44,193 nt of DNA from Parcubacteria group bacterium (lineage in GTDB: Bacteria; Patescibacteriota; Minisyncoccia; Minisyncoccales; UBA10102). The position numbers were made by a program, and so were the translations under genes. Positions 1-44,193 of this stretch are shown here, one piece after another. Positions within the stretch are counted from its first letter, which is position 1. Each line of letters opens with the position of its first letter. Under the pieces are notes generated by a model, which ran no database searches, had not been told where the DNA came from, and worked only from the letters and a program-made list of their open reading frames with translations. Location of the stretch: contig JACQLT010000001.1 in NCBI GenBank assembly GCA_016203945.1, forward strand, positions 72,645 through 116,837, in the 5' to 3' direction.

Positions 1-614
1 GTGGGGAGCAGGGGCACGTGAATACTCACCACGTCTGCGGTTTTCAAAAGGTCAAGAAGAGACATAAACGTAATATGGCATTTTTCTTCCTGGGCTTCGT
101 TGCGCACGGTGTCCGTGTATACGATATTCATATCAAAACCTTTCTGAAAAATTTCTGCCGTCCGGCAGCCGATTCTCCCATGCCCAATGATTCCCAGCAT
201 TTTGCCGCGCAATTCCGTTCCCATGAATAAATCCATTTCCCATCCCCTGTACTTTCCTTGGCGCATAAATGCATCCGCTTGCGCGACGTGCCTCGCAATG
301 CCAAGGGTCATGGCTACTGCATGCTCAGCTACCGCTTCCGTAAGAACGTTCGGGGTATTGGTGATTAAAATTCCCTTTTCTCGGGCTGCCGCAAGATCAA
401 TGTTGTCCGTCCCAACCGCGCAGTTCCCGATAATCTTGAGCTGGGGCCCGATGGATTCCATGATTCTTTTATCTATCCGGTCTGTCAGAAAAGTAAGGAT
501 TGCATCCGCTCCTCTTGCCTTGGCAAAATCACTCCCGAACTCCACGTCGTACCCTCGTTGCGAAAGAAGCGCTCCGTGCTCTGCGGGAAAGGTCTTTGAG
601 ACAAACACCTTCAT
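1..614 (-). CDS. D-isomer-specific 2-hydroxyacid dehydrogenase (glyoxylate/hydroxypyruvate reductase-like), N-terminal ~204 codons; 3' end runs off the window
   Basis: Absent from the ORF track because it is open at the window edge. My reverse translation from ATG (612-614) reads MKVFVSKTFPAEHGALLSQRGYDV...IIGNCAVGTDNIDLAAAREKGILITNTPNVLTEAVAEH...LRGKMLGIIGHGRIGCRTAEIF, with no stop down to base 1. It has a GxGxxG NAD fold. The start forms an ATGA overlap with the stop of the upstream kinase gene. Confidence 0.8.
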   Translation of the reverse strand, partial: MKVFVSKTFPAEHGALLSQRGYDVEFGSDFAKARGADAILTFLTDRIDKRIMESIGPQLKIIGNCAVGTDNIDLAAAREKGILITNTPNVLTEAVAEHAVAMTLGIARHVAQADAFMRQGKYRGWEMDLFMGTELRGKMLGIIGHGRIGCRTAEIFQKGFDMNIVYTDTVRNEAQEEKCHITFMSLLDLLKTADVVSIHVPLLP

Positions 615-1591
615 ACTATATTTTTTGGCTGAAACTTTTTATTCTTCTTCACAAGATTTGTCATTGCGGATTTTGAAAGCAACCCTTGCCTGGCGCCGAT
701 GGACTGAATCTTGGAAGCCGCGTTGAATGTGCCCCAGCGCATCGCTTCTACGACGCCGTAATCATACGCAAGCGCTGAAATGAAACCCGTGGAGTATGCG
801 TCTCCCGTACCCGTGCGCTCCACGATCTTGGCCGGAAATATCGGAAGAAAAAGGGCGTGCTTTCCGTCAAACGAGTAAGAACCCTTTGGCCCGTCCGTAA
901 TCACCACGATCTTAGGGCCCAGCTGATATAACAACCTCAGCAACGTCTTTATATCAGCCCGTTTCTTAAGCAATGTTTCAGCTTCTTCCCTGTTCACGAA
1001 GAATACCGCGCTCCTCCGTATCACGGGAGCTAACTTCTTTAACCCTGCTCTCATCTGAAAGCTTCCTGGATTGAATCCCATCTTTACCTTGTGCTTTTTT
1101 ACATAGCGCAGAAGCGCTCCATGAATCTTTTCGAATCCCGGCCCCATGGAGCTCAAGTACACCCACTTTGACGGAGCCAACCTGGGAAGCACATAGTTGC
1201 GGTGTTCGTGATGCACCAGGATGGTGCGCTCTGCTTGATAGTTCAGCACGGCAGAGAAGTTGCTCCCGTGCTTCCTGTCCCAGACGATATAGTCCAAAGC
1301 GACCTTCTCTTTTTTGAATACTGCGAGTTCTTCTCTGCCCACGGTATCGAATCCCAGCACCGTGTAGAATGCGGTCTTCAAGCCGAGACGCGAACATCCG
1401 ATGGCGACGTTCGCAGAGTTTCCCACCGCAACGATGCTCGTGAACTTCTTGACGGAGATCTTTTCCGCATACACGACCCCAAGATACTTGGTCTTGGTTT
1501 TTCTGTCTTCCAGAACTTTCGTTTCTTCCTCCAATTCCAAAAAAACATCGTGTTGCGTGTCTCCGATGGAGATGACGTCAAATCGCTTCAT
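611..1591 (-). CDS. PfkB-family carbohydrate kinase (ribokinase-like)
   Basis: ORF 611..1660 trimmed to MKRFDVISIGD. The ATG at 1589-1591 overlaps the tkt C-subunit stop as ATGA. Ribokinase-like layout with a C-terminal TGTGDAYSTGF motif. Confidence 0.85.
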   Translation of the reverse strand: MKRFDVISIGDTQHDVFLELEEETKVLEDRKTKTKYLGVVYAEKISVKKFTSIVAVGNSANVAIGCSRLGLKTAFYTVLGFDTVGREELAVFKKEKVALDYIVWDRKHGSNFSAVLNYQAERTILVHHEHRNYVLPRLAPSKWVYLSSMGPGFEKIHGALLRYVKKHKVKMGFNPGSFQMRAGLKKLAPVIRRSAVFFVNREEAETLLKKRADIKTLLRLLYQLGPKIVVITDGPKGSYSFDGKHALFLPIFPAKIVERTGTGDAYSTGFISALAYDYGVVEAMRWGTFNAASKIQSIGARQGLLSKSAMTNLVKKNKKFQPKNIV

Positions 1592-2574
1592 GTTTTTCTT
1601 TGTATCGCCTTCTTTGCAGCTTCCATGATATGTAGATGCTGGAGGCCGAACGCTTCCCATAGCTCCGCAGGAGTCCCGGATTCTCCGAACCTATCATGCA
1701 CGCCGATGAACTCCATGGGGGCCGGGTGCAACTGCGACAAGAGCTCGGCAACCGCTCCTCCCAATCCACCGGCTACCTGATGTTCTTCCACGGTGACTAC
1801 GGCTCCAGTCTTTTTTGCGGAACCTGCGATCGTTTCCGCATCCAACGGTTTTATGGTATGGCAATTCAGCACTTCCACGGAAATCCCTTCTTTTTCAAGC
1901 ATACGCGCGGCAACTAAGGCCTCGTATAACACAGGACCCGCTGCGACAATGGTTGCATCCTTGCCTTCCATGAACACTTCCGCCTTTCCGAATGTGAAGG
2001 GACTGGCTTCTGTGGTTATGACCGGCGTCGCTTCCCTGGCAAATCTCAGGTACACGGGTCCCTGGATTTCGGCGGCTGCCATAGTTGCCTTTTTTGCCTC
2101 CAGGGCGTCGCAGGGCACGATAACCCGCATATTGGGAAGTACTCTCATTAACGCGATATCCTCCAGCGCCTGATGTGTTGCTCCGTCAGGCCCCACCGAA
2201 AGCCCTGCGTGAGCCCCTCCGATCTTCACGTTGACATCGTTAATGGCAATGGTGGTCCGAATCTGTTCATTGTTCCTGCCTGGACTGAACACAGCGTACG
2301 AAGAAATAAACGGGATTTTCCCCGTAAGGGCCATCCCGGCAGCCAAGGAAGCCATGTTTTGTTCTGCCACGCCAACCTCAATGAACCTGTCGGGGAACGC
2401 TTTCTGAAAGTATTCAGAACGTGTGGATTCGGTAAGATCTGCGCACAGCACCACCACGTTGCTGTCTTTTTTCCCGGCCTCAACCAAACCCTCTCCATAG
2501 CCATTACGTGTTGGCGTTTTCTCAATATCCGATGAGAATAGCTTGTTTGAGAGATGGGCTTTGGGATTGAGCAT
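1588..2574 (-). CDS. tkt: Transketolase, C-terminal (pyrimidine-binding plus C-terminal domain) subunit
   Basis: FIEVGVAEQNMASLAAGMALTGKIPF, GPDGATHQALEDIALMR and the later VEEHQVAGGLG are typical of the Tkt Pyr/C domains. The track ORF begins at a TTG (2592) inside a 7-nt repeat, so I prefer ATG 2574 (MLNPKAHL). Confidence 0.9.
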   Translation of the reverse strand: MLNPKAHLSNKLFSSDIEKTPTRNGYGEGLVEAGKKDSNVVVLCADLTESTRSEYFQKAFPDRFIEVGVAEQNMASLAAGMALTGKIPFISSYAVFSPGRNNEQIRTTIAINDVNVKIGGAHAGLSVGPDGATHQALEDIALMRVLPNMRVIVPCDALEAKKATMAAAEIQGPVYLRFAREATPVITTEASPFTFGKAEVFMEGKDATIVAAGPVLYEALVAARMLEKEGISVEVLNCHTIKPLDAETIAGSAKKTGAVVTVEEHQVAGGLGGAVAELLSQLHPAPMEFIGVHDRFGESGTPAELWEAFGLQHLHIMEAAKKAIQRKT

Positions 2575-2576
2575 AG

Positions 2577-2597
2577 AATTTTCAATTTTCAATTTTC
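2577..2597. repeat. Perfect 3 x 7-nt tandem repeat (plus strand AATTTTC; gene strand GAAAATT) spanning the tktN stop and tktC start
   Basis: Read directly: aattttc aattttc aattttc at 2577-2583, 2584-2590 and 2591-2597. Confidence 0.95.
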
Positions 2598-3439
2598 ATT
2601 GAACTCCCGCGCAGTTCCCGCAAGGCCAATTCTGCCTCTTTGGGTTTGGGGGGTTTCCCGTGCCATTCAAACTTGTTTTCCATGAAACTCACCCCTTTCC
2701 CCGGAGTTGTATGGCTAAGGATGAGCGTGGGTTTCTGGTGGATATTTTTCGCCTCGTTGCAGGCGTCAACGATTTCCTCCATATTATGCCCGTCTATCTC
2801 AATGACGTGCCAGTTAAAGGCCTCGTATTTCTCCCGCAGGGGTTCCAAGGGCATGATGTCCTCCGTGAACCCGTCTATCTGGATGTTATTCCTGTCAAGA
2901 ATTCCCACCAGATTATCAAGCCGGTTCTTGCCAGCGAACATGGCTGCTTCCCAGGTCTGCCCGCATTCCTGTTCTCCGTCCGACATTAAGCAATAGACCC
3001 GCCAGTCCGCCTTATCAATGTGCTTCCCTACGTACGCCATGCCAGACGCCTGAGAAAGGCCGGACCCCAAAGGGCCAGACGTCGTCTCCATGCCGCCAAG
3101 GCGCTTGCGCTCTGGATGCCCCTGCAGGCGGGACCCGAACTTCCGAAGGGTCTGTAGTTCTTCCTTGGGAAAATATGCGGCTTCTGCCATCGCAGCATAC
3201 CTGACCGGGCAGATATGGCCGTTGGATAGGATGAGACGATCTCGTTCTTCCCATGCAGGGTTCTTGGGGTCATGCTTCAATACAGAAAAATACAACGCAG
3301 TAAAAATATCTGCCATGCCAAGGGGTCCCGCAGAATGCCCGGAGCCCGCCGCAACAAGCATTTCAATGATGTCTTGGCGAATAGTGTTTGCCATCTTCTC
3401 CAATTCTTGGAAAGAATATTGTTTCATTGTTGTTGTCAT
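2582..3439 (-). CDS. tkt: Transketolase, N-terminal (thiamine-diphosphate-binding) subunit
   Basis: AGSGHSAGPLGMADIFTALYF, LSNGHICPVRYAAMA and CLMSDGEQECGQTWEA are Tkt PP-domain signatures. 4-nt overlap with rpe. Confidence 0.93.
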   Translation of the reverse strand: MTTTMKQYSFQELEKMANTIRQDIIEMLVAAGSGHSAGPLGMADIFTALYFSVLKHDPKNPAWEERDRLILSNGHICPVRYAAMAEAAYFPKEELQTLRKFGSRLQGHPERKRLGGMETTSGPLGSGLSQASGMAYVGKHIDKADWRVYCLMSDGEQECGQTWEAAMFAGKNRLDNLVGILDRNNIQIDGFTEDIMPLEPLREKYEAFNWHVIEIDGHNMEEIVDACNEAKNIHQKPTLILSHTTPGKGVSFMENKFEWHGKPPKPKEAELALRELRGSSMKIEN

Positions 3440-4068
3440 TGTACCATCGCTTCCAATTTCCTCAATGCCGCAACCGGATCCCTGTGTTTCCAGATGCCGC
3501 TTCCGACGACCGCATAGTCGGCTCCTGCCTCAAATACCTTTTCAATCGTATCTTGCCCAATGCCTCCGTCCACTCCGAGAAGAATGTCTGGAGAGAACAT
3601 CCTGAGAGCACGCAGCTTCTCTAGTACCATAGGAATGAATTCTTGGCCCTGCCTGCCGGGATGCACGCCCATGAGCAGGAGAGCGTCAATCTGGCGCTGC
3701 CATTTCTTTATGGCTGGAACCTGGGTCTTGGGATTTAAGGCAATCCCCCGCTCAAACGGATACTTCTGCATTTCCTGAAATACCAGCTCCGGATCCTTTA
3801 TTCCTTCAATATGAAATATGACGCGTTTCGCCAAAATCGCTTGGCACAGCGCAAGATAGCTGGCGGGGTCTCGCACCATGAGATGTATTTCGTAGTCAAA
3901 AGCCTCCCCGAGTTTTTCAAGGGCAGACAAGGAAACCGAGGTCTCCTGAACAAACAAGCCGTCCATAACGTCTATATGGACCCATTGCGTATTCTTCGCA
4001 AGAACTTTGAGTTTCTTTGCGAGATCAACCGCGTTGGTCTCAAGAATGGCGGGGATGATGTGTTGCAC
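3436..4068 (-). CDS. rpe: Ribulose-phosphate 3-epimerase
   Basis: HIDVMDGLFV, MGVHPGRQGQEF and LGVDGGI motifs in a 210-aa TIM-barrel-sized protein. Confidence 0.88.
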   Translation of the reverse strand: MQHIIPAILETNAVDLAKKLKVLAKNTQWVHIDVMDGLFVQETSVSLSALEKLGEAFDYEIHLMVRDPASYLALCQAILAKRVIFHIEGIKDPELVFQEMQKYPFERGIALNPKTQVPAIKKWQRQIDALLLMGVHPGRQGQEFIPMVLEKLRALRMFSPDILLGVDGGIGQDTIEKVFEAGADYAVVGSGIWKHRDPVAALRKLEAMVQ

Positions 4069-4071
4069 GCC

Positions 4072-4509
4072 TTATATTGCTTCAATCTTCTTAAGACGGC
4101 GCTCGTGCCTTCCGCCCTCAAACTCGGTTTCTAGCCACAGAGTAACGGCGTCAATCGCTTCTTCTTTTGTGATAAATCGCGCGCCCAAAGCCAGTACGTT
4201 GGCATCATTGTGTTGACACGAAAGACGTACAATGTCTAAAGAACCTCCATAATAGACGACCGCCCGAATACCTTTTACTTTATTCGCCACCATGGCTTCT
4301 CCCTGCCCAGATCCTCCAATGACAACTCCCCTGCTTTTCTTCTCTTCTGCGACCTTCTTGGCAAGAGGAACGACGAAGTCCGGATAGTCATCATCCGGAT
4401 CAAGAGAGGCCGGGCCGAAATCCTGCACGGAAAAGCCGCGGCCCATAAGATGCTGCCTGATTTCTTCCTTCAGGGCAAACCCTGCGTGGTCTCCCGCAAG
4501 ATATATCTT
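4072..4509 (-). CDS. rpiB: Ribose-5-phosphate isomerase B
   Basis: MKIYLAGDHAGFALKEEI...VIGGSGQGEAMVANKVKGIRA...HNDANVLALGARF. Trimmed from the track ORF start 4545 to the conserved MKIY start. Confidence 0.9.
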   Translation of the reverse strand, partial: KIYLAGDHAGFALKEEIRQHLMGRGFSVQDFGPASLDPDDDYPDFVVPLAKKVAEEKKSRGVVIGGSGQGEAMVANKVKGIRAVVYYGGSLDIVRLSCQHNDANVLALGARFITKEEAIDAVTLWLETEFEGGRHERRLKKIEAI

Positions 4510-4547
4510 CATGCTTTCAGTATAGCACCTGAACAAAGCATTCAAAA

Positions 4548-5822
4548 CTATTTCATATACTCTTTGATGCGTTCGTCAACGAGAAGTTTGGGGAACCCGT
4601 ATGCCAGCCTGCCAACGCGCACAACACTTTCTGTCGTTGCGGCATCGGCAACTCCTTCCGGAGGAAGACTAACCCCAGAGAAAGCTTCTGTGGTTTTCCC
4701 CTGCGCCATAAGTTTTATATAAAAATGGAATCGGGGAAGCGTAGTAAAATCTTCTTTCACAAAAGGAGTGAATTCTTTGCTTAATGTTTCTGCATCCTCT
4801 GCAGACACGGCAAATACCAGTACGGTACCCGTATTTCCCAGCACGGCATCCTGTATTTTTTTGGGCATCTGGCCGAAATACTGATTCGTCAGATGCACGC
4901 CGAGCCCGTACTTTCGGGATTCGCTCAGCATGGAAGCGAAGGTATCCGTAATGAAATTCTGAAACTCGTCCACGTACAGCAAAAAGGGCGTGCGCTCTTG
5001 AGCATCTTGGCGTGCACGCTTTAAAATGGCAGCCTGCAGTTTTGCCACCAAGATAAGGCCGAGCATCTGGGCGTTAATTTCTCCGATCTTTCCCTTCGAC
5101 AGATTTACCAGAAGAATCTTCTTCTGCGCAATAATGTCGTCAAACCGAAAGCTGCTCTCGCGATGCCCGATGATATTTCGCATGATGGCATTGTTCATAA
5201 AGTGCCCGAACTTCGACATAAAGTAGTTCAGCATTTCAGACCGGTGGAAGTCGGATGTTTTTGCCATCTGCTTGCTCCAAAACTCCAACACAAGAGGATC
5301 TTTTACATGCGCCCTCTTTTTTGCCTCGAAACGCTTGTCCACGAAAAGTTTTGGAATTTCGATGATGCTTCCTCCTTCAGAACCCGCCATGACGGTAAGC
5401 GCCGCATTTCGAAGCCAGTGCTCAAATTGCGGGCCGATAATTCCGGTTTTTTCAGGGTCAAAAAGCTTATAGAATATCTGGATGCACTCTGCCACCAAAA
5501 AATCTTTTTCCTGGTTGTCTTTTGCTTCCAGCAAGTTCAAACCAAAAGGATGCTGAATATCCGCAGGATCAAACAGAATAACGTCTTGCAGGCGATCTGC
5601 CGGAATGCGCCCGATAAGCCATTCGATAGAATCTCCGTGAGGATCTAAAAAGCAGACGCCCTGTCCATGCGTAATGTCTTGCAGACACATGTTCTGAAAC
5701 ACGGCAGACTTTCCGACCCCTGTTTTTCCCAGCATATACATATGAGAAAGCCGGTCTTGCCCATCGATGCGTATGGGAGTCACCTTGTTGCGGTATACGT
5801 TGTTTCCGATAACGACGCTCAT
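4548..5822 (-). CDS. Soluble P-loop ATPase of the type IV secretion coupling protein / TraG-TraD (DUF87-like) kind; no transmembrane segment visible
   Basis: Walker A LGKTGVGKS near the N-terminus, FLDPHGD, Walker B FLLYVDEFQNF, then RKYGLGVHLTNQ. This layout is typical of VirD4/TraG-like or HerA-like translocases. ATGA overlap with the upstream 79-aa gene. Confidence 0.7.
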   Translation of the reverse strand: MSVVIGNNVYRNKVTPIRIDGQDRLSHMYMLGKTGVGKSAVFQNMCLQDITHGQGVCFLDPHGDSIEWLIGRIPADRLQDVILFDPADIQHPFGLNLLEAKDNQEKDFLVAECIQIFYKLFDPEKTGIIGPQFEHWLRNAALTVMAGSEGGSIIEIPKLFVDKRFEAKKRAHVKDPLVLEFWSKQMAKTSDFHRSEMLNYFMSKFGHFMNNAIMRNIIGHRESSFRFDDIIAQKKILLVNLSKGKIGEINAQMLGLILVAKLQAAILKRARQDAQERTPFLLYVDEFQNFITDTFASMLSESRKYGLGVHLTNQYFGQMPKKIQDAVLGNTGTVLVFAVSAEDAETLSKEFTPFVKEDFTTLPRFHFYIKLMAQGKTTEAFSGVSLPPEGVADAATTESVVRVGRLAYGFPKLLVDERIKEYMK

Positions 5823-6058
5823 AATTTGCTTGAGTAGAATTTCTGCTGAAAGTATACGGGGTCTAACGGCAACGAATATTTCTGACGCGCCGCAAGCGCC
5901 AGCTCTTCCGATTCTGCAATGCGAAGCAGTTGATCACGCTCTTCTTGCAGCTTCTTTTCGATTGCGTCTACAAACTCTTTGCCCAAAAACTTCTGTACCC
6001 GCCCAAGTTCCTCCACCCGCGATCTATACAGCTGTTCTATTGTTTCTTTTGTGATCAT
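5819..6058 (-). CDS. Hypothetical 79-aa coiled-coil protein
   Basis: Both ends overlap the neighbouring genes as ATGA (5819-5822 and 6055-6058). Heptad-like charged sequence EELGRVQKFLGKEFVDAIEKKLQEERDQLLRIAESEELALAARQK. Confidence 0.7.
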   Translation of the reverse strand: MITKETIEQLYRSRVEELGRVQKFLGKEFVDAIEKKLQEERDQLLRIAESEELALAARQKYSLPLDPVYFQQKFYSSKL

Positions 6059-7713
6059 GCGGTTTCCTGTTTGTTCTGCAGTAAATGCTTCGTCATCAAA
6101 GTTTCACAAACCTCTTCTACGAAACGCTTTACGGGGCGCGCGCCAAACCGCGGATCTACCATGCCTGCAATTGCTTGAGAAAGAGTGGCTGGGTCTATTC
6201 GAAACGCTATGCGATGGTTCTGCAAACGGTCTTCGATCTTTTTGATTTCCAGCTTGCTGATTTCCAGAAGGTCTTCCAGCCGCAGGGGGTTGAATACAAG
6301 AATGGCGTCAAACCTATTCAAAAACTCGAGCCGAAAACGTTTTACAAGAAGCGGAATCAAAACCTCTTCTCTAAACTCTCTCCCATGAATATCGGCTCCC
6401 TGTTTTGAGGCTTCTAAAATTTCAGAAACCCCCAAGTTCGAAGTTGCCATCACAATGCTCTGTTTGAAATCTATGGTCTCTCCCTGGCCCGAGGTAAGCC
6501 TTCCGTCATCTATCACCTGTAAAAACATATCAAATACCTTAGGATGCGCTTTTTCTATTTCATCCAGCAAAATCAAACTATAAGGCTCTGCCTTAACGGC
6601 ATTGGTCAGCTCTCCTCCGGCTTCGTACCCTACGTATCCGGGAGGAGCTCCCACCAAACGCTGCCACCCGTGTTCTTGTCCGAACTCTGACATATCAAAC
6701 CTCGTAAAATTCTCTTTTCTTCCAAACACGAGCTGCGCAACGAGTTTTGCGGTTTCTGTTTTGCCCACCCCAGAGGGTCCAAGCAGTAAAAATGAACCCA
6801 AAGGTCTTGCGGGGTTGCGGAGTCCGAGCCTGGCTCTCCGAAGGACGCCTGCGATAGCTGCAACGGCAGGCTTTTGGTTTATAATCCTCTGGTTCAATTC
6901 TCCTTCCAGTTTCTGCACAAGCTCTAAATCATTTTGCTCCAGCTGCTGCAAGGGAACTCCTGTCTTGTCGCTCAATACGGCCAGCACATCCGCAACGCCC
7001 AGCGTTTTTCGCTTCAAGCGGCTCGCTCTCCCCATAGATTCATCAAGCACAGAAATGGCAGCTCTTGGTAGACGCCCAAGGCTCGGAAAACGCTCTGCAT
7101 ACGAAAGAATCGTCTGCAGTGTTTCTTCTGAAACTTCCATGGGTTGTCCTTGCTGAAAAGAAACAGCTGCCAGCTCCAAAATTTTCATATACTCTCTTGC
7201 GGTCTGCTGCTTAAGATGAATACGCTCAAAAAACTGAACAAAATTCTGGTCTTCGTGTTCCATCCAAACAAGTTCCTGGGGCAACACTCCAAGAATCACC
7301 TGCACGTCTGATCGCTTTACCAGCGTGCTCAACAGCCGCACCGTCTGTTGAAATATGGCTGCCTTGTTGTAGATCAAAGAACCGAATGAGTCGATAAACA
7401 GCACACACGAAGGAATTCCGGCAAACGCTTCCTGATAGCGCGGAAATGCGGCAGCGTTCGAAATCCCGTACAAACCCTCTGCTTCTATACGAATAACTCT
7501 CAAAGAACTTTGCGTGTTTGCCGCCCAACCATGCACCAACATGGTTTTCCCAGAGCCAGAGGGGGCCACTACCATGCAGTTGTTGCGGCTGGTTCTGCCA
7601 ATAACGCTCGACAAACGCTCTTGCTCTTCTTCTCTTCCTACAATCTTAAAAAATCTCTGATGCTTGGCTTCCAGGCCAAGATCGTAATATTCTATTTTTT
7701 GAAATTCTGCCAT
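6055..7713 (-). CDS. Clp/Hsp100-like double AAA+ ATPase lacking the N-domain and M-domain; D1 looks catalytically degenerate
   Basis: D2 is canonical: LLLGPSGVGKTETAKLVA, GAPPGYVGYEAGGELT and LILLDEIEKAHPKVFDMFLQVIDDGRLT. D1 has Walker A APSGSGKT but VLFIDSF where Clp D1 has IDE. At 552 aa it is shorter than ClpA or ClpB as I recall them (roughly 750-860 aa). Confidence 0.8.
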   Translation of the reverse strand: MAEFQKIEYYDLGLEAKHQRFFKIVGREEEQERLSSVIGRTSRNNCMVVAPSGSGKTMLVHGWAANTQSSLRVIRIEAEGLYGISNAAAFPRYQEAFAGIPSCVLFIDSFGSLIYNKAAIFQQTVRLLSTLVKRSDVQVILGVLPQELVWMEHEDQNFVQFFERIHLKQQTAREYMKILELAAVSFQQGQPMEVSEETLQTILSYAERFPSLGRLPRAAISVLDESMGRASRLKRKTLGVADVLAVLSDKTGVPLQQLEQNDLELVQKLEGELNQRIINQKPAVAAIAGVLRRARLGLRNPARPLGSFLLLGPSGVGKTETAKLVAQLVFGRKENFTRFDMSEFGQEHGWQRLVGAPPGYVGYEAGGELTNAVKAEPYSLILLDEIEKAHPKVFDMFLQVIDDGRLTSGQGETIDFKQSIVMATSNLGVSEILEASKQGADIHGREFREEVLIPLLVKRFRLEFLNRFDAILVFNPLRLEDLLEISKLEIKKIEDRLQNHRIAFRIDPATLSQAIAGMVDPRFGARPVKRFVEEVCETLMTKHLLQNKQETA

Positions 7714-7722
7714 ATAAGTTTA

Positions 7723-9525
7723 CTATGCAGCCAGTCTCACAAGGGTAATCCCTCCCATTTCAAATTCTTCTTCTGTCACAGCTTTCTTCTGCGTCTGCAC
7801 ACCTCCCCGAGACCGACCCACTTCTCTCAAAGACCGCTCCATCCCCGCTCTCCTCTCCCCACTTTCTCTTTTTTCCTCTTGGAACTTAACTAAGTCAAGC
7901 TCTATCCCCGTTTCTTCTTTTTCTTTGACCAGATTGAGCTTAGCTAAGCTAAACTCTACCCGCTCTCCACTCTCAGATATCTCCGCAATCGTCTCCACCT
8001 GGCTTCTCTCCATACGATCTTCAACGAACCGTTCTGCAAAAACAGGTTCTTGTTTTTGACCTCTGCTTTCTACGGCCTCGGTTCGAACTTCCACGGGTCG
8101 TTCCTGTAAAATTTCTGCCTCGCCAACTTCTTCCACTTCTTCTACTCGTGTTTCTTCTACATGTATTTCATCTTCAACAACACTCACTTCCTCATCAGCC
8201 AAAACTTCTTTTTCTACAGAATCCCCCTTCTCTAACAGAGAATCTCTTTCTGTGAGCGAAGCGAAAAATTCTTCCAAATCTTTTTCTTCTGATATTTCCT
8301 TAACTACGTTAAGTTTCTCCTGCGGTACGCTTGTTGGATTTTCAATGGTTGGTCGTTCTTCTACAAGTGATGCAAAAAAATCTTGTAAATCTCGTTCTTT
8401 TTCTATTGTTTCCCTAACCGAGTTAAGGATAGGTGATTCTTCTACTGTTTCTATTATCTCTGTCCGCTCCGCCCTTGTTTCTAATTCAGGATCTTGGTAT
8501 GTGGCGGTTTCCGTGTGCGGAATTTCCATTCGTACGCTAAGAATCGGCCCCCAAAACGGAGAATTCTGCAACGCAGCAGGAATTTCTTGTTGAAATATCT
8601 CTTTTTCCTGCTGCGATTCTTCTGTCGCCTGAGTCGGAACTTCAACCCCAGATTCAAACCCCGAAAAAGTATTTTCTGGCGAGATTTCTTGTAGGAGCTT
8701 AACCGAGTTAAACTCCACTTCTGTAAGTCCCACTACAACAGTGTCAAGAGCTTCTTCATCTATAGAAACTTGTATCTCTTGTGAAACGGGGGGTTCAATT
8801 TTTGCATCACCTCCTAATTCATCTTCTTCTCGAGCTTCAGCGTGAGCTTCGACAGATTGTTCTGCAAAAATAGGTTGCGCAACTCCTTCTTGCTGTTCCT
8901 GCGTTTCTTCTTGCTGAATTTGAGCGACTTCTTGCGGCTCGGCTATTGGTTCGACCGGAGCTTCTTCATTCCCCAGAAACTGCTCTTGCTCTTCTTTTAT
9001 TTCCCGAGACCAGGTTTCAGAAACTACCACATTGTCCTGCTCCAGCCAAAGAGCTGTCACATGAAGAATATGGCCAGCTTCTGTTTCTTCTTTATAGTCC
9101 ACGAGCTGTACTTCGTTTGCATTAGAACTCCATGTTTCGTTTATAGAATGATGCAAGGCGATTTGTTCTGGTGTTGCCTCTTCTTCTATCTGTTCTGTGA
9201 TAGAACGTTCGGTATCTTTTTCCGCGTTCCATAGTTTTCCGTCTCGAAAAACCATAGAAGGAGCCTCGGTATGCGTTTTTTCCCATTCCTTTGAATCACC
9301 CCCGAATCGGGCAATGATTTCTTCTAACGTATCCGGTTTTTCTAGATCTGCTCCCTCTTCTTGAAAAGAAGAATTTTGTTCGGGCCCGTTCTCTCCTTGT
9401 TGTTCCTTTTCCTCCCCTACACGAGCAAACTCAACCGGATCTATCTCATCTACGCGCTCTCCTTCAAACCCCAAATCCTCTACATCCTCTTCTTCTACTC
9501 CAATTGTGGGTGTTTCTATAGACAT
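7723..9525 (-). CDS. Hyper-acidic (Glu-rich) ~600-aa hypothetical protein with internal repeats; no signal peptide or TM segment seen
   Basis: Long ORF 7723..9567 whose track start is a TTG. The first ATG gives MSIETPTIGVEEEDVEDLGFEGE. Roughly one residue in four is Glu by eye. Repeats include KERDLQDFFASL / EEKDLEEFFASL and EFSLAKLNLVKEKEE / IELDLVKFQEEKRE. Confidence 0.75.
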   Translation of the reverse strand: MSIETPTIGVEEEDVEDLGFEGERVDEIDPVEFARVGEEKEQQGENGPEQNSSFQEEGADLEKPDTLEEIIARFGGDSKEWEKTHTEAPSMVFRDGKLWNAEKDTERSITEQIEEEATPEQIALHHSINETWSSNANEVQLVDYKEETEAGHILHVTALWLEQDNVVVSETWSREIKEEQEQFLGNEEAPVEPIAEPQEVAQIQQEETQEQQEGVAQPIFAEQSVEAHAEAREEDELGGDAKIEPPVSQEIQVSIDEEALDTVVVGLTEVEFNSVKLLQEISPENTFSGFESGVEVPTQATEESQQEKEIFQQEIPAALQNSPFWGPILSVRMEIPHTETATYQDPELETRAERTEIIETVEESPILNSVRETIEKERDLQDFFASLVEERPTIENPTSVPQEKLNVVKEISEEKDLEEFFASLTERDSLLEKGDSVEKEVLADEEVSVVEDEIHVEETRVEEVEEVGEAEILQERPVEVRTEAVESRGQKQEPVFAERFVEDRMERSQVETIAEISESGERVEFSLAKLNLVKEKEETGIELDLVKFQEEKRESGERRAGMERSLREVGRSRGGVQTQKKAVTEEEFEMGGITLVRLAA

Positions 9526-9567
9526 AATAAAAAATCGCCCATCCCGAGGCGAACAAACGTTGCGCAA

Positions 9568-9822
9568 AGCAACCGCGTATTCTCCTGCTCGGGAGCACTA
9601 TCCCTATTTGGTATTCTGACTTATCGCTCTGCCTATTGGCAGAGAGAATCACAGTTGCGGCACAGTCCAGGATTTACACCTGACTTCCCCAAACAGATCT
9701 AACCTTTGTAAAACTGCCTGCCGTTTCTAATTTCATGATGGATTGCCGCACCCAACCAGTCAACCCTACAACCCCTAGCCAATTGTGGAAAAACAAATAC
9801 TCACCGAAGCGTCTGGTCTGGT
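9568..9822 (-). promoter_or_regulatory. Long (~250-300 nt) non-coding leader with several stem-loops upstream of the acidic-protein operon; candidate regulatory leader or small RNA
   Basis: No credible ORF. Gene-strand helices seen: CTCTGCC-AATA-GGCAGAG; TCCCGAG...CTCGGGA enclosing GTTGC-TTTGC-GCAAC and followed by a TTTTTTATT run just before the ATG; and a long-range UGCGGCA/UGCCGCA pairing. Confidence 0.3.
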
Positions 9823-9823
9823 A

Positions 9824-9857
9824 GTGTATATTTCTAACAATTGTTAGAAATATACAC
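9824..9857. promoter_or_regulatory. Perfect 34-bp palindrome GTGTATATTTCTAACAA|TTGTTAGAAATATACAC; candidate operator (core CTAACAATTGTTAG), with a second copy upstream of recA
   Basis: Read directly. It is 29/34 identical to 44150-44183. It lies between the FAD-oxidase stop (9891) and the leader of the acidic-protein operon. Confidence 0.6.
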
Positions 9858-9890
9858 TGTTTGTCTTGAAAGACTTTTCTTTGTTCGCGG

Positions 9891-11564
9891 CTACGAGCTT
9901 ACGATATGGCTCATCATATACTCGATCGATCCTCCTACCTTTTTGCCAGGATTGAATATATTTTTAGGATCAAACGCCTGTTTTGCCTTCTCGAAAAGCG
10001 CCATCACTTCTCGCCCGTACATCTGCTTCAAAAACGGGGTGCGAATGATTCCGTCGTTGTGCTCTGCGGTAATAGACCCTTTAAAATCCAGGACGAGCCG
10101 ATGCACCTTTTCCATGAGCTCTATAATTATCGTCTTTGCGTGACCATCCTTGAAGCTCATGAGGGGGATGATGTGAAGATTCCCGTCTCCCACGTGCCCG
10201 GCTATCGTGTACAGAAGCTTTGGATACAGAGCCAGGATTGTCTGAAGCTTCGGGAGGAACTGCTCAAGGGAGGCCGCCGGCACGATGATGTCGTCAATGA
10301 AGGGAGCTGTCCGTAGTCCGCGTACATGCTTTCGTAAAAGATTAAAGCTCTCCCTTCTCATGGTGATGTATTTTCTAGCTTCCGCCTCGTTCTTTGCGAT
10401 TCTACAAGAAACCGAATAACGAGAGAGCGACCTCATGGCGCCTTTCGCTCTCTGATGAACCTCTTTCGCATCTTGCCCGGTAAACTCTGCCAGCAACACA
10501 AACTTTGGAATCCCGCCTCTCAAGAGCATAAAAAACTCTGGAATAAACTGGAACCCAAGGCTGATTATGTTACCCTTGAGCTGTTTTATAAAATCCGGAA
10601 AGAATCGGAGGGCGAGCGTAAACGCGTTATCATCGTATATTTCAAATGCCTCTGGTTTTTGTTTTGCAATTTCTGAACTGACTTCAGCCAGAAGATCAAT
10701 GTCCTTAAGAAAAATCACAAGGAGCGAAGACTGGGGATTCGGAGAAACAAGCTGAAACGTAATTTCAGTAATCACGCCTAACGTCCCCTGCGAGCCGCAG
10801 AAAAGCTTTGTCAAATCAAACGTACCAGATTCTTTGTCCCATATGTTCCAAAGAGAATACCCCGCGGAGTTTTTAGAAACTCGTGGTTTTGCTAGCTCAA
10901 GCGTTTCTTGGTGTTCCTGAACCAAAGCCCATAAGTTTCTATACAATTCACCTTCGAAAGTCGGAAGCCTCTTTTTTTCTTCAAACTCTTGGCGCGAAAG
11001 CTTCGAAAATGAGTATTCATTGCCGTCTGCCAGAACAACCTTGAGTTTTTTAATATAATTCTCCGTTTTTCCGTACCGAAGACTTTTCTCTCCTCCCGCA
11101 TTGTTCGCCACCATGCCTCCGACCGCGCATATCTCCCGCGAAGCCGGAAACGAGGGCAGTAGAAGATCGTGCTTGAGCGTCTCCTTCTCAAAGTCGCGGT
11201 ACCAGCATCCCGGTTGCACCCTTGCGTAGCCTGCCCCGTACCGAGCTTGCTCTGGTTCGGGGTCTTTGCCAACTTCGAGAATCTTGTTCATGTGCCTGGT
11301 CATGTCCAGGACGATTCCCTCTCCCAAGGGGCCTCCTGACATGTCGCTTCCGCCCGCCCTGCACGTGATGGACAGTTTTTCTTCCTTATGTTCGCGAACA
11401 AAAGAAACGATGTGTTTCACATCGTCTCTGTCCTGGGGAAACAGCACGAGGCAGGGCCGTACCTGAAACAGGCTCGCATCCTTGCTATAGAAATCCAGCG
11501 TCTGGGGATCTGAACCGATCTCCCCCCTGAACACCTCGCGAATACGATCTTCAAGCCTGCTCAT
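9891..11564 (-). CDS. FAD-binding oxidoreductase (FAD-linked oxidase, GlcD/D-lactate dehydrogenase-like)
   Basis: N-terminal PCMH-type FAD domain: VSFVREHKEEKLSITCRAGGSDMSGG and ICAVGGMVANNAGGEKSLRYG. C-terminal oxidase domain with AGHVGDGNLH. Confidence 0.85.
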   Translation of the reverse strand: MSRLEDRIREVFRGEIGSDPQTLDFYSKDASLFQVRPCLVLFPQDRDDVKHIVSFVREHKEEKLSITCRAGGSDMSGGPLGEGIVLDMTRHMNKILEVGKDPEPEQARYGAGYARVQPGCWYRDFEKETLKHDLLLPSFPASREICAVGGMVANNAGGEKSLRYGKTENYIKKLKVVLADGNEYSFSKLSRQEFEEKKRLPTFEGELYRNLWALVQEHQETLELAKPRVSKNSAGYSLWNIWDKESGTFDLTKLFCGSQGTLGVITEITFQLVSPNPQSSLLVIFLKDIDLLAEVSSEIAKQKPEAFEIYDDNAFTLALRFFPDFIKQLKGNIISLGFQFIPEFFMLLRGGIPKFVLLAEFTGQDAKEVHQRAKGAMRSLSRYSVSCRIAKNEAEARKYITMRRESFNLLRKHVRGLRTAPFIDDIIVPAASLEQFLPKLQTILALYPKLLYTIAGHVGDGNLHIIPLMSFKDGHAKTIIIELMEKVHRLVLDFKGSITAEHNDGIIRTPFLKQMYGREVMALFEKAKQAFDPKNIFNPGKKVGGSIEYMMSHIVSS

Positions 11565-12322
11565 TCAATCTCGTATATGAGGCTCACCTGTATGCTCACC
11601 TCCTGGGATCCGGGCTCTAAAGACGGACCCTTTGCCACGGCTCCCGCTCCTCCGATTCCGTAATCAGAGACGTACTGGGGGATGTATATGCTTCCCTCGC
11701 TCAGCTGGATGAGGCGCCCGAGACGGAATCCGCCTGACTTGGCGATTGCCTTTGCCTTTTCTTTTGCCTTGGCGATTGCTTCCTCCCTTGCCTGCTGTTC
11801 AAGCTGGATCTGGTCGTCTACGGTGAACGAAAGGCCAGAGACCGAGTTTGCTCCCCGTTCCACCACGCCAGAAAGGATATCTCCAAGCTTCTCAAAGTCG
11901 CGCCCTTTCACTTCCAGCTGCTGGCTCACGGTGTAGCCGACGATGGTCGGAGGAGGACAGGTTTCTCCTTCATACCTGCACACGCCGTACTGGTAGCGCG
12001 GCTCTATGGAATATCCTTGGGTCTTGATGTCTTTCTCGTCTATTCCTTGGTTCTTCAGGAAGCTGACGATACTATTTGATTTGTCGGCGTTCTCGTTCTG
12101 AATGGTTCCCAGGTTCAGATCTCCTTGGGTGATGACGCCTACGCTAAACTTCGCCACGTCGGGAATGGCGACCACCTTGCCTTCGGCCGAAACCGAGAAG
12201 GAAGAGGGCTGTGTGGACTTGTCGTACGAACGAACGTACAGGAGCGAGCTCGCGCTCACTACGATCAATGCTACTGCTGCTGCGACACCGAGTGTATTTT
12301 TTATGTTGTCTTTCATCCCCAC
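11561..12322 (-). CDS. SIMPL-domain (DUF541) envelope protein
   Basis: N-terminal TM anchor, then the typical SIMPL layout (VVAIPDVAKFSVGV..., QQAREEAIAKAKEKAKAIAKSGGFRLGRL). 4-nt overlap with the FAD-oxidase start. Confidence 0.8.
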   Translation of the reverse strand: MGMKDNIKNTLGVAAAVALIVVSASSLLYVRSYDKSTQPSSFSVSAEGKVVAIPDVAKFSVGVITQGDLNLGTIQNENADKSNSIVSFLKNQGIDEKDIKTQGYSIEPRYQYGVCRYEGETCPPPTIVGYTVSQQLEVKGRDFEKLGDILSGVVERGANSVSGLSFTVDDQIQLEQQAREEAIAKAKEKAKAIAKSGGFRLGRLIQLSEGSIYIPQYVSDYGIGGAGAVAKGPSLEPGSQEVSIQVSLIYEIE

Positions 12323-12367
12323 GACTAATTAAGGTTACACTTTATTATTATACAACATCCCCGCACC

Positions 12368-13513
12368 CTATTCCAGGGGAGCTTTTAGGTATTTTGCAAA
12401 AAACGTCAATGTTTTCTTCCACGCGTCCTTGGTAGCTTCGGGAGCGTAGTTGGCGCCAGAAGGGTTTGCAAAGGCATGCCCGACACCAGGATAGATATTG
12501 ATCTCTTGAGCAATATTGGATGTTTGAAGCTGCTGCTTGAATTCTTCCACCTGAGCCACGGGGATCGCCTGATCCTGATCTCCGAAAATGCCGAGTACGG
12601 CTCCTCTGATGGAAGCAAGCTTTTGATCGCGCACCAGCGGAGTTCCGTAGTAGATGACAGCGGCTTTGATATCTTCATTTGTCATGGCAAGTTGCAATGA
12701 TTGCCCTCCGCCGAAACACCACCCTATCGTTCCCACGACGGGCGTATTCTCTTGGTATCTCAGGTACGAGACGGCGGCCTGCATATTCGCAACGGCCTGC
12801 TCCTGATTCACCGAAGCGACAAGAGCACGGGCCCTGTCCGGCTCTTCGGCAACTTCTCCTCCATACAGGTCTGCCGCAAGGACGACGTATCCCTGGGCAG
12901 CTAACTCTTTTGCCATGTCTTTCATGCCCTCGTTCAGTCCCCACCACTCATGGACCATGACCACGCCAGGATACGCTCCCCCTTCCTTGGGACGCGCCAA
13001 AAAGCCCTTTGCGTTTTCAACATAGTTCACCTGCGAGGTTGCAACTTCGTACAGCGGGTGTTTCAATGCGTCTGCGTTGTTCATTGGTATATTAATAAAT
13101 GTTGTGCCCGCGATGGCGACGGCAAGAAGGAATATGGCGAAGCTTGCTCCTGCGGATATCAGGCAGTATTCGCACCAGCTCTTGAGCACGAACGCCTGGA
13201 TGAAAATCAGCACAAGCGAGAAAAGCGCGGATCCGGCCGCAACCCCGAGAAACAGAAGGAGAAACAAGGGAATTGAAAGGAGCTGCACTCCCGCCAATGC
13301 GAGAACGCCAAGCGCCGTTACGCCACCATAGTATAGCACTCCGATTGCTTCATTTGGAACACCGAACATCCTGCTGTACCTGCTGTGCACCACCACGTTG
13401 CACCCTTTATCAATGTGGCAGGTCAAGGGTTCCTTCCTGCTTTTCTTGATGAAGATGTAGAGGGAAGCCGCGAGCCCGAGGAGTCCGAATAGAATAAATG
13501 CGCCGGGTATCAT
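12368..13513 (-). CDS. Fusion protein: N-terminal VKOR-like membrane domain plus C-terminal dienelactone hydrolase domain
   Basis: VKOR part: loop cysteines CHIDKGC, active-site WCEYC in a TM helix, and 4-5 hydrophobic helices. DLH part: PGVVMVHEWWGLN, nucleophile motif GTIGWCFGGG, and later GDQDQ and YPGVGHAF. Confidence 0.8.
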   Translation of the reverse strand: MIPGAFILFGLLGLAASLYIFIKKSRKEPLTCHIDKGCNVVVHSRYSRMFGVPNEAIGVLYYGGVTALGVLALAGVQLLSIPLFLLLFLGVAAGSALFSLVLIFIQAFVLKSWCEYCLISAGASFAIFLLAVAIAGTTFINIPMNNADALKHPLYEVATSQVNYVENAKGFLARPKEGGAYPGVVMVHEWWGLNEGMKDMAKELAAQGYVVLAADLYGGEVAEEPDRARALVASVNQEQAVANMQAAVSYLRYQENTPVVGTIGWCFGGGQSLQLAMTNEDIKAAVIYYGTPLVRDQKLASIRGAVLGIFGDQDQAIPVAQVEEFKQQLQTSNIAQEINIYPGVGHAFANPSGANYAPEATKDAWKKTLTFFAKYLKAPLE

Positions 13514-14055
13514 GTAGGATATATCTTATCCTGAAATTGCTTGCGAAACTTCTCCAGTTTCGGCTCAATGACAACCTGGCAATAGGGAGCTACCCGGTTA
13601 TTCTCGTAATACTTCTGATGATATTGCTCTGCGGGAAAAAATTTCTTCAAAGGAACGATTTCCGTCACGATAGGTCGGGGCCATCTTTTTGATTCTTCCA
13701 GATTCTTCTTTGCGGTTTGCGCCAGCTCTTTTTGTTTGTCGGTATGATACAAAATCAAAGAACGATACTGCGACCCCACATCAGCTCCCTGTTGATTTGA
13801 AATGGTAGGATCGTGCGTTGCAAAAAACACTTCAAGCAAGTCTTCATACGAAATTTCAGAAGGGTCAAACGTTATCTGTACCACTTCTGCGTGCCCCGTG
13901 TTGCCAGATGAAACTTCCTGATACGTCGGGCTCTGCGTATCCCCACCCGCATATCCTGCGACAACGGATTTCACGCCTCTCAGTTCCCTGAACATCGCTT
14001 CCGTGCACCAGAAGCATCCTCCTCCGAATGTCGCCTGCTCTCGTGTGTCTGACAT
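13510..14055 (-). CDS. msrA: Peptide-methionine (S)-S-oxide reductase
   Basis: MSDTREQATFGGGCFWCTEAMF...GYAGG...GHAEVVQITFDP. Trimmed from track start 14112 to the conserved start. ATGA overlap with the VKOR-DLH gene. Confidence 0.92.
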   Translation of the reverse strand: MSDTREQATFGGGCFWCTEAMFRELRGVKSVVAGYAGGDTQSPTYQEVSSGNTGHAEVVQITFDPSEISYEDLLEVFFATHDPTISNQQGADVGSQYRSLILYHTDKQKELAQTAKKNLEESKRWPRPIVTEIVPLKKFFPAEQYHQKYYENNRVAPYCQVVIEPKLEKFRKQFQDKIYPT

Positions 14056-14057
14056 GG

Positions 14058-14591
14058 TTATTGCAGCACGGCATGGCCAAACGGGACCGAGAATGCCCGG
14101 CACCATATCCACACTTCGTTATACGCCAAGGGGTCAATTCCCTCTGGAACTTCGTAGTTCTGCGAGCCGATGTTTCCCCTGAGTCCGCCCAGACGAGCTG
14201 AAGCCGCATATTCTCCGTCTTTCCCAAGATGCACGAACAGGTCGGGGCCATTCGTTGTTTGAAAATCTTCCTCAAAGCGCACGTAGTATTTCTCTCCGAT
14301 CTTCAGAAGCGTTGCCGTGCCCGATGTCTTATGAAAACCGTCGGCGTCAATAAATGCGCCAGAAGACAGTTGCTCTGGCGCTTGTTCGCCCGATTGCACT
14401 GAGGCTATATCTTCAATGCTTTCCTGAACTTCTCGGTCAATGAAAAGAGGAGAAATGAGCCAATACGCGACAACTCCCGCAAAAACAAGGGCAACCAATC
14501 CTATGGCAACGTGTATTTTTGTGAGCTTCACAATATCGTTATTTCCGGCGAACTCCCTTGTAGCCAAGGTATCCTGCAACGACAACGCCAA
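14058..14591 (-). CDS. DM13-domain protein with an N-terminal membrane anchor
   Basis: HKTSGTATLLKIGEKYYVRFEEDFQTTNGPDLFVHLGKDG...VWIWCRAFSVPFG matches the DM13 pattern. The start is uncertain: ATG 14591 overlaps the upstream gene by 53 nt, and GTG 14531 is an alternative. Confidence 0.75.
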   Translation of the reverse strand: MALSLQDTLATREFAGNNDIVKLTKIHVAIGLVALVFAGVVAYWLISPLFIDREVQESIEDIASVQSGEQAPEQLSSGAFIDADGFHKTSGTATLLKIGEKYYVRFEEDFQTTNGPDLFVHLGKDGEYAASARLGGLRGNIGSQNYEVPEGIDPLAYNEVWIWCRAFSVPFGHAVLQ

Positions 14592-14724
14592 CCCAGCTCA
14601 CCCAGACAGGAACCTGCCACCCTGCGATAATCGCTTCCCAACCCATCAAAATCCTTGTGAGGTGCAGCACAGCTATTGCAAGAAATATAATTCCCGCTAC
14701 CAAAGAGAATGTTTTTTGATTCAT
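14539..14724 (-). CDS. Hypothetical 61-aa two-TM membrane protein
   Basis: Hydrophobic ORF MNQKTFSLVAGIIFLAIAVLHL...WVSWVGVVVAGYLGYKG, co-directional and tightly packed with its neighbours. Confidence 0.55.
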   Translation of the reverse strand: MNQKTFSLVAGIIFLAIAVLHLTRILMGWEAIIAGWQVPVWVSWVGVVVAGYLGYKGVRRK

Positions 14725-14787
14725 ATAAGTAGAGTCATAACCCCAGCTCGACCTTTTGTGCCAATATACAATGGTGCTGCCTCTTGA

Positions 14788-16620
14788 TTAGAGGGTTCCG
14801 GAAGGAGGTAGAGATTGCTGATATTGTTCTTGATATTGTTGTTCTTGCTGTTGCTGGTATTGCTGCTGATACTGTTCTTGGTACTGTTCTGAGGAAGGGG
14901 GCGAAGGCTGCTCCTGTTTATATTGCTGATATTGTTCTTGATATTGTTGTTCTTGCTGTTGCTGGTATTGCTGCTCATATTGCTGCCGAATCTGCTCTTC
15001 GGAAGGAGGCGCGCTCCGCTCCCCTTGCGGAAACTGGTCCTGTTGTCCTTCTTCTCCCTGCTGCTGCTGGGCAATACACGCATCCAGCTTTGCCTGGATG
15101 TCAGGATTTAATCCGTGCTCTTCTCCCTGCGACTCCCCTCCTTCAGGTTTGGGGAGCGCTTGGAAGCACGCGAGCATTTCCTCGCAGGATTTTGCTACGC
15201 ATTCGTTCATCTGCGATTCAGATTTTGTTCTTTGCTCTACTACGCAAGATTCTAATCTTCCTTTAATGTCTGGGCTGAGATCAAGACCTGAAAGATCGCC
15301 GCCGCCACTACCTGGTCTTACCCCAACTTGCAATCCTTGCATGCAAGCTAAGGCTTCCTCGCACGGCTTTGCCACGCATTCATGCAACTGTTCTTCTACG
15401 TCTGAGAAATAGGGCTCCACGCATCCTCTGACTTTGTCGTTGAACTCAAACGCGTCAGAACCAAGTTCAAGCCGTCCTGAGCGAATTTGATCAATCTTTT
15501 CTTGCCCTAATGTATCGCCCAAGCAAGAAACGATTTCTGGTGGAGCCGTATCGAGCGCCTTTTTAAAGGCGGCTGCTCCCTGTGCCTCAAAACACGACTT
15601 CATGCGTAGCCCTATTTCGGGGCCCGGAATGAGGGTGCCTGCGTTGATTTCCTGGATGATGTTTTCTCCCACCGTCGCCTTCAAACACTCAAGAACCTCG
15701 GGGGGAGTTTCCCTCAAAGCGGCGCGGATCTGCTCGGTTCCCTTTTGGATGGTTTCCATCTGATCCTCGTCTAACAAATCGTGCTCTTTTGCAAAGGCAA
15801 AGCATGCCTCCAGATTCTCGGGATTGTTGCAGTATGCTTCGCAAGCTTTCTTTGATTTGCATCCTCCAGGTCCCCCTTGACTTCCTACCTTCCTCGCGAT
15901 TGCAACTTCGTCTTTGCTGATGAACCCTGCTTTTTCCGCAAAAGCGATGCATGCGTCAAAGTTCGCCTCTACCGCGCAGAAAGATTCGCACTCGTCTTTT
16001 GAGCGGCAGCCGCCCGGAGTTTCCCCTTTTGCCAAAAGCCCCATGAAGGTGGAAAATTCTGCCTGATCTTGCTCATTCAAGAATCCTGCTTCTTTGGCGA
16101 AATTGAAGCATTCAGCCGTGTTCTCGGCATTAGAGCAATACGCAAAACAAGCGTCTTTGCCGCGGCAGTCGCCAGGCATTTTGCCGCCCTGATTCAAGTA
16201 CGCGGCAACTCTTCTTGCCTCATCCAACTCTTGAGGATCATCAATCAAGTTGTTTTTCTCCACAAAGTCGAGGCAGGTGTTCAAATTATGCACATCAGCG
16301 CAATACTTGTAGCACTCTTCGGTGCTTTTGCACCAGCCGGTGCCCCCGGAAACAGCGGACTTGGTAAATTGCTTTGCGCCTTCAATCTCCTCATCTGAAA
16401 CAAGGTTGTGCTGTATGGCAAAATCCCAGCAGACCCCTATCCGATTTTCCGGTTTGTCGCAAAACGCGCGGCATTCCACCTCGTTTCGGCAACCGCCCAG
16501 TTCTGTAACAGGATAGACAATGTCGAGAGCAGAAGACGCCTGCACCACAAACACAGATACTGCGACGAGAGCGACGCTAAAAAGGATTGCAGAAACAATG
16601 GGCCGGGACTCTTGTTTCAT
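14788..16620 (-). CDS. Exported or anchored cysteine-repeat protein with a Gln/Tyr/Glu-rich repetitive C-terminus (no family recognised)
   Basis: N-terminal signal anchor. Five ~50-aa modules with the pattern C-x5-C-x3-C-x8/9-C (for example CRSKDECESFCAVEANFDACIAFAEKAGF). Duplicated PPE(V/I)xxCL and ECVAKxCEExLAC units, then a QQYQQQQEQQYQEQYQQ tail. Confidence 0.8.
   Translation of the reverse strand: MKQESRPIVSAILFSVALVAVSVFVVQASSALDIVYPVTELGGCRNEVECRAFCDKPENRIGVCWDFAIQHNLVSDEEIEGAKQFTKSAVSGGTGWCKSTEECYKYCADVHNLNTCLDFVEKNNLIDDPQELDEARRVAAYLNQGGKMPGDCRGKDACFAYCSNAENTAECFNFAKEAGFLNEQDQAEFSTFMGLLAKGETPGGCRSKDECESFCAVEANFDACIAFAEKAGFISKDEVAIARKVGSQGGPGGCKSKKACEAYCNNPENLEACFAFAKEHDLLDEDQMETIQKGTEQIRAALRETPPEVLECLKATVGENIIQEINAGTLIPGPEIGLRMKSCFEAQGAAAFKKALDTAPPEIVSCLGDTLGQEKIDQIRSGRLELGSDAFEFNDKVRGCVEPYFSDVEEQLHECVAKPCEEALACMQGLQVGVRPGSGGGDLSGLDLSPDIKGRLESCVVEQRTKSESQMNECVAKSCEEMLACFQALPKPEGGESQGEEHGLNPDIQAKLDACIAQQQQGEEGQQDQFPQGERSAPPSEEQIRQQYEQQYQQQQEQQYQEQYQQYKQEQPSPPSSEQYQEQYQQQYQQQQEQQYQEQYQQSLPPSGTL
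14814..14975. repeat. Direct repeat inside the Q-rich tail coding region: two identical 54-nt copies (14814-14867 and 14922-14975), period 108 bp
   Basis: attgctgatattgttcttgatattgttgttcttgctgttgctggtattgctgct is read twice. Confidence 0.9.
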
Positions 16621-16877
16621 TATTCAAAAGGATTCTTATATATCTTGTCCAGAGGATTTGTCTCTGCTGCCTCAAAAGGATTGGTTTCAGGAAACTTCTC
16701 TTTCACGGGATTGGCTGCCTCTTCAAAGAGCTGAGCGCCCAAACTTGCTTCTTCCCGCGGAATTAATCCTGGAATTTCTGGAGCTTTTCGCGTTTGAACA
16801 TACCAAAAAACAATCCCAGCGAACACTACGACCGCAACTCCAATGGGCAAAGGGGAAGCTCCTATCTTTCTCATCAT
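16620..16877 (-). CDS. Hypothetical 85-aa membrane-anchored protein with NP(F/V/L) repeats
   Basis: One TM segment (LPIGVAVVVFAGIVFWYV), then NPVKEKFPETNPFEAAETNPLDKIYKNPFE. Its stop overlaps the Cys-repeat gene start by 1 nt (TAATG). Confidence 0.6.
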   Translation of the reverse strand: MMRKIGASPLPIGVAVVVFAGIVFWYVQTRKAPEIPGLIPREEASLGAQLFEEAANPVKEKFPETNPFEAAETNPLDKIYKNPFE

Positions 16878-16931
16878 TTCTATTGTACCACATCGGGCGG
16901 GGTGTCAATAAAAGAAATCCACATGCGGCAT

Positions 16932-16975
16932 GAAAACGCAAACCCCGCCAGTCCATGGACTGGCGGGGTTGTTTT
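16932..16975 (-). terminator. Rho-independent terminator downstream of the RRM gene (possibly bidirectional)
   Basis: Perfect 26-nt palindrome CCCCGCCAGTCCATGGACTGGCGGGG (16943-16968) flanked by T-rich runs on both strands. Confidence 0.75.
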
Positions 16976-16992
16976 ATGCGCTTGGTAACGTA

Positions 16993-17331
16993 TTACCAAT
17001 CTCTTCCTCCGCGGTCGCGGTTGCCGCCAAAGCCTCCACCTCTGCCTCCGCGCTGGAATCCCCCTCCTCCTGTTCGCGGACGGGCTTCCATGGGACGAGC
17101 TTCATTCACTGTGATGTTTCGTCCTTCAAGATCTTTTCCGTTGAACATTTGGATGGCGTTCTGCGCTTCCTCTTCGGTGGACATCTCCACAAAGCCGAAT
17201 CCCTTGCTGCGGCCGGACATCTTGTCGATGATCACGGTTGCCGATTCAACGGTTCCTGCCTGGGAGAAGGTCTCTTTCAGAGTGTCTTCGGTGGTGCTGT
17301 AGGGCAATCCTCCGACGTACAATTTCTTTGC
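16993..17331 (-). CDS. RRM-type RNA-binding protein with an RGG/Gly-rich tail
   Basis: MAKKLYVGGLPYSTT (RNP-2) and KGFGFVEM (RNP-1), with a C-terminal GGGGFQRGGRGGGFGGNRDRGGR. Confidence 0.9.
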   Translation of the reverse strand, partial: AKKLYVGGLPYSTTEDTLKETFSQAGTVESATVIIDKMSGRSKGFGFVEMSTEEEAQNAIQMFNGKDLEGRNITVNEARPMEARPRTGGGGFQRGGRGGGFGGNRDRGGRDW

Positions 17332-17342
17332 CATGTTGTCCT

Positions 17343-17418
17343 CTTGCACAAATACTTAATATCGCAAGTCGACCTGACGTATTTTTCTCGTATCAACTTA
17401 CACGTATATTTGTGCAAG
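17343..17418 (-). promoter_or_regulatory. Structured 5' UTR of the RRM gene: 12-bp long-range stem CTTGCACAAATA / TATTTGTGCAAG abutting the ribosome-binding region
   Basis: The inverted repeat was read directly at 17343-17354 and 17407-17418. It lies between the predicted promoter and the ATG at 17331. Confidence 0.45.
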
Positions 17419-17451
17419 GAAACAGAAAACACATACACTTGCTTCAAGAGA

Positions 17452-17480
17452 AGTATAGACTATTCATGAGATAATGTCAA
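17452..17480 (-). promoter_or_regulatory. Sigma-70-type promoter for the RRM gene (TTGACA-17-TATACT)
   Basis: Gene-strand TTGACA (17480-17475), a 17-nt spacer, then TATACT (17457-17452). Confidence 0.55.
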
Positions 17481-17487
17481 GGGCTTG

Positions 17488-19305
17488 CTATTCACTTTTC
17501 TTCCTGAGGGCGTTCCGAAGAATCCGCTTGCGGATGCGGATGCTCTTCGGGGTCACTTCCACGAGCTCATTGTCCCCGATGTATTCCAGGGCCTGTTCCA
17601 AGGATAATATTCTCTTTGGAACAAGGTCGTCGGTGACTGCTTCCCCTTTCGCCCTGAAGTTCGTAAGGTGCTTTTCCTTGCATACGTTGACCGCGAGATC
17701 AGAATCCTTCGCATTCTGTCCTACCACCTGGCCCTCGTATACCTGTTCTCCGGGACCCACGAACAATGCTCCGCGCTCCTGCGAGTGCACCAAGGCGTAT
17801 GCCGTCGTGGCTCCGGACTCGTGGGCTATGAGCGAGCCGTGCGAATTGGTCTCAACCGACTGCATCTTTGGAAAATATCCCGCGGACAAAGAGTTCACGA
17901 CACCCGTGCCCTTTGTCCCGAGCATGAGCTCGTTTCTGAACCCGATGAATCCTCTTGTTGAAATGAAGAAGTGGAAGTATATAATGTTGCGTTCTGCATG
18001 CATATTCTTCATTTCTGCCTTCCGCATGCTCATGTTCTGGATGATCATACCGGAATACTCCTTGGGAACCTCTATCCAGACATCTTCCATGGGTTCCAAT
18101 ATCTTATCTCCTTCCTGTTTGAAGATGACCTCCGGCTTTGAAACTTGGAACTCGTATCCTTCCCTGCGCATCTTTTCAATGAGGATGGAAAGATGCAGCT
18201 CCCCTCTTCCGCTTACGGCAAAGGAATCTGCGGAAGATGTTTCCTCCATCTGAAGCGCAACATCGTTATCCAGCTCTTTGAATAGCCGCTCCCGCAGGTT
18301 GCGCGAGGTGCAATATTCTCCCTCTTGTCCCGCGAACGGAGAATCGTTCACGGAAAACATCATCTTTACGGTGGGCTTCTCAATGGAAACAACGGGCAGG
18401 GCTTCGGGCGACTCTACGCTGGCGATCGTGTCCCCAATGTTCACATCGGGAATCCCGGCGACAGCTGCAATGTCGCCTGCCGGAACCGAGTCCGTTGCGA
18501 CTCGCGCGAGCCCCAGATACGTCGTGAGCGCGGTAAGCTTGTATTCTTTCATCTCCCCTGAGCCTGCCTGACCGGCAGGCAGGCTCTTCATGTGCATAAC
18601 ACGCATGTCTTTTTTCAGCGCTCCCCGATGCACGCGGCCTATCGCGATCCTCCCCTGGTAGTCGTCCGAACTTATAGAAATCACCATCATCTGCAAGGGA
18701 GCCATTTCTTCTGCCTGGGGACCTGGAATATGGCTGATGATCGCGTCAAACACGGGAATGATATTCTTCATTCCGGCAAGATCCGGAGAAGTACTTGCCA
18801 ACCCGAGCTTGCCTGCCGCGTACAGGACGGGAAAGTTCAACTGCTCGTCCGTTGCCCCGAGATCCATGAAGAGCTCCAAAATCTTTTCGTGCACGTGTTC
18901 CACGCGGGCGTTCTTCTTGTCCACCTTGTTGATCACCACGATGATCTTGTGTTTCGCTTCAAAGGCCTTTTTCAATACGAACCTGGTCTGCGGCATGGGA
19001 CCGTCTTGGGCATCCACGAGGAGCAAAGAGCCGTCTGCCATGTTCAGTACGCGCTCCACTTCTCCGCCAAAGTCTGCGTGTCCTGGAGTATCTATGATAT
19101 TGATTTTTGTCCCTTTATAGAGAACAGCCGCGTTCTTTGAAAAGATGGTGATGCCGCGCTCCCGTTCCAATTCGTTAGAATCCATGATCAACTCGCCCTC
19201 AGTGAGTTTACCCAGAGTTGTGTCCGACTGCTTCAAGAGCGCGTCCACGAGCGTGGACTTGCCATGATCGACATGCGCTATGATTGTTATGTTTCTAATG
19301 TCCAT
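17488..19305 (-). CDS. typA: Translational GTPase TypA/BipA
   Basis: MDIRNITIIAHVDHGKSTLVDALL, DTPGHADFGGEV and NKVDK. The length and EF-G-like domain order match BipA. Trimmed from track start 19356. Confidence 0.93.
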   Translation of the reverse strand: MDIRNITIIAHVDHGKSTLVDALLKQSDTTLGKLTEGELIMDSNELERERGITIFSKNAAVLYKGTKINIIDTPGHADFGGEVERVLNMADGSLLLVDAQDGPMPQTRFVLKKAFEAKHKIIVVINKVDKKNARVEHVHEKILELFMDLGATDEQLNFPVLYAAGKLGLASTSPDLAGMKNIIPVFDAIISHIPGPQAEEMAPLQMMVISISSDDYQGRIAIGRVHRGALKKDMRVMHMKSLPAGQAGSGEMKEYKLTALTTYLGLARVATDSVPAGDIAAVAGIPDVNIGDTIASVESPEALPVVSIEKPTVKMMFSVNDSPFAGQEGEYCTSRNLRERLFKELDNDVALQMEETSSADSFAVSGRGELHLSILIEKMRREGYEFQVSKPEVIFKQEGDKILEPMEDVWIEVPKEYSGMIIQNMSMRKAEMKNMHAERNIIYFHFFISTRGFIGFRNELMLGTKGTGVVNSLSAGYFPKMQSVETNSHGSLIAHESGATTAYALVHSQERGALFVGPGEQVYEGQVVGQNAKDSDLAVNVCKEKHLTNFRAKGEAVTDDLVPKRILSLEQALEYIGDNELVEVTPKSIRIRKRILRNALRKKSE

Positions 19306-19332
19306 ATCGATATAAGCAAAGTGAGCGACCTG

Positions 19333-19371
19333 CCCCGTATACTCCGATGTATACATCGGAGTTGTGCGGGG
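19333..19371 (-). promoter_or_regulatory. Strong hairpin in the typA leader (20-bp perfect palindrome CTCCGATGTATACATCGGAG nested within a CCCCG...CGGGG stem)
   Basis: Read directly at 19342-19361, with outer arms at 19333-19337 and 19367-19371. A possible TTGAAT-17-TAACAT promoter lies upstream. Confidence 0.4.
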
Positions 19372-19404
19372 TGATGGCGATGTTACGGATTGGGTTCATA
19401 TTAT

Positions 19405-19441
19405 TCAAAAAAAGAGGACCGGCATTCTTTGCAGGGCCTCT
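19405..19441 (-). terminator. Rho-independent terminator after the DUF167 gene
   Basis: Gene strand AGAGGCCCTGCAAAGAATGCCGGTCCTCTTTTTTTG: an imperfect GC stem followed by T7. Confidence 0.65.
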
Positions 19442-19469
19442 GCCAGAGTACATAGAAATTTCCAAAAAG

Positions 19470-19688
19470 TCAACCAACCTCAAACACCTTTTGCCGCGAG
19501 GAATGTCCAGATATGATGCGCACTCGTGAAGGCGCAATATCAAAGTAATTTGCAAGAAGCTTCGCTACTGCCTGATTCGCCTTTCCCTGCTGGGGCCGCG
19601 CAGGAGTCGAGACGACAAAATGGGAGCCGTCCTCCTTCTCAACAGAGTTCTTCTTCGCCCCTGATTTTGCCTTCACAAAAATCCTCAT
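19470..19688 (-). CDS. DUF167 (YggU-like) protein
   Basis: MRIFVKAKSGAKKNSVEKEDG...VVSTPARPQQGKANQAVAKLLANYFDIAPSRVRIISGHSSRQKVFEV. Trimmed to the ATG that avoids overlap with the upstream gene. Confidence 0.8.
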   Translation of the reverse strand: MRIFVKAKSGAKKNSVEKEDGSHFVVSTPARPQQGKANQAVAKLLANYFDIAPSRVRIISGHSSRQKVFEVG

Positions 19689-19696
19689 CTGCAGGC

Positions 19697-20077
19697 CTAT
19701 CGGAGCCAGTCTTTCCACCTTTTCGGCAAACCCAAAAGGAGAAGCAGCGCCAGTGGGGCTCCCCAGTTCGCCCAGCGTTCAACAAAATCCCACACGGGCA
19801 TGCCCACGAGCGGCCGGATGAACGCCGTCCAGAATCCCCAGAACGCCATCCAGAGAAGCGCGGCTCGAACCGGCCGTATCAGCACAAGGACGGCGAGCGC
19901 GATATCCATAGCGCCGACGATGAACAGAAGCTGCGTTGCCAAGTTCGCGTCAGCGACCCCGAACTGAGCAAACCATGCCACCCAGTCCTTTTTGCCCTGT
20001 AACGCGAACACGCCGTGCCCGATAAACTCTCCCGCGACCGCAACGCGCAGCACCCACTCAGCTATCTTTATATTCAT
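19697..20077 (-). CDS. Hypothetical 4-TM membrane protein
   Basis: A 126-aa hydrophobic ORF. No family confidently recognised. Confidence 0.6.
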   Translation of the reverse strand: MNIKIAEWVLRVAVAGEFIGHGVFALQGKKDWVAWFAQFGVADANLATQLLFIVGAMDIALAVLVLIRPVRAALLWMAFWGFWTAFIRPLVGMPVWDFVERWANWGAPLALLLLLGLPKRWKDWLR

Positions 20078-20171
20078 ACCAAGAAACTGCCTTATGTTTT
20101 ATATATACCACGAAGCAGGAGAAATAAAAACCATTCGCTTCGCTCAGAACCTTTTTTCCTCGCCATGCTCG

Positions 20172-20210
20172 GAAATGAAAAACCGCCCTGAGTGAGATCG
20201 AGGGGCGGTT
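20172..20210 (-). terminator. Rho-independent terminator after csp
   Basis: Gene strand ACCGCCC-CTCGATCTCACTCA-GGGCGGT followed by TTTTCATTT. Confidence 0.7.
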
Positions 20211-20230
20211 CTTCATTGAGCAAGGCCTTG

Positions 20231-20428
20231 TTAGGCTCGTGTCACGTTCTTTGCGCTAAGGCCTTTCTCGCCCTCAACGACTTCAAAACTGACGGTGTCG
20301 CCAACCTTGAGCTCGTCATACGTCACACCGCTCAAATCCTTGGAGTGAAAGAAAAGATCCTTTGCTTCGCCTTCGCGAGCAATGAATCCATATCCTTTGT
20401 CCGTGAGTGTCTTGATGGTTCCAGTCAT
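20231..20428 (-). CDS. csp: Cold-shock protein (CspA family)
   Basis: MTGTIKTLTDKGYGFIAREGEAKDLFFHSKDL carries the RNP-1/RNP-2 motifs of the cold-shock domain. Confidence 0.95.
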   Translation of the reverse strand: MTGTIKTLTDKGYGFIAREGEAKDLFFHSKDLSGVTYDELKVGDTVSFEVVEGEKGLSAKNVTRA

Positions 20429-20498
20429 GATTATGTATTACGCTTGTATTGCTTGTACCGAGAAACCCGACCACGTCTCTAACCTGTACGCACCTGCC

Positions 20499-20527
20499 AT
20501 GATACTACAGAACACCTGCGCCGTCAA
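20499..20527 (-). promoter_or_regulatory. Sigma-70-type promoter for csp (TTGACG-17-TATCAT), giving a ~65-nt 5' UTR
   Basis: Hexamers read on the gene strand at 20527-20522 and 20504-20499. Confidence 0.5.
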
Positions 20528-20536
20528 ACGCCCGGC

Positions 20537-22612
20537 CTAAAGCCTCTGCCTACGCAACAGCACCGCGTTGATCGCGACAATGACCGTGCTCGCCGACATA
20601 AAGACTGCGGCGACCGCTGGCTGGAGCAGTACGCCTTTGAAAGCGAGGATGCCCGCCGCAAGAGGCAACGCGACAATATTGTATCCGGTCGCCCAGAAAA
20701 GATTCTGGATCATCTTTGCATAGGTCATCTGGGACAACCTGATTATCTTTGCGATATCCCGGGGGTCATTGCGGACGAGAACAATTCCGGCCGACTCAAT
20801 GGCCACATTCGTACCAGCCCCAATGGCAATGCCCAGATCTGCTTGCGTTAAAGCCGGGGCATCGTTGATGCCGTCGCCAACCATGGCAACCTTGAGGCCG
20901 CGCTTCTGCAGTTCCCTTACCTTCTCTGATTTCTGAGAGGGCAACACCCGTGCAAAGTATTCGTCAATGCCAAGCTCCTGACTAACCCATGCTGCCACGT
21001 CTTCTGAGTCGCCCGTAATCATGGAAGTCCGAACCCCCATCTCTTTGAGCGCCTTGACTGCCAGGCGCGATTCCTCCCGGATGATGTCGGCAAGGGCGAT
21101 GGCGCCCAAGAGATTCCGATTCTTGAGAGCAAAGACGATGGTCTGTCCTTTCTTGCCTGCGCCTTGCACGTACTTCAAGAGTTCAGCTGGCATGCTCACG
21201 CCCATGTCCTCAAGAAGCGCAGGTCCTCCCACCATGACCTCGTTGTCATCCACGATCGCCCGCACCCCCCTGCCCTTCAGCGCTTCAAATCTCTTCGGCT
21301 CTTTGCGGGCGAGGTTCAGCTTTTTTGCTTCCGTTACCACGGCCTTGGCAATGGGATGTTCCGATAGCGCGTCAAGGGAGGCGGCCAGCTGTAAGATTTC
21401 TTCTTTCGTGTTTCCGTTCGTACTCCAGACCTCCACAACGCCGAATTCGCCTTTGGTCAAGGTTCCTGTTTTGTCAAAAAGTACCGTATCAATAGTTCGG
21501 GCGGCTTCCAAAGCAATCCTCTGCTTTACCAGAAAACCGTTTTGCGCGGCTTTAGTGGTAGAGATAGAAGCAACGAGCGGCACCGCAAGCCCAAGCGCGT
21601 GAGGACAGGCGATGACGAGCACGGCCACGAGCCGAGCTACGGCAAATCCGACGTCAGCGCCTGCTACAAGCCAGGCAGTCAGAGTAGTCAGGCCTCCGAC
21701 AACGGCAATGACGGTCAAATAGAGTGCCGCCCTGTCAGAGAGTATTTGAAGCCGCGACTTGGACGCCTGCGCCTCGGCAACCAGGCGCATCACTCCGGCA
21801 AGAAAGGCCTTCTCTCCGATATTGGCAACCCTGATCTTCAGGACACCGTCGCCGTTGATGGTGCCGGCAATGACCGGACTGCCTTCTTTTTTGGAAACCG
21901 GCTTTGACTCTCCGGTAATCATCGATTCGTTCACGTCGGACTGGCCGTCCGTAATAATTCCGTCGGCAGGAACTTTTGCTCCCGGCTTCACGAGAACCGT
22001 ATCGTTCTCCCGCAGTTCAGAGAGCGGAACGGTTTCTGTTGTATTGTCACGGACCACCTCGGCAGTGTCGGGAAGGAGCTTTGACAATTCTTTCAGCGCG
22101 CCCTGCGCTCCCAATACCGCGCGCATCTCAAGCCAGTGGCCGAGAAGCATGATGGTGATCAGCGTGGTGAGCTCCCAAAACAAGGCTTCTTCGCTCGCAA
22201 ATACCGCGTATACGCTCCAAAAGTATGCAGCTGAAATGGCAATGCCAATGAGCGTCATCATGCCAGGCAGCCGCGCCTGTAATTCTCGCCAAGCTCCGGC
22301 AATAAACACCCAGCCGCCGTAAAAGAACACGACGGAGCCGAGCGCAAGCGGCACATATGCAGAGCCCGGAAAGTCAGGGGCTGACCATTTAAAAATCTTC
22401 TCTGCAACGTCTGCATAGAGCACAACAGGAACCGTAAGGACAAGGCTGACCCAGAACTTTCTGAAAAACAGAGCTGTGCTATGGCCCGCATGCTTGTCGT
22501 GCCCGCCGTAATCCGTTTTTTTCTTTACCGGCACGAGGTTCATACCGCACTCAGGACACATACCAGGCGCATCCTGCCGTATCTCAGGATGCATAGGACA
22601 GGTATATTTCAC
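20537..22612 (-). CDS. Heavy-metal (copper-type) P1B ATPase with an N-terminal Cys-rich metal-binding motif and a CPH transmembrane motif
   Basis: CPMHPEIRQDAPGMCPECGM at the N-terminus, then TGESKPV, ACPHALGLAVPL, DKTGTLT and GDGINDAPAL. Confidence 0.9.
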   Translation of the reverse strand: MKYTCPMHPEIRQDAPGMCPECGMNLVPVKKKTDYGGHDKHAGHSTALFFRKFWVSLVLTVPVVLYADVAEKIFKWSAPDFPGSAYVPLALGSVVFFYGGWVFIAGAWRELQARLPGMMTLIGIAISAAYFWSVYAVFASEEALFWELTTLITIMLLGHWLEMRAVLGAQGALKELSKLLPDTAEVVRDNTTETVPLSELRENDTVLVKPGAKVPADGIITDGQSDVNESMITGESKPVSKKEGSPVIAGTINGDGVLKIRVANIGEKAFLAGVMRLVAEAQASKSRLQILSDRAALYLTVIAVVGGLTTLTAWLVAGADVGFAVARLVAVLVIACPHALGLAVPLVASISTTKAAQNGFLVKQRIALEAARTIDTVLFDKTGTLTKGEFGVVEVWSTNGNTKEEILQLAASLDALSEHPIAKAVVTEAKKLNLARKEPKRFEALKGRGVRAIVDDNEVMVGGPALLEDMGVSMPAELLKYVQGAGKKGQTIVFALKNRNLLGAIALADIIREESRLAVKALKEMGVRTSMITGDSEDVAAWVSQELGIDEYFARVLPSQKSEKVRELQKRGLKVAMVGDGINDAPALTQADLGIAIGAGTNVAIESAGIVLVRNDPRDIAKIIRLSQMTYAKMIQNLFWATGYNIVALPLAAGILAFKGVLLQPAVAAVFMSASTVIVAINAVLLRRQRL

Positions 22613-22632
22613 GGAATCTCTGCTGAGCTTAA

Positions 22633-23181
22633 TTACTCAATCCACTTGATGGAACACCCCATGGAAGGCCTGAATGCGCCGCCCATCTCCTCCCCTTTCA
22701 ATAACTTCTGGATGTTCTCATCCATGGTATGCTCTGACACTTCCTGGCCGGGCTCCAAGACGTCGTCTATCCTTCCATGGAACACGAGCCTCTGATCTTT
22801 ATCAAACAAGAAGGGATCCGGCGTGCACGTGGCGCCATATGCCCTGGCAACCTCTTGGGTATCATCCAATAGATACGGAAAGCCGATGTTCCGTTCTTTT
22901 GCGAACATCTTCATATTCTCCATGCCCTCCCCCTCGTAATTCGGGTCGTTGCTGTTGATACCGACAACCGCAACCCTGTCTTTGTATTTCTCATGGAGTT
23001 GCACGATGGCACCGATCTTTGCCTTCACGTACGGGCAATGATTGCATATGAAAACGATGAGTAAGCCTTCCCTTTTCTGGAAATCCGCAAGGGAATATGT
23101 CCTCCCGTCAGTTCCCTGCAAAGAGAAATCCGGCGCCTTATCCCCATTATTGAGCTTCTGAAATGATTGCGTGAGTGCCAT
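22633..23181 (-). CDS. Thioredoxin-fold thiol-disulfide oxidoreductase (redoxin/AhpC-TSA-like)
   Basis: DFSLQGTDGRTYSLADF...LLIVFICNHCPYVKA. A 182-aa redoxin-like protein. Confidence 0.8.
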   Translation of the reverse strand: MALTQSFQKLNNGDKAPDFSLQGTDGRTYSLADFQKREGLLIVFICNHCPYVKAKIGAIVQLHEKYKDRVAVVGINSNDPNYEGEGMENMKMFAKERNIGFPYLLDDTQEVARAYGATCTPDPFLFDKDQRLVFHGRIDDVLEPGQEVSEHTMDENIQKLLKGEEMGGAFRPSMGCSIKWIE

Positions 23182-23207
23182 ATAATGATCATATCAGAAA
23201 CTGGAGT

Positions 23208-24482
23208 CTACTGGTATCTCAAACAAGACCGGTAGAGTTTCAGGTGGTCAAGAACCAAGCGCGGGAACAAAAACTTCTCGAAAACGGTTTTTCTTGCGGC
23301 CTCTCCTAACAGCTTCCTTCTTTTCGGGTTGGATAAAAGAAGAACGATTTTTTGAGCAAGCTCTTCCGGGGTTTTAACAACAAAGCCGTTTCTCCCGTTT
23401 TGTATCTGTCTGCGTATGCCGGAAGCTGGGCCGCCAATTACCGGCTGGCGCTTCCACATGGCCTCCGTCACCACCAAGCCGAATCCTTCTTTGGTAGAGT
23501 TCTGCACAACGATGTCGGCTGCGTTTTGCGCCATCATCGTAAACTCCAGAGGATTTTTACCCATGGAGTTAAAGAACAAGAAGATCTCACGGGATTTTGC
23601 AGCCACCGCAGCTATATCTTTGTACACCGCGACGGCGGCCGGGTTGTCTTTTGCCTCGTTAAAACCAACAAGAGCCAAGCGGACTTCCGGGCAGGAGCTT
23701 TGAACTATGCGAAAGGCCTGAATGACCCCCAGCGGATTTTTCCAAACATCAAATCGCGAAACCTGAACAATGAGTGGGCAGTCTGTGGGTATGCCCCCAT
23801 GTTTTTGAAGATACGACCGCGCTTCTTTTTTGGAAACAATGGTTTGTTTTGCCGCCAAAGGATCAATACTTGGGACGAAAATCTTTACCTTGCGCCGGGA
23901 CAGATCGCCGTGTACAAAGTCCGAGCTGCTAAAGACGATTTTGTCATACGAGGCGATGCACGGATGAAGTTTTTTCCAAATCGATTTAGAAACCGCAGAA
24001 GTGTCAATGTGACTAAAATATACTTTGCGCTTGTTGAGATGCGAGTAGCACCCCGCAAAAAGGGGCTGAGGGTCGTTTATCGCCAGCACATCGCAGTCAA
24101 TGGTATCGAGATCCGCAGCAATGCGCTTGTTGATTCGTTCGTACTCGGCCCATTCCCGCCCACTGATTTTTACCGCAGCTCCCTGCAGGGCATTATGAAT
24201 CTTATTGGTGATGGTAAAGAAATTCCCATCAATGTTCGGGTTAATGGCGTACCAATCGCTTTCTATGCCCAAAGATCGCAAATACGGAATCAAGCTCTTC
24301 AAAATTTCGGCCACTCCGCCGCCAGCGGCAGTCGCGTTTATATGCACCACTCTCTTGCCTTGCAGGTAAGAAGCTTGGCTCAGTAACTCCTTTTTCCTTC
24401 TTGCGGAAAGAAGTTTCAGAAAGTCCGCCGGTTTAACCGATTCTCGAAGGATGACTTTTTTAAGAGAAGTTTGTGATGGCAT
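23208..24482 (-). CDS. GT4-family glycosyltransferase, trehalose synthase (TreT)-like
   Basis: VVHINATAAGGGVAEILKSLIPYLRSLGIESDWYAI...ITNKIHNALQG resembles the TreT N-terminus. C-terminal GT-B motif EGFGLVVTEAMWK. Trimmed to MPSQTSL (ATG 24482), just after the ROK gene stop. Confidence 0.7.
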   Translation of the reverse strand: MPSQTSLKKVILRESVKPADFLKLLSARRKKELLSQASYLQGKRVVHINATAAGGGVAEILKSLIPYLRSLGIESDWYAINPNIDGNFFTITNKIHNALQGAAVKISGREWAEYERINKRIAADLDTIDCDVLAINDPQPLFAGCYSHLNKRKVYFSHIDTSAVSKSIWKKLHPCIASYDKIVFSSSDFVHGDLSRRKVKIFVPSIDPLAAKQTIVSKKEARSYLQKHGGIPTDCPLIVQVSRFDVWKNPLGVIQAFRIVQSSCPEVRLALVGFNEAKDNPAAVAVYKDIAAVAAKSREIFLFFNSMGKNPLEFTMMAQNAADIVVQNSTKEGFGLVVTEAMWKRQPVIGGPASGIRRQIQNGRNGFVVKTPEELAQKIVLLLSNPKRRKLLGEAARKTVFEKFLFPRLVLDHLKLYRSCLRYQ

Positions 24483-24483
24483 A

Positions 24484-25170
24484 TTACAAAAGCTTCGCCG
24501 CGCCGACGGCAACGGCATTTTTCCCAAATCTTGCTTTTTGAAGCGGGAGTCCCGACGCCTTTTTGAGCGCCGCAAAAAAGCCTTTGCGCGCCGACACTCC
24601 GCCGCCGACGACTAGTACTTGCGGTTGATACGGTTTTACTAATTTCGATAATTTTTTGCTGAGATACTCCGCCAGCCTTCTAGTATTTTTAGAATCGCGG
24701 AGTTTTTGATATTCCGGCTCCCAGCGTTCCGGGTGTTCAAATTTTTTGATCCTAATGATTTTGCCGTTTCTGCCAACTGCTCTGCCAACGCCCGTGCCTA
24801 GCGTGATGAAAAATGCCTTCTTCTTGACAGTCGCACTCCCCTTAGTATATTCCGCGCGGGCAAAACAACGAGCATCGTTATCCAGGGGGCCGTGAAACGA
24901 AATCTTCTTCATGTTGGAAAAATCAAAATTTTTGATGTAAGGAATATTCCTGCTGCTCATCAATATACTTCTCCTTACTACGCCGGCTGCTCCAATCGAA
25001 ACTTTGCTTGCCCCGCCCAAAGATTTCACCAATTTGATTAATGCTGATGTAAAATCGGCTAAATTTTTTGGCGTCGCCACTTCCCGCGCCCTCAAAACTT
25101 TCTTTCCATTCCATAAAACTCCGCGCATTTTTGTTCCGCCGATATCAACTCCGATTATTCTTTTACTCAT
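24484..25170 (-). CDS. Short ROK-family / ASKHA-fold sugar kinase-like protein
   Basis: IIGVDIGGTKMRGVL phosphate-1 motif, ITLGTGVGRAV and VVGGGVS. Confidence 0.7.
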   Translation of the reverse strand: MSKRIIGVDIGGTKMRGVLWNGKKVLRAREVATPKNLADFTSALIKLVKSLGGASKVSIGAAGVVRRSILMSSRNIPYIKNFDFSNMKKISFHGPLDNDARCFARAEYTKGSATVKKKAFFITLGTGVGRAVGRNGKIIRIKKFEHPERWEPEYQKLRDSKNTRRLAEYLSKKLSKLVKPYQPQVLVVGGGVSARKGFFAALKKASGLPLQKARFGKNAVAVGAAKLL

Positions 25171-25970
25171 TATGACGTCGCTTGATGAATAACCCGCTGA
25201 GGGAATGGGATCTCAATGCCCTCCCGGTCAAAAGCGATCTTAAGCCGCATGCGGAGTTCTCCGGCAACGTCCCACTGCTTGATTGGTTTGGTTTCTCCGA
25301 GGATTTTAATGATGATCGCCGAATCCGCAAAATCATCGACTCGCAGAAATTGAGGCGGCTTTGTTATTGATTCTTTCCATTGCGGATCTTGGGCAAGTTC
25401 TTTCCCAACTTGATTTACCACGGCGATCACTTTTTCCAAATCCGAGCTGTAAGCAACCCCTATATTAAGATTGATTCTGGCATAGTACTTTGAAAGGTTA
25501 GAAACCTTTTTAATCTCGCCGTGGGGAACATGGTGCACCGTGCCGTCCAAATCCCGCAGCGAGGTCATGCGCAAGCTGATGTCTTCTACCAGGCCGCACG
25601 TGGAGTCAAAACATACTACGTCTCCAACCCGATACTGGTTTTCCAGAATAATAAAAAGACCAGAGATGATGTCGCGAATCAAATACTGTCCTCCAAAGCC
25701 AAACGCCAGACCCGCAATGCCAGCAGCCGCCAGCAGAGGTCTAATGGCAATCCCCAGTTCTTGCAGCACCATAAGGGTCGCCATCACAAGAATAAGGATG
25801 CGTAATGACCCGCCGAGAATCTGAATCAGCGTATCTTCTCTCTTCTTTTCTGCTTCTCTTGAAAGGAAATGATCAGGAGCAACGAGTTTCCGTACAAAAC
25901 GCTCAACAAACGCCCCGCTGAACTTTTGCAGCACGAACGCAATAAGCACGATGCCCAAGATCTTCAACAT
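25170..25970 (-). CDS. Small-conductance mechanosensitive channel (MscS family)
   Basis: Three TM helices, then the FIILENQYRVGDVV...GLVEDISLRMTSLRDLDGTVHHVPHGEI beta-domain signature. Confidence 0.88.
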   Translation of the reverse strand: MLKILGIVLIAFVLQKFSGAFVERFVRKLVAPDHFLSREAEKKREDTLIQILGGSLRILILVMATLMVLQELGIAIRPLLAAAGIAGLAFGFGGQYLIRDIISGLFIILENQYRVGDVVCFDSTCGLVEDISLRMTSLRDLDGTVHHVPHGEIKKVSNLSKYYARINLNIGVAYSSDLEKVIAVVNQVGKELAQDPQWKESITKPPQFLRVDDFADSAIIIKILGETKPIKQWDVAGELRMRLKIAFDREGIEIPFPQRVIHQATS

Positions 25971-25976
25971 ACACGC

Positions 25977-26004
25977 ATTCTAACAAGAGGGCCCTTTCAG
26001 TCAA
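25977..26004 (-). promoter_or_regulatory. Promoter TTGACT-16-TAGAAT placed 6 nt before the mscS ATG (predicts a leaderless or near-leaderless mRNA)
   Basis: Gene strand ggggTTGACTgaaagggccctcttgtTAGAATgcgtgtATG. Confidence 0.55.
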
Positions 26005-26030
26005 CCCCTTATTTTTTATTCACTGACTCG

Positions 26031-26062
26031 TGTGGATAACTAAACCGAGTCTAGTTTTCCAC
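26031..26062. repeat. Imperfect 14-bp-arm inverted repeat GTGGATAACTAAAC-CGA-GTCTAGTTTTCCAC containing a perfect DnaA-box 9-mer (TGTGGATAA)
   Basis: Read directly. One half is related to 43046-43069 (ttgtggaaaactagaccgagtcta). Confidence 0.6.
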
Positions 26063-26067
26063 TCATG

Positions 26068-26670
26068 TTATAGATTGCTTTGTAGAAAGATAACGCCGAT
26101 ACCAGCCAGAAGCGAAACGAAATTCAGCAATGATCTTCTTTTCCAGAAGCTGGCCACGCCGACAAACAGAAACGCCCCGCCCGACAGCGCAAGTGCCTTT
26201 GGGAGCGCCGCCTCAAAATCGGGCAGGAGCCAATAAGTCATTCCAAAACTCGCATAGAGCAGGCCGAACCCAATAAAGATAGTTGCTAGCGAACCCTTCA
26301 TGGTCGAACCGGCTCCTTTCATAAGCGCGAGCGCGGCAAAGAACTCAGGGAGAATATGAAGCGTCATTGCGGCGAGTATGAAAAGGCCGAAAATTTGAGA
26401 AACGCCAAAGGCAAGTCCGGTAACCATTCCTTCCAGAATGGAATGAAACCATAAAGCAGTAGCAGTTAAAAATGGCAACGCTGGCTTCTTCAATTTCTGC
26501 AAAGCGATCTTGCTGATCCACCAACCAAAATATCCTGCAAGCAACCACAAAAGAGCTGCAAATACCCCGATCTGGCGCGCTGCCTCTGGCCATACGTCAA
26601 ACAAAGTGCCGCCGATAAAGATCCCTCCGGCGAGAGAAACAATAAGGTCTGCCTTAGAGATGGGTTTCAC
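26068..26670 (-). CDS. ZIP-family divalent metal transporter (ZupT-like)
   Basis: FHSILEGMVTGLAF and LHILPEFFAALAL motifs in a ~200-aa polytopic protein. Confidence 0.75.
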   Translation of the reverse strand: MKPISKADLIVSLAGGIFIGGTLFDVWPEAARQIGVFAALLWLLAGYFGWWISKIALQKLKKPALPFLTATALWFHSILEGMVTGLAFGVSQIFGLFILAAMTLHILPEFFAALALMKGAGSTMKGSLATIFIGFGLLYASFGMTYWLLPDFEAALPKALALSGGAFLFVGVASFWKRRSLLNFVSLLAGIGVIFLQSNL

Positions 26671-26705
26671 GTTTTTATCCTACCAAAAAACCAGCCTTCG
26701 ATAAA

Positions 26706-26739
26706 CTCAAAAGAAAAGACCGTCTTTCTAGAGACGGTC
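26706..26739 (-). terminator. Rho-independent terminator after folA
   Basis: Gene strand GACCGTCT-CTAGAA-AGACGGTC followed by TTTTCTTTTG. Confidence 0.75.
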
Positions 26740-26743
26740 CAGC

Positions 26744-27238
26744 TCACCTACGCGTTCTTTTGTAGACGCGGAACTCAAACCCCGGATGCTGTTCTGTCCT
26801 GGATATCTCCCATTCGGATTCCTCCCACTTGGGAAAGAAAACGTCTCCTTCGTGGGTTCCGGGAATAAATGAAAGCCACATCTCGTCCGCGCGCGGCATC
26901 ATGAGCGCATAGATGGAGGCTCCTCCCCCAATGAAGATGGTTCTGCCCCAGGAGCGCGCTCTTTCCATTGCAACGTCAACATTATCCAGTATGGCACCGC
27001 CCGGATGCCGAATCTCCTCCACCCCAAGGCTTTTGCTGAGAACGATGATTTTGACGCTTTCAAACCCTTCGGTCTCAAAGTTCTCGTAGGCGTTCTTCCC
27101 CATGATCATGGTGCTGTTCTGAACGGAGCTCTTAAAGTGCTCGTACTCGGCAGGAACGTTCCAGGGCAAACGGTTCTTGTTGCCGATGACCCGGTTCTCA
27201 GCCAAAGCCGCGATGATAATTATTTTCGGCTCACTCAT
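26744..27238 (-). CDS. folA: Dihydrofolate reductase
   Basis: IIIIAALAENRVIGNKNRLPWNVPAEYEHFK and IFIGGGASIY. GGAGAG Shine-Dalgarno before ATG 27238 (track start 27289 trimmed). Confidence 0.9.
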   Translation of the reverse strand: MSEPKIIIIAALAENRVIGNKNRLPWNVPAEYEHFKSSVQNSTMIMGKNAYENFETEGFESVKIIVLSKSLGVEEIRHPGGAILDNVDVAMERARSWGRTIFIGGGASIYALMMPRADEMWLSFIPGTHEGDVFFPKWEESEWEISRTEQHPGFEFRVYKRTRR

Positions 27239-27264
27239 GGTATTCTCTCCTTCCAGACAAGCAT

Positions 27265-27307
27265 ACCAAAAAATGTACCCCGTATACAACTCTGTTGTTA
27301 TACGGGG
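27265..27307 (-). terminator. Rho-independent terminator downstream of the tRNA-Asn / small basic ORF unit
   Basis: Gene strand CCCCGTATA-acaacagagttg-TATACGGGG followed by TACATTTTTTGG. Confidence 0.7.
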
Positions 27308-27352
27308 CCGCCCTGATGGCGATTCTTCTGCTCATCCTCGGCTAAACCAAGG

Positions 27353-27377
27353 TGTGGATAACTTAGCTTAGCTAAGC
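27353..27377. repeat. Intergenic composite motif: perfect DnaA-box 9-mer TGTGGATAA followed by the palindrome GCTTAGCTAAGC
   Basis: Read directly. It is homologous in reverse orientation to 40979-41017. Confidence 0.6.
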
Positions 27378-27378
27378 T

Positions 27379-27519
27379 TTATCCCAAGAGTGCTTTTCTG
27401 CGGGCAGCCGGCTTCATTGCTTTTATTTCCAGCATTCTTTTCTTTGCTGCAAGTCTCTTTGGACTTTTCTTTGCGTGAGACTTTTTATTGCTGCTTAATG
27501 CGCCTGGTCGTTTTGCCAT
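27379..27519 (-). CDS. Possible 46-aa highly basic protein (Lys/Arg/Ala-rich)
   Basis: MAKRPGALSSNKKSHAKKSPKRLAAKKRMLEIKAMKPAARRKALLG starts 25 nt after tRNA-Asn and precedes a good terminator. The longer track ORF overlaps the tRNA. No family recognised. Confidence 0.35.
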   Translation of the reverse strand: MAKRPGALSSNKKSHAKKSPKRLAAKKRMLEIKAMKPAARRKALLG

Positions 27520-27543
27520 ACTTCTTTTATTGGTTAATAATGC

Positions 27544-27618
27544 TGGCTCCCCGGGCAGGATTCGAACCTGCAACCAAGCGATTAACAGTCGCTTGCTCTA
27601 CCGTTGAGCTACCGGGGA
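27544..27618 (-). tRNA. tRNA-Asn (anticodon GUU), CCA encoded
   Basis: TCCCCGGTAGCTCAACGGTAGAGCAAGCGACTGTTAATCGCTTGGTTGCAGGTTCGAATCCTGCCCGGGGAGCCA. It folds as a cloverleaf with a 7-bp acceptor stem, anticodon loop CUGUUAA, and GGTTCGAATCC in the T-arm. Confidence 0.93.
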
Positions 27619-27657
27619 ATACGTTCCATATATACCACGAGAAACTCCCCTATTCAA

Positions 27658-28047
27658 CTACCGGAAGAAGAACTGAATGGAGACGACGGTAAGAATAGAA
27701 AGCGTGATGATCGTGGTGAGGCGGTGAGGAATGGTGACCCCGGTCCTTCCGACCAGTTCCTGCGTAAAAGAATGGTTGTAGTTCTTTGGGTCCGCTATAT
27801 CCTTGCCCCGCAAGAGCTGCATGAACGTGGTGAGAGCGCATACCATGCGGTATTTCTTGGTCCAGGGCATGAGCAAAGCTCCCCAGATGAACTGATGAAA
27901 CACAATGCCAATAGTAAGCCAGAAGTGGAAAGCAATCTTGTCTCCCCACGGCCACACGGAAGATGGTACAAAAAACAGGCTGTACCAGAAGGCAACGATC
28001 ACGAAGTGCACCCAAAATAAAGTTTCTCCAAGAAAATTCCTCATCAA
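27658..28047 (-). CDS. Membrane protein, DUF2784-like
   Basis: A 129-aa protein with 3-4 TM helices and [12 protein letters not shown] in the position of the family CPLT motif. The assignment is from memory only. Confidence 0.55.
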
Positions 28048-29252
28048 TATCCCTTCAGTTTCTTGAGGTTTTCATGCTCTCTGATTTTCTCCAAAGCCTT
28101 GGCCTCGATCTGACGAATGCGCTCTCTGGTCACGCCGAACTCGGCTCCCACTTCTTCTAGGGTATGCGTTACGCCGTCTTCTAAGCCAAAACGCATGGCA
28201 AGAATCTTCTGTTCTCTGGGGCTGAGATCAATGAGGATCTCTTTAAGACGTTCTTTGAGCAGCCGGCGGGCTGCCTCCACTGTCGGAGGAGGAACTTTCT
28301 CGTCTTCAACGAACTCAGCTAAAATGCTGTCTTCATCATCCTCTCCGACCGGGGTCTCTAAAGAAACGGTCTCTTGCGAGATGCGCTCAATATGCCGCAC
28401 CTTTTCAACCTCAAGACCCATTTCAGCCGCCACCTCTTCTGCCAAGGGCTCCCTGCCCAACTGCTGAAGCAGGTTGCGGCGCACTTGAGTATACTTGGAA
28501 ATGGTCTCTATCATGTGCACCGGAATGCGGATGGTTCGCGCCTGATCAGCCAAGGCGCGCGTGATCGCCTGACGAATCCACCAGGTGGCATACGTTGAAA
28601 ACTTGTATCCCCGCCTCCAGTCGAACTTCTCCACGGCACGGAACAGCCCAAGGTTCCCTTCTTGGATGAGATCTAGAAGGGTAAGGTTGGGAGAACGGCC
28701 CACGTACCGTTTTGCAATAGACACCACAAGCCGTAAGTTGGCCCGGGCAAGCTGTTTCTTGGCCTCCAGGTCCCCTTTCTCAATGCGCTTTGCCAGTTCC
28801 TTTTCCTGGTCGGCTGTAACAAAAGAGATGCGCCCGATCTCTTTGAGGTACATCTGCACGGGATCCAGCGGGGCTTCCCGCTCCACCTGCTCTCGCATCT
28901 CCTGCTCTTTTGTCTTGCCGAGGTTTAGATACTCCTTCACCTCCTGCACATTCAGGCCGCTCTGTTCCAGCTTCTGGTAGAGATTGTCCAAACCCGCCAG
29001 ATCTTTATCGGCATCCGGAAACCGATAGATAATCTCTGAATACGTGACAAAGCCCCGCTGCCTTCCCTTTTCAATAAGCTCCTGTACATTTTCCGGGGAG
29101 AACGCGGTCTTCTTACGCCTCTTTGAGGGCTTTACTGAAGGCTTCCGCTTTTTTGTCCTTTTCGCTACGGGCCTCTTTTTCTTGGGCCTCCTCGAGCCAC
29201 CCGCCGATGAGGCGGGTTTCTTGGCAGGCTTCTTTTTCTTTTTTGTGGGCAT
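28044..29252 (-). CDS. rpoD: Primary RNA polymerase sigma factor (sigma-70 / RpoD) with a highly basic N-terminal extension
   Basis: Region 2: [11 protein letters not shown]...[37 protein letters not shown]. Region 3: IRIPVHMIE. Region 4.2: [25 protein letters not shown]-terminus: [48 protein letters not shown]. Confidence 0.95.
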
Positions 29253-29253
29253 G

Positions 29254-31026
29254 TTATGAAAGCTGACGACTCAATTCATTAAATTCATTCAGCAGCGACT
29301 CCAGCAGTTTTGTGTCGTGTTCTGCTTCCGCCTGCCGTATCGCCTGTGAAAGAACGTCCAAGCGAGAGCGCACAAACAGGAGCTCAAGCTCCAGAAGGCA
29401 GGAGCGGAATTCGCGATCCATGTCTTGCGCCCCGCCTGCTGGCGACTCGTACACCTCTCCCTTGAGGGCGACATACTGAAGAAACTCCAGCGTGCTCTGT
29501 TCAAAGATACCCTCAAGTTGCCGAAACTCAAGAGAAGGAACTTTCCGCAGGCCCTCCATAATCTCTTGCATGCGCAAAGAGAGAAATGCCATGTGGTCAT
29601 CTGTGATGAGCTCCAGGCAGAGGGGCTGAAGAAACATAAGGGCAAGCGTGCGCTCTTCTAAAAGATCGCGCCTGGTCTTTGGGACGGGGACCGACAAGGG
29701 CTCCTCCCTGCCTCTTTGATACTCCTGTTTTGGAGCCGTAAACGCCTTGAGCTCTTCTGTAACGCTCTGCTCTGGCACGTTCAGCTCTGTTGCGAGCTTC
29801 CTTGCCCAGTGCGCCTGCTCTATCTTGTTGGCAATTTTTTTAATGACCGGAATAAGCTCGTTTCCGATTGCCCGCTTTCCTTCGGCGGTCTTTGCGTCAA
29901 ATCTGGAAAGTGTCGTGGCAAAGAAAAAGTCCAGAATGGAGGTGGCTCCCGCAACCAGCGCTTTCCATTGCTCTGCATCTTTGGCGACGTCAGCGGGATC
30001 CTTGCCCTGGGGCATGACCACCACGCGCAGGGAAAACCCCTGGCTGAGCGCAAGATCAATGCCGCGTTTGGTTGCGGCGTCCCCCGCAGAATCCATGTCA
30101 AAGGAAAGCGTCAGGTTGTTGGAATATCGTTTGAGCGTGTTCAAGTGCTGCTGCGTTAACGCAGTGCCAGACACCGCAACCACGTTCAGGAATCCTGCCT
30201 GCGACACCATGATGGCATCCATATACCCTTCAACAAGCAAACAAGAGTCCTGCCTTCGGCACTCCACCTTTGCCTTGTCCAGCCCGTAGAGCACCCTGCT
30301 CTTGTCATACAAAAGGGTATTTGGCGTGTTGATGTATTTCGCTAATCCGCCAGCTGGCGGACCACCTTCTTTCTCTCCGAAGATCCTTCCGCCAAAGCCA
30401 ATGACTACCCCATTCTGGTCGCACACGGGAAACATGATGCGGGACCTGAACCTGTCGTACACGCCTCCTTCAGATCGCACCGTGAGCCCGGAACGTTCCA
30501 CTTCTCCTTGGCTGTGCCCGCGGGTCTTAAGAAATTCAATGAGGGCTGTGCCTTTGCCGGGCGCCCATCCGAGCCGCCACTTCGCGATGCTTTCGTCTGA
30601 AACGCCGCGATCTCGCAGATATGTCAACGCCTCCTGCCCTTTGGGAGAAGAAGCCATCTGCTTCTCAAAAAACAGGCTAGCAAGCTCCAAAAGGTCTTGC
30701 ATGCGCTTGCGTTCTGACTTCTCTTTGGCCAGGCGCGGGGAGTACGCGGGAAGGTCCACGCCTGCCCGCTGCGCCAGAAGGCGCAACGCGTCTCCGAACT
30801 CAATGCCCTCTATCTCCTGCACGAACTTGAAGGCATCCCCTCCCCTAGAACATCCGAAGCAATGCCAGGTCTGGCGCGCCGGGGAAACAAAAAACGAAGG
30901 AGATTTCTCCGCATGAAAAGGACACAGGCCGCGCAAGTTTGCTCCGGCTCTCTGGAGCTTGAGGTAGGAACTCACGACCTCAGCAATATCCAGACGATTT
31001 TTGACTTCCTGGACCGCGCTATCCAT
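29254..31026 (-). CDS. dnaG: DNA primase
   Basis: Zn ribbon [15 protein letters not shown]...[11 protein letters not shown], and the TOPRIM motif LVEGYMD. Lies directly upstream of rpoD, the classical arrangement. Confidence 0.93.
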
Positions 31027-31124
31027 CCCGTACGAAATTTAATTTGTTATATTCTTCCATATTTCCCGACAGAAATACCCGTATTCCTGGGTATTTCGTA
31101 CGGGATCCATGTTCCCACTCTACC

Positions 31125-31490
31125 CTACCTGCCCTTCCTGGCAAGCAGAGCCAAAGCGAGGGCGGCAAAAAAAAGACCGACGTCGCGGAACACAATATCC
31201 ATGGCTCCCAGGTTGAACCATATAATGCCGAGCAGAAACGCCGAGGCGGCAAGAGAAGCGAATACGAGCTGTTTTCCCCACAGCAGTAATGCGGCAAGCC
31301 CCACCTGAACTACGGAAAACGCCATGAGGAGCTCTTGCGGCTTCACCTGGAAGGGAATAAGGGAAATAATGACAGACGGCAAAAACCCGATCCAGTTCAA
31401 GGGATTCTGGAACGCCGACCAGGCCGCGTACAGCAGCGTGAATGCCAGGCCCAGCCGCAAAAACACCTGCGGCAGATTGCGAAGCCCCAT
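31125..31490 (-). CDS. Hypothetical 4-TM membrane protein
   Basis: A 121-aa hydrophobic ORF. The start context tctaacgggATG is shared with lemA. Confidence 0.6.
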   Translation of the reverse strand: MGLRNLPQVFLRLGLAFTLLYAAWSAFQNPLNWIGFLPSVIISLIPFQVKPQELLMAFSVVQVGLAALLLWGKQLVFASLAASAFLLGIIWFNLGAMDIVFRDVGLFFAALALALLARKGR

Positions 31491-31603
31491 CCCGTTAGAG
31501 ATAGGACGCGGGACGAAAAAATCTCGCGTTCCTTATTATTATATGGTTCGATTCTATAGTGAACGTCATATATTCTATGGTGCGTCCGCGATCTCTAACG
31601 GGA
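31491..31603. other. 113-nt intergenic element closed by a perfect 12-bp long-range inverted repeat (CCCGTTAGAGAT ... ATCTCTAACGGG) with a further GGACGC/GCGTCC pairing
   Basis: Read directly. One arm abuts the ATG at 31490. A TATAAT lies in the loop region on the gene strand. Confidence 0.5.
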
Positions 31604-32059
31604 TTACTCTACGTTAACCGTTCCGAACTCGGTCGGAAAAAGATGATTGTGAAACTTCCAGGATCCTTGCTGCAGGAACTCGAATGACCAGGAACTGCCC
31701 GGGGCTACTAGCGCGCAAGCATCAAAGATGTTTGGCTGCTCTGCGGTATTGCACTTCTGAATGCTAGATCCCGGATACACGGTGTGCGTAGGATGCAGGG
31801 CGGAAGCCGGCCACATATCTTTTGCGCTCTCGTTTTTCCATACGACCGCATCCCCTTTCTTGATGTTCACTATCGCAGGAGAAAATCCCTGGTCCGTGTA
31901 CTTGATCTGCACCTCAGAACCAACCTCCTGTTGAGGAAGGTTTGTGTCCTGAGAAGCCGGGACTGGGACCGGAACCTGCCCATTACTCAACAGTTTCCAT
32001 CCTCCCACAAGGACAAGGATGAAAAGAACCGCTATGACGATGACTTTCGTGTTCTTCAT
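31604..32059 (-). CDS. Membrane-anchored cupredoxin-fold protein
   Basis: N-terminal TM segment, then IKYTDQGFSPAIVNIKKGDAVVWKNES...HPTH...SWSFEF...KFHNH, typical of EfeO/plastocyanin-like cupredoxin domains. Confidence 0.65.
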   Translation of the reverse strand: MKNTKVIVIAVLFILVLVGGWKLLSNGQVPVPVPASQDTNLPQQEVGSEVQIKYTDQGFSPAIVNIKKGDAVVWKNESAKDMWPASALHPTHTVYPGSSIQKCNTAEQPNIFDACALVAPGSSWSFEFLQQGSWKFHNHLFPTEFGTVNVE

Positions 32060-32110
32060 ATGATGATGGAGTATGGTTAATGATTTATATCATTAAGTAT
32101 ATCAAGGATC

Positions 32111-32989
32111 TCAGCGCTTGAACATACGCCTGGCCAGGGCTTTCAAAAATAGGTATGCAAGGAACAGGGCGAACGCATACAGGATAATCTCGGTTTTCAG
32201 AACGAATGCGGCCGCAGAAAGAGAGGCAAGATAGAAAGAGGCCTTGGTTTTCTCCGTACTGTTTGCCTCGGGGTTTCCATTGAGAGTATCCAGCTGCTGC
32301 CTTGCTTGTTCTTGCTTCTGCTCTACCTGCTCTTTCACGGGAGCTAACAAACTTTGTGCCGCAGCATGAATCTCAGATATTGGTTTCTCAACTGCCTCAG
32401 GAAGCAGGGCTATGATCGTATCTGTTATATCGGTCTGTTCTGAAGGAACAGCGTTCTCTTCTTCGGAAATTGGCGAGGAAGCTGCAAGCGGATCCGTTCC
32501 TTCGCTGAGCTCCTGAGCATCTGATGTACCGTCGTTGTCGTCATCTGTATCCGTGTTGTTTCCGATCCCGTCCTTATCTGTATCCTTCTCAACCTGGCGC
32601 AAGCTTTCTTGCGCTCTTGCCTGCTGAAGCTCTATTGCGACCGGAGAACCTCCCACGCGTATGACAGAGACCTTTGTGATAACAGCTTCTATAAGGTGCT
32701 CCCCTTCAGTCGCGCTCCAGTCAACCCACACCTGCGTGAACTTGCCTCCGCGCTCCACAAAAAAATCAGATGACCCGATGGAGTTTTTGTTATCCAAAAA
32801 CTCAATGGCGCCTGCAATGTCTTCGCTCCCGCTGTTAAAAAGAGCCGCGTATACGCGAACCGTTTCTCCCGCAAAGAACGGGTCTTTTGAATACCAGATG
32901 CCTCCCTGCAGGAATCCCGCGTTGGAAAGAGGTTCGGCAAAAACAAACGCGGGAATAGCCAGGAAAAAAACCATGAGAAGCGTTTTCAT
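32111..32989 (-). CDS. Secreted protein with an Ig-like (CARDB-like) N-domain, a thrombospondin-type-3-like Asp-rich Ca-binding motif and a C-terminal TM anchor
   Basis: Signal peptide MKTLLMVFFLAIPAFVFA, DTDKDGIGNNTDTDDDNDGTSDAQE, and C-terminal hydrophobic helices. Confidence 0.65.
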   Translation of the reverse strand: MKTLLMVFFLAIPAFVFAEPLSNAGFLQGGIWYSKDPFFAGETVRVYAALFNSGSEDIAGAIEFLDNKNSIGSSDFFVERGGKFTQVWVDWSATEGEHLIEAVITKVSVIRVGGSPVAIELQQARAQESLRQVEKDTDKDGIGNNTDTDDDNDGTSDAQELSEGTDPLAASSPISEEENAVPSEQTDITDTIIALLPEAVEKPISEIHAAAQSLLAPVKEQVEQKQEQARQQLDTLNGNPEANSTEKTKASFYLASLSAAAFVLKTEIILYAFALFLAYLFLKALARRMFKR

Positions 32990-33045
32990 CTTGATACATC
33001 AAGTATAGCTTGAATATGGGGGCGTATCTACTATACTATATAGTG

Positions 33046-34005
33046 ATGAACGACTCTTTCTTCCAGTATCTGGGTCTTGAATTTGTACGCGTCACGGAGT
33101 TAGCGGCCATTTCAACGGCAAGATGGATTGGAAAAGGAGACAATAAAGCGGCCGATGCTGCTGCGGTAGACGCTATGCGCGAAGCTCTCAACCAAATTGA
33201 TTTTGCAGGAGAGATAGTAATCGGCGAAGGAGCAAAAGACGAATCCGCAGAGCTCTACATCGGCGAGAAAGTCGGCCGAGGCAATGGCCCTGTTCTTGAT
33301 ATCGCCGTTGATCCCCTGGAATGCACCAACAGCGTCGCCTACGGCAGGCCCAACGCCATAACCGTCATTGCCGTCGGTTCCCGGGGCTGTCTCTACAAAG
33401 CCGCGGACTCGTATATGGAAAAAATCGCGGTGAGCGGCCAAGCAAAAAACGTCGTTGATTTAGACGCGCCAGTCAAAGACAACATAGTTCGTGTCGCCAA
33501 GGCGCTTGGCAAAGACGTTTCTGAAATTACCGTTGCCATCCTTGACCGCGACCGGCATCAAGACCTCATTCAAGAAGTTCGCGCAGCAGGGGCCCGTGTC
33601 CAGCTTTTCACTGATGGAGACATTGCCATGGGACTTGCTCCCTGCCTGCAAGAGTCCCCGGTTGATATGCTCATGGGCATTGGCGGCAGCACCGAAGCCG
33701 TCATTGCGGCTACCGCTCTCAAATGCCTGAATGGAGAGATTCTCTGCCGATGGAAACCCAAAGACGAAACCCACATCAAAAGATTGCGCGCGGCCGGCAT
33801 CGCCGACTTTAATACGATCCTGACCGCCGAAGATTTGGCCAAGGGTCGCGATCTCGCTTTTGCCGCCACCGGCGTTCTCACTGGCCCCCTTCTTGAAGGC
33901 ATTACCTGGGCGCCAGAACGCATCATCACTCATACTATGGTCATATCGTCAAACCCTCAAACAATGAGAGTGATACGCACCGCCCATAACGCCATGAACG
34001 CATAA
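33046..34005 (+). CDS. glpX: Class II fructose-1,6-bisphosphatase
   Basis: LEFVRVTELAAISTARWIGKGDNKAADAAAVDAMR and DIAVDPLECTN. Start moved from TTG 33010 to ATG 33046 (MNDSFFQ). Confidence 0.9.
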   Translation: MNDSFFQYLGLEFVRVTELAAISTARWIGKGDNKAADAAAVDAMREALNQIDFAGEIVIGEGAKDESAELYIGEKVGRGNGPVLDIAVDPLECTNSVAYGRPNAITVIAVGSRGCLYKAADSYMEKIAVSGQAKNVVDLDAPVKDNIVRVAKALGKDVSEITVAILDRDRHQDLIQEVRAAGARVQLFTDGDIAMGLAPCLQESPVDMLMGIGGSTEAVIAATALKCLNGEILCRWKPKDETHIKRLRAAGIADFNTILTAEDLAKGRDLAFAATGVLTGPLLEGITWAPERIITHTMVISSNPQTMRVIRTAHNAMNA

Positions 34006-34009
34006 ATCC

Positions 34010-34909
34010 ATGCAAGAACTCTACATTTTGCCTTTTGATCATCGCGGTTCGTTTCTCAAAATGCTCGGTTTTTCGAAAAACGAGTTGACCGCAGAACAAA
34101 CTCAAAGGGTCTGCGACTACAAACACGTTATCTTCGAGGCCTTTCTGTTGTCGCTCCAAATGGGTGTACTGAAAGAAAAAGCCGCCGTCTTGGTAGACGA
34201 GCAATTCGGTTTAAAAATCCATCAAGAAGCAGAACACATGGGCATTACTCATATTTTGACCGCAGAAAAATCCGGCCAGGACGAATTTGACTTTGAATAC
34301 GGCAATGCATTCGGCGACCACATAGAACGCATTGATCCCGACTATGTGAAAGTTTTGGTTCGCTATAATCCTTTGGCAGACAGGGCAATGAACCTGCGAC
34401 AGTGCGATCGCTTAAAGATACTGAACGACTACTGCAAGAGCCGCGGATACAAGTTTCTTTTTGAACTTTTAGCTGTCCCTACGCCAGAACAAATGAGCGA
34501 GGCGGGAAACGATAAAGAAACATACGAACAATCTTTGAGGTGGCGCGTTATGGTTGAATCAATCAAAGAGCTGCAATCGCGCGGCATTGAACCCGACATC
34601 TGGAAAATTGAAGGGCTGAACGACACTGACCAAATGCAGGCCGTGATTGAGACCACTCGGCGCCAATCGCGCGATAAGGTGGGTGTTGTTGTCTTGGGCA
34701 GGGGCGAAAGCGAAGAAAAAGTTAAAACCTGGCTCTCTGTTGCGGCAAAAATCCCCGGAGTTGTCGGGTTTGCCGTGGGCCGCACCGTTTTCAAGCAACC
34801 TTTGCTGGACTTCTACGAAGGAAAAATAGACCGTCAATCCGCCACCCAAAAAATAGCCCAAAACTTCAAAGGTTTTGTTGATCTCTTCTCTGAAGCGCGC
34901 ACTCGGTAA
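34010..34909 (+). CDS. DUF2090-family protein (IolC-C-terminal-like, putative aldolase-type TIM barrel)
   Basis: YILPFDHRGSF N-terminal motif and ~300-aa length. Lies 4 nt after the glpX stop. Family assignment from memory. Confidence 0.6.
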   Translation: MQELYILPFDHRGSFLKMLGFSKNELTAEQTQRVCDYKHVIFEAFLLSLQMGVLKEKAAVLVDEQFGLKIHQEAEHMGITHILTAEKSGQDEFDFEYGNAFGDHIERIDPDYVKVLVRYNPLADRAMNLRQCDRLKILNDYCKSRGYKFLFELLAVPTPEQMSEAGNDKETYEQSLRWRVMVESIKELQSRGIEPDIWKIEGLNDTDQMQAVIETTRRQSRDKVGVVVLGRGESEEKVKTWLSVAAKIPGVVGFAVGRTVFKQPLLDFYEGKIDRQSATQKIAQNFKGFVDLFSEARTR

Positions 34910-34920
34910 TCATCGCGCTT

Positions 34921-34947
34921 TTGCCCTTACGGGGCGGGCAAGTTTTT
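34921..34947 (+). terminator. Rho-independent terminator after the glpX-DUF2090 pair
   Basis: TTGCCC-TTACGGGGC-GGGCAA followed by GTTTTT. Confidence 0.65.
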
Positions 34948-35060
34948 CCTATGCTCCGTAGTGAAACAAAGCTTCTACTACTGGGGTTTGGCGGCAAATT
35001 CTAAACCAAATCCTTTTTCTTTTCTTCAAACTCTTCCTTGTCTATCTCGCCTTTGGCGTA

Positions 35061-35690
35061 TCACTCCTTCAGAACATCGATTGCGGATTTTTCATGATTG
35101 TGCGTGCCGCGCGATTGGCTTGTGAGCCATTTGATAAGCGCGACAATGCCCGCGATTATCAAGACCCACCACAAAACCATAAATATCCAGCTGAAACCGC
35201 CAAAGAGTCCGAATCCAAAGTTCATCATATTGTTTGTTGAATTATTATTGCCGAAGGGAGACGACCAACCTCCCCACATCATATTCATCATCGGCATCCA
35301 GCCGCCGCTTCCAGCCGGAAACGCCGCCGACGTGTCGCAACCGGAAAGCCGCTTACCCATGACCATGTGAATCTGCTCCTCGCCGTCTTCGCCGTGCGCC
35401 TGAATCATCATGGCATTCATGGCGGCGTGCGACTCGCCAGCCATTTGCCCCATAAAGTACTCGCCGAGTACCCCAAATTGTTCATCGCTTAAATTCTCGC
35501 AAGCGACCTCTTTTGTTTGGAGTTTATCCCAAAGCTCTTTGCCTCCTTGTTCTTCGCGGAGTGTGTGCTCAACGACTTCTTCCCAATCTGCCGTAGAGTT
35601 GGAAAAGCCACCCATCATCTGGGCGTTTGCTATTGCGACAAACGAACCAACGACGATTAGGACAAGAATTGTAAAAATAAGTTTTTTCAT
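35061..35690 (-). CDS. Exported Met/Gly-rich membrane protein whose C-terminal SHOCT domain is cut by an in-frame TGA
   Basis: Signal peptide, Met-rich stretches (GGWMPMMNMMWGGW), a TM helix, then ...SAIDVLKE-stop. The next 19 in-frame codons (35004-35060) read YAKGEIDKEEFEEKKKDLV. Confidence 0.75.
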   Translation of the reverse strand: MKKLIFTILVLIVVGSFVAIANAQMMGGFSNSTADWEEVVEHTLREEQGGKELWDKLQTKEVACENLSDEQFGVLGEYFMGQMAGESHAAMNAMMIQAHGEDGEEQIHMVMGKRLSGCDTSAAFPAGSGGWMPMMNMMWGGWSSPFGNNNSTNNMMNFGFGLFGGFSWIFMVLWWVLIIAGIVALIKWLTSQSRGTHNHEKSAIDVLKE

Positions 35691-35717
35691 TGTAAGATAA
35701 TGCCGAGTTTCATAAAA

Positions 35718-35840
35718 TTATTTCAGCAAATCTTCCATTGGAACACCCAATGCTTTGGCAATTTTTGCCATCAAGAGTTCGCTACGACGCTGCGGTGAAA
35801 TTATATCCTTTGCGCGAACCTTTTTCGAGAACCCACCGGC
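35718..35840 (-). pseudogene. 3' fragment of an XRE-family HTH gene (last ~40 codons only)
   Basis: The frame open between TGA (35841-35843) and TAA (35718-35720) reads AGGFSKKVRAKDIISPQRRSELLMAKIAKALGVPMEDLLK. This matches the C-terminal half of an HTH_3 domain. There is no N-terminal half and no start. Confidence 0.6.
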
Positions 35841-35863
35841 TCACTGACGCTCGCCGGACGCTC

Positions 35864-35934
35864 GGGCGTGGCGGAATTCCCCCCACACCCCCCTTCCGCC
35901 GCGCCCTCGCTTGGACGGACGGAATTTTCGGCGG
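35864..35934 (+). repeat. Left copy of a ~72-bp GC-rich structured repeat (GGCGTGGCGGAAT-Cn-ACACCCCCCTTCCGCCGCGCCCTCGCTTGG...AATTTTCGGCGG)
   Basis: Aligns to the reverse complement of 38547-38619 with a few substitutions and indels. It has an internal 10-bp stem GGCGTGGCGG/CCGCCGCGCC. Confidence 0.85.
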
Positions 35935-35941
35935 CTGACTA

Positions 35942-37609
35942 CTATTTAATATCACAAAATTGCTCTCCTGTAGTCATCAAGTAATCCCATACAACATAAC
36001 TATTTATATACTTAATCTCACTTTCTGACAGGTTGAAAATATTTTGATTAATGTATTTTTGTAAGTACTCGTCATTTGATCTTTGCACGGCATCCTTAGT
36101 CAATTCTTTTATCACAGAATTTTCCTCAGCAGTAATGCCAGGAAAAGGGAGTGCCATCAGACTTTCTTTGGCAATCTTGTTTACTCCACCGAATAATTTT
36201 AAATGTAAATACGAGTATAAATTAGAATTCAAAAATGCCATGACCGTATAAATATCAAAGTCTGAGATTTTAGGAATAATTATATTTGCACTATTACTCG
36301 TCAATGATCCAGTTGTATCTATGGCGACTTTTAGATATTTATTTATGGTTTTATATACGAGCTTCTTAGATGCTCTGTATATTTCATCGGGCGCAACTTG
36401 TTGTAAGTTGTTCCTATCAAAAACAATATAGTTCTTTGGGGAGAGAAGTTTATACTTTTCAACTTCTTTTCCAGTATAGATATGTTCTGCGCCCGAAATT
36501 TTCTGGTCCAGTAATTTAGTTTTGTTATCACCAGTAACTACTCCTAAACCAAAAATGCTGCGAGATAAATCATATTTCTTTAGCTTATTAACCTTTTCAA
36601 TAATTGCTATATCCTGCTCGGTTAGGTGGACAAAAATGTGATTTTGGAAACCTTTAAATAAATCTTTTGGAATAACTGTTGTAATTTTATTTACAAATAG
36701 CATTTGATTACTTTTCGCGTGGTTCAACTCAATCAAATAAACATCGGACATTACTCCAGAAAATTTCTTTGAGTACCTCTTGATTTTCTTTAGATTAGTT
36801 TGTCCGAGTATAAAATCTCTGATATCAGTATGCCTTTTGACATTCAATAATGCTTCAGGCAGTAGATATCTAAACACACCATCTTTCTTTAGTAATTTAT
36901 ATCCAAACTCAATAAAATAAGAAAAACTTTCTCCGGACATTACGTGCTCCGTGGGAATTTTAGACAAATCCAAATTAGCACCATATGGCGGGTTGCTAAT
37001 GATGTAATCAAATCTTAAATTTTTATTTTTTAGAAACCATACGAAAAAGTCATCACAATAAAGATTCGGTGATTTTGCCGTAGGAAATTTGATGAAGTAA
37101 TTAAATTTTGCAATCATTATCGCAATCGGATCGTTGTCAATTCCAAATATCTGATCCGACGGCGCGTTAGAACGGAACAGGAATGATCCCGATCCGCAAG
37201 CTGGATCAAAAATGATTTGCCCAGAAGAAAAATCCAAATCGCCGACAAAATCTTCTGCTATTTCACCACCGGTATAGAAAGACCCTTTTTCTAGATTTTC
37301 CTTTTTCGAGTTTAGATATTGATAGGCTGACCCCAATAAATCAAATTCATTCCTTGAGATATTCCCAATCGCAATTATTTTATAGTCATATTCGGAAAGA
37401 AATTGTTTTACTGCCGGATTTTTATTCCCTTTCAATAGTTGGCACCCGATTGAAAATAATAGTTGTTCTTTTGGGACATTGAAATCCAGCAAAGACTGCA
37501 AAAAGTGAACAACGCCCGCTTCCTTTATGTTGTGAATTGGAATTGTGTGCTCAGAATTTAATCTGAGGTGTTTAGATCGGTTTTGTATTGTTGTGTTTTT
37601 TACTAACAT
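35942..37609 (-). CDS. N6-adenine DNA methyltransferase, gamma class (Eco57I/TaqI-like) with a C-terminal target-recognition domain
   Basis: Motif I IIFDPACGSGSFLF, motif IV IISNPPYGANLD, and a long C-terminal TRD. 555 aa. Confidence 0.88.
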   Translation of the reverse strand: MLVKNTTIQNRSKHLRLNSEHTIPIHNIKEAGVVHFLQSLLDFNVPKEQLLFSIGCQLLKGNKNPAVKQFLSEYDYKIIAIGNISRNEFDLLGSAYQYLNSKKENLEKGSFYTGGEIAEDFVGDLDFSSGQIIFDPACGSGSFLFRSNAPSDQIFGIDNDPIAIMIAKFNYFIKFPTAKSPNLYCDDFFVWFLKNKNLRFDYIISNPPYGANLDLSKIPTEHVMSGESFSYFIEFGYKLLKKDGVFRYLLPEALLNVKRHTDIRDFILGQTNLKKIKRYSKKFSGVMSDVYLIELNHAKSNQMLFVNKITTVIPKDLFKGFQNHIFVHLTEQDIAIIEKVNKLKKYDLSRSIFGLGVVTGDNKTKLLDQKISGAEHIYTGKEVEKYKLLSPKNYIVFDRNNLQQVAPDEIYRASKKLVYKTINKYLKVAIDTTGSLTSNSANIIIPKISDFDIYTVMAFLNSNLYSYLHLKLFGGVNKIAKESLMALPFPGITAEENSVIKELTKDAVQRSNDEYLQKYINQNIFNLSESEIKYINSYVVWDYLMTTGEQFCDIK

Positions 37610-38198
37610 GTTGCTCTGATAACTCTTTGTATATATCCGTCATTTCTTGATAGGTAACGGTATCTTTCAGGTTATTATCCAAATGCCACTGTATGTTGCT
37701 CTTGGTTATGCCAAATTGGCCGCTTTTACCCACCTCATCATAACGTCCATGCCTATCGCTCCAATTAGAAAATTTTCCAGTGGAAATATCTTCTCTCCTC
37801 GCCAAGAATATTTTAACACAATCCCCAAAAAGCAGAACATATATGAGGTAATCAAAGTGATCCCTTTTTACATTTTGGACATTAGCCAAATACTCAGCCG
37901 TTTTGCACTCGCTAAACGGAACTAGCCGATTCGTTTCTAGGTTATTATTTTCGAACAGTATCCTTTCTATTATTGTTTTTAGTTTTTTCACATTACCAGA
38001 TGCTTTAAGAACCTTGCATGCCTTTATCTCGTATCGTTTACCGTCTTGGTCTGTTGCATCGTGATCATTTCCTTTCGGTTCATTGAGGTTATATTTCTCT
38101 CGCACAAACGGCTCAACATACTGCTCGCCGTAAGACCTGCTAGGGGCAAGAAAAAGACCATCGCGAATTTTCTTTACAATGTCGTCAATAATTTCCAT
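37572..38198 (-). CDS. Putative type II restriction endonuclease (PD-(D/E)xK candidate)
   Basis: A 208-aa orphan lying between the controller and the methyltransferase. DATDQDGKRYEIKACK fits D...ExK. Overlaps the methyltransferase start by 38 nt. Confidence 0.55.
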   Translation of the reverse strand: MEIIDDIVKKIRDGLFLAPSRSYGEQYVEPFVREKYNLNEPKGNDHDATDQDGKRYEIKACKVLKASGNVKKLKTIIERILFENNNLETNRLVPFSECKTAEYLANVQNVKRDHFDYLIYVLLFGDCVKIFLARREDISTGKFSNWSDRHGRYDEVGKSGQFGITKSNIQWHLDNNLKDTVTYQEMTDIYKELSEQHVSKKHNNTKPI

Positions 38199-38199
38199 A

Positions 38200-38421
38200 T
38201 TATTTTAGAAAGAAACCTAAATCTTTCTTATAAATTCGCGCGAACTCTTTAAGCGCAACGATATCAATACGCCTCTGTCCGGCTTCTACTTTTGAGACAT
38301 GAGACTGTGTCTTTCCGAGCAATTTAGCTACATCCGCCTGATCTAAACCGGTCTCTTGTCGAGCTTTCCTTAACTGCTCGACTGTATATTTATGGTCTTT
38401 TGAGTAAATTGCTTTACTCAT
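38200..38421 (-). CDS. XRE-family HTH protein, likely R-M controller (C) protein
   Basis: 73 aa, with LRKARQETGLDQADVAKLLGKTQSHVSKVEAGQRRIDIVALKEFARIY. Its stop is 1 nt before the endonuclease start. Confidence 0.75.
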   Translation of the reverse strand: MSKAIYSKDHKYTVEQLRKARQETGLDQADVAKLLGKTQSHVSKVEAGQRRIDIVALKEFARIYKKDLGFFLK

Positions 38422-38434
38422 AGTGATAATTATA

Positions 38435-38461
38435 TGTTAGTATTCCATTGTGTTATATTCC
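38435..38461 (-). promoter_or_regulatory. Candidate operator upstream of the controller gene: two 11-12-nt direct repeats GGAATA(T/C)(A/T)AACA separated by 4 nt, overlapping the promoter (TATAAT 8 nt before the ATG)
   Basis: Gene strand ttGGAATATAACAcaatGGAATACTAACAtaTAATtatcactATG. Confidence 0.4.
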
Positions 38462-38546
38462 AAATTGTCATATAATAATCGAGGGGGTTCCGCTAACTTG
38501 CCCGCGCACTGGGAGGGTGGGGTAGGAGCAAGATTTCAAAATAGCT

Positions 38547-38619
38547 CCGCCAAAAAATTCGCCAGCCCAAGCGAGGGCGCGGCGGAAGGGGGGTGTGGGG
38601 GGGGATTCCGCCACGCCTC
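38547..38619 (-). repeat. Right copy of the ~72-bp structured repeat, starting 13 nt after the tRNA-Ser 3' end; in this orientation it looks like the tRNA terminator (stem plus AATTTTTTGG)
   Basis: The reverse complement reads GAGGCGTGGCGGAATCCCCCCCCACACCCCCCTTCCGCCGCGCCCTCGCTTGGGCTGGCGAATTTTTTGGCGG. Confidence 0.85.
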
Positions 38620-38632
38620 GTGAAGTTTCTAT

Positions 38633-38722
38633 TGGCGGTGGGGGAGAGATTCGAACTCTCGATGCCCTTTCGGACATAGCTGCTCTCCAAGCAGCCGCAC
38701 TAGGCCACTATGCGACCCCACC
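38633..38722 (-). tRNA. tRNA-Ser (anticodon GGA), long variable arm, CCA encoded
   Basis: GGTGGGGTCGCATAGTGGCCTAGTGCGGCTGCTTGGAGAGCAGCTATGTCCGAAAGGGCATCGAGAGTTCGAATCTCTCCCCCACCGCCA. Anticodon loop UUGGAGA, variable-arm hairpin, 90 nt. Confidence 0.92.
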
Positions 38723-38724
38723 AT

Positions 38725-38823
38725 GAGCGTTTTTCCCTGGGTATTGACCCCAGGAATCTCCTCAACCCAAGCAAGATACCACTTACCCCGCTTTTTATAG
38801 ACGGCAGTGAATGTCTGTTTCAT
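38725..38823 (-). pseudogene. 5' fragment of a HicB-like (UPF0150) antitoxin gene, cut off 2 nt before the tRNA-Ser 5' end
   Basis: MKQTFTAVYKKRGKWYLAWVEEIPGVNTQGKTL matches the HicB N-terminal beta-sheet motif (PG..TQG.T). The track ORF 38629..38862 simply reads on through the tRNA. Confidence 0.55.
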
Positions 38824-38868
38824 AGAATATATTGTATCGCAATGTAGAGTCGATTGCAACAAAACGAG

Positions 38869-39399
38869 CTAATGCGGCAAGGCGCGAATCAACTCTACTA
38901 CACGAGGATGCTGGGAAGCAAACTTGTAGCTCACGAGCTTCATGACAATCAAAAAATCTAACAGCTCTTCTCTCAACATTTCCGGCCCTGAAAAGATCTC
39001 CCAGACCTCTTCTGCGATATTCTTCATCGCGTTGTGCAAGATCTCATAGTCCGCCTTGTCCCTCAGGTAGGCAATGATGCTTTTGAATTCTCCCCGATCC
39101 AGCCAGATACCGTGGCAGATGTTGCACACGTCCAGCTTTACGGAGGAGTCTCCGTATCTCACCTCGTAAAGCGGGAGGCGGTCCGCGGGACAGACCTTCT
39201 GCCCCCTCTCAATACGGAACTTCGTCTCGTCTTTCCAAAGGTCAATATCCAGCCAGCGCAGGTTGCGATCTTTTTCGTCTTTTGCTTCTTGGAGCTCTCC
39301 TTCTTCAAACCACAATCCGTAGCAGCGGGAACAGAAATCCACCCCTACGTTGGAAAGAAGCGCCTGGTCCAATGGAATCTTGCACAAGGGGCACATCAT
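38869..39399 (-). CDS. Protein with two TFIIB-type zinc ribbons plus a C-terminal helical domain
   Basis: CPLCKIPL...DFCSRCYGLWFEEGEL and CPADRLPL...DVCNICHGIWLDRGEF. Confidence 0.75.
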   Translation of the reverse strand: MMCPLCKIPLDQALLSNVGVDFCSRCYGLWFEEGELQEAKDEKDRNLRWLDIDLWKDETKFRIERGQKVCPADRLPLYEVRYGDSSVKLDVCNICHGIWLDRGEFKSIIAYLRDKADYEILHNAMKNIAEEVWEIFSGPEMLREELLDFLIVMKLVSYKFASQHPRVVELIRALPH

Positions 39400-39437
39400 A
39401 TATATGAAAGCTCAAATTTCAAAGCTCAAATATCAAA

Positions 39438-40340
39438 TTATATGCTCATGCCCTGTAATGCTGATATCCTTTCTTCAATGGGGGGATGGGTCATGAACAG
39501 CTTGTGAAACCAGCTCTGGCGCGGTTTTCCCTGGAATGGATCGTCAATGAACAGGTGCGAGGTTGCGTGCGTGGCTCCCGGCAGGGGCTTTGCGTCCAGG
39601 GCGAGCTTATGCAGGGCGCGGGCCAGCCCTTCAGGGTATCTCGTGAGAAGCGCTCCTGAGGCGTCGGCCAAGAACTCTCGTTTGCGAGAAATGGCAAGCT
39701 GCATTAGGGTGGCGACTATCGGAGCCAATACAAGAGCAACAATGCCAATGACAAGAAAAATAACGTGTTGGCCCCCCCTATCGTCTCTGTTTCCTCTCAT
39801 GCCTCCAAACCACATCATGCGGAAAAAGAAATCAGACAACAACGCAACCAATCCCACGAGCACCACGACAATGGTTGAAAGAAGGATATCTTTGTTTCCC
39901 ACGTGCGAAAGCTCGTGCGCCAGCACTCCCTCCAGTTCTGCACGGTCAAGTTTTTCCCGCAATCCTCTGGTGACCGCAACCACGGCGTGCTTGGCGTCGC
40001 GACCTGTTGCGAAGGCATTCATGGCCGCGGTCTCCATGACATATATTTTGGGCACGGGAAGGCCAGCTGTAATGCTCAAGTTTTCTACGATTCTGTACAG
40101 CTCTGCGTCTTGAGATTTTTCTAAGGGTTTAGCCTTCATCATAGAAAGCGCCACCTTGTCTGAGAACCAATACGCCCCCACGTTCATGACCAAGCTGAGA
40201 ACAACGGCTATGTAGAGAATGGAAGGATTGCCGAGCACAGAACTCGCCACCCAGGCAACCGCCATAATCAAGACAAAAAGCCCCGCTAAGTAAAGCCAGG
40301 TCTTTCTGATGTTAGATTCTGCGTGAGAATACAGGTTCAT
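39438..40340 (-). CDS. htpX: M48-family zinc metalloprotease HtpX
   Basis: HELSHVGNKD (HExxH), four TM helices and C-terminal THPPIEERI. Confidence 0.92.
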   Translation of the reverse strand: MNLYSHAESNIRKTWLYLAGLFVLIMAVAWVASSVLGNPSILYIAVVLSLVMNVGAYWFSDKVALSMMKAKPLEKSQDAELYRIVENLSITAGLPVPKIYVMETAAMNAFATGRDAKHAVVAVTRGLREKLDRAELEGVLAHELSHVGNKDILLSTIVVVLVGLVALLSDFFFRMMWFGGMRGNRDDRGGQHVIFLVIGIVALVLAPIVATLMQLAISRKREFLADASGALLTRYPEGLARALHKLALDAKPLPGATHATSHLFIDDPFQGKPRQSWFHKLFMTHPPIEERISALQGMSI

Positions 40341-40897
40341 TAGAAGGCTACTGCAGGGGGCTCTTGATACGCCTTCTCGTCAATGTCAAAGAATTCCTCC
40401 TTCTTGAATCCCAGAGAAGAAGCAAGAAGGTTTACCGGAAAGCTTTCCAACGACGTATTCAGCGCCATGACGTTGGTGTTGTAGAACCTGCGGGAAGCCT
40501 GAATTTTGTCTTCCGTGTCCCGCAATTCCCGCTGAAGTTCCAGAAAGTTCGTGGAAGCCTTGAGATCGGGATAACTTTCGGCAACCGCAAATAGGGACTT
40601 TAAGGTTTCAGAAAGCATGTTTTCCGCCTGGGCTTTCTGGTGCATGCCGTGAGCTCCCATTGCCTGGGCACGAGCTGCAGTTACCTTCTCAAACACCCCC
40701 TGCTCGTGAGAGGCGTATCCTTTCACAGTCTGCATGAGGTTGGGAATGAGATCATACCTGCGCTTGAGCTGCACCTCAATGTCAGATGAAGCTTCCCTGG
40801 TTCGGTTGCGCAGGGTTATCAGGCGGTTATATGACAAAACGACCCACAGGAAAACGACTGCGAGAACGCCGACAACAACTAAAAGAGTGGTATTCAT
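40340..40897 (-). CDS. lemA: LemA-family membrane protein
   Basis: YNRLITLRNRTREASSDIEVQLKRRYDLIPNL...ESYPDLKAS...ASRRFYN. The start was moved to ATG 40897 because a TGGTATAAT promoter lies inside the longer track ORF. 1-nt overlap with htpX. Confidence 0.9.
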   Translation of the reverse strand: MNTTLLVVVGVLAVVFLWVVLSYNRLITLRNRTREASSDIEVQLKRRYDLIPNLMQTVKGYASHEQGVFEKVTAARAQAMGAHGMHQKAQAENMLSETLKSLFAVAESYPDLKASTNFLELQRELRDTEDKIQASRRFYNTNVMALNTSLESFPVNLLASSLGFKKEEFFDIDEKAYQEPPAVAF

Positions 40898-40925
40898 CCC
40901 GTTAGAAATTAATAGTAATGCTTGT

Positions 40926-40953
40926 ATTATACCAAACAGCTCTCCCCTTGCAA
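40926..40953 (-). promoter_or_regulatory. Promoter for lemA-htpX (TTGCAA-16-TATAAT with a TGG extension)
   Basis: Gene strand tcTTGCAAggggagagctgtttggTATAATacaagc. Confidence 0.6.
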
Positions 40954-40978
40954 GAGAAAGCTGCTTTAACAATCCTTG

Positions 40979-41032
40979 GCTTAGCTAAGTTATCCTAAGT
41001 TATCCAAGTTATCCACACTTTGACTTAGTCAA
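40979..41032. repeat. Intergenic motif array: GCTTAGCTAAG, then three TTATCC-type boxes starting 9-10 nt apart (TTATCCTAA, TTATCCAAG, perfect TTATCCACA), then the palindrome TTGACTAAGTCAA
   Basis: Read directly at 40979-40989, 40990, 41000, 41009-41017 and 41020-41032. Confidence 0.65.
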
Positions 41033-41044
41033 GGACATTGACTT

Positions 41045-42965
<1,921 letters not shown>

Positions 42966-42971
42966 AGAAAT

Positions 42972-42998
42972 TAGCAGTTAAGGGTTATGAGTGCTAAA
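42972..42998 (-). promoter_or_regulatory. CIRCE operator (HrcA site) in the groES leader
   Basis: Gene strand TTAGCACTC-ATAACCCTT-AACTGCTAA, against the consensus TTAGCACTC-N9-GAGTGCTAA. The left half is perfect and the right half has 2 mismatches. Confidence 0.85.
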
Positions 42999-43015
42999 CG
43001 CTCTCTGATAGGTAT

Positions 43016-43043
43016 ATATACGAAACCAAGAGGGGCTGTCAAG
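43016..43043 (-). promoter_or_regulatory. Promoter for groES-groEL (TTGACA-16-TATATA)
   Basis: Gene strand aaggcTTGACAgcccctcttggtttcgTATATAtacc, immediately upstream of CIRCE. Confidence 0.65.
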
Positions 43044-43066
43044 CCTTGTGGAAAACTAGACCGAGT

Positions 43067-44077
43067 CTACGAAGAGGTTTTTGTTGCGGTGGCGCGAATA
43101 TGAGAGTTGATTTTCTCAGCCACGTCCTGATGCTCTTTCAGGTAGGTGCGGGCGGCCTCTGCTCCCTGCCCGAGCTTTTCCTCTCCGTACAGTATCCAGG
43201 AACCGGACTTGGTGAGAATTCCGTATTTCAGCCCCGCCTGAATAAGGTCTGCGGCAAACGAGATGCCCTCGTTGTAGAAAATATCAAACTCGCAGACCTG
43301 GAAGGGGGCTGCCACCTTGTTTTTCACGATCTTTGCCCGCACGCGGGATCCCACGATCTGCTCTCCCTGCTTGATCTGCGCAATCCTCCTCAGGTCAATG
43401 CGGCAGGAGGAATAGAACTTGAGGGCAAGGCCGCCTGGCGTGGTCTCGGGATTGCCGAACATTATTCCTATCTTCATACGAATCTGGTTGAGAAAAATTA
43501 CTGAAGTCTTTGTCTTGGAAACGATGCTAGACAGCTTGCGCAGGGCAGAAGACATGAGACGCGCTTGCAAGCCGATCTGAAACTCCCCCATTTCTCCCGC
43601 GACCTCCATCTTAGGAACGAGGGCGGCAACAGAGTCAAGAACGATCACGTCAACTTCCCCTGAGCGCACGAGCGTTTCTACGATCTGTAAGGCCTGTTCC
43701 CCTGAATCTGGCTGGGAAATGAGCAGGTCGTCCAAGTTTACCCCTATCTTGCGGGCGTAATCGGGATCCAGAGCGTGCTCAGCGTCAATGAATGCTCCTG
43801 TGCCTCCTTGTTTTTGAGCCTGGGCTATGATGTGCAATGCCAAGGTTGTTTTTCCGGAAGATTCTGGACCATAAATTTCAACCACCCTGCCGCGCGGAAC
43901 TCCTCCAACGCCCAATGTCAGATCCAGAGAAACGGATCCCGTGGGAATGACTGCCACCTTCTCGGTGTGCGCCTCCGTAAGGCGCATAATGGCACCTTCT
44001 CCGAAGCGCTGGCGGATCTCATCCAATGCTTCTTTAAGATCTCCCAGTTCTTTTTTCGGTTCTTTCTTCTTTGCCAT
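43067..44077 (-). CDS. recA: Recombinase RecA
   Basis: [39 protein letters not shown] and [12 protein letters not shown]. Confidence 0.97.
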
Positions 44078-44149
44078 ATCTCAATCTATTATACGCAATA
44101 TCGAGACAAAACACTACCCAACCCCCTACATATACCAACCGCTATGCGA

Positions 44150-44183
44150 GTGTATTTTTCTAACAATTGTTATATTTTTACAC
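44150..44183. promoter_or_regulatory. 34-bp quasi-palindrome GTGTATTTTTCTAACAATTGTTATATTTTTACAC, starting 73 nt upstream of the recA ATG; candidate SOS-type operator
   Basis: 29/34 identical to the perfect palindrome at 9824-9857. The shared core is CTAACAATTGTTA, with shared ends GTGTA/TACAC. Confidence 0.55.
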
Positions 44184-44193
44184 TCTTATAGCT

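Follow-up and report, generated by a model that had tools for sequence, protein, structure and literature searches.

A conserved Patescibacterial operon encoding two ATPases and a hyper-acidic protein lies behind a predicted cobalamin riboswitch

A five-part module consisting of a cobalamin riboswitch, a hyper-acidic protein, a truncated Hsp100, a small helical protein, and a soluble type IV coupling protein (T4CP)-like ATPase is kept across many of the ultra-small Patescibacteria (CPR). The module was analyzed in a 44,193-nucleotide stretch of DNA from a Parcubacteria group bacterium (the window). It appears to encode a previously undescribed machine with two motors and a hyper-acidic partner protein, seemingly turned on at B12 shortage. 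The searchable literature gave no description of the operon or of its B12 control, and the initial annotation of this DNA had likewise not recognized the gene combination as a known system. Our best reading is tentative, with a probability of about 0.38: a B12-repressed cytoplasmic unfoldase and translocase machine would act on the co-encoded acidic protein as its client, and the client would be exported or deployed on the surface.

Four tightly packed ORFs on the minus strand encode the hyper-acidic protein (7723–9525), an Hsp100/ClpB-like double-AAA+ ATPase (6055–7713), a 79-residue protein (5819–6058), and a soluble P-loop ATPase with a T4CP/HerA fold (4548–5822). The junctions in operon order are TAG-9 nt-ATG followed by two ATGA overlaps, and these coordinates bear out the original description of four co-directional, closely packed genes. 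VirB4, relaxase, pilin, and ClpP genes were said to be missing nearby, and none is present among the 25 annotated ORFs of the window. The gene order recurs with unrelated flanks in 64 of the 80 Patescibacteria species genomes that have a T4CP-like homologue. The remaining 16 genomes carry a membrane-anchored paralogue of about 850 residues in a different cluster. The ClpB-like gene lies directly upstream of the T4CP-like gene in all main-clade genomes (64/64), an arrangement far beyond chance. The initial annotation had let its proposal of one coupled unit outside canonical clusters hang on synteny in relatives, and the 64/64 result answers that question decisively: the module is self-contained, conserved, and separate from any canonical conjugative type IV secretion system (T4SS) or Clp protease cluster. 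It is present once per locus with housekeeping genes as flanks in the 80 loci examined.

The leader is predicted from Rfam, our own covariance model, and covariation to be a cobalamin riboswitch whose platform consists of a terminator and an alternative antiterminator. The aptamer and a conserved 3' UCCCGAGCAGGA element (CCCGAG at 9594–9589) occupy positions 9579–9703 of the minus strand. The window aptamer scores 33.2 bits against Rfam AdoCbl-II (E = 4.6e-6), about 3 bits under the gathering score of 36.5, which counts against B12 control; its score with our own covariance model is 108 bits. The homologous leaders exceed the Rfam gathering scores in 7/7 relatives tested. Our model finds the riboswitch in 42 of the 43 loci having enough upstream sequence, with one match per locus that always lies on the operon strand and immediately precedes the acidic gene, and no matches elsewhere in 1.3 Mb. 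Compensatory changes occur in 22/27 pairs, the share of paired cells is 90.6% compared to 68% in shuffles, and the covariation score is 0.527 versus ≤0.146 in controls. The leader has the aptamer core GGGAAG..GGUG.AA..CC..CUGUGCCGCAACUGU...AGUCAGA.CGCC in common with the cobalamin riboswitches of Rfam clan CL00101 (AdoCbl RF01482, AdoCbl-II RF01689, and Cobalamin RF00174), along with the 3' CCCGAGCAGGA element and a terminator-based expression platform. The module differs from known cobalamin riboswitches in its targets, which are an Hsp100/T4CP/acidic-protein operon rather than transporters, cob/cbi genes, or known B12-independent isozymes. A structured leader of ~260 nt had been noted earlier; the structure was correctly seen and its identity as a cobalamin riboswitch was missed.

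A promoter-like site (TTGACT-17-CATCAT; 9735–9763, minus strand) was located by consensus scan, and its -35 and the flanking GGTTGTAGGGTTGACT are kept in the closest syntenic relative (L089). An intrinsic terminator (UCGCC-UCGGGAU-GGGCGA plus U6; 9529–9552, minus strand) lies directly before the ATG, and many relatives have the same architecture. The terminator CUCGGG has an alternative partner in the upstream CCCGAG, giving an antiterminator, and this alternative is conserved in relatives. These features predict a transcriptional OFF switch. The CCCGAG:CUCGGG antiterminator would form without ligand and the operon would be read; by analogy to known cobalamin riboswitches, bound B12 would make the aptamer hold CCCGAG so that the terminator forms. 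The operon genes would therefore be made only under B12 scarcity.

The acidic protein has 600 residues from the ATG; a start at the TTG at 9567 would lengthen it to 614. It contains 22.3% Glu with a net charge of -104 and a pI of 4.2. Kyte-Doolittle hydropathy over 19 residues peaks at 0.97, indicating that there is no transmembrane (TM) segment or signal-like stretch, and composition and hydropathy thus match the ~600-residue Glu-rich protein described at the outset. Pfam and PDB searches gave no match for 48 family members. Family identity is ~15–20%; the N-terminal region is weakly conserved and the basic/hydrophobic C-terminal tail of the window protein ends in GGITLVRLAA. This charge-inverted C terminus, ending in GITLxxAA, is conserved in the family as the consensus LNGIT[LM]xxAA, accompanied by a basic segment of ~60 residues. 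In 44/48 proteins, charge is more positive in the tail than in the body, and an -AA end is found in 33 of 54 tails compared to 6.7% of background ORFs. The C terminus looks like a recognition signal. Its hydrophobic -AA end is similar to the ssrA tag, and VirB/D4-type T4SS substrates have a similar net-positive, unstructured C-terminal segment. Unlike these tags and secretion signals, the tail belongs to the genomic coding sequence of a single dedicated protein family, and we know of no described degron or signal that matches LNGIT[LM]xxAA. The 79-residue protein looks helical from its sequence and has a conserved C-terminal motif of the (Y)SFVLDPxYFxQKF type; Pfam and PDB searches with it gave no match.

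The ClpB-like protein (552 residues) matches Pfam AAA_2 (7e-55) and ClpB_D2-small. Its profile aligns with ClpB residues 159–446 and 520–826 and with ClpA residues 175–721. It has two AAA+ modules like ClpB/Hsp104 and ClpA/ClpC, but differs from them in missing the N-domain and M-domain and is smaller than the ~760–860 residues of Hsp100 unfoldases. Without an M-domain, no Hsp70 coupling is expected. The D1 domain is degenerate. Its Walker B reads FIDSF in the window protein and FIDDF in the family consensus, and therefore lacks the catalytic Glu; D1 also has no conserved pore-loop Tyr. D2 is canonical and complete and aligns with ClpB D2 at a domain score of 373 bits, with the GYVG pore loop, Walker A/B, sensor motifs, and ClpB_D2-small in common. 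Inspection of the window D2 sequence did not find the IG(F/L) ClpP-docking loop. The profile alignment and motifs agree with the two-ring unfoldase of the initial annotation, which had already noted the missing N-domain, M-domain, and ClpP-docking loop and the loss of the Walker-B glutamate in D1.

The T4CP-like protein (424 residues) matches Pfam TrwB_AAD_bind and TraG-D_C above cut-offs, with a DUF87 match at the N terminus, Walker A GKTGVGKS, and Walker B LYVDEF. It has no TM segment. An AF2 model (pLDDT 81.7) is nearest to DotL, Cag-beta, TrwB, and HerA, in keeping with the TraG/VirD4/HerA-like translocase without a membrane anchor that had been suggested. T4CPs (TrwB, VirD4, DotL, and Cag-beta) are the best structural matches (TM-score 0.52–0.63; Foldseek E ~1e-9 to 1e-7). 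A small helical partner gene adjoins the T4CP-like gene, like CagZ for Cag-beta and IcmS/W for DotL. In contrast to T4CPs, the protein has no N-terminal TM domain, is unlinked to VirB4, relaxase, or other T4SS genes, and is unusually conserved (56–71% identity across Patescibacteria lineages) and riboswitch-controlled. The TM-anchored ~850-residue paralogue is separate and occurs in other Patescibacteria, a group for which 5,713 VirD4-like genes have been reported (Quinonero-Coronel et al. 2025, PMC12102498). HerA/FtsK-type translocases (HerA-NurA, HerA-Sir2, and HerA-DUF4297) give comparable fold-match scores (9x1m, 4d2i, and 8wj3) and are also soluble with DUF87. Unlike HerA systems, the module has an Hsp100 partner in place of NurA, Sir2, or DUF4297, and a HerA-type N-terminal barrel is not demonstrated.

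In the proposed mechanism, the ClpB-like hexamer would grip the charge-inverted, hydrophobic -AA tail of the client with its active D2 ring, and the role of D1 would be limited to nucleotide-dependent assembly. The unfolded polyanionic chain would be passed to the T4CP-like hexamer, with the small helical protein as a putative adaptor or regulator by analogy to CagZ–Cag-beta and IcmSW–DotL. We infer contact between the two ATPases and binding of the tail to either one as parts of this proposal. No module part has a membrane segment, so the last step of delivery would need a membrane channel whose genes lie outside the module; the Patescibacterial T4SS and the paralogue cluster are candidates. 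The output would be an acidic protein exported or surface-deployed under B12 limitation. The initial proposal of an unfoldase feeding a hexameric translocase with acidic cargo is strengthened by the conserved tail. The synteny with differing flanks, the riboswitch and its conserved platform, the complete D2 and degenerate D1 without a ClpP loop, and a fold nearest to T4CPs working with small partners (DotL, Cag-beta, and TrwB) all favor the client machine. Export is purely what we infer, because no membrane component, channel, or VirB4 is in or near the module in the neighborhoods examined, and a B12 dependence of secretion has no explanation. The high identity of the T4CP-like protein compared to a supposedly fast-evolving cargo is more easily reconciled with a universal substrate, for example DNA.

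The operon could instead be a B12-independent bypass for deoxynucleotide supply, a possible but doubtful reading in which derepression follows once B12 no longer suffices for class II ribonucleotide reductase. As a DNA translocase, the T4CP/HerA-like hexamer would then take up or process scavenged DNA, and the polyanion would be a DNA mimic, plug, or regulator removed by the unfoldase via its -AA tail. Comparative genomics of B12 regulons shows that riboswitches repress genes for uptake or else for B12-independent substitutes, which suits a bypass. So do the T4CP-like identity across classes, at a level usual for motors whose substrate is universal, the fold match to HerA DNA translocases, a weak NCBIfam match to the DNA-translocating ATPase CedD, and an upstream element common to the operon and recA in the window genome, a link that is not conserved. 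In locus L008, nrdR, class II nrdJ, cobA, and comEC come after the module, but ribonucleotide reductase genes adjoin it in just 2 of ~45 loci and competence genes do not recur there. ClpB-type D2 rings thread polypeptides rather than DNA; the module has no nuclease or DNA-binding domain, and the DNA-mimic role is conjecture. Acquisition of B12 or cobalt is the commonest class among B12-riboswitch targets, and Patescibacteria lack B12 synthesis but have genes for B12 enzymes, such as nrdJ and cobA in L008. The Glu-rich protein may bind metal or corrinoid or capture a host B12-binding protein, with the ATPases loading, stripping, or remodeling it, which would place the operon in the acquisition branch of the B12 regulon. 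CobT and BchD, both chelatase subunits, contain acidic stretches. This acquisition role is improbable: neither a transporter nor a substrate-binding protein was detected, nor any known B12-binding motif or domain, with 0 Pfam matches in the 48 acidic proteins, membrane parts are absent, and the ATPases are of the Hsp100 and T4CP types, not the MoxR/chelatase type. We also find it unlikely that the tail is simply an ssrA-like ClpXP/ClpAP degron giving a short half-life and fast shut-off when B12 returns, with the two ATPases working on something else. Tails finishing in -LAA, -RAA, or -IAA look like the end of the ssrA tag, and in one locus (L058; n = 1) a tmRNA tag ending in -ALA accompanies an acidic protein ending in -AFA. 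However, the conserved motif with its basic segment reaches well past the last two residues, and the strict pairing with a gene for a non-proteolytic Hsp100 points to a dedicated partner. Degenerate conjugative or anti-phage defense modules, HerA-type or other, are a very remote alternative. In its favor are weak PADLOC matches to mad8, HerA, and PDC-M37B and PHROG matches to phrog_5156 and phrog_4871. The PADLOC matches span generic P-loop regions only, and phage homologues, which come from Bacillus phages, are ≤28% identical. The single copy per locus between housekeeping genes, the very strong purifying selection, and the absence of integrase, relaxase, and effector nuclease argue against a mobile or defense origin.

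Regulation by DNA damage was proposed initially from a 34-bp perfect palindrome with its sole window relative upstream of recA. The palindrome AGTGTATATTTCTAACAATTGTTAGAAATATACACT (9823–9858, no strand assigned) is perfect, but its length is 36 bp. The relative (44149–44184, no strand assigned) is identical at 31/36 positions and lies ~70 nt upstream of the start of recA, whose identity was confirmed. Two matches in the window compared to 0.02 expected by chance, and a promoter-proximal architecture common to both upstream regions, favor an SOS-inducible machine; a GGGGTTG box similar to the operon promoter region is also upstream of recA. We nevertheless consider SOS control quite improbable, and the proposal is unsupported because neither the closest syntenic relative nor any of the 89 loci has the palindrome. 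It lies ~60–80 nt upstream of the conserved -35 and not over the promoter, and the annotated window ORFs include no LexA gene. What is conserved as a control element is the riboswitch, so the conserved signal would be B12 availability, not DNA damage. The second copy is related to the operon palindrome and is not part of the module. The palindrome itself is a strain-specific upstream element outside the conserved module, possibly an operator.

The four ORFs of the operon lie on the minus strand at the positions given in the initial annotation, and an ORF check confirms both their extents and their tight packing. The acidic protein gene (7723-9525) and the ClpB-like gene (6055-7713) are joined as TAG-9 nt-ATG at 7725/7713, and the small protein gene (5819-6058) and the T4CP-like gene (4548-5822) follow through ATGA overlaps at 6058/6055 and 5822/5819. 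This module occupies about 5.5 kb of the genome. The remaining genes of the window have housekeeping functions and include pentose-phosphate genes, recA, groEL, rpoD, dnaG, and bipA. As claimed earlier, VirB4, relaxase, pilin, and ClpP are all absent from the annotated genes of the window.

More than 3,799 homologues of the T4CP-like protein were found, and the best 120 were characterized. These 120 are all ~425 aa and 66-72% identical, except two at 100% and 86%, and they come from Magasanik-, Doudna-, Kaiser-, Wolfe-, Pace-, and Colwellbacteria, among others. A scan of GTDB species genomes yielded 80 loci, and the proposed linkage extends to these relatives: a ~553-aa ClpB-like gene lies immediately upstream of the T4CP-like gene in 64 of the 80. 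The ORF between these two genes encodes mostly 76-113 aa, and a large acidic ORF (240-1,021 aa, D+E mostly 15-29%) heads the module. Sequence identity declines steeply from the T4CP-like protein (56-71% across classes) through the ClpB-like protein (38-63%) and the small protein (~20-40%) to the acidic protein (~15-20%). The flanks vary, with rpiB in the window and in the closest syntenic relative (L089), recG in the Patescibacteria locus L005, and nrdR-nrdJ in L008; these differing flanks indicate that the module is self-contained. No B12, RNR, competence, or T4SS neighbor recurs among 132 flanking genes of relatives. Together with the leader described below, the four genes constitute a conserved five-part module across Patescibacteria.

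The other 16 loci (L067-L069, L073-L076, L078-L083, and L086-L088; for example L068:7786-10323) encode a ~850-aa T4CP-like paralogue with one N-terminal TM helix that belongs to a different conserved cluster. The paralogue is 53-55% identical to the T4CP-like protein within the ATPase part. Its cluster contains a further ATPase of T4CP/VirB4-like type (~1,040 aa), several proteins of 600-1,200 aa without a Pfam match, and a sigma70_r4/HARE-HTH protein, and it has neither a ClpB-like gene nor a riboswitch.

The initial annotation described a structured leader ahead of the operon. The structure stands, and its identity, which that annotation missed, is predicted to be a cobalamin riboswitch. The window leader matches Rfam AdoCbl-II at 9601-9705(-) with 33.2 bits (E = 4.6e-6) against a gathering score of 36.5. 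The same aptamer core lies upstream of the acidic gene in relatives, and all seven relatives' leaders that were tested score above Rfam gathering thresholds (42-67 bits) with AdoCbl RF01482 (up to 67 bits), Cobalamin RF00174, or AdoCbl-II. A family-specific covariance model (R1) built from 10 leaders gave 52 matches over 83 sources. Each matched locus has a single one, which always shares the strand of the operon and directly precedes the acidic gene. The window scores 108 bits with R1, and there are no matches in the paralogue loci or elsewhere in 1.3 Mb. The riboswitch is present in 42 of the 43 main-clade loci with enough upstream sequence. In the one remaining locus, L049, a weak and divergent cobalamin-like core occupies the corresponding position. 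Covariation is strong: in an alignment fitted to the model, compensatory changes occur at 22 of 27 pairs, 90.6% of cells are paired compared to 68.1% in shuffles, and the covariation score is 0.527 compared to at most 0.146 in controls (at most 0.14 in slid ones).

The aptamer is followed on its 3' side by a conserved UCCCGAGCAGGA, a hairpin containing CUCGGG, and a U-run. The U-run directly precedes the ATG in many relatives, a spacing that favors ATG 9525 as the start of the acidic protein in the window. Folding shows that the terminator (9552-9535 plus U6) cannot form when CCCGAG and CUCGGG pair as an antiterminator. The riboswitch is most likely a transcriptional OFF switch, a direction suggested by its architecture. 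Conservation of both the aptamer and the platform points to B12 as the conserved regulatory input. No description of a cobalamin riboswitch in Patescibacteria, or before such genes, was found in the searchable literature. In some riboswitch copies (L021:4373-4575 and L053:468-672), insertions of ~80 nt enlarge the variable hairpin that separates the aptamer core from the B12-box region; this peripheral stem therefore tolerates large expansions. The sole recurrent neighbor is a PaaX-like small protein (8 of the 132 flanking genes). This PaaX_M-domain protein of ~140-175 aa is encoded in the same direction immediately 5' of the riboswitch in at least eight relatives (L036:4462-4962, L016:3995-4522, L065, L077, L028, L020, L057, and L061), and may regulate the operon as an additional, protein-based factor. 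The window has no PaaX_M homologue.

The ClpB-like protein (552 aa) matches Pfam AAA_2 (7e-55) and ClpB_D2-small (8e-12) and has the GYVG pore loop, which places it in the Hsp100 class-1 superfamily. It scores far under the equivalog cut-offs for ClpB, ClpA, and ClpV; with NCBIfam TIGR03346 (ClpB) the score is 371 bits and the cut-off 1232. The AF2 model (pLDDT 86.5) has two alpha/beta modules. A 24-sequence profile aligns to Thermus thermophilus ClpB (1qvr) at residues 159-446 (D1) and 520-826 (D2), and to ClpA residues 175-721. The alignment starts at ClpB residue 159 and skips the M-domain, and thus the reported absence of an N-domain and an M-domain is correct. The D1 Walker A motif is kept across 61 orthologues. 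The loss of the D1 Walker-B Glu is also evident, as the window protein reads FIDSF and the 61-orthologue consensus FIDDF, and D1 has no conserved pore-loop Tyr in these orthologues. D2 is fully canonical (GPSGVGKT, LLDEIEKAH, GAPPGYVGY, and GARPVKR), and GAPPGYVGY is invariant. The D2 region 426-460 contains no IGF/IGL and aligns with the loop-less ClpB D2, in agreement with the reported lack of a ClpP-docking loop. Unlike canonical ClpB, this protein has a dead D1 and neither an N- nor an M-domain.

The T4CP-like protein (424 aa) scores 28.3 bits with TrwB_AAD_bind (cut-off 20.5) and 27.3 bits with TraG-D_C (cut-off 22), and it also matches DUF87. The AF2 model (pLDDT 81.7, pTM 0.84) consists of a P-loop NBD with the T4CP fold and an all-alpha domain. 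Its nearest structures by Foldseek are DotL, Cag-beta, and TrwB, followed by HerA and VirB4, with TM-scores of 0.5-0.63. The maximal KD19 value is 1.63 at residue 249, inside the NBD, and the N-terminus is not hydrophobic, which supports the claim that the protein has no membrane anchor. No VirB4/T4SS or relaxase linkage exists in the window or among the 132 flanking genes of relatives. The protein therefore differs from a canonical T4CP in having neither a TM anchor nor T4SS linkage. It also differs from HerA systems in that NurA, Sir2, and DUF4297 are missing and its partners are instead the Hsp100, the small helical protein, and the acidic protein. The small protein has no Pfam match and no PDB profile match with E below 0.25, and its C-terminal motif, (Y)SFVLDPxYFxQKF, is conserved.

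The acidic protein of the window (600 aa) is 22.3% Glu with a net charge of -104 and a pI of 4.2. No hydrophobic segment was detected, as expected from the annotated lack of a TM segment and signal peptide. There are no Pfam matches across 48 family members, the family profile finds nothing in the PDB, and a word-indexed search with the N-terminal region returned one fragment only. Conservation is confined to a weak N-terminal region (~residues 65-185 of 600) and the extreme C-terminus, which has the consensus L-N-G-I-T-[LM]-x-x-A-A-COOH. An -AA end is found in 33 of 54 distinct tails compared to 6.7% of background ORFs. In contrast to the strongly acidic body, the last ~60 residues carry a neutral to basic charge, and in 44 of the 48 proteins the tail has a more positive charge than the body. 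The tail resembles an ssrA tag in its end and T4SS C-terminal signals in its positive charge, and may be recognized by an ATPase. From its sequence, the acidic protein appears to be a dedicated client of the module. A candidate FF short linear motif was rejected as an artefact of the terminator U-run translated in over-extended ORFs. One locus contains a tmRNA (L058:16280-16670) whose ssrA tag ends ...VPALA, and the acidic protein of the same genome (L058:3156-5558) ends ...EVAFA, whereas -AA is the usual end of the other acidic proteins. Possibly the tail follows the local tag end (n = 1), an anecdotal hint since only one tmRNA lies within the loci.

What the data show is a conserved module under B12-type riboswitch control that pairs a two-ring AAA+ protein, with one ring active and the other degenerate, with a soluble protein of T4CP fold and an acidic partner that carries a tag. 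We propose that B12 scarcity would allow transcription of the operon, that the D2 ring of the ClpB-like protein would grip the C-terminal tail and unfold the acidic protein, and that the T4CP-like hexamer would pass it on to a membrane channel encoded elsewhere. The small protein would be an adaptor or regulator of the T4CP-like hexamer, comparable to CagZ with Cag-beta or IcmSW with DotL. We assign a probability of about 0.38 to this reading of an unfoldase and a translocase that act on an acidic client under B12 scarcity. The main rival, which we consider unlikely, is that the T4CP/HerA-like motor moves DNA as part of a B12-independent deoxynucleotide route with the acidic protein as a DNA mimic or plug. 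The extreme conservation of the motor and the recA link in this genome fit a DNA motor, but DNA-related neighbors do not recur among the flanking genes and an Hsp100 threads protein. Less likely explanations are B12 or cobalt trafficking, a plain ClpXP degron, a defense or mobile element, and SOS control. For anti-phage defense, PADLOC gave only generic P-loop/AAA matches (mad8 at 3e-12 and PDC-M37B on the AAA_2 region) and nothing for the acidic or small protein, and this candidate was rejected. A phage origin was also rejected; the PHROG leads are at most 28% identical, come from Bacillus/Geobacillus phages, and have an uninformative context.

The case for SOS control came from a palindrome upstream of the operon. 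The palindrome is perfect and linked to recA as reported, but it spans 36 bp (9823-9858) rather than 34. Its only relative in the window (44149-44184) lies ~70 nt upstream of recA and is identical at 31 of 36 positions, so there are two matches where 0.02 are expected by chance. A look-up of the exact RecA protein found no record. The palindrome is absent from L089, which is fully syntenic with a T4CP 86% identical and keeps the -35 region, riboswitch, and terminator. It is likewise missing from all 89 loci, no conserved palindrome or operator was found in relatives, and the element sits 5' of the -35 and not over the promoter. These data do not support the suggested DNA-damage control of the module, and co-regulation of the operon with recA is possible in this strain. 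A GGGGTTG box is common to the operon and recA upstream regions (9760-9790 and 44100-44125), ~10 nt 5' of the putative -35. This box could be a promoter element particular to the lineage or an additional binding site.

Every part of the module comes from a known family, yet each departs from the canonical systems in key respects. The combination had not been recognized as a described system, and no description of the assembly, its B12 control, or the tagged acidic partner was found in the searchable literature, nor any paper that connects T4CPs and Clp-like ATPases with cobalamin riboswitches in Patescibacteria. Patescibacteria account for a large share of bacterial diversity with ~1 Mb genomes, and the majority of their conserved 'hypothetical' genes have no explanation. 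The module genes are unmentioned in the Southlakia Tn-seq paper, a PNAS perspective (PMC11665869), and a metatranscriptome paper. A survey of patescibacterial T4SSs counted 5,713 VirD4-like genes, of which only 148 lie close to virB4, and raised possible exaptation without mention of Clp or AAA partners (PMC12102498). The module gives a defined context and partners to thousands of such 'orphan' genes (PMC12102498). Tentatively, it may be an undescribed Patescibacteria-specific machine in which a B12 riboswitch governs a truncated Hsp100 and a soluble, exapted T4SS coupling ATPase that process a self-encoded, C-terminally tagged polyanion as the main response of these ultra-small symbionts to B12 starvation. 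If so, the acidic protein might be deployed to or through the envelope, or the cell switched to DNA scavenging, for example, and the module would have no counterpart in known secretion, proteolysis, or B12-regulon systems; the chance that it is a categorically new machine is substantial, though less than even. B12 limitation is a concrete, testable signal for this dark-matter operon, whose organisms rely on hosts for cofactors, and the cobalamin regulon is widened to a gene class never tied to B12 before. In Patescibacteria, the natural riboswitch might be put to use for inducible gene expression, a need explicitly voiced in the PNAS 2024 perspective (PMC11665869).

Several other features of the window were observed. 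The rpiB gene starts at about 4512, ~36 nt past the T4CP-like stop codon (4548), with no recognizable terminator between them, and it is followed by rpe, tkt, and pfkB. In this lineage and L089, these pentose-phosphate genes could receive readthrough from the B12-controlled promoter. Two minus-strand ORFs, one of 610 aa (14788-16620) and one of 292 aa (32111-32989), do not match any Pfam family at E <= 1e-5. The region 35900-38200 is a low-GC islet (GC 0.32-0.36 compared to about 0.50 elsewhere) that adjoins a tRNA at 38636-38722. It contains two minus-strand ORFs, an N6_Mtase/Eco57I/TaqI_C-type methylase (35942-37609) and an unannotated 208-aa ORF (37572-38198), and is probably an acquired restriction-modification island. 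A single 381-aa ORF (12368-13513) fuses a VKOR domain to a dienelactone-hydrolase domain, and the two are separate adjacent genes in L089.

Follow-up and report, generated by a model that had tools for sequence, protein, structure and literature searches.

The window analysed here, a 44,193-nucleotide stretch of a Parcubacteria group bacterium contig, holds at 35942-38421 a C-R-M Type II restriction-modification gene set: three co-linear genes on the minus strand, flanked by two inverted, inward-pointing arms, the right one of which abuts tRNA-Ser(GGA). A sequence-only reading of the same DNA had placed these genes at or near the same coordinates, and analysis by Pfam, PADLOC and AlphaFold supports all three.

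A foreign restriction-modification cassette

The first gene of the cargo operon (38200-38421, minus strand) encodes a 73-aa XRE-type helix-turn-helix controller protein, C, that matched Pfam HTH_3 (1.4e-12) and PADLOC Control_protein (7.8e-6) and whose PDB relatives include C.BclI and C.AhdI (E ~1e-3); a promoter scan placed a promoter-like site before it, running from 38456 to 38429. The last gene (35942-37609, minus strand) encodes M, a 555-aa gamma-class N6-adenine DNA methyltransferase with a TaqI-like C-terminal specificity domain. Its translation contains the motifs DPACGSGSF and NPPYG, and it matched Pfam N6_Mtase (1.6e-17), Eco57I (7.9e-16) and TaqI_C (1.4e-18) as well as PADLOC MTase_II (3.2e-59).

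Between the two lies a 208-aa open reading frame (37572-38198, minus strand) with no match in a Pfam search. Its AlphaFold model (pLDDT 88.9) had as best Foldseek matches in the PDB only restriction endonucleases, namely NhoI, PvuII, Eco15I-N and DpnI, at an E value of 8e-4 and with TM scores of only 0.40-0.54. At least 230 homologues share 57-85% identity with it, and D47, E57 and K59 are invariant (block D47/E57-I58-K59); its partner gene always encodes the same type of methyltransferase, and the pair is kept in CPR bacteria and in one actinobacterium. We regard the protein as a candidate PD-(D/E)xK endonuclease, R, of predicted PvuII/NhoI-like fold and cognate to M. As in the PvuII, BclI and AhdI systems, C stands upstream of a small putative PD-(D/E)xK endonuclease and is accompanied by an N6A methyltransferase gene; unlike in those systems, all three genes are co-linear, R and M overlap by 38 nt, and the endonuclease family has neither a name nor a Pfam model.

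The GC content of the cassette is 35.2%, whereas the genome averages 50.4% (sd 2.5%; z -6.1); no other interval in the entire assembly is as low. Its genes have GC3 z-scores of -3.0 to -4.0, and those on either side show ordinary values. The AT-rich break noticed on first reading thus held up in formal analysis, and the cassette is foreign DNA.

The two arms and their flanks

The left (distal) arm occupies 35797-35934 on the plus strand and was defined by the inverted repeat, alignments, a promoter scan and stem covariation; its outer limit, ~35797, was set by alignment with copies from other genomes. The outer block contains an outward-facing promoter-like site found by the promoter scan (35828 to 35800, TCGAAA-17-TATAAT). 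The main hairpin (35864-35906) has a 13-bp stem and the loop TTCCCCCCACACCCCCC, and the tail of the arm reads AATTTTCGGCGG. An element of ~72 bp had been described here and is present, but the arm is longer, with an outer block common to other copies; nor does the left copy, thought to have no gene to terminate, lack a neighbouring one, since it lies 8 nt past the M stop codon.

The right (tRNA-proximal) arm, at 38470-38632 on the minus strand, was recognised from the inverted repeat, a shared inner block, a terminator-like site and homology to another locus, L179. From the tRNA side, a 13-nt residue is all that is left of its outer block (38620-38632), ~50 nt having been lost internally; there follow the main hairpin (38575-38618), then, inward of it, a small hairpin with a T-run (38574-38550), and finally an inner conserved hairpin block (38498-38533). 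The 13-nt residue is homologous to the L179 outer block, comparison with which also shows the ~50-nt deletion, and the inner block (38480-38546) is common to G008C26 and G014C10. The repeat first reported at 38547-38619, inverted, inward-pointing and starting 13 nt past the tRNA 3' end, is indeed there, but conservation continues inward through 38480-38546 and the outer block is ~50 nt shorter.

The arms match each other in inverted orientation over 56 nt at 89% identity (35879-35934 versus 38547-38602), a match extended by 35865-35893 versus 38589-38617. The main stem comprises 13 bp, including one G.U pair, and the loop 17-18 nt; the hairpin and T-run of the sequence-only reading stand, whereas its 10-bp stem was too short and the T-run follows the second, small hairpin. 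One copy taken alone does not fold with exceptional energy (z -0.7 to -2.2). What supports the hairpin is covariation among the copies: one stem pair is CG in 15, GC in 11, UA in 6, AU in 5 and UG in 2, and the observed covariation score was reached by none of 500 shuffles. Read on the tRNA strand, the small hairpin (38574-38559) is followed by ATTTTTT, with the large hairpin ~18 nt upstream of the T-run. To judge from this layout, the right arm can serve as an intrinsic (Rho-independent) terminator of tRNA-Ser(GGA), as had been proposed.

The tRNA-Ser(GGA) gene itself (38633-38722, minus strand; ARAGORN; Rfam tRNA, 52.8 bits) has its 3' end toward the right arm. The same tRNA adjoins arms at L122, L133, L152, L179, L208, G012 and G021, and at L179, L152 and L122 the arm docks directly on it, as at 38632. 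At its 5' end the tRNA cuts, at residue 33, a remnant of a hicB-like antitoxin gene (38723-38823, minus strand), identified by homologues and a Pfam UPF0150-like match. The homologues share 71-88% identity with it and are encoded by independent reading frames of 73-80 aa, one of them paired with hicA, and the gene is missing at the corresponding position in the sister species; the remnant is a flank scar outside the cassette. Just beyond the left arm, 35710-35796 (minus strand) is tentatively assigned as the C-terminal remnant of an XRE gene, from a translation ending in SPQRRSELLMAKIAKALGVPMEDLLK and a stop codon, and a weak Pfam HTH_26 match (E 0.14).

In the sister species, tRNA-Ser(GGA) stands without arm and without cassette. 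The sister differs across the full 33000-38868, however, and what the comparison reveals is therefore the replacement of a variable region rather than an exact insertion. Neither excision nor a circular form was observed, nor a clean empty site. The two ends share just one direct repeat, the 6-nt GCGGTG, which was matched in 29% of shuffles and is not significant as a target-site duplication.

We considered whether a foreign low-GC contig had been joined into this metagenome-assembled contig at a shared repeat, by an error of assembly or binning. The sharp GC break, the metagenomic origin of the assembly and the 36 nt of exact identity between the two arms would suit such a join. We hold it to be extremely improbable: arms that are inverted and 89% alike are not the product of a graph join, the junction between arm and tRNA has a homologue at L179, the architecture recurs across many studies and assemblers, including on a 601-kb contig, and the cassette was assembled with an identical M protein in three further sequencing runs.

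A family of arm-framed modules in CPR/Patescibacteria

Both arms carry a core of the pattern GGCGGAAT-C-rich loop-TTCCGCC. This hairpin core, with its nearly invariant C-rich loop, was found in at least 119 public contigs (genome_contigs), nearly all CPR-labelled and spanning most CPR/Patescibacteria lineages, although the search pattern itself partly dictates that inner stem and loop do not vary among these contigs. Four IMG/VR stretches carry it too, and one module (L211) is filed in IMG/VR as a viral contig. Together with a third, solo copy elsewhere in this genome (G000:C3:22983-23100), these matches show that the repeat is not local. The first reading's foreign defence cassette, framed by a real repeat family, is borne out. 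Among 60 relatives the core occurs in 11, and in neither of two same-genus genomes.

All 21 loci with two copies have them in plus/minus orientation and facing inward, as in the cassette pair (left plus, right minus). Between the paired arms lie 1.4-6.9 kb of cargo that differs from locus to locus and comprises restriction-modification systems in 7 of 15, along with metal/redox, transporter and enzyme genes; close homologues of the C protein come first in the framed cassettes of G040 and L211. Arm length in the family ranges from 92 to 299 nt, and in intact elements the two arms match perfectly along as much as 299 nt; most other pairs measured are 95-100% identical, versus 89% at the cassette. 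Across genera the arm DNA is 84-94% identical. Contigs break at arms, and many copies sit at contig ends. We found no published description of such an arm-framed element family, which is apparently unpublished.

Could the arms be lineage-wide regulatory DNA, terminators or insulators placed after tRNAs and operons, with foreign cassettes entering by homologous recombination between such conserved sites after DNA uptake, the recombination between terminator-like repeats raised on first reading? The strand read from outside carries the hairpin and T-run, G.U-compatible changes are confined to that strand, and a tRNA precedes the right arm; the unequal arms of the cassette pair could have two sources, and homologues of the R-M pair also travel without arms. 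We nevertheless consider this reading unlikely, given the patchy distribution among relatives and within the genus, the close similarity of arm DNA across genera where proteins share only ~60-65% identity, the perfect identity of arms within elements, the inward orientation of every pair, the breaking of contigs at arms, and the strong association with serine recombinases described below.

Serine recombinases, tRNA genes and a probable stranded cargo module

At 11 loci a gene for a large serine recombinase (510-570 aa; Pfam Resolvase, Recombinase and Zn_ribbon_recom) lies next to an arm (G040, L107, L163, L116, L101, L208, L174, L178 and L186) or between arms (L143 and L146, the latter assigned by its tRNA-Gln and L143-like spacing). 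In 8 of the 11 the 3' end of the recombinase gene converges on a tRNA 3' end. By genome, arms and recombinase co-occur among the relatives with an odds ratio of 6.0 (p 0.012), although an arm is absent upstream of several recombinase genes and the recombinase is not beside an arm in every case. Of 137 cores, 18 have a tRNA no more than 450 nt away, against 6% expected (p 0.0025), and 12 further cores are separated by 1.6-2.0 kb from the 3' end of a tRNA, a distance equal to the length of a recombinase module. At L107, G040 and L143 the arm limits coincide with the last 4-6 nt of the tRNA. The cassette region has no integrase or transposase gene, as first noted, nor does the assembly contain a recombinase or transposase; a search for a large serine recombinase in this genome (G000) gave no match at E <= 1e-5, in an assembly that is 92% complete, such that a gene could lie in the missing 8%; several other framed cassettes likewise have no recombinase nearby. 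The first reading had contrasted the cassette with a tRNA-integrating island, a distinction that dissolves here: the same arms elsewhere frame elements whose recombinase converges on a tRNA 3' end, and the cassette is probably a tRNA-associated integrative element of unusual build, now decayed.

Two other kinds of mobile DNA share parts of this layout. Mobile insertion cassettes and MITEs, such as MIC231 of Bacillus cereus, carry passenger genes between inverted terminal repeats with no internal transposase and are presumably moved in trans. The cassette resembles them in having passenger genes between inverted repeats and no transposase inside, and solo arms, as on G000:C3, and the many copies at contig ends would fit the same picture, in which the arms would be the inverted ends of a DDE-type insertion sequence that supplies its transposase in trans to cassettes without one. 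This MITE-like origin, raised as one possibility on first reading, now seems very unlikely: in none of the ~20 arm loci read does a DDE transposase, cognate or other, occur inside or alongside, no target-site duplication is convincing, the ends of insertion sequences are much shorter than these arms of 92-299 nt, and the recurring neighbour is a serine recombinase gene linked to tRNA ends. Integron cassettes are likewise many, unrelated, often single-gene, and bounded by a folded, structure-conserved site; attC sites, however, are directly oriented, one per cassette, and used by the tyrosine recombinase IntI, whereas the modules have two inverted arms and a serine recombinase. We rejected an integron cassette on these grounds of inverted pairs and enzyme class.

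The order arm-cargo-arm-recombinase, like that of G/Gin and C/Cin, and the outward promoter-like sites on arms recall an invertible segment such as that of Mu, in which the arms would be sites for a DNA invertase and each inversion would switch the cargo or neighbouring genes on or off. Yet the cargo operon diverges from the recombinase in 9 of 9 loci read, with an arm pair or a single arm, so that one orientation is seen; each cargo brings regulators and promoters of its own, the enzyme belongs to the large serine recombinases rather than to the small invertases, and no recombinase was found in the genome of the cassette. Inversion is thus a highly improbable explanation.

Large-serine-recombinase elements and prophages (phiC31, Bxb1 and A118; SCCmec with Ccr) use sites at the 3' ends of conserved genes and bring accessory cargo. 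The intact relatives of the cassette encode a Resolvase, Recombinase and Zn-ribbon protein like those of the phiC31, Bxb1 and A118 integrase elements and SCCmec/Ccr, and share the fixed kind of site, a conserved gene 3' end, and the accessory cargo. They differ in that the modules target many different tRNA genes, that the cargo, and in some copies also the recombinase gene, is each framed by perfect inverted hairpin-bearing arms of 92-299 nt, that neighbouring modules abut with overlaps of 3-4 nt, and that the modules showed no genes for phage functions, conjugation or replication; the copy at 35942-38421, moreover, is without a recombinase. SCC elements likewise carry cassettes and end in short inverted repeats (PMC6222049). 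Tycheposons of Prochlorococcus shuttle cargo in streamlined genomes, where they insert at tRNA genes and give rise to variable islands; their defining features are a tyrosine integrase lineage and replication hallmark genes, and partial tRNA direct repeats mark their ends (bioRxiv 10.1101/2020.12.28.424599). The arm-framed modules would similarly shuttle cargo to tRNA genes, but with a serine recombinase, inverted arms and no replication module; ORF lists of the cassette module and its relatives contained no integrase or replication genes.

We conclude that the region is probably a stranded cargo module of a widespread CPR/Patescibacteria family of tRNA-targeting serine-recombinase integrative elements. 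From other genomes, a module would consist of cargo between two long inverted, inward arms, each built of a 13-bp GC hairpin with a nearly invariant C-rich loop, an inner small hairpin with T-run and a variable outer block. The serine recombinase would mobilise the modules and carry them to tRNA 3' ends, where either an arm sits directly on the tRNA or the recombinase gene lies in between, converging on the tRNA. The copy at 35797-38632 would then be a complete Type II restriction-modification cargo docked on tRNA-Ser(GGA). Its C protein, expressed from its own promoter, may time endonuclease expression; the right arm may end the tRNA-Ser transcript and shield the cassette from read-in; and the left arm would place a hairpin 3' of the M gene, with its outward promoter-like site facing a 209-aa gene. 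With no such recombinase in the genome, ~50 nt lost from the right arm and arms only 89% identical, this copy would be immobile by itself; we read the divergence and the deletion as decay, and possibly the asymmetric pair arose by recombination between arms of two different elements.

A broader reading, which we offer tentatively and think somewhat likelier to prove wrong than right, is that CPR bacteria host a phylum-spanning serine-recombinase platform for gene cassettes, made up of autonomous, recombinase-carrying modules and cargo-only modules, with long inverted arms and termini that mimic the tRNA 3' end. The joined ends would form a perfect palindrome suiting a recombinase dimer as attP, and the distal end of a docked module would become a new tRNA-like target, allowing modules to stack behind tRNA genes. 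If true, the platform would be a functional counterpart of integrons with different chemistry and a main route of defence-gene trade among these tiny genomes, and the cassette locus its end state, with cargo retained and machinery gone.

Although their genomes are tiny and few mobile elements have been recognised in them, CPR bacteria carry many restriction-modification systems; a frame shared by most CPR lineages that brings such systems and other accessory genes to tRNA sites would explain their exchange of defence genes. The family would also offer compact tRNA-targeting serine recombinases with defined sites, and for annotation its arms are an inexpensive way to flag acquired cargo and contig breaks in assemblies of CPR genomes. 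To this the cassette locus adds a predicted PvuII-fold endonuclease family without name or model, and a decayed example in which the cargo has outlived the mobility functions.

An AT-rich restriction-modification cassette beside tRNA-Ser(GGA)

Three co-linear minus-strand genes occupy 35942-38421 between two repeat arms, next to tRNA-Ser(GGA) at 38633-38722 on the same strand. The 73-aa XRE/C protein has an HTH_3 domain, is labelled 'control protein' by PADLOC and has C.BclI and C.AhdI as PDB relatives; the 555-aa gamma N6A methyltransferase carries N6_Mtase, Eco57I and TaqI_C domains. Between a candidate endonuclease of 208 aa and Pfam we found no match, and its homologues (at least 230, at 57-85% identity) are all unnamed, with D47, E57 and K59 invariant in the family. 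Its AlphaFold model (pLDDT 88.9) found restriction endonucleases as its best matches in Foldseek-type structural searches, namely NhoI, PvuII, Eco15I-N and DpnI, with modest TM-scores of 0.40-0.54; at the homologue loci we read, the same methyltransferase type always lies downstream. The domain matches, the endonuclease-like model and the conserved pairing together mark the cassette as a genuine Type II C-R-M system of predicted activity, in agreement with the sequence-only reading. Logan contigs of three runs (SRR12113430, SRR12113422 and SRR12113420), 2.1-2.6 kb long, hold the cassette with an identical M protein and end within the arms or shortly before them; many endonuclease homologues likewise sit on contigs of 2-3 kb.

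Formal analysis also bore out the compositional break proposed from the sequence. In the source assembly (478 kb, 92% complete, 50% GC), where the window spans 72645-116837 of contig C7, the cassette's GC content of 35.2% is the lowest among 1855 windows (genome 50.4 +/- 2.5%, z -6.1), and its genes have GC3 z-scores of -3 to -4, whereas the flanking genes are normal. ARAGORN at default settings misses the tRNA-Ser(GGA), which a further tRNA prediction and Rfam (52.8 bits) detect.

Structure and distribution of the arms

The repeat copies framing the cassette are inverted and inward-pointing, as had been described; their extent of about 72 bp did not stand, and alignment with copies from elsewhere redrew the limits. 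By this alignment the left arm spans approximately 35797-35934 and consists of an outer block, in which a promoter scan placed an outward promoter-like site (TCGAAA-17-TATAAT), followed by the main hairpin (35864-35906) and a tail. The right arm begins directly after the tRNA with AATAGAAACTTCAC; these 13 nt correspond to the beginning of the outer block at L179, a public locus likewise at a tRNA-Ser(GGA). Some 50 nt are then absent, and the arm continues with its main hairpin (38575-38618), followed by a small hairpin with a T-run and an inner hairpin block common to two relatives, G008 and G014. As the 13 nt are the arm start, nothing separates arm and tRNA, and we dropped the idea that a recombinase had been deleted between the two. 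Identity between the window's arms is 89% over 56 nt. Could the arrangement be an assembly artefact? This is scarcely credible: the cassette recurs in three other runs, the arms have diverged, and L179 has a homologous arm-tRNA junction.

Two short motifs were also considered. GCGGTG was not significant as a target duplication or att core; the positions of TTGGCGG (38547-38553, minus strand; 38632-38638, plus strand) fit a core bracketing the right arm, and this candidate was rejected as a 7-mer common in the window (12 found against 7.7 expected).

The sequence-only reading had proposed looking for further copies in this genome and in related genomes, and such copies were found in both. A third, solo arm lies outside the window on contig C3 of the same assembly (22983-23100), with a complete outer block containing the perfect 16-bp palindrome AGAATTATATAATTCT; tRNA-Lys(ttt) is 1.5 kb away, and the copy extends over the 3' portion of a 140-aa ORF. 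BLAST-type searches recovered the repeat in 11/60 relatives and no copy in the two genomes of the same genus; in comparisons across genera, the arms are 84-94% identical where protein identity is about 60-65%. A core-pattern search extended the family to at least 119 contigs, assigned to about twenty named CPR candidate phyla and a few oddly labelled bins, plus four stretches in IMG/VR; relatives and repeat-sharing contigs are labelled CPR/Patescibacteria, public contigs being labelled as recorded in their databases. The IMG/VR record L211 (IMGVR_UViG_3300007351_000551, 4386 nt), although classed as viral, consists of one arm-cargo-arm module carrying a C-R-M system, and none of its ORFs is a viral gene.

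All 21 two-core loci hold a plus/minus pair, and arms within pairs measure 92-299 nt and are often 100% identical. Invariance of the core, with its C-rich loop, is partly forced by the search pattern; at stem positions outside that pattern we found covariation, one pair occurring as CG 15, GC 11, UA 6, AU 5 and UG 2. Stem cells are paired in 92% of cases against about 50% for slid partners, the observed covariation score was reached by 0/500 shuffles, and the G.U-compatible changes occur on the strand that reads inward. No Rfam family matched the arms. That they are regulatory DNA and nothing else we consider unlikely.

Variable cargo, tRNA ends and a linked serine recombinase

We surveyed cargo and recombinase adjacency at about 25 loci. 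Restriction-modification genes recur between arm pairs: the C-R-M set of the window, a close homologue of its C protein with an N6/N4 methyltransferase (L211), a C5 methyltransferase (L107), a TaqI-type endonuclease with an N6/N4 methyltransferase (L101), Type I-like genes (L163), a methyltransferase with an HsdS-like gene (G008), and an HNH gene with a methyltransferase where only one arm was seen (G009). Other pairs frame a gene set headed by an XRE gene and including an SDH protease (G040), a MerA-like redox operon headed by ArsR (L158), or, in L171, L190 and G013, one gene each, the kinds being an MFS transporter, an aldolase-like enzyme and a peptidase; further pairs enclose genes to which ORF lists and domain matches assigned no kind. 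Homologues of the window's R-M pair also exist armless; frame and cargo are therefore separable. Short-spaced arm pairs (1.4-1.8 kb), tried as recombinase modules, were rejected because they hold single ordinary genes. At L052 (contig C10 of G014, 4966-5930), two XRE-headed cassettes stand back to back with arm copies in between, candidate stacked modules.

A large serine recombinase of 510-570 aa, with Resolvase, Recombinase and Zn-ribbon domains in Pfam, adjoins an arm in G040, L107, L163, L116, L101, L208, L174, L178 and L186; it lies between arms in L143 and, judged from like spacing and tRNA, in L146. Among the relatives it accompanies the repeat in 7/11 genomes, against 11/49 of the remainder (odds ratio 6.0, p 0.012). 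At every locus with a tRNA in view, the recombinase gene and the tRNA converge by their 3' ends. By core-to-tRNA distances tabulated by hand, 18/137 cores have a tRNA no more than 450 nt away (6% expected, p 0.0025), with the tRNA 3' end facing the arm's outer end in 12 of the 18; for 12 more cores the distance to a tRNA 3' end is 1.6-2.0 kb, and the recombinase was verified in the gap for six. The neighbouring tRNA is tRNA-Ser(GGA) in eight cases, including L208, where the order is arm, recombinase, tRNA-Ser(GGA).

L107, the Harrisonbacteria contig JAHFLF010000001 with a tRNA-Ala site, and G040 share one layout: two perfect inverted pairs abut, A-cargo-A' then B-recombinase-B', with A' and B overlapping by 3-4 nt and B' terminating on the CCACCA or CACCA end of the tRNA. 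At L143 the final 4 nt of tRNA-Gln are also the first of the arm. Across loci, then, the frame is conserved and the cargo varies, modules dock on tRNA ends, and a serine recombinase is linked to them. We propose that the recombinase moves the modules, that the ends of a module, once joined, would offer a recombinase dimer a palindromic site, and that the distal end, by imitating a tRNA end, may allow modules to stack. Recombination might instead flip an invertible segment, which seems very improbable given that cargo orientation relative to the recombinase was alike in every case read. Equally doubtful is a MITE, which the sequence-only reading raised as one possibility, or a mobile insertion cassette; we saw no DDE transposase at the loci read, and the ends of the window's cassette gave no significant target duplication. 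Full-text literature searches turned up no account of elements like these in CPR, the nearest concepts being cassette chromosomes with serine recombinases (PMC6222049) and the tycheposons (10.1101/2020.12.28.424599).

A replaced region at the window locus

In a sister species, represented by G002, L216 and L217 and sharing 90% protein identity, HtpX, a zinc-ribbon gene and tRNA-Ser are followed by genes for 521-aa and 202-aa proteins, with no arm at the tRNA-Ser locus; the next gene in common encodes a 296-aa protein (32114-32998 in the window). The whole of 33000-38868, up to the zinc-ribbon gene, differs between these shared genes, which argues from sequence comparison that it is a replaced variable region and not a clean insertion. 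Where the window has this stretch, the sister species has the glycosidase-like 521-aa gene and a nitroreductase; glpX and a DUF2090 gene, inside the stretch, are the only plus-strand genes nearby. Searching for an empty site, we found the exact flank protein absent from public records; all loci recovered by metagenome scan belonged to the sister species and differed in what lies downstream. A foreign origin of the tRNA-Ser was rejected: the window's copy resembles those of other genera of the family, and the sister species has the odd one.

On the other side of the tRNA, a hicB-like antitoxin gene (38723-38823, minus strand) is truncated at residue 33, precisely at the tRNA 5' end. We rejected a split hicB-xre gene, as intact hicB-like homologues are stand-alone proteins of 73-80 aa with no XRE domain and the XRE piece is weak; one intact 73-aa HicB homologue is paired with a 64-aa HicA. 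On contig C7 of G041, another truncated hicB-like copy and an arm fragment are about 110 nt apart. Beyond the left arm, a Met-rich 209-aa membrane protein (35061-35690, minus strand) is 79% identical to a homologue from another genus (G017) and only about 55% identical to those of two same-genus genomes; it is without the SHOCT-like tail kept by the 228-aa G017 protein.

No recombinase of the arm-linked kind was found in the 92% complete source assembly. Because this coincides with unequal arms, a replaced region and a truncated hicB-like gene in the 5' flank, we read the locus as a cargo module left stranded and decaying within a hot spot linked to a tRNA.
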